From: Iphione sp. A-MEVVRFRX5
Taxonomy: Eukaryota
Assembly (NCBI GenBank): GCA_976226885.1
Contig: OZ320319.1
Span: 78,368,001-78,432,000, forward strand
Reading direction: 5' to 3'
DNA length: 64,000 nucleotides
In this document: in pieces, positions 1-64,000 of the stretch
Numbering within the stretch: the stretch's first letter is position 1
How the letters are laid out: every line of letters begins with the position of its first letter
The notes under the pieces: model-generated
Database searches by the model: none
The model's input: only the letters and a program-made list of their open reading frames with translations
What the model was told of the DNA's origin: nothing
Program-made: the position numbers and the translations under genes

Positions 1-246
1 GTCTGTCATGATGAGAAAGTGGGTGGTGGTGCTACATGGTTTTGCATGCTATGCGTCCAGGTAGCCCACATGTCACTCATCAACACGAGAAACAGAATTG
101 CATCCAAGTGCTAATTTTGTTCGTTTTTAATTTAAATGTAGGGTATTGCCTTTCTACGACGTGGTCCCTCAGCTTGTGTGAAGCCCATGCAGTGTTTCCG
201 AGGTCTTCTGGCAGTGGTGGCCGAAAAGAGACGGACGGATACTGAC

Positions 247-501
247 CAGTACACAGCTGTTGACAACGGTGGTGGTGAGGGTGGTGGTTAGTGGTGGCGG
301 AGAGTCTTGCCAGGTCAACTGGTTGATTATTACAGTGACCACCGCATGTTACCAGTCCCGAGTTGTACATCTGATCCAGCCAGTAATATCTGCCCACATT
401 ATGACCATGTGTTGCCATGACCCTTTGACCCCTATATTGTTTTCTGATCGCTGGAGATGACTTCGCTCTATTCTGCTCGACTTTGCGCTTCTTTACACTA
501 C
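247..501 (-). CDS. Candidate second coding exon of an unidentified gene (R-SVKKRKVEQNRAKSSPAIRKQY...HHPHHHRCQQLCT-)
   Basis: Acceptor ttttatatAG at 502/501 and donor ACTG|GTCAGT at 247/246. Length 255 nt (phase 1-1). Only the phase-1 frame is open after the acceptor, and it matches the phase-1 donor at 2619. The frame could alternatively run to the stop at 80 as a terminal exon. No recognisable domain. Confidence 0.5.
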
Positions 502-804
502 CTATATAAAATGTTGCCTGAAAGTAGTCCGGCTATGGGGGGGAGGTCTCATTAGTGTGAGAGTCTTTCTAAACCTCTTAATTTCTTTTCTCTTACATTG
601 TTTTGTTTATCTTTTTAAGAATAATAGATACTAAAATATGTTTTAAGGTAGAAAGCAGAATATAAAAGAAACCAGAACAAAACTCTGGCACTATTTTCTC
701 AGTTATGTGTATCACTACACCTCTATGTGCAGTTAAGCAGAACCAAGGGTTGTAAAGCAGTCTGGACTTTAACACCCCCCCCCCCTCCAACCACAAACAC
801 TCTA

Positions 805-827
805 GTGCAAGCGCCAAAGGTGCTTGT
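805..827. repeat. Dispersed terminal hairpin GTGCAAGCGCC-AAA-GGTGCTTGT (copy 1 of 3)
   Basis: Near-identical 23-mers at 805, 30085 and 31801, all in the same orientation. Confidence 0.75.
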
Positions 828-2618
828 CACTTATGAAATCGGAGCAAGGTGAAAAAAACACGGATGACCTACGTGCATAGAAACAATTTGTAGTCGACTC
901 CCGGAGGATCACCGTATACAACAGAGCTCAACTATACATCTATGAGTGCATTAACACGCAAGACCTTCAACCATCACTTTATGGGGCCATAAGGTTTCTC
1001 TTCATAGACCCCTGAGTTCTGGGAAACGCTCGCAGATACTAAGAAAAAAAAATAAATAAAGACAAATCAATTCAATTGCAGGCAATAAGATATCTTATTG
1101 AAACTGGCAAGAAATGAATCCCTTTGGGACACCTCACAGGCTCAGTTGTACATGTGCTTGGGGGTTGGCAGAAACCTCAGTCCATGTGGCTCAGCTTACA
1201 GGTCCGTATCAGCCACAGGCCACCACCACCACCGCCACCACCGCCACCACCGCCCATACCGCCACACCTCAGCACAATGGAGCTATCTGAAGCGAAGCGG
1301 TGGCCACTGATACCATCGACTTTAAAATAAATACCCATAATGGGAAAAATATGTCCCACTACTTCAAAGCTCCTATCATTTCCGTGGTAGGCAGAGTGTC
1401 CTTCTGGCGGAAGCGACTCTCCAATATGCATGGTTTGAGTGCAGGTCATGGGGAGGAAGGGGTGGGGATACATTTTTTTTTTCATAAAGATTTCTCTTTC
1501 GTTCTTTCATTCTGATTATTGTGGCGTGATGTCTCATTAAATATTACAAGAAAGAAGACAAGACATGCCAGTTTTGTTTTTTGTTCTTTTGAAATCTGAT
1601 TAAATGTTCTTATGTCTACATCGGACGTGTCCACGTTTCCTGATCAGATAAGGACACCATTTGAAGTTAGAAATCTGTCAACACTTGACTCTGGTTCATG
1701 TGTCGTCCTACAAGATAGGCAAAGGCATGTATACGGAGTTGTTATAGATCTCATGTTGCCGGACAACGCTTGCCATCTTGAACACCATTGTCAACACCCC
1801 CACTTGCAGACGATGCCACCCTTGTCTGCAATGTTAACCTCAAGAATGTCCGTGACAGTGTGTGACAATGTGTGAGAGTGTGAGACGGGGCGAAAGCAAA
1901 ATGGAAACTGGCAGCTCACTTTGCAGGCATACATAGTATTATTCCCGCCTTACGGGCGTCGCGCAGATTCAGATAACTGAAAGATCACTGAATAGTCCCC
2001 CTAAGGCCTTTGCCAAAACAAAGATTTTTCCCCTTGCAGTTACAGGTAATTCAAGTAGAAAATAAACATACTGTATGAAATTGTATGTAGATTCCCTATA
2101 TAGGTAAGTAGATTTCCTATGTAGGACATAGATAACAGATACAATGGGGAGCATACACCCTACACCGTTCAGTAAGGGCAACAGGTAAAACATATACAGT
2201 CACTAAAAAGGCTTTGGGAGAGTGTTTAATGGAGACATTGAGGAATATTTCGCTGTAAAATGCTTTCACTTGTTTTTTTTTTTTTTGCAAATAAAATACC
2301 TCACAATATCTCCTACTTGTTAGTGTTTTTTTTTTCCTCTCTCTAAACCTCACATTTTGTAACAAGTACATGTAGTCACTAAAATAGGGAAAAACCTTAC
2401 GAATCCATCATCATATTTATTCACAATCTATATACCGCAGAACTGGAGTACTTAACGAACCTCTGCATGACATGAAGAATACTCCCTGATTCTATTGTAA
2501 CTTGCTTATGTACAGATACAACATTGTGCCACAATCCAGTGGGAAATGTCAGCCCCCTCCCCCAACTTCTCCCAGGCAGCCCCAACCCACCCACCCACCC
2601 ACCCACAACCATACTCAC

Positions 2619-2814
2619 GTGGTCGCGGCCGCTTGCCGCCCTCCTTCTCCGGCCGCTTCTTGCGGTAGCGGAGCGACAGGCGACGAATGATCTCGCGCAT
2701 CGGCGACGACTTCCGGCGGCGCTCCTCGTTCGGATAGGAGGCCAGATCGACCTTGACGACGCCGGTCCGCGCCATGGCGGCAGGAGCGCCGACAAACTCC
2801 ATAGATGCGGGCAT
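2619..2814 (-). CDS. First coding exon of an unidentified basic, Arg/Lys-rich protein (MPASMEFVGAPAAMARTGVVKVDLASYPNEERRRKSSPMREIIRRLSLRYRKKRPEKEGGKRPRP)
   Basis: In-frame TAA immediately before ATG 2814. Further in-frame ATGs at 2802 and 2775, the latter in a perfect Kozak GCCGCCATGG. Donor C|GTGAGTAT at 2619/2618 (phase 1). Upstream branch/acceptor ctaat-acttctactacAG at 2941/2940 would define a 2940-2619 exon. CpG-rich. Confidence 0.6.
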
Positions 2815-2817
2815 TTA

Positions 2818-2849
<32 letters not shown>

Positions 2850-3480
2850 CAGCCTCCCAGACAAGCAGCCGCGTGCGGTTTTTACACCCCAAATAACAAA
2901 ACTCCACGACGTTTTTTTCTCACAAGGGCAGCAACACTGCCTGTAGTAGAAGTATTAGTAGTGGCTGGTGCCAGCGGTCCATCACAAACCGCTCATATCT
3001 GATGAGCCAGCATAACTTCCGCTGCGCAAATTACAACAACACGGCAGGCTTGGTAATGTTGATACACTTCAACTGTGATTCCGGGTGAGAGCCATCATGA
3101 CAGGGTTAAAAACTATACGGCCGGTGCGAAAGCTGCCCGTAAACGGAGGTGATGAACTGGCGGAGTCCTACATCAGCAGCACCCTGGTCACGAGAGAGAC
3201 AGAGAGACGGGCGTCAGCACGTAATGACACTCCGAGGATCCTGACTTTGCTCCTATAGGGTCCACCACCCTCTTCTTGCTCGGCGAGTACTCAACTGCGT
3301 GGGTGCACGTGCGTGTACATCCTCGTCTCCTGCACTACTACCGCCTCGGTAGCGCACTGGCTAACGATGTCCTTATGAATATACTCCCGAGCAATTGCGG
3401 CCGCCCACTCGCGGTGAGCTGCTCCCGTGGTAGGTACATGTAGTAGTATTGGTAGGTTCCTGGTTCGTCGCGTCCTCGTG
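2620..3480. promoter_or_regulatory. CpG-rich region around the gene start, possibly a (bidirectional) promoter
   Basis: High CpG/GC density relative to flanks. Plus-strand donor-like GCG|GTGAGC near 3414 suggests a possible divergent exon. Confidence 0.4.
2819..2848 (-). repeat. (CGG)10 trinucleotide repeat in the putative 5'UTR
   Basis: Plus strand (CCG)10 at 2819-2848, ending 4 nt upstream of ATG 2814 on the minus strand. Confidence 0.9.
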
Positions 3481-3693
3481 CAAAGAGCAAACGATGCTAA
3501 AAACCCTGAGTATAAGATGAGAGCAATGTGTGTGTCACGTGGGGGGAGAGAGATATAATATCAAACAACTGAAATCAAAAGCATTTCAAGCAGTTTCCGC
3601 GGAAACTCCCCGAATCCATGTGAACAGTTGGTTTCCATGATTACCTGCAAGTGTGAGTGCGGGTAGCACCAGCTGAACGACACCTTAAACAGC

Positions 3694-3704
<11 letters not shown>

Positions 3705-3740
<36 letters not shown>
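3705..3740. repeat. (GT)n microsatellite
   Basis: Direct reading. Confidence 0.95.
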
Positions 3741-3743
<3 letters not shown>

Positions 3744-4435
3744 GGTTTGGTGTTGTCTACCCACTAGTGCGTGTGTTGTGCCTACAAAGCTGATTCGAGA
3801 GGGGTGAGAACGTAAGACCTCCCAGTTGCGCACCAGGGGATGAGGATTATTCTGTCATTGACGGCGCTGCATAGGAAGGAGGACACCGAGCCTTGGGGCG
3901 TTCAGAGGGACGGACCTCCCCTGAGTGTCACATGACTGCAGTCAGTCTGACAGCTTCCAGGAAGCAGGAAGTCCTGGGGTCTGAACACACATCAACGTAT
4001 CAACACACACACACAAACACACACACAAACACAAACACACACACACACCAAATACCCGCCCCTTACACGATAAATCACCCCTGTGCGTTACATTTAAAAA
4101 GTAGAGAGATTATGGACAAGTCAACTTCTTCCGTAGCTAGGCACATACTTTATCTGAAATGACCTTAGAACATAGATAGCAGTGAAGGCAAAGGGAACAG
4201 CAGTTCTAATATGGCTAGCCGTGACTCTGCTATACTCGCAATGCTGAAGAAACATATTGAAACCAGGGACTAGTCACGGCCCAGATTCAAAAACTATGTC
4301 AAGCATGCGCACTGAGCTCTTTCAAAATGGCGGTAGAGGTAAACATGCCCCGTAGCAGCTGGAACCGTTCGAAAATGATAGAATATGATGTAAGAGCATG
4401 TAAAAGGTTAGTAATGACCAAAACCATACCAGAAC

Positions 4436-4569
4436 CGAGTTTAACGACTTCATTTCGAGACTAGTCGACGGTTTAGACACTCACCCCTCGGGCTGGGACT
4501 ATCGTCCCAGCCCTCGGGGTGTTGTGTCTAAACCGTCAGACTAGTCCCTCAATTCCATCGCTAAACCCG
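4436..4569. mobile_element. Fold-back (palindromic) non-autonomous element
   Basis: Arms GACGGTTTAGACAC 4467-4480 / GTGTCTAAACCGTC 4524-4537, CACCCC/GGGGTG, and GGGCTGGGAC 4490-4499 / GTCCCAGCCC 4504-4513 with a 4-nt loop. GACTAGTC at both ends; imperfect pairing extends to ~4436/4569. Confidence 0.55.
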
Positions 4570-5426
4570 TCGTCCTGACACACCGGGGTATAAAAGTCAC
4601 CTAATATGCGCCCAAACAGAAGATGAAACTAAATATATCATTCCCCATCCACTAAATCCCTGGGGTGAGTGGGGCGATTGGGGAGATATTGATTGCCCCC
4701 CTCCCTTAACAAGCAGTCGCCGAACTGCGATAAAAATGCCCCTAGCATGAAACTTATCTCCTGAGAAGCCCACTCACCGATGCTCCCCCCGGGGGGGTAG
4801 GGTGGGAAGAAAAACTAATCTAATACCTGAAATTCAATATATCTCCCCGTCTTCGACATGGATGTGCCAGAAAAACGCTCGCATGAGAACGCACCGAGTG
4901 AAAATCGACGGATTCCTGCACCTCTGGGGGGGGGGGGGGGCGTTCTAGCCCCACAACCTAGCTGCGACACAGCGTTATGTGGGTTCTACTACCCTGCCTG
5001 CCAGTCCAGTCACACTCGATCCCGCAGTGCTATTTATTTTCATGTACTGCATTAAGCACCGGTCCGGCAGGTCCCATTTGTCGTCGGTGCCTTGAATAAT
5101 GGCCGCATATCTGCGCCTGATGTGGCACTGTCGACCTCGGAGGGTGCTCAGTGGAGATTAGGGCCCCCTTCACTGCTCGAGTGCCGCAGGGATAATACAC
5201 ACGGTTCAATGACAGGCCATCGCGGAGGGCAAGGACCAGAGGGTGTGCGCGGCCCGTCAGTGCGTGGTCCGACCTCGTGCAGCACAGCACATGCTTAGCG
5301 CCTGCATCACCGAAGTTGACACTTAACTGAAGGCTTGGTGTTCGGACGACGGAATCTGTGTGCACGCACGCATACACATACACGCACGCACGCACGCGGA
5401 CCACACACGCAAGCATCACCGGAGTT

Positions 5427-5427
<1 letters not shown>

Positions 5428-5494
<67 letters not shown>
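5428..5494. repeat. (CA)n microsatellite
   Basis: Direct reading. Confidence 0.95.
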
Positions 5495-5497
<3 letters not shown>

Positions 5498-7279
5498 CCA
5501 TGCTAGCAGCATTTGTTACATTTCACGTGCAGTGAACATGACGGGAGGCGTGACACCGTCAAAAACGGCTCCGTCAGCATTTCAGCTTCAAGATCTAAAT
5601 GGCCCTGAGCCAGCCAACATTCATCATCAAAACAACGCGTGTTAAACCTCCCTGCGATCGGCGCACCAGTAATGTCTTGACTACAAGCCCGTCCGCTAGA
5701 CTCAACTACCGCAGCACACGCCATCGAGCACTTACGCTCTCTTACAACTGCATCCGAGTGATATATCCAGACCGCTGGCACTCTTTTAGCACCCTTTGCG
5801 TACATGCCCCTCCCCTCAACCCCACCTTAATTCTACAGACTTGTTATCAGCTCAACTCATCAAAGATGTAAACACACAGCTGTGGTGCACAACGCAGGCT
5901 GCTGCATAAAATACGTGCCTCTATACGACAGCGTACCTACAATAACACACATACTAATTGTATGTGCGCTAAAACCACAAAGATCATGACTACAGAACAA
6001 CAGAGGGCTACAGATTGCCTTTAAGACAAATAAACACACACACACACACACACATCTAACCTATTCGTTCCCCAGCCCCCACCTCCCCTCTTTCTCCTCA
6101 TCCGCATCTCCTTGTCTGCCTCCTGTCTGTGCCAGTCGTTGTCTGTGTCTGTCTGTCTGTCTGTCGTCTGTGTCGGTCTTGCCTCCCTTACCGGCCTGCG
6201 TAACGGTGTGACAAATACTGCACAATGCTCTGAAAGACAGCTATGTAGCTGACACTGACATTTTAAGGGTACCATACCTCTCTAATACGTACAGGAAATA
6301 GTGGAAATCTACACGAACAGACAGGCTAACAAAGCCAAATAGCCAATGCATGGTCAAAAACTCGCTCGCGTGACTATTAGTGCATACCATCCATAAAGTA
6401 ACAGTCCTAAAGTAACAGTAAGCAGGAAAATGCATGGGAATATTCAAGTAAGGCCTGTCGTACATTTATCTTCGAAACGTTGTCAAATATTGTCGTCAGC
6501 ATAGCCTGTATAAGACAACAATATTTCAGTATACATCATGTAGTGACTATGTTTCGTTGTTGATACGTGGGCGTGCAAATGTGTCTTTTCAGAGACGGAA
6601 ATACTACATGCTGATAAATTGTTCCCGACCTAGAATTCCAATGGTAACAAATATTACCCGCGCATGCAAAAAGCACATATCGGCTTTCAATATTAATGGT
6701 TCTCTGTCAGGCATGATATAAATACAATGTATATATTGCATAGAAATTGTTATGCAAAAGTATACATGTATACTTTAATCAAATAATTTCTATGATTCGG
6801 GGGCATTACTAAGCGAGGAAGACGACCAAAGCAGGTCTTCCTTTACGAGAGGGAGAGAGAGGGAACGTGCTCAAAAGTACGTATACGTGTATGCATGTTT
6901 TCTTGAGTATTTAAGCTACACGTACATAGTAAAACTTGTACGGAGCCCTTCGCTCACGACTACGATTATAAAAGATGTGCAGGTCTTTGAAACTACCGGT
7001 ACCAGAAGCGACAGTTCACGGTCAGCCCTTCCCTTTTCAATAGGAAATACTCTCTTTTTTCCCCACTTCTCTCCAACACTCCACTTTTTCGACCGGTCGG
7101 CTTGCGCCGCTGGGATGCGGCAACGACAGTGACACACAGTGCTGCGCAGAAGGCCAGGGAGGGAAAAGACCACATATATAGTCTCTCGTCACACCTGGTG
7201 CTCGGAGGAAGGGGAGGGGGGGGGGAGTGGGAGAGGGATGGAAGTGTGGGGCCTCTAACCTGGAGGCAGGTGCGAACAC

Positions 7280-7421
7280 GGGTCAAAAGGGTCATCGAGC
7301 TACAAAGGGCAACTTCAAGGTGACCTTCAGTGGCCACAGCAGGCGGTATCAACATGGAGGCCATTAATGTCATCACGCAATCAGGTCAAGGCCTTAAAAA
7401 AAGTGCATCAAGGTCGACCTT
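7280..7421. promoter_or_regulatory. Nuclear-receptor half-site cluster (DR3 plus NR5A/ERR-like TCAAGG sites)
   Basis: GGGTCA-aaa-GGGTCA 7280-7294; TCAAGGTGACCTT ~7315-7327; AGGTCAAGGCC ~7383; TCAAGGTCGACCTT ~7408-7421. Motif match only. Confidence 0.35.
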
Positions 7422-9710
7422 GTAGGTAGACGGAATAAATGTTAAATGATCGCGTCTATATAATAAGTACAATATATGTACATATACTTATTCAGGGTTT
7501 TTTTGTCGCTGTAATTTTATGAAAGCATTAGTTCGTTTAGTCTCATCATTACGGACAAGCACACAAACATTAACACCTTCACTACGTACCAGCCAAGATG
7601 AAAAGGCAACTAAAAGGGCTTCCATTATAAAAAATAAAATACCGTTAGAGCTTCAAAAGGGAGTTCAATGTATAATGAGAAACGGGAGTAGAAGGTTGTG
7701 GGCGTCGGGGCCGGACGGGGGGACAAGCTAATCGCGGTTTTTTTCATTTTGAGGCCGTTATTATTCAACAGAGCTTAACTAAACGCCCGGTCCAAAGATT
7801 CCCACTCAGCTTTCCGATAACTTTCCAGCGGCGTTGAAGTCGGGTGTAGAAAGACGGAGTGCTACGACAGCTACTGTGAGGAGGTAGAGCAAATCATCCC
7901 ATTCAGGCCGGTTAACTCTCACTGAGCCGTGTTCTAAAGGGAAACGACAGCTGACCCCTGGGGGTCGTGGGTGCTGCTGCACTGGGGGAATTAGTGGTCC
8001 TACCTCAACAGGTGCAGATGGTCCTTCAGAGGAGGACACACGACAGGATGGGATTCAGAGGAGGAATGTCAAACCGAGGGGCAGCAGCGGCACTGCGATA
8101 ATACGGAGGCGGGACGGAAAGAGGGGCAGGCGGTTTCAGGGTGGGGATGGGGGGGGGGGCTGGGGGGGGGGCATCGTGGAAGGTAGTAGAGAGGAAAAGG
8201 TGGAGGGCAGAGGGGAGGGCAGTGGAGGGTAGAGGCAAGATTTCGTCTTGCTATTTGATATTTTCACTTGAAGACTTCACCCTACAGCTTTACGGAGTAA
8301 CTGCCTGTAACAAGTTGACTGGCATAGGACAAGATTAGCTTGTCACTTACCACTTTGTGACCCCTCTCTTACCTTGACAACATACGGAAGTGTAAATATG
8401 TTAATGTTGCCTCTGTTTCTCTAGCTAGCACCTTTAAGATGAGGGTATGCGAAGAGCCTTCAACTTTCAGAGTTTCGTAAACAATGTGCATGGTCAGATG
8501 GTAAAAATGGCCCAAAAGTCACATTGCAGCATTTAGAAGTTTCCTCCACAAAGGCCAATGAACAAAAAACAAATCATTCAAGTTCCTATAAAACGTTTCT
8601 AGGAAGTTTGAAAATGTGTCTGGCATTGATCTCAGTAAATACTATTATAAGCTGCACAAAAGCAGCATTTTATTTTCTTCTATGACTTCCTCGCTAGAGC
8701 AGAATAGCACGAGTTCTAAGGGGGTGTAAATACCAAAGGGCAAAGTGTATTCATCTCATATATAGATGGCAGTCCCGTGCAATAGACCCTCCGCTTGATA
8801 ATATATGCTTAATTCGAGCGCTCACCAAAGATGAATGTCCAGCTTTGCCGTCAACACGACTTAACAAGCCCTTCTTTGTTATACTATGCTGAACACTTTC
8901 ATTAAAAATAAATAGGAAAACATGCCATTAAGATGATAAGGTACCACCCATAACGGGCTTTCCCGGGTCTCCCTATACAGCACAGCAGAAAATAACCGAC
9001 GAGGCAGTGAGGGCCTCTCGACATGATCGCAGGAATCGTTATTGATCTTCAATCGATTGCTTCTGACAGCAGCGTCAGAGAACGCACGGGGCAAGTAAAC
9101 GCCATTCCAATCATCTATACTTGGGGTGTTACTCCGACGAGAGCTCGGACTAACTCCGGCATACTAGCTGCGCAGAAATCAGGCCAAGCACTTCACGAAG
9201 TCTCTTATAAAGTCTGCTTCACCTCCCCACCCCCCACCCCACCTCCTCCTCTTCGATCACTCTAACCCCTGTCCTGAACAATGCAGACCGACGGGCTACA
9301 GCCATATTGATCTTTAGGTCTCTGCACAGTGACGATAACGTGTTATCGGGTGATGCGACTTCGGTTTTTCTTATAAGGATGTTATACGCCCTACGTCTGT
9401 AATGCTTCCAAAACACGGAAAACAACGGTGTTGCAGGTTCCCTGGCTCCTCGTGTCCCGCGAGGTTGGCAGAATCAGGAACATATATCTTATTATCAGTG
9501 GTTCCGTAATAAAACACACAAGCGTACTTACAGTTAAAAACAAGTCCATATCGTGGATATAATGACCTAAATATAGTAATCAACAAAGAACAAGAATGAA
9601 GGGGCGGGAGACGTAAACAAAACTCTATACGTTCGTACAGAGATAAATATGAAGGGGAGGACACGGGGGCAGGCAGGGTCCATGAAATAAAGTGAAAGAC
9701 AACACACCCA

Positions 9711-10065
9711 GAGAGACTGTGGGGACAGGGGAGGAAAGACAAGCAGGAGGGAAAGACAGGAGGTTCAGAGAAACTGTGGGGAAAGGGGAGGGAAGACAAG
9801 CAGGAGTGAAAGACAGGAGGCTTAGGGAGGGTGTGGGGACAGGGGAGGAAAGACAAGCAGGAGGGAAAGACAGGAGGTTCAGAGAGACTGTGGGGGCAGG
9901 GGAGGAAAAACAAGCAGGAGGGAAAGACAGGAGGCTCAAAGAGGCTGTGGGGATGGGGGAGGAAAGACAAGCAGGAGGGAAAGACCGGAGGTTCAGAGAG
10001 GCTGTGGAGAAAGGGCAGGGAAGACATATAGGAGGAAAGACAGAAGGCTCAGAGAGGGTGTGGGG
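9711..10065. repeat. 57-bp purine-rich minisatellite, ~6 copies, with alternating variants (114-bp dimer)
   Basis: (C/G)TGTGG anchors at 9717, 9774, 9831, 9888, 9945, 10002, ~10058. GAGGTTCA and GAGGCT(T/C)A variants alternate. Confidence 0.9.
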
Positions 10066-12585
10066 TGGGGGTGGGGATGGGGGTGGGAAGAAAGAGAGCG
10101 TGACAGAAAGAGAGCGCGACAGACAGGCAAGGAACGATGCCAGTTGTCCTTTCCTCGCTTACGACTTCTTTTACCATGGCAGGCGGATATAAGACAATTC
10201 CACGAGGCATGACACTCAGTATGTACCCATAGTTAATATGCAGATTGACTTCAGCTTGCTGAGCTGAGCAAAGCCTGTTCAGCCTTGGGACGAGAGGGAG
10301 GGAGATCCAAGCCGAGTTGTCCCGTCCCTGTCTCCACGGAGGGAACATCGACGATGAGTAAACACTCTGTGACTGCGGCGACCCAGACGGGCGTCTAAAG
10401 AGGGCAGCACTGTCGGATGCGTATTAAGACATGCGCAGCGAACTGCACACGTTGGGTCCACACCCAGAGCTTTCACCCAGCAGGGCAAGTCCTGCAGGGA
10501 GGATAGAGTGGCTGCCCCCTGCAGCAGAGGATAGCATGAAGACGTGCAGTCTTAAACTCGTATACAGCCCACCTCAACCCTCGTGCTAGTATCAGACATG
10601 CGTATGCCCCTCTCGATATGCATGGGAACAACTGTTTCTCTTTTGCATTAAATTCCATAGTGAATGATCGGCACGCGTTATTATATCCACTGCGTCGTGG
10701 ACGCACGTTTTTGTTTTGTTTTGTTTTTGAGAGAATATCTCTTTAATATCAGCGTTTTGTTCGTTTGTCTTGTATCATTCAAGTCTTGTTGGCCACTGTG
10801 ACCTGCCCGTTCGGCTCTCGGTAAACTGTTATGTGAAATCTGTATTCTCAGTGAAAGCGTATATTCCCACAGGGGCTGATCCCCCTGTGAGTTACTGCAC
10901 AAACCCTCTTCAAAGGGACCATGGTTTTCGCAATCAACGGACTTAGATAAAATCTTTTCTTCACGGACAACTTCTCACCACCCGTTAACACCTGAATGCA
11001 CATCTTCTATGCGATTCAATACGACTAGTGGGTTAGAACTCCCCTTGTTAACCTTTCCATTTCAAGAGCCGGTATTATTAACCGTTCTGGCTCAAAGTGA
11101 AAACACACGCACTTATGCGACGTCCACAGACGTGGTAAAAGGACACACAAAAGCTATCCATAACGCACCCTAATAAAGCAGCCGACGGGTCAGCCGGTAA
11201 CCTTCAATGACCAGAGACGGGCCCAACCTTTTGGCTGTCGGTGGCTGGTGTCTAATAGAGCCACGAATGGGTGCGTCCACTGCCTGCTGACGGGGGCAAT
11301 TGGCTTCACGGCCTCGTGGCTGCATGCTCTCCCGGGATATGACCTTTCCAAACTATCTCCACACGACAGCCATAAATACAAAAAAAAAAAGAGCTCGGGC
11401 AAATCGGCAATAGCGACAACAAGTGAGCTTCAAAAAACTTTAGAAGTTGATTTGCAGTTAGGAAAGCAGCTTGGTGGACCACAGCAATTATGTACATATA
11501 TATGCGCGTTAACTATCGCCCAACAATCCAGAGAGCAACTTGAATAAATCTAGTCCATTAGACAGCAGCTAATCTAAGAGTTCGATTCAATTTACACACA
11601 AAGTGCGGCGATTCCTGAAGCTGAGCTTCTGAACAGAGCCTGCGTTCAGTCGGGAGGCCTCTTCAATACGAGGGCAATTATATATTTTCAATCTGTGGAG
11701 AGGATGTGAATGTCTGTCATTTGTCACTGTCGTCGGGGGTAGTGAATTTTTAACCCCTACTTCATTCACTGCTGATATTGATGGCTTGTCAATATTTACA
11801 AGGTTGCAGGGTCCCCCTCCCACTCGTCTCTTGTCTACTGAAGAGTGTCTGCGTTAGGCCATTGTGCAGAACGTCGCCTTTCTCCCCTTCGCCTTCTTTT
11901 TTTTCTGATCTGCCATCTGCGGTCCTTGCGCTTTAAATGACGTTCGGGGACTGCTGTCAACAGGGGGCGCGCTAATCGGGCGGTGGTGCAGGGGCATAAT
12001 CAACGCTCAGCGAAAGACTGGCACCTCTGCTGCAGCCGCCGCCGTCCGCGCTAGACGAGCTGCAGTCCGTACTCCCTTTATGCTGGACATGCCCATCTTC
12101 CTCTTCAGCATCCCGGTCCTCAGCGCTACTGTCGTCCTTTTAGAGACAATCGGCGACTGAAACTGTGGAGGGAGGACACTTATTCCAGTCGCTGAGAACA
12201 TACATCATCCATAACTACAGGCCAATAAAAGGCCAATGGGCTAATCACAATGAAAACACACAAATTTGCAGAAATATACACCTTTGAGCCTTCACTTAAT
12301 ACTGAACTAGCGCTACGATTGGGAAATACATGTGTAGTTTATGCTTTTTTTGGTCGATACTTTATTGCTGTCACTCTGACCAGAGCCTGCAGCTGACATT
12401 CACTGTGAGGTCACGGACATCCTTATGTTCAGCCATATTTCACCAGTATCTCTTCGGAAATCAAAGAGCCGAAGCCAAGTCTAGTGACGCCACTGTAGGC
12501 GTCGGCGCCACTACCGCGGCTTGACGCCCGCCAGTCTGGTTAATGACGGGCTCGCAGTCCGAGACTCCTTCTGGCGCCTGCTGGC

Positions 12586-12622
12586 CGACCTTGACTGACC
12601 CTGACTGACCCGGCCGTGACCT
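12586..12622 (-). promoter_or_regulatory. Tandem nuclear-receptor half-site array (DR5 + DR4)
   Basis: Plus strand CGACCT 12586-91, TGACCC 12596-601, TGACCC 12606-11, TGACCT 12617-22. On the minus strand this reads AGGTCA-n5-GGGTCA-n4-GGGTCA-n4-AGGTCG. Confidence 0.4.
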
Positions 12623-13358
12623 TTCGGCGGGGAATGGGGGTTAAGGGCGGCCCGGGGATGCGTCCTTTCAAACTGGGACAATCACCAAGGGGGTGTCTTG
12701 CCTATATCAATCAATGGTGATTCAAACTGTAATAACTGGCTTGACACGTCGGGTGGATTAGGGTAGATGGCCCACTTCCATGTTGCTACAAAGGGAAGAT
12801 TGCATTGGGTGGTAATAGTAGTTAATCATTAGTGGGCACCACATCTGATTAAGCTCGGGGACTCTTTACACGCGAGCCTGCTTATGGCGAAGGTTAACAC
12901 AATGACAGTTAAATGAGATTTGGTGGACGTTAATTAACTGGATACGTTCGCGTATCGCCGATGACGGTTTTCGATGTTTTTGCACGTGTTTACCTCGACT
13001 TCCTATTTCGATGTTTTTCGGTTCTGTTGTCTTGCCAATCATAACCGTCTGCAGGTCTCCTCCAGCTTCAGACAACAACAAGAATTAGGGACCCGGCCCC
13101 CCTTCCCTCCTTCCTCCCTATCCGCTGCGCCACTGCCAATCTGTCTAGCTACTTCTGTTGTTAACGAACCAGACTGTCTCGCTCTCTCTCTCAGTCTAAT
13201 GACAAAACAGAGCTGCTCGCTAATTGCTCGCAGTCGACGGCCCCGCCAAGGCTTGTCTTCAGCTGCCGTCCACGACGGCGCCAGATGCATTATACTCTCA
13301 CAGTCGGCGATAGAGGGGAGGGGGGGGAGGGTGCGGACTGCACTCAGAGACACAAGAT

Positions 13359-13486
13359 ATCAGCCAGAATCTGCCGGTAGGCAAGAACTGCCAGCTTCGC
13401 TTCTTGTTACTCTCAGAATGAAGATCAGCTAGAATCTGCTGGCAGGCAGGAACTGGAAGCTTTGCTTATAATGTTACTCTCAGAAT
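13359..13486. repeat. Diverged tandem duplication, ~65-bp period
   Basis: ATCAGC(C/T)AGAATCTGC...GTTACTCTCAGAAT at 13359 and 13424. Confidence 0.8.
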
Positions 13487-15520
13487 AATAATTTAAACAC
13501 CCAAACTCCCACTACACAAGATACCTCCCCCCCCTATATATAATAAGCCCGCCCCCCTGCCCAGCTCAATATCAAAACGCCACTCCATCGTGCATCTCAC
13601 CACCTCAAACCTCGGCCAAGGAGGTGACATCATGCCCTTCCAACCAACAACATGCACAATTGCTACATCACAGCCATCCCCATCCGTCCTATACAAAAAC
13701 CGTCCCTGTGCAATCTCCAGTCCATACCTCCAGGTTATTTACACGTACCTTCGATTTGGACCGACCACGCCCCCCCCCCCCCGACCGCCGGCTGCGGCCA
13801 GGCGTCAAGGGGCTAATGAGGGTACTACCTACATTTCTATATGCACATATTTCGGCCATTATATTCATGCATGCTGGGACAAAGGCAGCTGTAGGAGTCC
13901 GTCTGTACACGTAATCGCGTGCAACGCCTGCCCTGAGGAACATTGCATAAATACTAATGGGTACACTTAGTCAGCACCTCCTGGCCATTTCTCAGGCTTC
14001 TCTGGGTCAGCAGGCGACCTTAGGATGGCATTTCCCGCTGGGATTTTCAAAAACAATTTAAAATTTTATTATTTCCACCCCCCTCCCCCAACTACGTTTT
14101 ATCACGGCGCGACAAATCTGCCTCTCCAATCACAATGATGACCCCCCAACACCTGCGACATGTGTAAACTGATCACCGCGGCGGCGCTCGTTCAAAGAGA
14201 ACACTACACCCTAACGGTACCAAGAGAAATGTATGAGAGGAGGCCAAAATATCATCATCATGATAGCTACCCATTGAACGGAGCCTCTTATATATACAGT
14301 ATGCAGCTCTACAGGCTGGGGGCCATGTTTGTTCAAGGGTATACACATCTCTAAAGAGGACCCGGCTCCTCAAGACGACAATGAGCCTGGAGGTGGTGAC
14401 CGGCCATCTCCTCAATGACATCCATATCATTATGATTATTATCATATGGTGGCAATGGAGGCCCTGTCTTCATGAGGAGGTTGGTTCTGCCTGGAGGCGG
14501 GCGGGGGGGGGGGGGGGGTGGCACAGACCGCATCATCAGCCTGTGTATACACGCAGCCTGCAGTGAGTATGCAGTAATCATTGTAAACGGTCACCGTCCA
14601 AGCTCCCCCCCCCCCCGCCCCCCGGGGGATATCACAGCGACAGACCGCTCTAGCCCGCTTGAAAGGTCATATATAATCAGGCACACGAACAGACGTATCA
14701 TCATCTACCGCTCTTTAACAATTCAAATCAAGCGAGTCAAGGTGGCGGAGTTGACAGTCGCCTCTCCCTCAAGCCTGGTACCAGGTCGGAGGGGGGGGGG
14801 GATGTATCGCTGAGAGTATAGAGCGCGGTGTGAGAACGATTCAAAATATTGATAAGGTTGGAAGTTATTACGTGTACATGTACATATTCATGCCCTCGGT
14901 GCTACCGCTGTGGCCTGCATGATGTCACTCCGACAAACCGGAAAACCACTCTTTAAAACAGGAAAAGATAGCCTCATTTAAATGCAATATGTAACACGAC
15001 TGCATGGAATATGTTCTCTTATATTATCACAAAAAATATATACTTATCCTGTTCTAATCACGATCCTAATATAACACCAAGAAGATTACAACCACCAAAG
15101 TCAACAAGACAGGGCGTGGTTCCCTTCTGAGAATGGGTACTTTGTTTGCTGATATCCTCCTATTTACATCGGCTAACATCATACTGCTTATTGTCTATGT
15201 CTCAGGTAAAACAAACCTGGATATTCTGCCTTATTTCTGGCAACTGGAGATGCACTATCTGTCGAATACTAAGAGGACTGACTAAAAAAGGGCGTGCCCA
15301 CACCTGGGCGGCGGCTTAGCACCTTTGATGGATCTGGTTCACAGGTGAGAGAGAACCTGGCGCTCGCGACTGTTAAAGTAAAACGTACCACGGAACTTTC
15401 AACGAACCAAAGTTCGCGTGTACTCTATTGGCTTTGATAGATGTTGGGAAGACGAGGCGGTGTCACCTGTCATGCCCTGAGCGACCGTACAGGGACGAAC
15501 ATTTTGTATATATTTTTTAG

Positions 15521-15630
15521 GAGAACAGATTACACCCAAGACGTGTGGGAAATGATTTATACATGCATGTAATTGTTCTCGAACACTGCTGCTGACATTT
15601 CATGAGCTGCGTGCAGAATAGACAGAGCAG
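15521..15630 (+). ncRNA. Candidate non-coding spliced exon (lncRNA or UTR)
   Basis: Acceptor tatattttttAG at 15520/15521 and consensus donor CAG|GTAAGT at 15630/15631. 110 nt with a stop in all three frames. Confidence 0.3.
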
Positions 15631-18600
15631 GTAAGTCTACTTACTACGCTGCTGGAATAATATAAATGAGGTTTAAAAAAAGAAAGAAAGAAAGAAAGAT
15701 TTACGGAATAATTGCTGATATATCTTCCAGGGGATATACGCAATGAACCATGCTACATTTCGTCGTGCGTTACAGGCACTGAGATTCCAGATAGACAAAT
15801 ATGATCCGAAGGACTCCGCTTTTACGAAGAATATATATATGCATTTTCAGAATGTCTGCGGCATGACAACTGAAGTCTGCGTTGAAGGGGTGTTTGTAAG
15901 GTGCACGCTCCATCGAGGCAATGCTTTGCAAACGGCGTGATTCCGGTCACCGAAGCGCCCTGAACTGAGACACGTCCATCATGCCAGCCATCCATGCAGT
16001 GTCGTTTGAGCTTTTTGTGAGTTAGAAATTCTTGCGATACATAGGTGTATTCAACAGTTTCATATGCCTGCAGACTTATCGATCAGGAAACAACGTCCAA
16101 CAGGCTGCACTGTCTGCAATTTAACCCCTCCCCCCCACACACACACAAACACCTTTCTTACACAGAAATGTACGAGGCAAGCATTTTGTATACAAATCAT
16201 AATTACATGTACATCCAACGCAAACAGATCAACATTTGTTGCTGCGATCCCCTACGATTAAAGCACGTCTGAATGTGACGTACATTATCACTGTTCCAAA
16301 ATCGAGGCGCTATACATGTACATGTACTTTTCAAATGATTTTCTAGTGGTTCCTTGTCCTGGTCCCGTTCGGTTCAACAGTTTTCTTTTTCAAGGACAGG
16401 ATGATAAAATTTAATGACACGTTACCACGGCCAAGTTATTTATAAGTAATCTTCCCTTTACACTGGTGCCTTGACACGGTTCCTACTCTCTTTCCAGGCC
16501 CCCTATTCGGACCCCTGGTGGGGCCCCCTCGTGGTGACCCCTGGGGTCACCAGAGACGCACATGGAGGCGGCGAATGGTAGCNNNNNNNNNNNNNNNNNN
16601 NNNNNNNNNNNNNNNNNNNNNNNNNNNNNNNNNNNNNNNNNNNNNNNNNNNNNNNNNNNNNNNNNNNNNNNNNNNNNNNNNNNNNNNNNNNNNNNNNNNN
16701 NNNNNNNNNNNNNNNNNNNNNNNNNNNNNNNNNNNNNNNNNNNNNNNNNNNNNNNNNNNNNNNNNNNNNNNNNNNNNNNNNNNNNNNNNNNNNNNNNNNN
16801 NNNNNNNNNNNNNNNNNNNNNNNNNNNNNNNNNNNNNNNNNNNNNNNNNNNNNNNNNNNNNNNNNNNNNNNNNNNNNNNNNNNNNNNNNNNNNNNNNNNN
16901 NNNNNNNNNNNNNNNTACGGAGGCAGTAACTGTGGCCCTGTGCAGCATTGCTCCATACATCACCTTGGTTTGCAGGCCCAGATGGGAGGGGGGGGGGGTT
17001 GCAGCGTGCAGTCATGATGCTTCACAGGATGCGGGGTTATGGCTGACTATAGCTGGGCTGTGTGCGACTCGTTGCCCCTGCACAATGCCCTCACCTCCTG
17101 ACCCCAGGGGTGGGGGGAAAACCTGGTGCAGCATGTCTCACCTCAAGGTCAAACGTGATGAACCACAACTACACGAAAAATCAACTACAGCGTGCCATGG
17201 ACGGCTGCCCATGCTACCACCTTTCTGATTCAGTCGTCCCTCCACCACGAGCAGTATAATGATGAATAACCTACTCCTAGCCAGGCGGGGGAGGGGGGGG
17301 AGGGGGGTCAGAGTTGGTACGCCTGAGACCGGCGCTCAGGGATTCTCAGCAATGGTCATTTCTTACCAGAGGGGGGACCCACTGGATGCACAAACAAATA
17401 CATTCTGACGATGTTTAGATCCGCGCACGTTTCGTCAACCAAAGCCAAGCTAAATGAAAATAAGCCGAACGTCTGCCTACGCAGTCTATACAGGTTGTGG
17501 GCGCGGCCGCCTCTCCAATAGCTGACACAAGAAGTACATGTCCTAAACAGCGGCTTATTTGCCTGCAGCTCTACTGGCCCCTCAGCTCGTTTCCAACAAC
17601 AGGCCAGTTCCTGAATAGGTTTATTTTTTGGGTCCCGTGTGTTATTGCCCTCTGGTCTAGGAGTGAGCGGCGGGTGAAGCCCACATCCCTGTCGCCACGC
17701 TAACTTTTCCGACTTTTCTCTTTTTTTCCCCCCTTTTCTTTTGCCCTGGGTCTGAGCTTTTTTCTTCACAAGTCAATGTGACATTAACTTCCTCGCAGCC
17801 ATACTACCAGTTAGCCACATGAATCACTCCTTTGAACTTAGCCCTGCACATAAAAAAGGGGAAAAAAATCATGTCGGTACTGCATCTTCAAAAAAACGTG
17901 CCAGGGTTTCACACAAAAGTAGTCAAAAGGCTGGCCAGTGATTTGACTATACAGCGATAGCGACTCAAAGGAGTATAAACCAAAGCTCCTATACGCCCAA
18001 CCACCCCCAAACTATCTTCACCCCCCCCAAAAAAAATTAAAAATTGAGTCAATTAACGATAGTATTTCATGGGTGGCTGACTACTGGCCCTCCCCCGTGA
18101 ACTAAATGATGGATGTGGACGAGTGGGGTGGGGCCCGGACGACAGATTGGCCTGTGTAGACCAGGAGGATTCTTTTCCCCCCCCCCCTCCCTCGCGGGGG
18201 GAAGGCTACACAGCGCAGTCTTTGTTACATACTACTGTGTTACGTATATAACAGGTGGGAAAGTTCACAGTTAAGGCCATGGCATTAGCCCATCCACCGC
18301 GGGCTTAAATGTGGTGTCCCTTTGAGTCCTCTCCCCACGCATATCAACTCGAAACCAGCAGGTAGACATCACATGGGTTAGTTTCTGGTAACAGTTTCAG
18401 ATTCCTCTCCCCTCCCCCTCCCCCTCCCCCTCCCATCCTATCCCACCTACCAACACCTACCGTATCTATTACATATGAACCAAGTGGCAAAATTAAAGCC
18501 AACAGTAATTCAAGCTACCTCGACCAATCAGGTTTCTCGTAGCCTGGACAGTCGCTGCTCTCTGGCGCTTCTATTTATATCCGCAGATCCCTCTCTTTAT

Positions 18601-19522
18601 GACCGTGTGAAGCGAACTCGTCTCTGTATCTCATGTAGTTCTACATAACAGATGATCAGAAAGGCACTCCTGAATTCCAAAGAGCATCATACCTATTACA
18701 TATTATCATGAGCCCCCCCTCCCCCCCCCCATTTGGGAAATGGTTACCCGGGCACACACCATCAGCAGAATATGTTGACAGAATTACAGATTAAAACGAA
18801 TCCAACTTGTTAAAAAAAAAAAAAAAGACTGAGCAGTTCATCAACAGAATTATTGGTCCACCACGAGAGTGGAGAATATTACAAATTGTATCAGGTGTTT
18901 TTTTATGCTGGATTCATATGCAGCTGAATTTCTGTTCGATAGTTGTCATGGAAACCAACTGTTCATCAACGGACCTTTTTAAAAAGGTCACACAGGATTA
19001 ACATGATCAACAGTGTTGAATAAGATCAAGATTACAACGACCGCATGAATGCATGAAACCAAACGGCATTATTATTCCTTATGAAAATGAGAATGCATGT
19101 CAACATAACATCGAAGCGAGTTTCGATTTCCAAATAAATACATACACTATTGCGGGTATGGCATCACATACCTTTTTATCTTCAATTTTCCTGAAATCTC
19201 CTTTCGATTTTCCCGAAAGCAATCCTGTTCGAATTTCTTCATGACATGACTTCTCATTCTTCAGACGAAATTCCAAAGTGGAACGAGGAGTAGATCGTAC
19301 AAAAAAACACACTAACAGGGATGATGTCTTCCTGGCGTAAGGTCGTCTAGGAAATGGACCTGTAGTACGTCTTGCGTATGCATGTCGAGCCGCAGGGCCG
19401 TGTGTGTGTACGTAATGACATTTCCATACGCCGCTTCTAATATATCGGACATTTCCAAGTAAATGTCTGCATGGACTCGAATATAGACAGACTGCCCGCA
19501 GGTTGGCTACATCATTAAACGT

Positions 19523-19682
19523 CCCGCCCGGCGGCCGAAAGCCGAACCAATCGAGCTGCCCGCGCCCGGAGAGGCCAAGCAGCAGAGGCCCTCCCCGTCC
19601 TGGCTGTGAAGTCAGTTGGAACAGGTCGAGGCGACGCAGTAAATATATAAAATGCTCGTGGATGTCCTGCGGGGGTTTCAGT
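19523..19682 (+). promoter_or_regulatory. Candidate Pol II core promoter (GC box, CCAAT, TATA, Inr)
   Basis: CCCGCCC 19523-29, CCAAT 19547-51, TATATAAAA 19644-52, TCAGT 19678-82. TATA-Inr spacing is slightly longer than canonical. Confidence 0.35.
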
Positions 19683-19915
19683 AGTTGACGAGTGACAAGT
19701 GAAAAGGCTGTGCCAGTGCTTGGAGGTTGTTGCTGCGACCTTCCTGTCTGAATACCGATACTTATAAGCTGGCTACACGGTTACTACATGTACACGACCT
19801 GGCTCCTGTGTGAGATGCGGGCACGACGTATACGTACCCCAAAGAGTGTCAGCTCAGGCTTTCGAGTTTTACCTCGCTCAGCACCCTCCCCCTCCCTCGC
19901 CTTGGTTACCTGCAG

Positions 19916-20146
19916 GAGGAGCGAGGGATGGGCCTGCCTAGCGACAACAGCTCCAGTGGCAACACAACTGTGTGGTCCCCCACCTCCATCTGGTCTGATC
20001 CCTGTATGCTTCAATCTCCACTGTGCACACCCACCCCTCCCCCTCGTGTACGGCCCGCCAGCCGCCCCACTCCCACACGGCCTAATGTTTCTGACCCTGA
20101 GGTCGCCCGGGTGGCGGGCGGGGGGAGGGACCCTGCTCTCAGCCAG
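19916..20146 (+). CDS. Candidate coding exon (EERGMGLPSDNSSSGNTTVWSPTSIW...DPEVARVAGGGRDPALSQ), unknown product
   Basis: Pyrimidine-rich acceptor ttacctgcAG at 19915/19916 and donor CAG|GTGAGT at 20146/20147. 231 nt, open in phase 0, ATG at 19928 in gggATGG context. Confidence 0.35.
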
Positions 20147-21092
20147 GTGAGTTGCCCTCTGACCTATGACCCGGAGAGGGGGGTCACGCGAGGGAGGCGC
20201 CNNNNNNNNNNNNNNNNNNNNNNNNNNNNNNNNNNNNNNNNNNNNNNNNNNNNNNNNNNNNNNNNNNNNNNNNNNNNNNNNNNNNNNNNNNNNNNNNNNN
20301 NNNNNNNNNNNNNNNNNNNNNNNNNNNNNNNGAATGTCCCGGGATGGCCTGGCTCTGCTCGTTGCATTGACTGCACTGCCGGAATGGAGCGATGATGGCT
20401 GATGATCTATCCAGTGGAGCGCAATGACAGGCGTGCGAGTATAAATCCTTTTTTGGAAGGACAAGGACGAACAGTCGACCATGCATGAATCACTTCCACC
20501 AGGAGACGGACCCCGCGGCCTTGTGGTGGTCGCGATACGTATACCCTTCAAACACTTATTGTTATGCGCTCAGCCTCTCAGCGCCCCTTGCTGCATGAGT
20601 GTGTGTCCTGGTGTGCCCCGGGGACGACGACGAGGGGCGTCCTGGAAAGTGCGGTCTGCTTCCCCACCCGCTGCAAGAAGAGCCCCCGTCTCATACTCCT
20701 CGTGACAGCCTCCGTCCTTGACGACGACGACGACGCTCTGACCGGCCCGTATGGCTCTATTACAGATCTCCGGCCGGGGGGGGGGGGGGGGGGCGGTATT
20801 GTACTTCGCGGAGGTGGCGGCGGTGGTGGTGGTGGCGGCGGTGGTGGTGGTACATACTTGAATCCTGATGAGCTAAGCCATCCCTCCCCCCGTTCATCAC
20901 AGCCGTGAGGTGATCCGCACCATGGCTCCCAGCACACTCTGTAGTAGTACTCCGGCCGGCTGCATGGGACGTGACGGTATAGACGGAATGCTGAAGTATA
21001 TACCACGACTCCAACACACCGGGGCCACGCGCCGGGCCGTCCCTTCTTCCTTCTATACGCTCGCCTCTTTTCTCACCTGACCAGGTGTATAG

Positions 21093-21277
21093 TTCGCTGG
21101 GGGCCGGGCCGGCGACGACGACGACGACGACGAACGCCCCCCTCCTCTCGCTCTGATCGACGATGACAGCCAAGACCCAGAGGTGGCGCTGACGGTGTTA
21201 CACCACGTGATTTTGTCCACGCGACAAGTGAATAGAAACACTGAGGAGCAAGCGCTGATCACGTGCAGTGCGGACAG
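21093..21277 (+). CDS. Candidate coding exon (FAGGRAGDDDDDDERPPPLALIDDDSQDPEVALTVLHHVILSTRQVNRNTEEQALITCSADR), unknown product
   Basis: Long pyrimidine tract 21041-21077 with AGs at 21084 and 21092; donor CAG|GTAAAG at 21277/21278. Phase 0 start is compatible with the exon ending at 20146. The upstream CAG gives a frame with an early stop. Confidence 0.3.
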
Positions 21278-22020
21278 GTAAAGAGACAGGCCGCGGGACA
21301 GACACCAGGACAGCTAGCAGACGACATTTGTCTCTACTGCTGCTGTCAGTCGCTCGAGATCACGCCGGCGCGGTCAACTGCGACCAACGGGCAGTATGGC
21401 TGGAAACGGAAGGTATAAATGTTCCCGCATTAGTGATAAAAAAAACACCTGTGCAGACCTATAATACATGCACATGGAAATATGATAAGGAACAACACTT
21501 AGTCGCAGACAACCATCATGTATGATACGACCGCCTCCTTCCCTTCCCCCTCCTCGTAAATCGACCGTTCGACCTGTTGTATCAAAGAGCAGGCTTACTA
21601 TTGTCGATACTGCCGTCGCCTGCTGGTGCTTCACCGACGACTGGAGTCAGTTTTAAAAAAAAAAAACACTTCTCACGGAACCTACCTCTGCCAGTCTCTT
21701 GGAGGCTACTCCCCCCTCTCCTCCCCCGGTGTTGATAAGTTAACGGGGGTTGGGAGGGATGAGGGAGGTGTTTGAGTGTTATCTGTCCACGTGGAGGCAC
21801 AAGTCTACTGTGGAGCACCACAATCCCAGTAGAATAAGCTGCTTAGGCGCGACTCGCTGATAACTGATGGACTACCAAACAATCACCTCTCGTCGTCGTG
21901 TGGACTCATCCATCTGTACATTGTATGGTGAAGGGGGGAGGGGGGGGGGACGAGCACGGAAGCGAATAAACAAGAGGGGTGGTGGGGTGGGGGAAAGAGA
22001 AGTGAAGAGGGGAGGTAAAC

Positions 22021-22156
22021 AGAGACAGAGACAGAGAGGGAAAGACAAAGACAGACAGACAGACAGACAGGGAAGACAGAGACAGACAGACAGACAGACA
22101 GACAGGCAGATAGACAGACAGACAGACAGAAAGACAGGTGAACACAGAGACAGACA
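22021..22156. repeat. (AGAC)n compound microsatellite
   Basis: Direct reading. Confidence 0.9.
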
Positions 22157-22411
22157 GGCATGTATTTACATAAATATCACAGCAGATGGGCAGGTCATTA
22201 ACGGTGATCTATACTAATCCACTGCATTTACTAATACTCTGGCATAACACATGGTCTTCCTTTTCGCGAACATATCGACGGGAATGAACATGTGTTATCA
22301 TCCTCCCAAACAGACAAGAGTGTGGACCTGTGAGGTCTATTGTCCCCCGCCATCAACTGCCCATAAAGATGGGGGGGGGGGGGAGAAGGAGAGAGAAAGA
22401 GAGAGAAAAAA

Positions 22412-22446
<35 letters not shown>

Positions 22447-22534
22447 AGTGTCTCTCTCTCCTTACAACCACCTTGATTGGCAGCTTGTTTTAGGGGTAGT
22501 TGGCTAGACTTGTAAGTCCTTCAGGTTTACAACT

Positions 22535-22915
22535 CTCGGTTCTGCTTGACCAGGCACAGCCCCCTCGGTTCTGCCTCACTGAGCACCAGACTGCTACAAA
22601 CCCTCGGTTCTGCATGACTGAGCACTGAGTGTGTATGTATGTGCATTGTCAGACCTAGGAACCCCTGAACCAGGTATGTATGTTTGTAGGTGTGTTAGGA
22701 AAAGAGTAAAATTGGCATAATTTCACCTTCAAAATATTTGAATTACTACCAAAATTACCCAGTGCCATGGGGCCATATATACCAATATCATATATTGAAA
22801 TCAGTTTTTTTGAGTGAAGAGTTCAAGACTTATAAGACCCACAAGAGTGTGACGGATGGTCGGGACACCAGCTGGCAGCATTCCTAATGTCCCCCCCTCT
22901 ATGAGGCGGGGGACA
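22535..22915 (+). mobile_element. Probable non-autonomous element (Helentron/HINE-like) with subterminal repeats and 3' hairpin
   Basis: Three CTCGGTTCTGC repeats (~22535, 22564, 22603). Hairpin TGTCCCCC-CCTC-tat-GAGG-c-GGGGGACA 22888-22915, preceded by GACGGATGG. Family assignment is by resemblance only. Confidence 0.35.
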
Positions 22916-24086
22916 AACATGAGATATCGTTCAGGAACGTCTTCATGTGATATCGACGGTGCTATATAAATCTCACCGGGACGATTGACTGTAATCACAC
23001 ATGACTATACCCCTCATATTATAACAAGAATCGGGAGACATCAATAACAAGGGTCTGCAGCCCTAACCGAGACACTACACAGATGTAAAAGGGGGACCTC
23101 TTTTACTCTGCTTACATGGCAATTCGACTGTCGTCTTGACTAGGTTATCAGTGGCCTGCATGCCCCGAGCTGCTGGTTTGGCGTGTGTCACACGCTGTAA
23201 TTTCATCGCGTCACCTGGCTCACTACCAGCCTATCAAGGGGAGTTGGGGGGATGGGGGATGGGGGGGGGTGGCCTCTGGAGATCCCGGCCCAGCCTCGGA
23301 AAGTGACCTGCCTCGACTCTTTAGGCGTCCGTGCGCCTGTCCAAACAAGCGGCCACCGCCTACTTCGGTCGTGTCCCCTTCCCACTCACAGACTCGTTCG
23401 CCGGTGTGTCTGGAGAACGTCCAAGGCCTTGCCAGACTGTCCGCGTACGTCCTACTCATCCTTCCCTCGTTGTGCTGGACAAGCTCCAAATAAATACCCA
23501 TGAAAAGTCCCACCGTCAAAAAAGGGAGAGCCTACAGCAGGCGCTTTCCACTTCTCCCATCTAGGTGGATGTGTTTTATCCTATACTCTTTGCTAATTCA
23601 TGATGTTTTATCGAGGATTTTGCCTGAATGTCCTTTAGTCATCGAGGTGGCAATCACAACTTTTCCCGGCAGTATTGCCTACAATTTTTTTCTTTTTCTT
23701 TTCTTTTTTTTATTTTTTAGATAGGTTGTCAAGTAATTTAAAAGCGCCATTGGCTTACAGACGTGTAAATGAAAAATCCGGTCAGCCAGGAGTCATCTTC
23801 ACCTTTAAACTGATATGCAACCAGGTTCGCGCGTGTTGATGAGTGTGTGAGTGTGTGGGTTTGTGTATATTTGTATCAGAGAATGAGGAAAGACCATTAT
23901 TAGTAGAGGCGTGCATGTTGGTGTGCGTTGTATATTGTGTTACATGGATTGTGCGTTGTTTGTGGGTATCAAGTGTACCATCTGCATACATCGTGTATGT
24001 ATATATAGAGACGTACGTATGTATATTCTCATATATATATAGAGAGAGAGGGAGAGAGAGAGATATGCGTAGTGATGTTTGCATGA

Positions 24087-24118
<32 letters not shown>

Positions 24119-24256
24119 ATAGAGGTACGTGTATGCATATTTACTGTGAGTGTGAGGATAAAGGTAGTGGGACTCTTGATGGCCGGTAGCCAATATTCTG
24201 CCCACAGTCATACACTAAAAAGTTTCGTAATGTGGTACCGCCCGAGGCCATGTTAT

Positions 24257-24259
<3 letters not shown>

Positions 24260-24298
<39 letters not shown>
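24260..24298. repeat. (TA)n microsatellite
   Basis: Direct reading. Confidence 0.95.
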
Positions 24299-24302
<4 letters not shown>

Positions 24303-27300
24303 AGCATTAATAGGGTTCATCACACTGCCCTTGTTGTTCAATGTGAGGCATTCTCTCAGGCGTCCGCAAAAAGGAAGGTTCCAAATGAAATCGTGCTAGA
24401 TCGGAGCGGAGGGCAAGACTTGTGAATTCCACTATCTACTGTACCGATGTATAAGCAAGGGAGTGCCATACACACTGCTTGAAGTCTGGAAGCGGTTAAG
24501 GCAATTGAAATTGTCTGCATAGTTACCCGGATCTGACATGTCTGTCAGTTCGGTCGTGTTCTGGGGGACCTGGGGGGAAAAACCACCTGCAGACTTGATG
24601 TATCGGGAGAGTAGAGCCTTCGAATGGGGGGGGGGGGGGGGGGCTAAGTGGGGCGGTTTCTCATGGCAAGACCTGCTGACCGGGAGGCCACATTGTTCCC
24701 GGCGCCAAGCTAATAATGCAACCCACTTCGGTGTCTTGCATTGTATAGTATTTCAAAGTGTGTTTTTCCATGACAAATAAGTACGTGAATCATAACTTCT
24801 GTTTTACAATAATATCACAGGCGGGGAGCGCCCTGGTATGTTACCAACAGAACCTTTCACCTCAAAAGCAAACAGCTTCTACACAGGGAAAGTGTTCTTT
24901 CCGAAATGGTTGCAGATGCTTTGTGTCAGATTCTATATGAAGACAAACTAAAGACACATATGCAGTATATTTTGCATATATATGCATTCGCGTGTGTCTA
25001 TGTCTACGTACACATGCACGGTAAATCTTCACTTAGGGGCACACCCTTGGTTCCAAGGGAAAATGTCCCCATTTAGGGAATGTCCCCAGTTCTAAGCTAT
25101 TTTTAAAAAAACTACATGTATACATAAAATGCTTGGTTCTAGCAAAATTCGTCCCAATTTAAAAGGTGGCCCTTGTTCGGGAGTGTCCCAGCACCGTGGC
25201 TGTACTGTATAATATACATCTACGTGTATACACATGTACGTTTTGCGTTATCAGTTACCTCATAAACACATGAAAATGACAACTGATCACTAAGAGCTTG
25301 TTAACATCACCACAGGTGTCACTTATGCCTGTTCCCAGCTACATGTATGCAGTCACTCCCCAGCCCTTCTGACACACACAAAAAAGAAGCCTGATGAGAG
25401 CAGCTCGATCTCCTCCATGCGAGCACTTTCATGAGCACGATATGAGCTGCTCTTCTCACTGACGACCGGCGCTGACCGACAAGCTAGGTCAACCAACTCG
25501 CCATCGTGACATGTACCCACCCTGACAATGATGTATGAAGCTACCACCCACCCCACCCACCCAGCCACCCACCCATCCACCCAGCCATCCACCCACCCAC
25601 CCACCCACCAAACTTCATCTACACACGTACTGGCTGGAGTGTTTCGTCCATCGTGCAGCACTGGGTGTTTCCATACAACAGCGGCGACAAATGGTCAGAC
25701 ATTGCACGGGCCGCACTGCGGAGGTCATTGTTGGCGCTTTCTCTTCATTGTCACTTTACATACTAACATGCACGGAGACGTGGGTGGATAACCTGATCTT
25801 TTTTAAATCAATTTTTAATATCAGTCAAACCTCAGACTGGCAGGGGAGCAGAACAGAGGGTCGTATTTCACTAACATTTTCTCTTGGCTGTTGAAATTTT
25901 TTTTGTCCACGATGTTACAGTTTAATGGAGTAAAAGGCCAGAAGCCCAGTGCTACCCTGTTGGTGACGAACAAAAACAAGTCGACCAGAAATCCACCTAC
26001 TCATTCGTTTGTTAATATTTCTGAGCCATTGAGTATACATGGGGGTGCCACGAGCGATCTTTTATAGATTCACCTCGTGATATGGCGAGCGCTGCTGCCA
26101 ACAAGGCAGTGGTGGTAGAGATATGTGGGTACAGCTAGATTATTCCCAGCGGCGTAACAGAAAGCGAGTCTGTGGGGGGGGGGGGGGGGGACGCACGAGG
26201 CAGTCCTCACACTCTGTACAAACAAGCCACCGTTACGTATTAACTCGCAGCTTTGCCATCAGTCGCAGACATGGCAGACGGGGTGGGGGGGGGGGGGGAT
26301 CATAAATCCAACAAAAAATTGTCAAATAATCAATCACGTGACAGCTGACGTCAAACCAGGGACGCAGCAGCCATAACCGGGCTTGAAGATGTCAGTCGTT
26401 TTGGCAAGAGCCTCGTTGGGCGAATGATATAATGTATTCATATGCGGCTCTTTGTGTGAATGAAAGATGTACTGCACGGACCTCGTGGATCTTTCTTCTT
26501 ATAAAAGTCTGTCGTAGGATCTTATCCCCCCCCCCCACTTTTAGTAACACCGGGGAAAAAATAGATTCATGAAATTATTCTGACATCAACAATATTTACT
26601 CGTACCACTCACTCTTTATGTAAATGCATACCGGTACGTGATAACTCGTGACGGTGAACTGGCCTTGAGTAAAATGTTGGACGCCAGAGCTGAAGTTCAT
26701 ATACGTGTGCTTACATATTTGGGCGGGTTACGAGTATCGACAGGGTGGTTAAGTGCATCGCCTCATATCTGTCGTGGGAGTCGAGCGCCGGGCTCGGCTA
26801 TCAAAATTTCGTGACCTATCTCACAGAAGAAGGCCAATATATTGACGCGAGAGCCAACTTCCTCAAAATTGGTGCGACTATCTCTACTGAATCAAGCGAA
26901 ATTGCAGCGTCCATCTCTCCCTTGGGGGTGGGGGGTGGGGTGGACATGTTTGCCTCTGTAGGCCCTATATGCTCAACTAAAACCGGGTTAAAACCTTAAC
27001 CGACCGAGTCTTGGGCTTTTTCTCAGCGACCCGTTCCACGTCGACTCTTTTGGGGATTTTTTTCCCCCCTTTAGGAAGATCTGCACTTTTGCTGAATGTG
27101 TACATGATTCGCTGTTCAAGTGCGCACACCCAGGCCCTGCAACCCTCTCCTGATTTACGCCGCGTGGGAATAGACTGTGCTAAGTTGGAAATAATGCAGG
27201 GCGGAGGCTGGGAAACTGCTGGGGAAACTGCAGGGACCTATCATACCCTATACTCGGAGACCACAAAAAACTACTTTGGCTGATTTCACATGCGCATGTT

Positions 27301-29672
27301 AGTTACGCTAACGGATCCATTGATGCGATTGTGTAACAAGCCGAACCAAGGCTTTCAGTTCCTGTCCTCACATGCGCATGTTAGCGTAACTTACAGATCC
27401 GTTTGCGTTTCTCTAACACGTCCAGGATGGGTTATAATGCAAATGGATGCGATATCCCATAGAGAAACACTGCAAGAGGACACTTGGTATTATATCATCA
27501 TCATTTAAATCAACTAGTCACCTAAAATCGGTACATGCATATATTATTGGGGAGAGATAGAGATGAAGTGGCACACGCAAACATAAGAGATACACAGAAC
27601 GAGACTGCAGACTGATTCTGACATCCGCGCTGTATGTATTCATCATTTTCGGCTGATTCTTCCGCGGCTCGGGCGCGATGCTGTAATAGCAGCGTGCACG
27701 TACAAATATAATCTAACGAAAAAAAAAATCATCCACTAATAAAGTCGAGAGGGTGACATCAACAATCATGACCTGGGCAGGCTGCACGGACCTATTTGCC
27801 AGCAAACCCTCCCGTCAAACTAAAAACCGCCGACTGTGTGGCCTGTGTAGATCTGGGCGTCAGATAATGTTGTCCACTCGACAAGCGGGAGGTGGTTGGT
27901 CGCTCACTCACGCCAATAGATCTGACCGCTCTATGTAATAAAGGCCCGTTGTGTTGGGCAAACTAATGCCAAGGACCCCGCGCTCGAATATCAGCCCATT
28001 CGGCTCTAGTCGTGTGAAGTCTGGGTGCATCTTGGACGTATATATACATTGTATATGTATAGGGGGACTATGTGTGACGTTAGGATTTCCCCTGCTTTGG
28101 GATGTGTATAAGCAGCTTTGGCTTATATACGTATGAGCAATTGAGGTTAATCTGATCCTCGGCGATCCGATTATTGTAGACAATCTGGCCACAACATTCC
28201 ACAAACTGGTTTGCATATGATCTGTGGTAACCTATGCAATCATCTACCCATCTTTACCTTGGGGGAAAAAACTCAACTATGAGAGCCAGGTGCACATGGG
28301 GAAGAGGGGTGTGTGTGATGGTTACTCTCTATGTGTGTAGTNNNNNNNNNNNNNNNNNNNNNNNNNNNNNNNNNNNNNNNNNNNNNNNNNNNNNNNNNNN
28401 NNNNNNNNNNNNNNNNNNNNNNNNNNNNNNNNNNNNNNNNNNNNNNNNNNNNNNNNNNNNNNNNNNNNNNNNNNNNNNNNNNNNNNNNNNNNNNNNNNNN
28501 NNNNNNNNNNACGCAAGTACAGGTAACATCTGTGGACAGGAAGGAAGGGAACACAGTTGTAAACATACACATATGGTATGCATGTACATGTATAAGGAAA
28601 CGAACAGAGAGGCCATATATAAAATATGTAAGTGATACATGTAAATTAAAACAAAACATTTTATATATATATTAAATATATATAAATCGCCCTTATCAGG
28701 GCAGCTGCAGCACTTTGAACTGTAAACTGCAGACTGCCAGTCTGCTTTTCAATAGAGCCCTGCCGCGCGCCAGGTCTACCCCGGGCTGTGTCGGGCTGCG
28801 GGCGGGCGGGCGGGTGGGTGGGTGGGTGGTCTGGGGCGGCGCCGGCGGTGGCGGCGGCGACCAGCTGCAGGGTCACACCGACGGTGATGTTCATGTGAGG
28901 CCCGGCCTGAGCAGGCGAGGTCATGTCGGCAAGCCACTCCGATCAATAATGCACGGCCAAGCAGCGCCCCTGCAGCCAGGTTGGGTAGCCCCTCCCCCCC
29001 CCACCTCCCTCTTCAGCTCCAGCCTCCCATCCCCCCCACCTCCTTTCCTCCTCCCAGTCCCGACCCCTTCAGGCTACTGGAGCATGGAGCGTTCGCCTGC
29101 AAGCTGACCAGTCGAGATCATCGAGCCACTCGTACCTGTCTCCTTAACCTTATACTACAACGGTGACTACGACCGCTCCTAGTATGGCCCTCTCGAACAC
29201 AGCAGTTCTCCACCAAGCCGGCTGAGTATAGTAAAATATAACATGAAGTGGTCATTACTCAGTGTAGGCGTACTCACCGACGTGCGCGCGGACATGAATT
29301 CGCACTATAACATGTACATGGACGTGAGCTGCCCATATGTGCATATTCTTTAAAGGTGCACCTTGATGCATGTACCTTTTATATTTGTACATGTGCGTGG
29401 ATGCCTGTCATACGCACACTTACACATAATATTTTACTATGAACGCGTTTCCCCATTTATGAGGTACCACGCAGGACCAACCTGCCTCACAAGAAGCAGG
29501 AATGTCTGAATAATTTAGTTGTTTCCGACGTACACGACCGTTAATGAGACAAGAGAAAAAGCGATGCTTGCCGATAGGGCTTGAGTTAATTAAACCAGCT
29601 CAGCAGATATGAGAACACTTAATACCACGTCCCTCTGTGGCTGGTGTCTCGTGGGGCGTGCCAGTGTGTGTG

Positions 29673-29704
<32 letters not shown>

Positions 29705-30084
29705 TGCCGCCCCCCCCCCCTTGCGCCCTGCTTTTTACACTACTCTTATAAAACGGCTGCCGGAAGTAGTCTCCATGCATTGTGATCACTGCGCATGCCT
29801 GAAACCTACCCATCCAATGAGTGTGCTGCTTACAAAGAGGGTTTGGGGTTTACTAGTGACCGGCCTTAATTGACACCAGCCACCACCACCACGGGTGTAG
29901 ACCCANNNNNNNNNNNNNNNNNNNNNNNNNNNNNNNNNNNNNNNNNNNNNNNNNNNNNNNNNNNNNNNNNNNNNNNNNNNNNNNNNNNNNNNNNNNNNNN
30001 NNNNNNNNNNNNNNNNNNNNNNNNNNNNNNNNNNNNNNNNNNNNNNNNNNNNNNNNNNNNNNNNNNNNNNNNACACTCCCTCCC

Positions 30085-30107
30085 GTGCAAGTGCCGAAGG
30101 CGCTTGT
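30085..30107. repeat. Dispersed terminal hairpin GTGCAAGTGCC-GAA-GGCGCTTGT (copy 2 of 3)
   Basis: Matches 805-827 and 31801-31823. Confidence 0.75.
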
Positions 30108-31617
30108 AACGGTCTAAAACTACAGGCGGGATATACGCCTCTCCTCGCCAGCCTGACCACCCACCACTACAGCAGTCTCCACCACCCCCGTCCTCCTCCC
30201 TTGAGAATCACCCTGGCGAGCAGCTCCTCTCCTTAAGCTAATTAACCGCGAGAGCAGTTCAATCTCGAGCAGCTCGGGAGCACGCTGCTCTTGGGCGCGC
30301 AGTCGCCGAGGGAGACGCGGGGAGCCCGCAGATGAATGCGGCATGCACAATGATGGCGGCGGTGGTGGATGTATTCTGATGGAAAGCCGCGGCCTTCTCC
30401 TTCAAAAGGCTCTGAAAGCTTTATACATATGGCACCGCTGAGTAGCTCTAGTAGTGGTCGCCGCGTGCTTCCACGGGTGATGCTCGGAGGGGAGCACATC
30501 AAAAAGAGCAGCTCTTTTTCTTCCCTTCTACCAGCACGCCAAATCGACATGCCGTTTTCTTCCTCTTTCCCTTTGAAGGGAGAGACCCCCTCCGCTCCTA
30601 GACCACAAGGGTGTCATTGTCTCAGAAAGGAAAACATATTCACAAGTCACAATGTTTTTGCCGCGCTGATGCAACAACAAGGATAGATCTGCACATTTAA
30701 ACAGGATCTCTGATCCATATATAGACAGTTCGGTCACAAAATTTTACAGCCATATAAATGGGGAGAGGGAACATATATCTTGAGTATAAGTACCAAGTAT
30801 TTCACTGTTCTGTGAAATGATGTAGTGATCTAATAAAAACGCTGAATGACATCAGCTTCTTTCCCTACCAAATGGACTAATGGAAAAGCTTTAATAATTA
30901 CGAATTACACTGGGCTTTTTATCATTTTGTTTTATCGCAGGACAAAACCCGCGGTCGTTATAGACCACTCCACAACAGTTCCGCTGTAAGATGTATAGGG
31001 CGGGTGTTCGTCTGGCCGTAGAATGGCCGGAAATGAGCCTATATTTTACCAACCCAGAAAGATTACATATATCTGTGCACGTATATATAATGTATATATA
31101 TTACTGCAGTCTAAACTTTCCACTGTACAATAGTAGCAGCTTTAGAATGTACAGGTTACGTCTTTAGCATCCATCCCCCGAGGCTGTAAAACTGTCGACA
31201 TTCTTTTCAAACTGAAACAGATACAAAACTGAATGAGTTCATTGTTGTATCCCTGAAGTGCATACGTCCCGGTATGGCTGTATCCTCGGGGATACACGCA
31301 TCTTTAAGACTTGTTACCCTCCCTCTTTTAAAACGGCTGCCGGAAGTCGGCTGGAAATAGATCTGTCAAGCAGTTCCTTCCTTCCCTATGACAAATTTAG
31401 TTATTTTTGTATTCATGGCCTTTACAGAAGTATCTTTTAGAAAGACTTACATTACAAAACTCTAAAACATTAATAAAATGCAGCATTAAGAAAAAGAACT
31501 TGGGAGAGAGGCACTATTTTCTTGGCTTAGTGATATTGTCCCACTTATACATCTGGGTGACATCCTGCTACCCCCAGCCACTGCGTGTCTGCAAAGAGCG
31601 TCTAAGTAGTTACATAA

Positions 31618-31823
31618 CAGGCGCGCTTTCCCCGGCCCTCACAGGGGGGGTCAGGGGGTACCCAATAACGTTTCACCAGCAATTCAGATCACCTGTAACG
31701 CTTGAAGAAAGGCCAAATAACGCTTCACCAAGAAGTAATTCTTGGATAACGCTTCACCAGTAGTAGTTTCATAATGCATAACGCTTTATTTAGACTATGA
31801 GTGCAAGCGCCGAAGGCGCTTGT
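31618..31823. mobile_element. Non-autonomous element remnant with five TAACGCTT(CACCA) subrepeats ending in the CAAGCGCC-GAA-GGCGCTTG hairpin (copy 3)
   Basis: Subrepeats at 31666, 31696, 31718, 31747, 31779; perfect 8-bp hairpin within 31801-31823. Confidence 0.55.
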
Positions 31824-33300
31824 TCTCCTTTTAAAAAGGATACCTTCGTCTAGACTGCGTCACGACGCTTGAACTGTGTTCTCACTGTACAGTGGACCGC
31901 TCTCTCTATATGTTGCTCGTAAAGCACAGATGCTTGAGTCCCGAGCGCGAGCCCCTTTCATATCATCCGTGCTCAGCTACCACTCAACTCAAATGGTTCT
32001 TGATTGTTCGTAATTTTCCACCAGTTCTTTTGTGTGTGTGGGTTTTTTTCCTTAGACCGACTACCTACTCTTTACTCACTCGTGCATTCGCCAAACCGCT
32101 ACTGCTACCAGTGGAGAGTTCCACATGGTATGCATTACTTCCTGTTGCACCTAAACTCTATGTATATCTGTCACTTTTTTATTGAAAGGTTTACATGCTT
32201 GGAAGAAGATTTTATTTTATATTACAGAATTATGATAACTAAATAGGTGAAACTACCTTTAGATTAAGTGTTTACATGTAAACTCTTGTTTGTTTCTTTA
32301 AAGCAAGCCTAACATTCTTAAGGAAAATATGTGCTAGCTCCCCTATTATCACTCATTCTTCATTTCTATAGTATTTTTGGAAAATAGACAACTTTAGAGA
32401 GGCTTGTGATTTTCTTCTTAACTATTTTTGTTTTGTTAATGAATTGATAAATGAAATACAGATAAAAGATTTAATTGTCACAGGTTATTTACACATAAAA
32501 TTAGCCCTGACAACTCTTTGTTTGACATAGAAACGGAAGTGTTGCATACCATGTATTGCTGCCTACTGGGATAGTACTGGTTTGGTCTATACATTGACAC
32601 AGCTGCTTCTCCGCAGCCGATCGCAAAGACTGGGAAAAGGTTTTGTTTGTTTTTTTTGTATAACCTTGCGCAGATAACACCATACGGAAGCAGGCAGCAG
32701 AGATAAAGAACCTTATTTGGCCACGTGGCAGGTGTTGTGTTTTTCTCTCTCTCTCTCTTTTTCTTTCTGATCTCGTTATGAAGACTTCAAACAGACTATG
32801 TTTAAGCCTAACCTGGCCTCGGAAATACTAGTGGTAGGCAGTGAACGCTAGAAGACATCAACACAAAGAAACTATAGTCTCTTCATTTTTGTGCGAATCG
32901 GAAGGTAGGAACCTCTCCTAGGTATAGGACATCTGTATCAACAGGTACTTTTTACGTTAAAAAAGAGAATGTGGCTGTTTTTTTAGCACTCTAGGTTGCT
33001 AAAGAAAATCTAAGGCCACATTAGATGCAGGATTTGTTTATTTGGATCTCTAGATCAAGTGTCACAGCAAAGCTGTTCGTCACGGTTCTAAGGTACGAGG
33101 TGATGTAAGGGCAAGCTCTTCTCCCATCAATCTTATTGATTTCCTTTCATTCGTGTACACTGTATACAGTGTATTTTTACTGGTCTCTGTTTTAGAGACG
33201 GTAACGGGACACGGTGATAAATGATTTAAAAGAATGCGTGAATATGTGTGCGTGCCAGTCATTCCGTCAGTACAGTGGTTAGTCAGCTAATCTATCTGGC

Positions 33301-33532
33301 TGTCAGTCAGTCAGTTAGTCAGTCAGTCAGTCAGTCAGCCAGTCTGTCAGTCAGGCAGTCAGTCAGATGGATAGTAGATTGGTCAGTCAGTCAGTCAGCC
33401 AGTCGGTCAGTCAGCCGGTCAGTACACTGGTCAGTCAGCCAGTCTGTCAGTCAGTCAGATGGTAAGTAGATTGGTCAGTCAGTCAGTCAGCCAGTCGGTC
33501 GGTCCGTCTGTCCGTCCGTCAGTTAGTCAGTC
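33301..33532. repeat. (CAGT)n degenerate microsatellite
   Basis: Direct reading. Confidence 0.9.
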
Positions 33533-34071
33533 AAGGATGCCGTGAATAACCCGTGTAGCCTTGTATTGTGCAGATGTATATGTGCGCAAGATGGATCAAG
33601 CAGATACCATCTTGAATGGTGTCTTATTGGGTATATAGACGGCCCACGTCCTAAGTGGTACACTATCGTGTGTGTATATGGCAGCTATAAAAAGATATAT
33701 ACGGAACTGAACCCTGGGCACCTACGCCAGATGAGCCTGTCCCAAAAGGCCACCGGGTGATGCACAGGGCTCCGTTTGCGTCGTCTTTAAGGGAAACCCC
33801 AGGAATCAATGCAACTATTGTCTTGCAGCCACGAGAAAAAAAAATGGGAGTCACCTCCTACTGGTCACGTTATGCCCTGCTCCCTCAGGGTAAGGACATC
33901 GACGAAAAAGACCAACAACGGAGGAAGCTCGAACTAAAAAGTCTTTCCTCTTGGCTTATCGTTCTCGCCGCCGTCACGTCAATGTTAAAAGGAACGGCAG
34001 CAGACACGCCACTGTGGTGCCTTAGATGTGTTCGGTTATAACGATCTCACACACAAATTCACTTCACACAG

Positions 34072-34157
34072 AGACACAGACACAGACACAGACACAGACA
34101 TAGACACAGACATAGACACAGACATAGACACAGACACACACACACACACACACACAC
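34072..34157. repeat. (GACACA)n/(CA)n compound microsatellite
   Basis: Direct reading. Confidence 0.9.
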
Positions 34158-35341
34158 GTACAAGGGAAGGTGGGCGCCACAGAAGCATTCAAGCTAACAA
34201 TGATGTCCCTGGTGCGATTATTACGTGAAGGTGATTCGGCCTGAAGAAAAGGCCATTCGACGCAGTTTACGAGCGTTTCCCCCTACGGGACAGTTAAAGA
34301 TGCAGCGCAATGAAGAACACTGACATTTTTGCTTGCAGCAGGAAAACCATAGTGCGCATAATGACTCCCCTTTGAAGATCTAGTGGGTACTGCAGCGAGC
34401 ATGGCAGCAGCGGCAGCCCTTCGAGGAGGACTCTGATCAATCGATCTGTATTTTGTGCCGACTTTTATCAGTAATTACCGTCTCCGAAAATGCGCGTCCC
34501 AAATTAAACCGGTGCGGAGTTTTAATGATCGCGCTCTCTTGTCAAAGAAGTGGCGACATGAACATCGGACTAATTCCAGAATGTTGTGACTGACGGTAAT
34601 TCTTTCACTATATACGAGACGACATACCAGGGCAATTTGCAATTGCAAAACCAATTAGAAAAAAGAAAGAAAGAAAAAAAATGAAAAGAAAGTCAGCCTA
34701 CAGTTCGTAGTTGCTGGTACTTACGGTAATTCTATTTTCCTATATGCCCCATAATTGAATGGTCTCATTGCGTCATGTTAGCCAGATCTCATACAGGACC
34801 AGATTCGTCAGTCCTTCGTCGGTCACTGAATGGAATGGGACCGTCAAGAACACCAACATCGCACCAGTAGTGAACCTGACACCCGGCAGAACCCTGTGGC
34901 NNNNNNNNNNNNNNNNNNNNNNNNNNNNNNNNNNNNNNNNNNNNNNNNNNNNNNNNNNNNNNNNNNNNNNNNNNNNNNNNNNNNNNNNNNNNNNNNNNNN
35001 NNNNNNNNNNNNNNNNNNNNNNNNNNNNNNNNNNNNNNNNNNNNNNNNNNNNNNNNNNNNNNNNNNNNNNNNNNNNNNNNNNNGACGTCAACACAAATGC
35101 TGGTTTTCAGCCGCAGCTGCTAACCTTGATTATACAACATTCTATATAAAATCTTGTAATGCAGTATAACATATATATCGATAGTTCAGATAGCATTCTA
35201 TACAAGTTATATGTTTAAGGAAAAGGAGATTTTGTTTAAGGGGAAGGAGATTGTTTACGGAAAAGAAGACTGTTGTCAGTAAGAAACTGGTGGGAAGTAC
35301 AATCTTGTATACTATTCCAGTGAAAACAAAGAAATAAAAAA

Positions 35342-35379
<38 letters not shown>

Positions 35380-37251
35380 TTCTACACCTCACGTAAACAT
35401 GTAGATGTACGCTCTAAAACCTGACTGTTAGTAAAGCAGGTGTGTTTTAAGTTAATGATCTGGGTGTAGGCAGGTCTCTTTGATGTAGGAGCACTCTATG
35501 TACATTTTGATCCCTTCCTATATATGCCATTATTAGATGTCAGTATACCTTATTAGAAAAGGGAGATATAGGTAATGTACTGGCTTCAACATCGTGATGG
35601 TTTTTTTTCTGCGACTAAGCATTGAAACAGAATTATACAGGTCCATTCAATACGGAAGTTAGAAGTGAATGTGAAAGTTTCAATGGTAATTTATATACAT
35701 GTAGTCCTCTAAAGCAGCCTATGTGAAATATAATGAAATACACTGTACTTTTTTGTTTTTCCTAGAAGCTCTACATTGAATTCTTTTCGTGTCAATTATT
35801 GGTTACTATTTCCTGTCAAGGGATGGACATTATATGTCTTACTTGGGGACAAAATTCTGCTGATCAAGAGTTCGGCAGCTTAAAGAAACCTTGTGACACA
35901 CACAGAAGAACTTACGATGAGAGGAGTCGTTGCCTTGTCGGAAGGTGACGAGGAAGACGTCAATATTTACAGGCCGACAGTTTACAGTTGTCCATATGCT
36001 TATTATCCTGTAGCAGGTGGTCCCAGGCAGGCTACGTCGGGCTTACATCCCTAACACTGCAGGGTTATAAGCGTCACATGCACACTCACACAGGGGGAGA
36101 GGCGTCAAGGAGTGGGGTGACATCTACTCCACGCAGATCACCAGCATGCACGGTGTGGCGCCAGTACGAGCCAGCTCTTTACCATCGAGCCAGCTGACAG
36201 CAGCCGGGCCGGCATCCCCCCTGACGCGGTGCAGGCCAAGAAGACTGGCGCTCTCCTACTGGCGTCAGGCTCGATCCCTGCCCGCCGGCTGTTGACGCTA
36301 CTGCTGCAGCTGCGGCATCCAGATGGGACCTGGGGACTCCCGCCCCCCTCGGCCTCCACCTCCCCCTCCTGTCTTCCTACCAGGCCAAAGCAGCAGCCCT
36401 CCGTCCGGGGCGGCGGGCGGGCGGTCGAACCGCCCGGTCTCCCCGACCGCCCACGCGGACGGGGCGGGCGGGCCGGGCTGCCCCGAGGACCCCAAGTCGA
36501 TGCACGGTTAACTCCTTTAAGTAGCAGTCGCCCCATAGGGCAAAGACAAGACGAAGTACATTAGGAAAAGAATAGGGATCCTGTTCTGAAGAGGGGCCGC
36601 TACGTATACGATCTGTCAACTCGACGAGCAGTGTCACTTCGTGCTGAGGTCTCGTCCGCCCTATAGTCTCCTCTGTATGTTATGTTCACTGATGTTGTGA
36701 TCTCCACTTCTGCAGTGGCTACACCATATGCGCCCTTGCTTTAGCGGGAAGGTCCTAAATGCACAGTGTGCGATGAGTGGGAGGGGAGGCGGTCTCGAAC
36801 TGTATCTATCCTGGCTGCTTTCCCACGTTCCTGTTTTCCTGTCTAGATTCTAGTGCTTGATGAATGGTGGATTTTGCGTTGTGCTCCAAAATGGCTATTG
36901 TGTGAGCACGTGTGGTCTATGTGCGTGCGTGCGTGCGTGCGCGCGCGAGTGTAAAGAACCTTCTGCTCATTCAGTTTGTTGTGCGTGCGTCATAATCGTG
37001 GGATTATAGTTCACCGCGATATGTATTACTTGTGTGCATTGTTTGCGTGTGTATGTGCGTGTGTGTGCGTGTGTGTATGTGCCTCTGCGTGTTAGTTTAT
37101 AAGGACAGCCGTGTATGCTATACCCTGTCCTCGTCGTTCTACCCCGTGAATGTCAGATAGATCCTGAGCCCGCGGTCCGAGTTGTTGTTGTTGTTCTTGT
37201 TGGTGTAGGTAGACAGGCGGGTAGAGAGCACGTCATAGTATTCCTGCTCAC

Positions 37252-37545
37252 CCACGTTAGCTAGAAGATGTGGCCCGAGCCTCCTACTCCTCTTCCTCTA
37301 ACGTCCTTATACACAGGTGTCCCAGTGGCAGAAGGCACCGGTCGCCGCCCGACGGTCCGCCCGCCCGACTGACCGACCGACCGACCGACCGTCGTGCGCC
37401 GCTCCTCAGGCCGCCCGCTCCATCGTTCCCCTCCTCTCTCTATAACCTCCTCACTCCGACTGTTTCGACCTGAGCGTCGTCCGCCAAACACACACAGACG
37501 CGCGCACACACACTCACTCGCCACCCGAGGCCGCTGCTGAGTGAC
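37252..37545 (-). other. Candidate non-coding alternative first exon
   Basis: CpG-rich segment with Inr-like TCACTC at 37544-37539, (CG)n/(CA)n tract just upstream, and donor TGG|GTGAGC at 37252/37251. Same strand as the gene at 2.8 kb. Confidence 0.3.
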
Positions 37546-38282
37546 GCCTGACACTCAGGTCGACGTTCTCCCTCGCAGCACTCTCATCCGGCGCACAGAC
37601 GGACGCGCGCGCGCGCACACACACACGCGCACATTCACACAGCTTTCATACGGCCAGCTTGACTGTTGTGATGCGGCGGTATGATGATGTTGATGTGATG
37701 CTGACCAAACAAAACTGGCCGTGATGGATGTGATATGATAATGATACAGACTGTGACAGGACATGCATCGACGCGCCCAAAACTGGCCACCAGAAAAGGT
37801 CTACACTGCAGGCCCTGCAGCACTCGGACGCTCCACTGTGAAAAGTCTGGGGGCTTTTTTTTTCATCCACCGAATGAAAATGAACGTGAGGACGAAAGAT
37901 AAATAAACGAACGCGAACGTCGGGACGCAAACAGTCCGCCCGTTCTCATCGGCTGCGACCAAACGCTGGTGCTACTTTATAAAAGTAGACGCCTACAAAA
38001 CACTCGGCTTCATCACAATAAAATCGAGTCGTTCTCTTCAGCGCAGCACCCCCCCCCCCCTGTCGGCGGGAGTCGTGGATACCCGTATAAACAAAGGCTT
38101 CAGTTTCAGCCGGACCAGCGTTCTGCTCCATCCGCGCCCAGGTGCTGTTTACAGAACCATATGGGAACGTGGTGAATTATTCCATCATAATACGAACGGG
38201 CGCCTGTGTGTGCTTCTAATTGCAATTGGTTTATTAACGTGTTGAGTTATTAAAACGCTGGGCCGTTGAGTCGGATCGCGCC

Positions 38283-38285
38283 CGC

Positions 38286-38364
<79 letters not shown>
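38283..38364. repeat. (CG)9(TG)32 alternating purine-pyrimidine tract
   Basis: Direct reading. Confidence 0.95.
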
Positions 38365-38367
<3 letters not shown>

Positions 38368-39361
38368 AAGCATCGCCTGAACACGGGCGCCAAATGTCAT
38401 TTCACTTCACACATCGGAAAACTATTCAATTTTGTAGGCAGCATTAATCTTGTAAACACCACCCCTCCCCCCTTTCGAAAAGAAAGTTCATGCATAATAT
38501 CAATGAACTGTTCTGCATATTTCTAGAAAGGTCCTCATCACAGTGTATTATTTCATCTGTGTAGTGTTCTTGTGGATATCTATTATCAATGTCTAACAGA
38601 CCACAATTCCAAATGAACCAGTATGCATGTATATGTTCATTTATACGTACATGTATAAGTATTATGCGCTCCACCAACGCGAGACTGACATGCGGGTGGT
38701 GGCATGAAAGAGGTTTTTATTTTTAACAGTACTGCTTACAATATACACTGTATATAGAAAATAACGATATGGTACTGCGGGTATAACTGCATCAAAATTG
38801 TGAACAACAATAAACGTCCTTTCAAGAGAACTATACTCAATCATTCGAAAATAATGACATGTTGCTGCAGGTAGCTATCTATGTCATTACGAACAGCAAG
38901 GACCTTCCTTATAACCGGAGAAACTCATATGTTCACATGTGCGTATACAATAAGTAGAAAATAATGATAAAGTTCAGCAGGTAAGCTAAACGGGAAACGG
39001 CAAAAACATTTGACCTTCCTACGGCTAACATATTGTACAGTGTGGGTATCTGCAGAATAAACCTGGTGTATTATAACCTACTGCTTCTATGCACTTCGGA
39101 GATCGTGGGCGTTAATTTGCAATACATGTATACATTATACATGTTCTGACGAGAACAGTGATGCATAGCAAGCCCACTTCTATAGCTGTTGGTGAAAATC
39201 TGACAAAAACATTTTTTTACAAAGACAAAAAAAAAACGATGGGTGGCAGGAGGTGCCTTAATTGGAGATACAAATCACACGCAGAATTCAATTTCTGTAA
39301 TAATGTCGATTTAATCCGGAAGTTGGTGGGGGGGGGGGATTTAGGCCTACTTCAAGCATAA

Positions 39362-39440
39362 TGACGTCACCGTAAATGACGTCACAGTCAGCCCCACTGA
39401 CGACGCTGAGGGCGTGTCCGCTCACACGTGGTGGCACCTG
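39362..39440. promoter_or_regulatory. Tandem full CRE sites plus E-boxes
   Basis: TGACGTCA at 39362-69 and 39377-84, CACGTG 39425-30, CACCTG 39435-40. Confidence 0.45.
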
Positions 39441-40496
39441 GCGGTGAGGGGGGCGTTCAGGATGGGCGATGATCGGGGACAAACAATGTGTTAAAAGCTG
39501 GCACAAACGGCGTCTTCCGCCCGGCATTAAACGGATCGTTCACCCTGGGACGGAAGCGTGCCCCCGGTGGCGGGGGGGGGGGGGGGCGTTGATGGTGGTG
39601 AGTTGGCGGATGGTGAATCCTAACGCGAACATTATAAGCGACAGGGGGCCAAGATATCGACATATATGATCTCTCTGTATAAATTCGCAGCAAAAAAAAA
39701 CAAGATTCTATTTACAAACAGAAGACGGGAGTGAATTAGCCCTCGCACTGTGGAGGCTGATGGTTAAATTCTTTCCAAGTCATGTTAAAACGGAGGAGAA
39801 ACACAAACTATGAATAGAACCCTGTGTGAATGTATATTTTGCGATACCCTCATCACGAAGAGTCGTAAACAACACTACCATCTTTTTATCTGCAGTGTAG
39901 CGTGTGGAATACGGGCGAAAAGGGAAACATTAGAAAAATATAGCGTTAAAAGCTGCAAAACTACTTGATCCTTAGTTGAATGTTAAAACTACCATATGCA
40001 AAGACGTTTGTTCTTTGTTCGCTGTATCACTGTACATCACACACAAAAGACTGGCGGCCCAACTGGGGCCGGTATTGAACGCCTATCCTTCGCGGGGTGC
40101 CGCCATCGGGATTTCCCTCTTATATCGTCCCTGTTCGCCGCCCCCGCCCTGCGAACAATCTAGACTCCATCCAGATTGCGGCGAGACAAAGCGGAGTCAT
40201 TAGTTACTATTCAGGCCGCCGTGCGCCCTCCAAACCCCAATCCCCAACCCTCACCCCCACCCCCTCTTAACACGCGGCAACACGGGCGTGGCTTTTTTAC
40301 CCCCCCCCCCCCCCTCCAGCTACCGCGCGGTTACCATGGCAGCAGGGCATTGTCCCTCCCACCCCTTCCAGGTACACGGGGGGGGGGGGGCGAATCCTAG
40401 CCGGAGAGATGACCCACAAGCTCTGCTGGTCCCGGCGTCAGTTGCGAGGAGGGAGAGGGGGGGGGGTAGGATGAAGGGAGACCGAAGGGAAAATGT

Positions 40497-40625
40497 GAGA
40501 GAGTGAGTGAGTGAGTGAGTGAGTGAGTGAGTGAGTGAGGGAGTGAGTGAGGGAATGAATCAATGAGGCAATAAGTGAGTGAGTGAGTGAGTGAGTGAGT
40601 GAGTGATTAAGGAAGTGAGTGAGAA
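40497..40625. repeat. (GAGT)n microsatellite
   Basis: Direct reading. Confidence 0.9.
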
Positions 40626-43600
40626 GGAGTGAGAAAGGAATGATATTACACACAGGCGCCCACAAACACGCACGTGCACAAAAACACGCGCATAAACACA
40701 CATGGCGAGGGTTAGACAGCAATCGGGAGGGGGCAGAGGGTTAAATATGCGTTCCGAGGGTGGTCGTCCATTAATAAAACCTGTGGGCTGAGTGCTACAC
40801 CATATGTGAGGGGTGGTTTCTGTCACGGTGCTCAAGGGGCCATGACAGCAGCAGCAGCAGCAAGCGGCTGAGGCTGCGGCCGAGGCCGAGGATGATGAGG
40901 ATGAGGATGAGGATGAGGAGGATGAGCATGAGGAGGNNNNNNNNNNNNNNNNNNNNNNNNNNNNNNNNNNNNNNNNNNNNNNNNNNNNNNNNNNNNNNNN
41001 NNNNNNNNNNNNNNNNNNNNNNNNNNNNNNNNNNNNNNNNNNNNNNNNNNNNNNNNNNNNNNNNNNNNNNNNNNNNNNNNNNNNNNNNNNNNNNNNNNNN
41101 NNNNNNNNNNNNNNNNNNNNNNNNNNNNNNNNNNNNNNNNNNNNNNNNNNNNNNNNNNNNNNNNNNNNNNNNNNNNNNNNNNNNNNNNNNNNNNNNNNNN
41201 NNNNNNNNNNNNNNNNNNNNNNNNNNNNNNNNNNNNNNNNNNNNNNNNNNNNNNNNNNNNNNNNNNNNNNNNNNNNNNNNNNNNNNNNNNNNNNNNNNNN
41301 NNNNNNNNNNNNNNNNNNNNNNNNNNNNNNNNNNNNNNNNNNNNNNNNNNNNNNNNNNNNNNNNNNNNNNNNNNNNNNNNNTCGACCCTGGGGATGTAGC
41401 GACATCGACTTTCTTCCAGGCAAACGGTAACGATCACTTCATATAATTGTCATATGAAAAACTACATCAGCAATAATGTTACATAATCGATTCATCTCAG
41501 GGGTAATACTATATTCATGTGCAAAAAGCAAGGGAAATAACCAACACACACACGGACACTTAAGTAATATTTTCAACGTTGCTTTGTACTAAAATGTTGT
41601 CACAGCTTAAACATGTCCATGACGTTCTTTTTCAGTGACAAGGTCAAAGATGAAGCGAAAACCGTGCACATCGTATGCATGTATGCCTCTACGGCGGCCT
41701 TTGCATGGAACTCACCGATCACCAAATCAAGACATAGGCCTACTTCGCACCGTAATGACAACAAAGAGCGATGAAATATTTATAGAATAGGACAGATAGA
41801 ATAGGATCAAATTTTGAGGGGAAAAACACACAAAAAACGGGCGTTTAAGAAATGCTTACGTAGACGTTGGCAAGATGGTGCATGCCAGCATAAACGGCCA
41901 GATGCATGCATGTGAATAGGGGGGCCGAACGATACTATGTGCTCAGAACGGGCCATTCACAGAGCATTCACAAATAGAAAGACTGCTTTGGTTTCCTTAG
42001 TATAAGCCGAATCCCCAACCAAGTGAGAAATGGTTAAGNNNNNNNNNNNNNNNNNNNNNNNNNNNNNNNNNNNNNNNNNNNNNNNNNNNNNNNNNNNNNN
42101 NNNNNNNNNNNNNNNNNNNNNNNNNNNNNNNNNNNNNNAGGCTTGCAAGCACATGCATATTCTAGCAGCGCCTACCGCCTCACCAAGAAATAGCATTTCT
42201 ACTTAACAATACTTAAAAAAAAAAAAAAAAAGTCCGACTACTCCTGTACTACTAACAGGCACGAACAGTCCACCCCCCATCCCACCCCGCCCGGGCCTGT
42301 TGATTTGTAGCTCGCTCCCTGTTGTCCCCGCTTATGATTCATCGACTATTTACAATGATGGACGGTGGCCAGCATCCAGCGAGCGAGCCCCTCCTACCGC
42401 GAGGGTTACATCATGCCCTTTCAGAGCAGCTCACTCACAGAAAAGTGCTGCGTGACTTATGCGCGTGTGTTCCCCGTAGGGCCTTTATTTTATTTTTTTA
42501 AAATTATTTTTCCCTCCCATTTCTTTCTCGGCAGAGAACTGTAATTTGGTTCCATTAATAAAGTGGTGAAAATGACATAATGATGTAATGGGTTTGTATG
42601 GGGCGGTGGAAACTAGCAGGGAGAAAGGGATAATGCTAGGGAGGACCTATTTAATATTTTAGTATTTTCTTTACAGAGTTTCATTTAACTTCCAATGAGG
42701 TAAGCCAGATAAATTATGCCTCTCGTCCGTAGCTCGTAGCATGCGCACCCCACTCTACCCCCCCCCCCCCCCCCCACACACAACGACCACCATTGGCCTC
42801 AATTACCAGCCTTGTGTAGGGAGGCCCTGAGCAGGACGGGGTTGAGCGTCATCAATAGACGGCTGATCAATGGACCGTGACCAGTGGTCGGTGACCTTCA
42901 AGGTCTGCCTACCGGAGGGTTATCTACCCGACACACACGGACGGGCACTGCTGACCACTAGTAGCCGGTCCGCGGGCGGGGGAGGGGGGTGGAGAGGGGG
43001 AAGGGGCGGGTAAGCCGCCAGGGACCGATCACGACTGACCAATGTGGTCCGGCTTCAAGAGGCAGGGAGGTTGGAGTCAAGTGGAAGGCAAGGACGGAAA
43101 GGGGGGGGGAGGAGGCAGAAGGGGGTCGAGTGAGTTGTCGAGTGAGTTGTCAATAGTTCAATCAGAGAAACTACCGCTGTCAAGTGACCCGAATGTGGAT
43201 AAGACGGTAGTGTAACTGTTAAGTCTGAGGTAAGCCACTTAAATTGACTGCAAGCCTCGTCATCNNNNNNNNNNNNNNNNNNNNNNNNNNNNNNNNNNNN
43301 NNNNNNNNNNNNNNNNNNNNNNNNNNNNNNNNNNNNNNNNNNNNNNNNNNNNNNNNNNNNNNNNNNNNNNNNNNNNNNNNNNNNNNNNNNNNNNNNNNNN
43401 NNNNNNNNNNNNNNNNNNNNNNNNNNNNNNNNNNNNNNNNNNNNNNNNNNNNNNNNNNNNNNNNNNNNNNNNNNNNNNGTCACACTGCAGGGCCTGACAG
43501 CATAAGTCACCGCGGAATAACTCGGTGGTCCAACAGCAGAACAACAAACCGCGGCTAATCTTGCATTGAACCGAGGGGCTTTGATAACCGTCCTTCAACT

Positions 43601-43809
43601 ATCCACACAGTCGACTCCTCCTAGCAGGGCCCTGCGAGCTACATCACCATTAGGTACCAGCGGGTGAAGCCTAGCGCACACTTTACGGCAGCCGGGTATT
43701 GATCCAAGCTCAATGGGGCGATCGAGGAGTGCCCCCCCCTCCTCCTTCACTGCCCACAGAAGTAGGTTACGTAACGGTCGGTCAATCTTCAAACGAGTTT
43801 TGACCGCAC

Positions 43810-43975
43810 AGACAGAGGGAAAGACAGACAGACAGACAGACAGACAGATAGACAGCCACACACACACACACACACATATATATACACGTGTATATTCAGT
43901 ATGTCTGTGTGTGCGCCTGCCGGCCTGTCTGCCTGTTTGCTTGCCTGTCTGTCTGTCTGTCTCTGTCTGTCTGTC

Positions 43976-44010
<35 letters not shown>
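43810..44010. repeat. Compound (AGAC)n/(CA)n/(TCTG)n microsatellite block
   Basis: Direct reading; the AGAC and TCTG tracts are inverted relative to each other. Confidence 0.9.
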
Positions 44011-44013
<3 letters not shown>

Positions 44014-44913
44014 CAAGGAATACTTCTTCAAAACAGCTCGAAACAATGTACATGTAACTGCGTTGTACACCGCAGACCAACCGCAGCCCCGACATAAAGA
44101 ATCATTGTTAGGGGCCTGCACCACTGTACTCAAGTCCTCTCTGAAAGGCAGGGCACCACATGCAATCTGGGACGTCAATGGGCCAGTCTTCCCTTCCAAG
44201 GCGGACAAGCATAAGAAATCGATGTCGATAAGACCCACAAATCACGTTAGAAATATCGCAGTCGATATTACGGATTTGGTGCACAAAGCGGTCTTTTAAC
44301 GGTACAAGGCAGTACCGATATATATGACCTGTAGTCGCCATTTGTCGTTAAGACATCCAATGTATTAGTACACTGCCATCCATCAATGTACATGTACAGG
44401 CTACTATACAAAATAATGAGGCTTAAAACATCAAACCCGACTGTCTTATCATTACGGCATCCACTAGCTATATTAAGATGAACCGAAGACTATTTCGTTC
44501 AAACTGAGCCCACAATCCCAATACAACCTCAATATCTCTTCTCCCAAATAAAAATGCTTACCCAAATATTAACCCCTGTTCGACAGAGAAAGTAAAGACT
44601 GGAACCCGAACCAGGGCGACTGATTTTGCCGACAACCCGATTCCTATACTACTCAGAAGTAGTTTTCTCTTAAATCGACAGGCGGCGCCACGCTCTTCAC
44701 CGAAGCATAAATGGACCAGTCGTCCCCCGAGCTCGTCTTCAGACCACAGACACGTAACGTGAGAACTCCGGACCTACTGAATGAAACAATCATTCATCGT
44801 ACAAAAACCTATCAGGTACCTCAAAAAATGAAGCGTTATACTTATCACAAAGGTTGTACTGTCTCAGATCGCTTCTCCAGCAATCATGTCATAACCACGT
44901 AATACGCTGTGTG

Positions 44914-44948
44914 GCTTACCTGAAAAACAGAAAAAAAAGAAATATTAG
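44914..44948 (-). other. Candidate recursive splice (ratchet) site
   Basis: Minus strand gcCTAATatttcttttttttctgtttttCAG|GTAAGC: branch A 44945, AG 44921-20, GT 44919-18. Confidence 0.5.
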
Positions 44949-47900
44949 GCAACGTTCAACAACAAGCTACACATTAATTATCCGTGTAATCATATGAATC
45001 TTGTACGTATTGAAGAGGATCTTTGTGGGGGTAAACTGCCAACGATTTTATGGTATATGCTGGTGCTGCCACCATGCGAGAACAATTTGAACCGTGACTA
45101 CCGTATTCTCCTGCCCCCATGCGGTTTACATTGGAACTACTCGAAGGGGGAGGCCCACCACCTTTCTCATCTTGACATCAACAGTAATTAGGTGTCGTTT
45201 TTAACTGAATGTAACGTGCATTTGCTCATAGATAAGTTAAGCACTACCGCAGCTCGTATGATAACACTCAAACCCGAAAATATTAGTGAGCAATACACAA
45301 GATTTCGGGGTCTATTCATTTTCATCTTCGTTTTAACTAGTACCTTAAATTTCACTTTGATGGGAAATGTTTTCAGCCTGGAGCGACGTTTACTTATACT
45401 CTTCCTTAGGCTCTTATCTACAACACGATGAACAGAACAGTCAAGAGTTCCCTCAAAGGTCTGAATGCCGCAATATACAGATAGAAATAGGTTAACTAGT
45501 ATCCCTCCTGTTCTGGTCTCTAGGCATCTGTTTCACGTGTCCATAAGGAGGAATGTAGTGTAGGAATATCCAAGCTGGGCATTATGAGTGACAGCTGCTG
45601 GACTGAAATGCTTGAAAACTGATAACAAATATATTAAGATCCCTGTCCAAAGACAAGAGAACCTTTGTGTACAACATGTACACGTATTGCTAACAACACC
45701 AGTCAACATCACAGGTACAATCAAGCCTGACAATGTGAAAACGTTCTACACTTTAAACTCATAATTACTGAATGAAAGGGCCAACACAACACACGACCAA
45801 CTTGATTTTAAGATGAAGATGCTAGGCCCCTGCTCTGTGAAGTGCTACCGAGTGAGGTGTCTTTCCAGCCTTGTGTATCCACTTTATATATCTGTTGTTG
45901 TTTGTTGTCGTAGTGAAGGGCATGTATGTGTCACTCTGCTGTTTCAGTGTGGATGAATATTTTCTCGTTTTTTGTTTTTTTTTCACGTCGATAACACAGT
46001 TTATAATTATTATAAGTCTTTGTTTCTGAGGGGTACAAGAATTTGTGTTTTTTTTAGTCTAATGTGAAGTATCCCAAACGGCATGCATTCAGACCTTTAT
46101 TTTGTGTGCACTTTCCAAGAGCCCTCTCATACTATTTTCTCTCATTTACTATTTGTATTTCCGTGACTGTGTGTCTCTGCCGAGAGCCTCCATGTCATGT
46201 GTATATACATAACCCAACCCCTCCTCCCTTCCCACCCCTCTCTCATCCTTCCTGCCTACCTCACTCTATGCTCTGTGCGTGCTGGCACTCCCACCCCCCC
46301 CGCCCCCATCCTCTCCTTCTCCCTCCCCTTGTACACATCTACCTACTTCCTTAGGGCATGTAACCTTTGGCGTGGTCCGGGTTTAGCACAGGCAAACATG
46401 AGCCGGCCAGGCGTGATGATGCCTACCCACCTACAACCTACCTCCCTCTAACCCCCCACCCCCACCCCACCCCCCTCCACACACACCCCAACTCCTGCCT
46501 ATGACTGGGCCCTCAAGCGATGGGAAAGATGGGTGGTCCATCTCAACCAACGCTAACAACAATTTTTTTTTTGCCCCTAAATATCTGTTGTGTGCGCTGA
46601 TAATTAGCATGGCTTTGATAAAAAAAAATGACAAGAAACCACATCAGAACGTAAGTAGAGTATATATAAACACAACGCACCTGTATATTCAACCTTGCCC
46701 CCCCCCCCCCCAAAGGACAAACAAGACTCCGACTCGGACAGAGAGGAGAATATTCTTACTATGGCATGAGATAACGGTGGCCGGGGGGGGGGGAGGCAAA
46801 TGCAAAGTTTAGTTTGTAATAAAATAATATATTTGGCCATCTTTCAAACTTCTATCAATTATAAATGAATATTTATACGCAGCTGTGTGTGATCCCAACT
46901 GTCATCTGGGTACTACGAACTCCTGCTATTCCGAAGTGCCTTTCGGCGCCTGATATAAAAGCTGCTTGTTATAAGATTTATACAGCGGAGAGTATTTGCC
47001 CCGAACTGACTGGCCTGCGCTGGCAGTAGTCAGAACCGACGTGGGGCCCGTGTAGCTGGCCAACAGTCACTGGCAGCCAGTCAAGCCCAATTCATACACG
47101 GCTAGTTCTCCCCCTGCTTGGGGGGAGGAAATTCTCCCATGATGTACAATGCCAGCAAGACCCCTGTATGTCCAAATGTATGGGTTAGCGTTGAGAACAG
47201 CCAGATAACGCAATATACAGCGGTGCTATGGTAACGGGGTGGGTGAGAGGGTGTGCTATACTGTCCTGGCGAAACCTGTTAAAATTCTGCTTCTCTATTA
47301 TCGACATTCAGGCCGTGAGTTATGTATGTGCTGCAATGACATGAGATGGGCGTGGGAAGTAAGTCATCCAGCGTGTAACGATGACGTTTCAGCTCGTCCC
47401 TAAGACGGCCCCTTACGTGGTGAAATATTGGGAGTATTCGCAGGAAATGAAGTACTGGTATCATGACGTCGTTTTTAAACCTTTTCACCTCCTTACAACT
47501 AAGATATGTGTAGAAAGAAGTGAGACGTGATTTTCGGGTCCCTGTGTCCAAGATTATAGATGTACACATTGCTAATTCTAAACAAACGGGGACGTGTGAG
47601 TAGTAAAGCAATGTTCATGTTAGTCTTAAATCAGTTAAAGTGACATTATACGTGTTGAACCTACGCATTTACTAGATCCACAACGCAAACATGTCGGCGT
47701 GATGAACTGCTGTTTAGTGTACAGAACAAAGTCCCGGGTTTCCATGCTGACAGCGCCATGCTAACATGTACCGACGTCACCTCCGAAGATTTGGACAAGA
47801 CAGACATATTGTCCATAAACATGGGAGCCCCATACGCAGAGAAGGTTGACAAGTCTGAAGTGCTGGCTGCTGGCCAGATGGAAAGGAATACGCCGTCGAC

Positions 47901-50900
47901 GTGTTTCTATTAGCTTGTCCATATCCAACTGTCAACCTAATGGCCACCGCTTCCTACGTATTAGGTATAACGTAATCTCGGTGTTGTTTTAGGAAAATGC
48001 TCGCTTGAGGGTGCTCGCATCACCAGCTGGTTAACAAGAGAGATATCAAATAAACAATGCCAACGAGTATCCCCTAGTTCATTCTGAAGGAAGAAAGAAA
48101 TAGGGGGGGAGAGAAAGACAGACAGACGGACAGACAGACACACACAANNNNNNNNNNNNNNNNNNNNNNNNNNNNNNNNNNNNNNNNNNNNNNNNNNNNN
48201 NNNNNNNNNNNNNNNNNNNNNNNNNNNNNNNNNNNNNNNNNNNNNNNNNNNNNNNNNNNNNNNNNNNNNNNNNNNNNNNNNNNNNNNNNNNNNNNNNNNN
48301 NNNNNNNNNNNNNNNNNNNNNNNNNNNNNNNNNNNNNNNNNNNNNNNNNNNNNNCCGTAGGACCACCTTTCTATACCCACTAGTTGCAAGGCAGGACACG
48401 GGCGAGCTGCTCCGGTGCACATTAAGTCCACAATAGACCAGGGCCTTGAGTTAATCTACGGAAGGGAAGGTAGTGGCCGGCATTCACTAGGAGAGGTGCA
48501 GACTCCGATGTCGTCCTGCCATTGTTTTCCCCTGAGGAGACAGATTTGCTGGTCCGGACTGCGTGACGTTTGTGGAGCGGAGAAGCACGGAGGTGTCGCG
48601 CAAAGGAAATCCAGTGATATTTGCAACTTGGACCTTATCTGGGTCTCGATAGTGCTCTTCTCCCTTAACGGTGTAGAAAACCCGTTCCTACTCGTAAAAG
48701 CCTTGTGCAAGATACATACATCAGTTTTTCAAAAATAGCTTCAATGGTATTGTAATTACTATCAGGTAAAAGAACGAATTGTACGTTGTTCTTGGCTCTC
48801 CTTTCCTTTTTTGTGAACTGTTTTTTCCTGTAAATATCACCTAATAATAAATTATTATGAGAAAAAAGTACACGTACGTAGACATACGCGTCTATTTTGA
48901 AAATACAGGCACGGCTTCCAACTTTGGTGCCTTGCGAACAGAAACTTTATCAGAATCTAGTGAAATTCACACTCCGACCAAATTTCGCTCGAGCGAAAGA
49001 AAGAGTCTTGCGAGGACCAACTCTGGCTTCAGAGCTGATCAGATTTAAAAGATGTGATGGCAGTCCGGTAGATGTGGTCCTCGAACTCTTCTCCCCCTTT
49101 GGAATGCTAAGTGCCTGCTGCTTGCCTTTTACTGGCGAGCTATCTTATCTCCGGGTGGATAAGAACTGGGGTAATAGGATCATTGCTCTCGCCTGACAAA
49201 ACGGCCGACCTGCTCGCAACCCGCGATCTGGGAAACAAAAACAAGGTGTTAAAACTAGGTGCCAGCAGAGCTATCAAGTCCTGCGGTCGCAATCTCGGGG
49301 GGGGGGGGGGATAAACCTTTGCCAAACTGCCACCAACTCTTGAAGAGAGTACGAAGAAGTCCAGCTTTGAGGGGGGGGGCGTTGGGGGAAATGACTAGAA
49401 CCTAATGGAATAAACTCTAATGCACCTTGGTCTAGCTTAGGCCTTTGGGCCTAACACGGCGGCAGGGGCTCTCACCCTTGCAGACTGAGGATGATGTTCA
49501 CAAGAACCGCCGACGTTTGCGCTTTCTTGCTGCAGGACACGAAGCCTCATTGTAAATTACCCTTAATTCCCCCGACATTTATTTTTTTTTCACTCGGTTG
49601 GTAGATGCCCTCTTCGGATACCCGGGCGTGACTGGTCTCCTGTCGTTAGTATAGCCACGTTTGGAACGCCGCGTCTGTTGGTATGAAGCTACGCCCGGTT
49701 AGCACGCCATCTTTTCTCCACCACTGAGCATGGTGGTCCTTGGACAGCAGAAGGTCAGACATCCACCGCCCTGCCAAAGATATGACGACCAGCCCTCCCC
49801 GCCCCCCCCCCCCACACACACAACTTAACTCATTCAACTTATTCTGCACTGGCAAAGATGCGGTCGCCAAACACGATACCACATGATGGGACAGCTACAG
49901 TGCCACGCTGTCTCCGTAGTGTTGATACGATGCACTGTGGTACCACGGAGAGAAGTATCAATGTAGATAAGTATGCCCACTGGTGGTTTTCCGTTGAATG
50001 GAAGGCGAACCATTGGCAAATGATGTCACTGGCCAACAATGGCCTGATGTCACTGGCCTGGAAATCCCCCAACATCATGCTGCCTCCTCACTGCTTGATG
50101 AGTTGTGAATTGTTTGAACACTGTCAGAGAAATCTCTTATCTGGCCGTCAGGGAGAGTCTAATGAACTTCCCAAAGTAAAAGATTATTAACAGAAATGAC
50201 TAACTTCATTAGGATTCCAGTTGCTTCCCACAAAAGGCGTTCATTCTGAAGGAAGAAAGAAATAGGGTGNNNNNNNNNNNNNNNNNNNNNNNNNNNNNNN
50301 NNNNNNNNNNNNNNNNNNNNNNNNNNNNNNNNNNNNNNNNNNNNNNNNNNNNNNNNNNNNNNNNNNNNNNNNNNNNNNNNNNNNNNNNNNNNNNNNNNNN
50401 NNNNNNNNNNNNNNNNNNNNNNNNNNNNNNNNNNNNNNNNNNNNNNNNNNNNNNNNNNNNNNNNNNNNNNNNNNNNNNNNNNNNNNNNNNNNGGGACAGA
50501 GAGAGAGGGACACACGCATGCACGCACCCACACGCACATGCACACAAACACACACGCAGAATATCAAGAAGGTGGGAGCGCGATACGCTTATTGAATTGT
50601 TGCAGTTGGAGATACCATTAAATTTTACCTGAGAGACGACTACGTAAGAGTTCCAAGAATTAAACATCCGTCCAGTACTCTCAGATGACAGCGATAATTT
50701 CATGCTGCGCAAGGTCTATCGAGTGGCTGCCCCAGAATTCGACAGCTGTATATGCTTAACCGACTTTTTAATAGGGAAGTATGCTGGTCTCGTTATTTGG
50801 AGTTTTTGCTCTGACTACGTTTTTCTCTTTTTTTTTCAAAAACGGAGAAAAACTATAGCATCTTGATAAAAATGCATGACATGGTGACCTGACCATCACA

Positions 50901-53486
50901 GTAGAATATTAGTTTATGAGAAGTTTGCCCGTTTTTTGTGTGTTTTTAAAGCAGTATCAAAAAAGTACCGCCATACAGCAGACAATTACGCCACGGCAAA
51001 GAAAGAGTAAAACGTTGAGCCAGAGGCGCAGCTATTAGCCATGTTTAGTGCGCCCTTCGGGACCGCCTGGAAAGCCTTTTGAAGAAGTATTTTATCGGCG
51101 CTGTCCAAGTCAACACTCCGGCAACTGCCCCATATAATGCCCATCAAAAGTCCCAAGGAGATCCCTGCAGGTACGACGGATGACTCGCAAGACCCCATCC
51201 CTTCTTCACGTCACTGGTCACGTGACCCGCGATCCCGGCGCTGCGGTCACTTCCTCAACACCCCAAGGGAGCTTGTCTCGGGGGGCGGGGGTGGGGGGCT
51301 TTTGCGTGTCCGGCTGCGCTTAACGCGCACGTGTGCGTTCACGCGCGCGGTCGTTTGCGTGACGCGTGGTTTCTGTCAACGATTCGTGAGGGTGTATCCA
51401 GTGTTGTGGCATCTCAGCACGTGTAGTGAACATTGTTATTATTACTAGTTTCATTATTATCGTTATTATGAGAGCAGGTGCCCCCCCCCGCCCCCTCCTC
51501 CTCGGTCTATAGTAACCTGTGCCTCGGCGAGCATTATAAAACAGATAACGTGGGGCTGTGATCGCTCCCCCCCCCCAACCAGCACGCCATCAGAGGTCAA
51601 GTCACCTGTACAGGAGGCCTCGGGGTCCACGATGAACCATAGCCCACTATACGGCACTCGAGTATCCAAATCACACGACTTCGTTGTGTGATGAAGGCTA
51701 ATTAGCTGAGAACCAAAAAGTAAATGCTTAAAACATCATTTCCGTCCACTGCCCCCCCCCCCCACCCAAAAAAAGAGGAAGCGAACAATACTGAAATTAT
51801 ACCACTGCCTTTAAAAAAATTATCTAATAAACACATCTGCTTTGAAGTTTCCATCGAACCCCGTCCAATATAACAAAGAACTGCTAAAAGGAAAATGCAA
51901 TGACTAAACTAATTACTGCAAGCCTACGGCATGAGGCTTCCACGTAGTACGGTCGAAGGTGAATGGGATGTTGGTCCCAACCCCACACATACACCTCCCC
52001 CCCCCCACAGTAGCTGACCTTAGCGTTTAGGCCCGCCAACTAAAATTCATGACTGAAATTGGACAATTTTAAAATTTTCAATTACATACATACTGCTCTA
52101 GGCAATTTGTGCTACAGAATCAAGTCCCGTCCCCCGCTTATTCAAGGAGAGAATGTATCTCACATAAACACATGTACTTGGTGTATCCACAATCCTTTTC
52201 TCGAATCTGACTGCCTATCTATATGTTTGTATTCATTTGTTAGCTGAAGGGTGACGCCAACGCAGGCGACTCAACCCTCGACCTTCGCAACCACCTGGAT
52301 ACGTTCAGGAAAGACTTCTTTGAAGTCACCCGCAAGTGTACGTGACTTTGTACTAAACTTTGTGATATGCGTCGAACCATTCATCTGCTGCACTTGCCGA
52401 TGATGCTAGTCACCCAACCCTGACGTTTGCTCCGCCCTGAACTGTCCAGATGTAGTATATGCGATATGGACTACTTCCACAGAAACACCACCTGTCAACA
52501 CCACACCTGCTATACAGAACCCCAACTGTCACCTCTATTCTTTCTAGAGCTGACTGTAAACATGGATTCTGTTCATTGTTTCTACAAGTGAATTAGCACA
52601 TACGTTCATCTATCCGTCTACCTCCGCCAAACGCCTACATACATGTATACATTTATGGTAGATCCGGTCCAGTTCCCCCAACAGAAATCAGCGAAAACCA
52701 CCGCCAAGTGGTTCACAAGGAGCAACTCTTTGACTACCGACTAGGGTTTTTTTGACAGAACGAAAAGTGTACATGGTGGTTACATTTATAGCCTTGCGCC
52801 TTGGTTTCATTCTAGCATATTTTTTCCAACACTACATCAATATTTTACATAACTAGGGCAATATGCGGATTTAGCTTAGCCTAATCTTTAATATTGAACT
52901 GTACCCAGCCAATGATAATAGGTTGTCTTCTTTCAGATAATGCTTTCCAAAATCACATTCTGCAGAGTTTACAGGGTTAAAATTCAAACTGACTCGAGGC
53001 TGGAAGGGGGGGGGGCGTTCTCGGGATCGTGGAAAGTCGCCGGAACACGAAGCAGCTCTTCCCGACGTGAGATGCTCGTTAAGTATCACAGACAACGTAT
53101 CAGTCACGACTACAAACAGCCACTACCAAAAGGTCCCGAGCCGGGTTGAATTATCTTGACGTTCGCGATCTGCGCTCAAGAAACAAGTCCCAATTGTCAA
53201 GAGTCAAAATACTGTAGCTTTATACGCGCGCGCGCGTGCGCATGTGCGTGTGTGCGCGTGCGCATATGAGGGCATGTATGTCAGAGATCTTATCATAGGC
53301 TTTAGTATGGGACTCGTAGACGCATTTGCAGTATCTCACTATATCTGGAATACGACTCACACATGTACTACCACCAGAGGACAGACTCTGAGGACTTGGT
53401 TTCTTATTGTTAACCATACCGTCGTCCATATCCAATACGCGGTCCGCTACTGCGTGGTTCTCAAGACACCAGTGACCCCAACTCAC

Positions 53487-53920
53487 TTGCACTGATAATA
53501 AGAAATCAAGTACAGAAATGTTCCGCCCTTCCCCGCTCCCGTGTGGGTCCACCCACCCACCGACCCACAACACACTATAGAAGGAAGGGGGCGGAGGCCT
53601 TGGCGGTGCATCTTTTAAAGCGGTTTTTGAGGAACAAGAGCCTCCAAACACGGATATCCTGCCGACGGGCCGACGACATGCATGCAATGGAAGAAAACGA
53701 CACGGTACCAAGATCGATGCGGCCGGCGTAATGGTGATTGGTGCTACTTCAAGTACGAAGGCCGCCGCCGCACACCACCGCCCCCCCCCCCCCCAATCCC
53801 CTCCCGCCGCCGCCGGCCGCCGGCCATCACAGCAAAACATTATTTACCGGCGGCGGCGGCAGCGGAGGCGGCGTACAGCACACGCCCTACACTACCACTA
53901 CTCATTGGCACGAGCCAATC
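53487..53920 (-). promoter_or_regulatory. CpG-island-like promoter and candidate non-coding first exon
   Basis: Inverted ATTGG 53904-08 / CCAAT 53915-19 pair, GCC-rich leader ~53760-53870, donor CAA|GTGAGT at 53487/53486. Confidence 0.35.
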
Positions 53921-55160
53921 GAAGAGAAAACCAACCTCGTTCAACTACTAGGCGTCAGGATGGAGTGGGTTAAGTCTACAAGGGGGCATATTACAGACTT
54001 CCCGGTGGTATAACTGATGGGGGAGAGTAGGGGTGTGAAAAGTGGGGGACGGATGGGGGGGGGGAACGGGTGGGGGGAGGAATAATTTAAAAAAAAAAAA
54101 AAAACGGTCGCCACTAGCAAGCGGTATGAACCGGTGAAATTGTAAGTTTAGAGGACTTGAGTGCCTTCTGCTAATAACAGTTGATCTGTCTGAGCAGTCA
54201 TTATCCTTCAGTCACTGCTGACAGGACAAAGTGTCCACAGCGTTTTCATGGCCATTTCTTTTTTCTTGGGAGGGGGAGCGGGAGGGGGCAGGCGGGAGGA
54301 AAAGGGGGGCGGGGGGGGGGGGGATTGAACATATATTTAGCATTTTCCACCATGAATGTCCTCTGCAGGAGGCTAAATAACCAGCAGCAACCGACCCATC
54401 ACAAGAGTTTCCTCTTACTTCCACCGAGGCCAACTTCTGCTAAACATCTGGTACATGCATATGTCGACTGCTTGCTCCTCACGTCTCCATGGTTGTTCGC
54501 CTAACAAGTGATTAAAAGTCTATTTTAAGACTATCGGAGGACAGGGACGTGGCACCTTACTTTCAAACTCCAACGTTGTTTTTGTTTGTGTTTTTTTCCC
54601 CCCTGGATTATTCATAACGTCCTCGTGGCGCAACCATCAGCCTCTCCGTTTGGCGCCACAAGTTCCCGTTCTGCTCGCATGTCGTGCGCCATCGACGGAC
54701 CCCGTGGCTGCGCCTTTTATCGCTCATCAGGCGCCAGCGAGGTCCAGGCCGGCCAGGGCCACCACAGTAGGGGCCGTGCGGTCCGTGGGAAGACAACAGA
54801 CCCCTGGTGGAACAGAAGAAGAGGACAGAAATGTAACGAAGCGCACAACAACTGATTGCCTTGAAATGGAATGTGCTCCATTACGTTTAACGGCCTTCTG
54901 GTAGTAGCCACGACTGCTCCAAGGCTTCTGTCTCTCTTTCGGCAGAACAAGGTCACAGCGTGAGAGGCATTGTCTGGGACGAGACTGCCTGCCACCTCCC
55001 ACTAATTCAACCGTATGTGGTTCAGGAATACTCTCACATGTTGTGATATTCAATACCACATATATGTGTGCATTAACGTAAAATTGGCTGAGTGGAGAAC
55101 TGTTCCAGTTTTTGTCATTTATTGGAGGCCTTCATTTATAACTACATGTATTAAATTCAT

Positions 55161-55199
<39 letters not shown>

Positions 55200-55337
55200 C
55201 TTTCTGCTATCCACCCTTACTTCTCTTCCTCTCTAGTCCTATATGCCTCTCCTCTTCTCAACCCTTTCTCTCCCTCCTCTTCCAACTCTCATTCCTCTGC
55301 CTCCATGTCCATCTCTCTCTCTCTGCCTCCTCCTTTA

Positions 55338-55641
55338 GGCGGTGTTCAGATGTATCCGTAATTTACTATGGCTACGGATCCGTAGATGTAGAAAAATACC
55401 TGTTCTATAGATAATCAAGGGAGATGTTCACATGCCGCTGTATCTATGGCTACGGATCTGTATCTGTAGAGAGTAGATCCGTCACTGACGGATTTTTTTT
55501 ATGGACACCCGTTTCCATAGAAATCAATGGTGAAGATACATCTGTTGTACATATGGAAGCATTTAAAAAACTCAGCAAAAGATATTCCACGGCTACGGAT
55601 CTGTAGACGTGTTTTCTGTACGGATATATGTGAACTCGGCC
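55338..55641. mobile_element. PIF/Harbinger-type (Tourist-like) MITE, 304 bp
   Basis: TIRs GGCGGTGTTCAGATGTATCCGTA versus reverse complement GGCCGAGTTCACATATATCCGTA (inner 17 nt 15/17 identical). TTA target duplication at 55335-37 and 55642-44. Internal GGCTACGGATC repeats. Confidence 0.8.
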
Positions 55642-56308
55642 TTACTCTTTCTCTGTGTCCTTTCCTCCCTATTCTTCTTTCCCTTATTCTCTTTGCATCT
55701 GTCTCTTTCTTTCCTTCTGCATCTCTCTTCTTCCTTTACTTCTTCTCTCCTTCCTTCCTTCTGTCTAAACATGCAACACAGAAAGTGGCGATCGGGCTGG
55801 CATTCAACCAAACATCTAGTCAGTCAATGACTACTTTTAACACACGGAGTCCGGCAGTCAGCTAGTCTCTTATTCACTCACCCCATGGGTCAGCCAAGAG
55901 GTCATCAACTGATCAAGAGACACCCTAAGTCACTCAGTTAATTTCGAGGGGTTTATGTGTTCACTTAAACCACAATGTGCATATTTATGTACTCGAGTGA
56001 AGAGGTGACATCAATTTTCATGGATAAGGATACGTGTTTGCTTACAAATCATAAGCCATCTTTACGTAGACAACATGACATGTTCCCCCTCCTTATCTAC
56101 GTGGTGGGGGGGGGGGTGTGCTGCCTGTCATATGCATCATGATGAAAATACTCCCATTAGCCTCTATACGGTGTCCCAGATTCCAGCCCCGAGGAAGTCC
56201 AACATCCTCCTGTCCTCGTATCTAGGTGCGTCCTTGATACTTCCAGGAACACTGGGAGTGGTCCTTTGAATGCATGTGCATGTGCTGTTTGTTGACAAAT
56301 CTTAACAC

Positions 56309-56448
56309 TCTCTGTCTGTCTGTTTGTCTGCCTGTCTGTCTGTCTGTCTCTCGCTCTCGCTCTCTCTGTCACTCTGTCTGTCTGCATATGTTTGTCTCTC
56401 GGTCTGCGTCTATTTGTCTGTCTGTGTCTATTTGTCTGTCTGTCTCTC
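56309..56448. repeat. (TCTG)n degenerate microsatellite
   Basis: Direct reading. Confidence 0.85.
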
Positions 56449-57929
56449 TGTAAGTTTCCCTTCTTCTCCCATCACGAAAAACTGAATGAATGTTGCGTAA
56501 TGTCAAATAAATGTTCACATGTGAATATCGACTGAGACAAGGAGGGTATACACATCCACATGTACATGAACATATAAATGTACACAACCTGGAGGCACTT
56601 TCAGAGGGTCATAATTAGACACGTCTCCCGTCTCCTGAAGAGATATACACGTATGTGTATGTGTATGTGTATGACCTGCGGGCACTCGATCCGTAATCAT
56701 GCGACCTTATTTCTCCTGGTTCTATTCGTTGATTATCCCCTCTACCTATTCTAATACACGCACGCCCTGCAGTAATGGAAGAGATGCCACATGAAGAAAA
56801 AAAACCCACAGCCTACCCAGTTTGTCGCGAAGAACCGTTGACTCAAATTTTTTAAGTAGAAGTATCTAAAAAAAAAACAAAAAAACCCCCTCTCGACTTC
56901 CATAAAGGAGGCTACACTGCCGTTCCCACCACCAAACTGCACTAAGAAAACATGATGACAATATTCGCAAGTGGCCTCGACAAGTGGCGGTATATAGGCC
57001 CAACCATGGCAATATGAACGGCTAAATTCAAACACACCCTGCTCGTCCACACACAACCCGTCTTCTTTTTTCTTCCACTGGGTCAGCTGACCCGTTGCAT
57101 TAGGCAGTTTTTCCCCCCCTCGTATTACATGTATTTCGCGGATATACATTACGGCTTTTATCCTGGCCTCCACACCCGATAGCCTTTTATGACCGCTGGC
57201 ATCAGGCCAGACTCCTCTCCTGTCATTATATTGTGAATAACGCCCAGGCAATCACCACGCCATAACTATCTCCCCTCCTCCTGCAACCGGTCACTGCCAC
57301 TCAATCTAGACGAGACATGCTTCGCTATCGATCGACGGCATCAAGAACGTACAAGGACCGCCTAAAAAAAACCCTGCCCCGCCCAGTCTTTATAGCTGTT
57401 GCGATCGTATTGACCGGATCATATCGGCCCCCGCCCTACATTCTTTCAGCTGTTGTTTTCTTCCACAGTGAGAACACTGTGTATACACGCGTGCATGTGT
57501 ACATGTCCCTGAAAGGCAGGGATGTTGAGAAAATATGGAGTGCAACGTACATGAAACTTGCTATTACTGATCTTATACCACTTTAAATGCAACCGAATTT
57601 ATAAGCTGGAACATCTGCTGAAGTTTCTCAAGCAGTTCGCGAATTCCTTCGACGGGATTGCACAATAGATCTCGACTGTAATCAACATTTGAATCAACTT
57701 CCATTGAAAATGAAGAGACCTACGATCGCCTAAGATATGTGCATGTACCTACACAGGTGTTTCCTTCGCTATGAGATGATATGCAAATCACAACTGCTTT
57801 AAACAGCTGGCGTGATTTTCTATGGTTCAGGTGTTACTATCAGAAGATTCTTTTATTGCCATATTTTGAAACCATTCTTGTGGATCTTCTGTCAAAACCA
57901 TTATCTACACGCATACATGCATGCATACA

Positions 57930-57964
57930 CACTCACACACACACATACACACATAACGCCCACA

Positions 57965-58000
<36 letters not shown>
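57930..58000. repeat. (CA)n microsatellite
   Basis: Direct reading. Confidence 0.9.
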
Positions 58001-58004
<4 letters not shown>

Positions 58005-58332
58005 GACATCCATAAGAGCCTTTCTCAAGTATCCAATAAAGCAGTGCAGAACCACGACCTACACTAACGAAAACCAGCCGCCCGACTGTAAAAGTAAAAT
58101 GTAACGATTCTAAAGGGGTTCGGTTGAAATTAAAGAGCATCTGACCAATAAAATAAGCTGTCGTGTGATCAAGGAAGGCCCAAGACATGTGGGAAGTGAA
58201 AGAATCCTAGCCGACGCCATTCGGATTAAAGGGGAAGGAGAGGGGGGGGGGGGCAGGGAGAATAAGACACTGGATACCTGCCTCAACCGAGCACAGAAAT
58301 ACACACCATCAAAACCTCAACATCAAAGTATG

Positions 58333-58412
58333 TTTTTTTTTTTTTTTTTTTTTATTTCTTTTAAGCAGAAAAAAACCGACATCAGCCGCATGGCTGGTCT
58401 ACAGCCGGGTCT
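58333..58412 (-). terminator. LINE 3' end: stem-loop, AATAAA and poly(A) tail
   Basis: Sense CAGCC-atgc-GGCTG stem (58396-58383) with possible GAC/GTC extension; AATAAA 58356-58351; A21. Confidence 0.7.
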
Positions 58413-58583
58413 GCGTATGCAGTAGTATGGCAATGGAACAGCAGCTATATATGCTTAATTAATTTCATAACGTGAGAGTACCAAACTATAAAACTATTAT
58501 GATATGTCCTCCAGGCCAATAGTACAAGGTTATTTCGGACTAAGATAGAGTATTTTGATAAGACCGTTTGTATTGTTGTTAGA

Positions 58584-61547
58584 CTAGTTGAGATCGATGT
58601 CTTTGTTTCTCCATTGTGATAGTATGTCTTGTTTGAAGCTTTTCATTACATGTTGTGAGTCATAATGTGTAGCATGTAGGTGTAATTTGTTCCATTGTTG
58701 AATTATTCTGCAGTATGTGGTTTTGGAAATGTGTGTTTTATGTGAGTGTGGTGGTTGCTGAAAGGTATCTGCGAATGTGTCCCTTAGATTGTAGACTGCT
58801 TGTTGTGGTTTATAGTGTACTTGTATGTAGTAAGGGTGTAGACGAAGGAATGACTTGTATCCCTGCATTACTAGGTGTAGGTTGATGCGTTCTTGTACTA
58901 ACATCATGTTAGCTATAGCATGTGCTTGTGTTGTGGGTGTTCTATTGTCTAGCTGAAGTGCTCTCTTGATGCCTCTGTTCTGTAACCTTTGTATTTGTTT
59001 GAGGTATGTAGTTGGCACTGTAGCCCATACTATGTCCAGGTAATCAATATGTGGTAAGGCCAAAAGTTTATATAGTGTCAATTTGGTGATGTTGTCGATG
59101 TATTTGTTTATTATTCCTAGTGCTGTGAGTGTAATGTTCAGTTTCTTTGTAATGTGTGCTAGGTGTTGTTTCATACTTAGGTTGTCATCTAGAATTAGGC
59201 CAAGGTATTTGTATGTGTGGGTCTGTGTTAGCAGTGTTCCGTTCAGTGTAATATGGGTGTTCTGTCTGGCTTTGTTTATGGTTCTATTAGTTCCAAAGAT
59301 CATGTATTGTGTTTTCTGTATGTTTAGTGCTAGTTTATGGTATGTAAGCCAATCATGTATCTTGTCCAGCACTGCTAGCGATTTGTTTCTTGCATTGTCT
59401 ATTGTTTTGTCAGAGCACAGTATTATTGTATCATCTGCGTAGATGGCATATTCGTTCGGGTTTATAACTGTTGTAATGTTGTTTATGTATAGTGTGAATA
59501 ATATTGGTCCGAGCACAGAACCTTGTGGTACTCCAGTTTGTATGAGTCGTGATGATGATTTATGTCCATTTGCTAAGGTGTTCTGGTGCCTATTGGTGAG
59601 GTAGTTTTTCATTAGCTTATATGCAGAATTAGTAATACCGATTTCAGATAATTTTGTTAATAGCATGTGGTGGGGAACAGTATCAAACGCCTTTGAAATA
59701 TCCAAGAATAATGCTATGGTGTAATCCTTGTTGCTGTTATTCATTCTTATTGTGTCTGTGATATGTTGTGTCATTGTTAGAGTTGAAAAGCCCTTTCTGT
59801 ACCCTCCTTGTTTGTCATCCAGGTATTGGTGTCTATCTATATATTTCATGAGTCTGATGTGTATTATCTTTTCTAGTAATTTGTGCGTGAATGGGAGAAC
59901 TGATATTGGCCTGTAATTTGTTGGCAATTCTTTGCTTCCTCCCTTATGTAGTGGTGTTATTGTAGCTGTTTTCCAATCAGTAGGTATCTGTTGATCATCT
60001 AGTATCTTGTTAATAATGTGCGTTAGTGGTTCTGATAATACTGTATCAAGCAGTTTAATGCATTTCATAGGTATATTAGTGTATCCTGATGGTTTTGTTG
60101 GTGGGAACGATTTGAGAATCGTTAGTACTTCGTTAGTGTTTGTGTGTTCAAAACTGCTTAGTGAAGTGTTGACTATAGGATATTTGTAGTCTGATTTTGC
60201 CTGGGGCAACTTTTCTTGTATTTGAACTCCTATATTGGTAAAGTGAGTGTTAAGGCAGTCTGCAATTTGTGCTTTGTCTGTGATGGTTTTGTTGTGAATT
60301 ACTAGTCTATCAATATTCAAGTCATCTGCTTTCTTGCTAGGTAGAAGTGTACGTAGCTCCTTCCAGTATCTTGCAGGATCATGTTTGAGTTCTCTAAGTT
60401 TTGATGTAATGTAATTTCTCTTTGCATTTCTGATTTTGGTGTTGAGTTGATTTCGTGCTTGCTTAGCTTGTTTGAGTATTGCTTGCGAATGAGTGTTCTT
60501 GTATTGCTTGAAGAGTGTTTGCTTCCTTCTTCTTAATTCTGTAATGTCATGTGTTATCCATTTGGGCATATTGATAGGTACCTTCTTATATTTCAAAGGT
60601 GCGTGCTTGTTTATTGTTGACGTGATGATTTGTTCTAGGTGTTTCCATTGGGCAGTTGCGTCGCGTGTTGTATCAATTGTTGTTATGTTATCTCTAACAT
60701 CATTGATGAACTGGTCCTCACTGAGATTTCTAAAATCACGTGCTTTCACAAAGATGTATTTTGGTTTATTGTTTTGTGACTTTCGTTTGGTGTATGTCCA
60801 GAAATGGTCACTTATGGATGATGTGATTGTTCCTGAGAGTTGATATTTGTTAGGTTTGTTGACAAAAATGTGATCAATACATGTTTGCGTCTTGGGTGTA
60901 ATTCTTGTGGGTATTCTAATGAGGTTTGTCAGTCCAAAAGCAATTTCTATTGCATGTAGTTTTTTATATTGTGTACTTCTAGTCTTAAGGTAGTCAATGT
61001 TGAAGTCACCTAGGACTATTGTTTCAGTAGTATTGGTATCAAATTGTGAAAGTGTATTTTGTAAGTGCTGAATGAATGCGTCTATGTTACCGGAGGGCGG
61101 TCTATACAATAGTATAATCTTGATTGTGCCAATGTACTTGTGCTTGTATTGTAAAATACTAAGTTCTATGTTCTTATTTGATATGCTACTCTGTGGTTCC
61201 AACTGAATAGTGGCATTGTGTAGTAAATGAGTATTGTAATAAAATGCAATTCCTCCGTGTCGTCTGTCTGTGTGTTGTCTGTCCCATCTCAATAATTTGT
61301 AATTTGGTATAGAAAGTTGGTTACTGTTTATAGTATTGTTTAACCATGTTTCAGTTAAGCATACTATGTCAATATTGTTTTCTGCAAGCTCAGCTTGCAG
61401 AATGGCCACTTTGTGTTTCAAACTTCGGATGTTCAAGTGGACAATATTGAGTCCACGTTTGTTAATATCTGTGATATCAGTCAAGATTTTGTTGTATGGT
61501 GTACATGATTCTAGTTTGGTGGAAGTATATCTGGTGCCTATAGGCAC
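58584..61547 (-). CDS. LINE ORF2: APE endonuclease + reverse transcriptase (987 aa from a GTG)
   Basis: APE motifs LNIRSL, CLTETW, GGIAFY, YRPPSG, LGDFNID, PTR..TCIDH, SDH. RT motifs NYRPISVLP, QGGYRKG, FLDISKAFDTV, GVPQGSVLGPILFTLYIN, YADD, YKYLG. CR1/L2-type tail LPHIDYLDIVW, QRLQNR, YNLR. The start codon is GTG and the first ATG is codon 327. Confidence 0.96.
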   Translation of the reverse strand: MPIGTRYTSTKLESCTPYNKILTDITDINKRGLNIVHLNIRSLKHKVAILQAELAENNIDIVCLTETWLNNTINSNQLSIPNYKLLRWDRQHTDRRHGGIAFYYNTHLLHNATIQLEPQSSISNKNIELSILQYKHKYIGTIKIILLYRPPSGNIDAFIQHLQNTLSQFDTNTTETIVLGDFNIDYLKTRSTQYKKLHAIEIAFGLTNLIRIPTRITPKTQTCIDHIFVNKPNKYQLSGTITSSISDHFWTYTKRKSQNNKPKYIFVKARDFRNLSEDQFINDVRDNITTIDTTRDATAQWKHLEQIITSTINKHAPLKYKKVPINMPKWITHDITELRRRKQTLFKQYKNTHSQAILKQAKQARNQLNTKIRNAKRNYITSKLRELKHDPARYWKELRTLLPSKKADDLNIDRLVIHNKTITDKAQIADCLNTHFTNIGVQIQEKLPQAKSDYKYPIVNTSLSSFEHTNTNEVLTILKSFPPTKPSGYTNIPMKCIKLLDTVLSEPLTHIINKILDDQQIPTDWKTATITPLHKGGSKELPTNYRPISVLPFTHKLLEKIIHIRLMKYIDRHQYLDDKQGGYRKGFSTLTMTQHITDTIRMNNSNKDYTIALFLDISKAFDTVPHHMLLTKLSEIGITNSAYKLMKNYLTNRHQNTLANGHKSSSRLIQTGVPQGSVLGPILFTLYINNITTVINPNEYAIYADDTIILCSDKTIDNARNKSLAVLDKIHDWLTYHKLALNIQKTQYMIFGTNRTINKARQNTHITLNGTLLTQTHTYKYLGLILDDNLSMKQHLAHITKKLNITLTALGIINKYIDNITKLTLYKLLALPHIDYLDIVWATVPTTYLKQIQRLQNRGIKRALQLDNRTPTTQAHAIANMMLVQERINLHLVMQGYKSFLRLHPYYIQVHYKPQQAVYNLRDTFADTFQQPPHSHKTHISKTTYCRIIQQWNKLHLHATHYDSQHVMKSFKQDILSQWRNKDIDLN

Positions 61548-62214
61548 AGTCGAAAATAGGGATGACTGCGTGCGGCTTGAAAATTATTAAGGAGTGGTGG
61601 GGAATAATAGTTGATAAATGGAGTTGTAACATATGTTGCGGTAAGTACTGTATAGGTTTTATGTGTTTGTGTGTATGTATATGTGTGTGAATATAGGTTG
61701 TGTTGTTGATGGTCTTACCTACGTACTCGTACAAGATTCAGTTTCAGGTTACGATGACTGGGCGGTCGTCCAGTGATCGTTGAAAATTATGTCACGACTT
61801 CCGGTCTATTTACGTCATAAAGTGATGATTATGACGTGTTTCCGGTCATCTGTTGGTGCTATATGGTTACCTCGATCAGTTGCTATGTTGATTTACTTGT
61901 TAAATAATAAAAGATTAATATTGATTGAAGTGAGAGATAAAATTGTCCTGTAAGGTCTATACCTGATCATGACTGAATAAAATTGCACAGTACTAGGTAT
62001 TTTATACATCCAATGTTAAGTACTGTGAATATGAATTACGTTAAAGTTGTTCGAGTCCCGAGTTGAGTTCAGTGTTAAGTTTGGTGATGTACTTCATTAT
62101 GGTTAAATGAAATTAAATAAAGCGCACAGTGTTAAGTGTTTTAGACATCCAGTGTTAGATACTGTGCTATGTGATTTACGAGTTCAGTGTTGAGTTCAGT
62201 GTTAAAGTTCAGTG

Positions 62215-63123
62215 TTAGGCTTCATCCTGGTCGGCAAATAGGATTGGCGGTCCCGTTTGTGCTGTCTTCACATACACCTTGCCATTCAATGTCCAGGCAC
62301 TAGTAAATCTACCTGATTTTACCAGCTGTCTCGCTCTAAAATATCTAGCTCTATTCACTTCGGAGAGATCTTCATTAAGGAAAATACCTCGTGCAATTCT
62401 CCCTAGGCTAGTACGCTTTGAGTAAACTTGCTGTTTGGTACTCTCACGTATAAACGAAACAAATAATGGCCTGGAGGTTGTACCCGATTCTTTCTTGCCG
62501 ATCCTGTAGATTAGATCAATGTCATTTCTAGTGATATTCTGCTCTAAGTTTAACTTATTGAGTAGATTTATCAGCTCATCCGGATCTGGCAGTTGAGTTT
62601 CAGGTAAGCCTATTATCTTCAGTGCTCGATTCCTCGTCCTATTCTCGAGCTCTTCTGTCCTGTTGACAGTGTTGATAGTCGAGTTGGTTACATCAGCCAT
62701 CTGGTTTTCTACTGCATCTAGCCTTTCATCCATATATTCAATAGTTTCCAACCTCGTTTTCCTTATCGCACTTTCCAGCAGTTTTTCTAACTGCCTTGTG
62801 TTAGTGGATATTGTTGAGAATTTGGATACGGTTGAAGTCATTGATGTGTTAGAGTCACTTGATTCGGGTCTTGGGTTTGCTGTAGATGTACTTGGAACAG
62901 CTAAATCCCGCTTCTTTGCCACATCTGAATTACTTAATGCTTGAGCATTTGTGTCCTTGTCCTTGACAGTCTTTTGTTCAGCTGCCTTGCTATTTGCTTT
63001 AGCTTGGGATTTATCAATTTCTTCCTTGGTGAAGCCTTTGAAGGACGATGCCGATCCACTCGATTCACTTGGCTTCTTTGCTGGAGTTTTGCCTTTTTTG
63101 GATTTAAAAGGCCTCAGTGGCAT
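62215..63123 (-). CDS. LINE ORF1: L1-type coiled-coil + RRM + CTD RNA-binding protein (302 aa)
   Basis: ATG at 63123 (the track start at 63138 is TTG). Heptad-like LEKLLESAIR...LDAVENQM, then ELENRTRNRALKIIGLPE, IDLIYRIG..RPLFVSF, IFLNEDL, AWTLNGKVYVK, typical of Transposase_22/L1-like ORF1p. Confidence 0.9.
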   Translation of the reverse strand: MPLRPFKSKKGKTPAKKPSESSGSASSFKGFTKEEIDKSQAKANSKAAEQKTVKDKDTNAQALSNSDVAKKRDLAVPSTSTANPRPESSDSNTSMTSTVSKFSTISTNTRQLEKLLESAIRKTRLETIEYMDERLDAVENQMADVTNSTINTVNRTEELENRTRNRALKIIGLPETQLPDPDELINLLNKLNLEQNITRNDIDLIYRIGKKESGTTSRPLFVSFIRESTKQQVYSKRTSLGRIARGIFLNEDLSEVNRARYFRARQLVKSGRFTSAWTLNGKVYVKTAQTGPPILFADQDEA

Positions 63124-64000
63124 CTTGATAGTGTTCAAGTACTCTAAAAAAACTTAAAAAACAGGATTACTATGGTATAATACTGTCCAGGATGCGTTTG
63201 ATGCAGTGTTGTTAAGGGTAGTTCACTTCTTGACAACTGTAAACATTGTAGTGGCGGCCATATTGTCTTTCAGCGCACAGTTGCAATTTTCCATCCACAG
63301 TGGCGTTTCTAATCCCCTACCCAGATGGCAATTTTACATCACTACAGAGCCAGAAAACCTTTATGTAGGTCTTCACACATCAAGTGTTATTATTCATTTG
63401 GTGTTTCCCAAATTAATTGTATTATTGCCGGGAGCGCGGTCTAGCCCCTAGTCGACATGTTCCACGCATGCGCAGAACTCTGCCATTTTGAAGAGAATGC
63501 GGAGAACAGTTTAAGAACCATTCTCACAAACAACGAGAGTCGTTTGCACCGCGTCCGAGAAAAAAAGAGCCATTTTAACAGCAGGAAACAATTTAAGGGC
63601 TATTTATCTATTAATGGCAGCGGACGTGACGTTTACTGCGCTGGTAGGGCAGGTGGACGTTGGTGGTTTAAGGTCAGCGGCCAGTTTAATAAAACAGGTT
63701 TCTAGAGGCTCGATCCACTCCAGACGTGCAATATACACCGCCATCATTTTAGGGGTCGAGTCATGATGCAAATAATTGTATTTTCCAACAATTATGAAAA
63801 AAAAACTATTGTTCCACACTAACAAAGTTTGTGTTAACGGGCTGATCTGAATTAATTAGTGGTAATATTGCACAGGAATGTAGCCTGTAGCAATAGGTTT
63901 AGGTAGCAAGTTTATATTACGTATCATTCAAGTTTATATCACGTATTATAAGTGTGGAGGTTTACAGACAGGATAATATACCGCTAGACCAGCAGTAGCT

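What the first reader, a model, noticed from the sequence alone, without database searches (positions are those of the whole stretch)
58470..62483. LINE 3'UTR carries perfect antisense blocks to its own ORF1, 4 kb away, in pseudoknot order
Seen: 17-bp perfect inverted repeat ACGTGAGAGTACCAAAC 58470-86 / GTTTGGTACTCTCACGT 62433-49, and an adjacent 11-bp one CCTCCAGGCCA 58508-18 / TGGCCTGGAGG 62467-77. A 6-bp block (58522-27 / 62478-83) fits the same pattern but is not significant alone. In the transcript the order is A,B in ORF1 (codons TSRP and IRESTK of the RRM) and A',B' in the 3'UTR, so the helices are crossed or mutually exclusive rather than nested. My rough estimate is ~1e-4 for the 17-mer alone by chance, far lower jointly. 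Inference: a built-in long-range RNA interaction that loops the LINE mRNA. It could regulate ORF1 versus ORF2 translation, bring the RT-recognised 3' stem-loop into the RNP, favour full-length templates, or generate dsRNA for self-silencing. I know of no description of this in CR1-group LINEs.
Basis: partly seen in the sequence, partly recalled or inferred. Interest (0 to 1): 0.82.

Follow-up and report, generated by a model that had tools for sequence, protein, structure and literature searches.

The report
LINE 3'UTR antisense blocks to ORF1
An intact jumping gene (LINE) carries two short, perfect stretches in its tail that are antisense to its own first gene 4 kb away; the match is real and not random, but with only one copy available it looks more like a copying scar than a proven RNA-folding signal.

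Summary
There is a 17-bp perfect inverted repeat (58470-86 / 62433-49), an 11-bp one (58508-18 / 62467-77) and a 6-bp one. All lie between the 3'UTR and the RRM-coding part of ORF1 of one intact minus-strand LINE, and the blocks are in crossed order. Chance is unlikely: about 1e-3 for the 17-mer in this element and about 1e-6 jointly.

The interpretation, a built-in long-range RNA interaction, could not be tested. No second copy of this family was found in the window, the scan's notes, sequencing runs, 5.8 billion proteins, 1.84 billion cluster representatives or metagenome contigs. The best relatives are 37% identical or less.

Ten distant relatives show no 3'UTR-to-body complementarity above shuffles. 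The predicted minimum-energy fold of the 4.9-kb RNA omits both helices; forcing them costs +3.7 and +9.3 kcal/mol. The blocks are perfect, sharp-edged and set in unrelated sequence.

My best reading (0.4) is that short reverse-complement patches of ORF1 were copied into the 3'UTR by polymerase or RT template switching, so any pairing is incidental. A functional pseudoknot-type long-range interaction stays open (about 0.25), and chance at about 0.15.

An unverified scan note (s1-320290) reports similar split complementarity in another LINE of this genome.

The parts
62215..63123 (-). ORF1, 302 aa from the first ATG: disordered N-terminus, long coiled coil (aa 95-164), RRM (167-251), C-terminal domain. 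L1-ORF1p type.
   Evidence: the ORF listing; alignment with 18 relatives; AF2 model; Foldseek hits to the human LINE-1 ORF1p trimer
58584..61547 (-). ORF2, 987 aa, intact: APE-type endonuclease plus reverse transcriptase. No ATG before the endonuclease (frame opens at GTG).
   Evidence: Exo_endo_phos 7.8e-15, RVT_1 2e-39
58354..58583 (-). 3'UTR of the LINE (about 230 nt). No significant local fold (z = +0.9).
58333..58353 (-). Pure 21-nt A-run (poly(A) tail) with an AATAAA hexamer abutting it at 58351-58356.
   Evidence: read directly
62433..62449 (-). Arm A in ORF1 (RNA ACGUGAGAGUACCAAAC; codons I225-Q231, start of RRM helix 2).
58470..58486 (-). Arm A' in the 3'UTR, perfect 17-nt complement of arm A. 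Starts 98 nt after the ORF2 stop.
62467..62477 (-). Arm B in ORF1 (RNA CCUCCAGGCCA; codons T216-P219, just before the RRM strand 220-224).
58508..58518 (-). Arm B' in the 3'UTR, perfect 11-nt complement of arm B (14 nt with one mismatch).
62478..62483 (-). Arm C in ORF1 (GUACAA), directly 5' of B in the RNA. Not significant alone.
58522..58527 (-). Arm C' in the 3'UTR (UUGUAC), 3 nt 5' of B' in the RNA.
62413..62427 (-). Local imperfect partner of arm A inside ORF1 (13-bp hairpin in the MFE). It would compete with the long-range helix.

Best explanation
The blocks are a real, non-random feature of this LINE copy. They most likely arose by templated copying, not by selection for pairing.

At some point in this copy's lineage a polymerase or reverse transcriptase working at the 3'UTR briefly used the ORF1 sense strand as template. 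This could be snap-back or template-switch synthesis during break repair, second-strand synthesis or replication. It left two or three short reverse-complement patches (17, 11 and perhaps 6 nt) separated by unrelated filler (3 and 21 nt).

The transcript can therefore form either of two strong long-range helices, or both as a pseudoknot. That capacity is probably an incidental by-product tolerated by the element.

Shown: the blocks, their perfection, their sharp edges, their crossed order and their improbability by chance. Inferred: the copying mechanism and the lack of function.
For: **Blocks are isolated.**
- All Watson-Crick, no G-U, abrupt edges, no extended similarity around them in antisense orientation.
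- No similarity in sense orientation either (flanks and spacer P = 0.6-0.95).
- This fits short patches copied in separate steps. It does not fit a decayed inverted duplication or slowly evolved helices.

**Order rules out one inversion.** The crossed block order excludes a single inverted duplication.

**A known process makes such mosaics.**
- Pol theta alternates between non-templated synthesis, snap-back (cis) and trans-templated synthesis, with tracts of 7-15 nt (PMC4912351).
- Short template switches create perfect inverted copies without selection (PMC5453318).

**Hint of more patches.** The same 112-nt UTR zone (58417-58528) holds 10 antisense matches of 9 nt or more to the element body against 3.1 expected. 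Dinucleotide shuffles give P = 0.0025; 0.5% of 1916 control windows reach 10. The zone was chosen post hoc.

**No sign the pairing is used.**
- It is absent from the MFE of the 4944-nt RNA.
- Arm A is sequestered locally.
- The arms lie mid-ORF1, where ribosomes would unwind them. They are not near a start, a stop or the ORF1-ORF2 junction.
- Ten relatives have nothing comparable.
Against: - Documented snap-back and short template-switch events copy from tens to a few hundred bp away (PMC5453318 searched 100-200 bp). This template is about 4 kb away.
- No junction microhomology is visible at the A' patch, and only 'TA' plus a mismatch at B' (read).
- The three blocks keep the same order and nearly the same spacing on both arms (offsets 38/52 versus 34/45 nt). 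The patchwork model does not predict this (roughly 7% coincidence for B, my estimate).
- The element is intact with a pure A-run, so the feature is at least compatible with activity.
- No ancestral copy lacking the patches is available to show an insertion event.
Confidence: 0.4

Rival explanations
1. Functional long-range RNA-RNA interaction. In non-translated LINE RNA, helped by the chaperone activity of ORF1p, the 3'UTR pairs with the RRM-coding part of ORF1. It forms either an H-type pseudoknot with a 4-kb loop or two alternative helices. This would loop the RNA to control translation, RNP packing or template choice for reverse transcription.
For: - Joint chance probability is about 1e-6 per element.
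- The duplexes are strong: -28.4 and -22.8 kcal/mol.
- Forcing helix A costs only 3.65 kcal/mol relative to an MFE of -880, which is within model error.
- Linkers of 17 and 21 nt are long enough to cross 17-bp and 11-bp stems (inference).
- The crossed order argues against a simple duplication, and independent acquisition of two blocks in the same zones is what selection could give.
- The element is intact.
- Analogues exist: Ty1 CYC5 (in GAG) with CYC3 (3' end) (PMC7969010); flavivirus capsid-region and 3'UTR cyclization sequences (PMC7999817); the BYDV frameshift element pairing across about 4 kb with the 3'UTR (PMC5893793).
- An unverified scan note reports split complementarity in another LINE of this genome (s1-320290).
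Against: - No conservation or covariation data at all.
- 0 of 10 related LINEs show it.
- It is not in the MFE.
- 17 perfect base pairs is much longer than proven long-range elements (8-nt core in flaviviruses).
- The arms are inside a translated ORF, far from any translational landmark.
- Known cyclization motifs are in inverted (nested) order (PMC7999817), unlike here.
- The cited review warns that predicted interactions of this kind have failed validation (PMC5893793).
Confidence: 0.25
2. Coincidence. Two unrelated chance matches happen to lie near each other in an AT-rich, strand-skewed element.
For: - The scan reads very many windows and elements. A 17-mer inverted repeat alone is expected about once per 1000 elements of this size.
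- Blocks of 11 nt or more are common, at 2.3 per element shuffle.
- The U-rich UTR zone naturally matches the A-rich body.
- The 6-mer adds nothing.
Against: - The joint probability of the 17-mer with an 11-mer within 60 nt on both arms is about 2e-6 to 7e-6 per element.
- 0 of 300 UTR shuffles reach either statistic.
- Among 1916 control windows of the same genome none reaches the observed coverage.
Confidence: 0.15
3. Decayed simple inverted duplication, or a nested antisense insertion of an ORF1 fragment into the 3'UTR.
For: It would give antisense ORF1 sequence in the UTR.
Against: - The block order is collinear, not inverted.
- The spacers (17 versus 21 nt) and flanks are unrelated in either orientation.
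- 34 of 34 block positions are perfect while everything between is dissimilar, which neutral decay does not produce.
Confidence: 0.03

Closest known systems
Ty1 CYC5/CYC3 cyclization (LTR retrotransposon)
   Same: A retroelement RNA in which a sequence in the 5' part (GAG region) pairs with a sequence at the 3' end, far apart on the same RNA. A chaperone-like Gag/ORF1 protein could promote annealing (PMC7969010).
   Different: - Ty1 needs cyclization for tRNA-primed reverse transcription and strand transfer. A target-primed LINE has no such step (established knowledge).
- Ty1 has one genetically validated helix. Here there are two or three perfect, crossed blocks and no validation.
Flavivirus genome cyclization (5' UAR/DAR/CS with the 3' counterparts)
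   Same: Several separate complementary blocks, one within the capsid-coding region, pair with the 3'UTR over kilobases and compete with local hairpins (PMC7999817). Here arm A also has a local competitor hairpin.
   Different: - The flavivirus motifs are in inverted order and form a nested panhandle. Here the order is the same on both arms (crossed).
- The flavivirus core is 8 nt and conserved across species. Here the block is 17 nt and seen in one copy.
BYDV long-distance frameshift element (and tombusvirid readthrough or frameshift interactions)
   Same: A coding-region element pairs with the 3'UTR about 4 kb away to regulate expression of the downstream polymerase (PMC5893793). The distance and the ORF-to-UTR geometry are similar.
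   Different: - The viral site sits next to the recoding signal and pairs through a loop or bulge of a local structure.
- Here the arms are about 650 nt upstream of the ORF1 stop, and no recoding signal was seen nearby (read).
Snap-back or template-switch insertion scars (Pol theta end joining; short template switches)
   Same: Short perfect reverse-complement tracts interspersed with unrelated filler, produced in one complex event without selection (PMC4912351; PMC5453318).
   Different: - The templates described are within tens to hundreds of bp. Here the template is 4 kb away.
- No clear junction microhomology.
- No ancestral allele is available to show the event.

Membership tests
Long-range RNA-RNA interaction / cyclization element | Complementary tracts on the same transcript able to form a stable helix | tested here: met
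   17/17 and 11/11 Watson-Crick, -28.4 and -22.8 kcal/mol. Both arms lie between the ORF1 start and the A-run of one minus-strand element.
Long-range RNA-RNA interaction / cyclization element | Conservation of pairing, ideally covariation, among copies and relatives | not testable with these tools
   No same-family sequence was found. Ten distant relatives show nothing comparable, which does not bear on this family.
Long-range RNA-RNA interaction / cyclization element | Predicted or measured to form in the full-length RNA | tested here: inconclusive
   Absent from the MFE of the 4944-nt RNA. Forcing A costs +3.65 and forcing B +9.25 kcal/mol. No RNA runs were listed.
Long-range RNA-RNA interaction / cyclization element | Motif order inverted between the two ends (nested panhandle), as in flaviviruses | tested here: not met
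   The order C, B, A is the same on both arms. Only a pseudoknot or alternative helices are possible.
Simple inverted duplication | Continuous, collinear reverse-complement similarity with inverted block order | tested here: not met
   Local alignments stop at the block edges. The order is not inverted.
Templated-insertion / template-switch scar | Short reverse-complement tracts mixed with unrelated filler | tested here: met
   Tracts of 17, 11 and 6 nt separated by 21 and 3 nt of unmatched sequence.
Templated-insertion / template-switch scar | Template close to the junction (tens to hundreds of bp) | tested here: not met
   The template lies 3.96 kb away.
Templated-insertion / template-switch scar | Ancestral allele or copy without the patches | not testable with these tools
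   No other copy is available.
L1-type ORF1p (coiled coil, RRM, CTD) | Trimerising coiled coil followed by an RRM and a C-terminal domain | tested here: met
   AF2 model: helix 95-164, b-a-b-b-a-b 167-251, CTD. Foldseek 2yko/2ykp/2ykq E 4e-8, 2w7a RRM. 3039 sequence relatives, eight of 19 sampled match Baculo_FP_2nd.
   No named reference RTs were available. The APE plus RT architecture is met. The 3' end is a 21-nt A-run with AATAAA, which is unlike the CR1/L2 tails I know (own knowledge).

The most novel reading that the evidence does not exclude
A target-primed LINE uses a built-in, pseudoknot-ordered long-range RNA interaction between its 3'UTR and the RRM-coding part of ORF1. This would be a cyclization-like device so far known only from RNA viruses, retroviruses and LTR retrotransposons. 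It could switch the RNA between translated mRNA and packaged template, or mark full-length RNAs for reverse transcription.
Probability: 0.25. Interest if true: 0.8.

Novelty: new variant of a known kind. Interest (0 to 1): 0.4.

Why it matters
If the pairing is used, it would be the first cyclization-type signal I know of in a non-LTR retrotransposon. My literature searches found none for LINEs. It would offer a handle on how LINE RNA chooses between translation and reverse transcription.

If it is a copying scar, it is a clean example of multi-patch reverse-complement templating over 4 kb inside a mobile element. It would also be a caution that perfect long-range complementarity can arise without selection.

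Either way it is testable at once on the full genome, where other copies of the family should exist.

Tried and rejected
**Searches for other copies or relatives (all empty or distant)**
- Other copies in the window: blastn and tblastn found only self.
- Exact-protein look-up of ORF2: not on record.
- ORF2 word search: best 34% identity.
- ORF1 word search: one weak hit.
- ORF1 against 1.84 billion representatives: 3039 relatives, best 34-36% (44% over a partial stretch).
- ORF2 C-terminal 348 aa, to catch 5'-truncated copies: best 37% (43% over a partial stretch).
- Sequencing runs: none listed, twice, so read laying could not be used.
- Scan relatives: none.
- Metagenome contigs by protein and by a B'-gap-A' DNA pattern: none.

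**Tests on distant relatives.** A general UTR-to-ORF1 complementarity in ten related LINE loci (L001-L010) is not above shuffles.

**Origin models rejected**
- Decayed inverted duplication: rejected.
- A direct duplicate with each block inverted in place: flanks and spacer are not similar.

**Other checks that found nothing**
- Rfam on the element: only low-complexity mir-297 noise.
- Local structure of the 3'UTR and of the ORF1 arm region: not better than shuffles.
- Target-site duplication to fix the 5' end: none found.

Full report
**What is there**

The stretch lies in one LINE on the minus strand.
- ORF1 runs 63123 to 62215 (302 aa from the first ATG).
- A 667-nt spacer follows. It contains a 120-nt imperfect tandem duplication.
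- ORF2 runs 61547 to 58584 (987 aa, no internal stop) with an APE-type endonuclease and a reverse transcriptase.
- A 3'UTR of about 230 nt ends in an AATAAA hexamer abutting a pure 21-nt A-run (58353-58333).
- No target-site duplication was found, so the 5' end is undefined.

ORF1 has no Pfam hit of its own, but it has 3039 HMMER relatives. Its AlphaFold model (pLDDT 75) shows a long coiled coil, an RRM and a C-terminal domain. The best structural matches are the human LINE-1 ORF1p trimer. The 'CR1-group' label was not tested.

**The observation**

All three blocks are exactly as described.
- A: 58470-86 / 62433-49, 17/17.
- B: 58508-18 / 62467-77, 11/11, or 14 nt with one mismatch.
- C: 58522-27 / 62478-83, 6/6.

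In the RNA, ORF1 reads C-B-(17 nt)-A and the UTR reads C'-(3 nt)-B'-(21 nt)-A'. The same order on both arms means the helices cross. B covers codons T216-P219 and A covers I225-Q231. Together they bracket the RRM strand 220-224.

**Chance**
- One of 1500 dinucleotide shuffles of the element had a perfect inverted repeat of 17 nt or more.
- Blocks of 11 nt or more occur 2.3 times per shuffle. One within 60 nt on both arms of a given pair has probability about 3e-3. The joint figure is a few in a million per element.
- Shuffling only the UTR against the real body gave 0 of 300 for either the longest block or the two-block sum.
- Given how many elements a genome-wide scan reads, coincidence is not impossible, but it is a minor rival.

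**What it is not**

It is not a decayed inverted duplication or a nested antisense fragment.
- The order is wrong for that.
- Alignments stop dead at the block edges.
- Spacers and flanks are unrelated in either orientation.

It matches no Rfam family. Neither the UTR nor the ORF1 arm region folds better than shuffles.

**Can the interpretation be tested?**

I found none by any of these routes:
- the window;
- the scan's index;
- sequencing runs (none listed);
- exact-protein look-up;
- word searches with ORF2, ORF1 and the ORF2 C-terminus (best 34%, 28% and 37% identity);
- an exhaustive HMMER search of 1.84 billion representatives with ORF1 (best 34-36%);
- metagenome contigs by protein or by DNA pattern.

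Family-level conservation and covariation therefore remain untested.

As a weaker test I fetched ten loci of the nearest ORF2 relatives (27-34% identity, mostly one ENA assembly, several with NADAR-type ORF1). None has UTR-to-body complementarity above its own shuffles. This is not a general, easily visible property of the wider group.

**Thermodynamics**
- The isolated duplexes are strong: -28.4 and -22.8 kcal/mol.
- The minimum-energy fold of a 4944-nt transcript model (-880.0 kcal/mol) contains none of the three helices.
- In that fold arm A sits in a local 13-bp hairpin with 62413-62427, and the UTR arms pair locally.
- Forcing A costs 3.65 kcal/mol and forcing B costs 9.25 kcal/mol. This is within the error of such models, so it says neither yes nor no.
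- Sterically, linkers of 17 and 21 nt could span 17-bp and 11-bp stems in an H-type pseudoknot, with the 4-kb body as the middle loop (inference).

**Which explanation**

Four features point to copying rather than slow selection.
- Every block position is Watson-Crick.
- The edges are abrupt.
- The 17-bp helix is far longer than validated long-range elements.
- The sequence between the blocks is unrelated.

Mosaics of short reverse-complement tracts and filler are what Pol theta-type snap-back or trans synthesis and short template switches produce (PMC4912351; PMC5453318).

A further hint comes from the 112-nt UTR zone around the blocks. It holds ten antisense matches of 9 nt or more to the element body against about 3 expected (P = 0.0025 by shuffles; 0.5% of control windows). 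The zone was chosen after seeing the data, and the extra matches are AT-rich.

Three things count against the scar reading.
- The 4-kb distance to the template.
- The lack of junction microhomology.
- The unexplained collinearity and near-equal spacing of the blocks.

I therefore put templated origin with incidental pairing at 0.4, a functional interaction at 0.25, coincidence at 0.15, and the rest on things not thought of.

**Comparison with known systems**

The nearest functional analogues are:
- Ty1 CYC5/CYC3 (PMC7969010);
- the flavivirus cyclization sequences, whose motif order is inverted, unlike here (PMC7999817);
- the BYDV 4-kb frameshift interaction (PMC5893793).

That last review also records predicted interactions that failed validation. 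My searches found no described long-range interaction in a LINE RNA. This is absence in the searched library only.

**Verdict**

The interpretation cannot be judged on present data and is mildly disfavoured. It is a worthwhile but cheap lead, because one blastn of the family against the full genome would decide most of it.

Noticed in passing
window 58417-58528: The middle of the 3'UTR is tiled by ten antisense matches of 9 nt or more to scattered places in the same LINE (ORF1, spacer, ORF2). About 3 are expected. Eight remain after removing blocks A and B. The zone was chosen post hoc and the matches are AT-rich, so this is only suggestive.
   Followed up: partly
window 61548-62214: The spacer between ORF1 and ORF2 is 667 nt and holds an imperfect 120-nt tandem duplication (61985-62103 versus 62124-62231, 71%) with AGTTCAGTGTT repeats. 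ORF2 has no ATG before its endonuclease, so its frame opens at GTG 61547. This matches scan note s1-317905.
   Followed up: partly
window 3621-3640 and 18946-18965: A 20-bp perfect, complex inverted repeat 15 kb apart. It is the only other high-complexity perfect inverted repeat of 17 nt or more in the window, and is probably two copies of a dispersed repeat.
   Followed up: no
window 57899-58017 and 61659-61737: A CA-rich microsatellite just outside the LINE's 3' end is complementary to a TG-rich patch in the ORF1-ORF2 spacer. Both give sub-threshold mir-297 Rfam hits that look like low-complexity noise.
   Followed up: no
L001, L002, L004, L007, L008 (ENA assembly ERZ25767047): The nearest ORF2 relatives come mostly from one ENA assembly and sit downstream of ORF1s carrying a NADAR domain. 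L007 also has a GDSL-lipase-like gene nearby. This echoes scan notes on three-ORF NADAR LINEs in this genome. The LINE studied here has a plain L1-type ORF1 without NADAR.
   Followed up: no
window 62413-62449: ORF1 arm A and a sequence 5 nt downstream form a 13-bp imperfect local hairpin. The downstream half resembles the UTR arm A' because both complement A. The hairpin is not significant by shuffles.
   Followed up: partly
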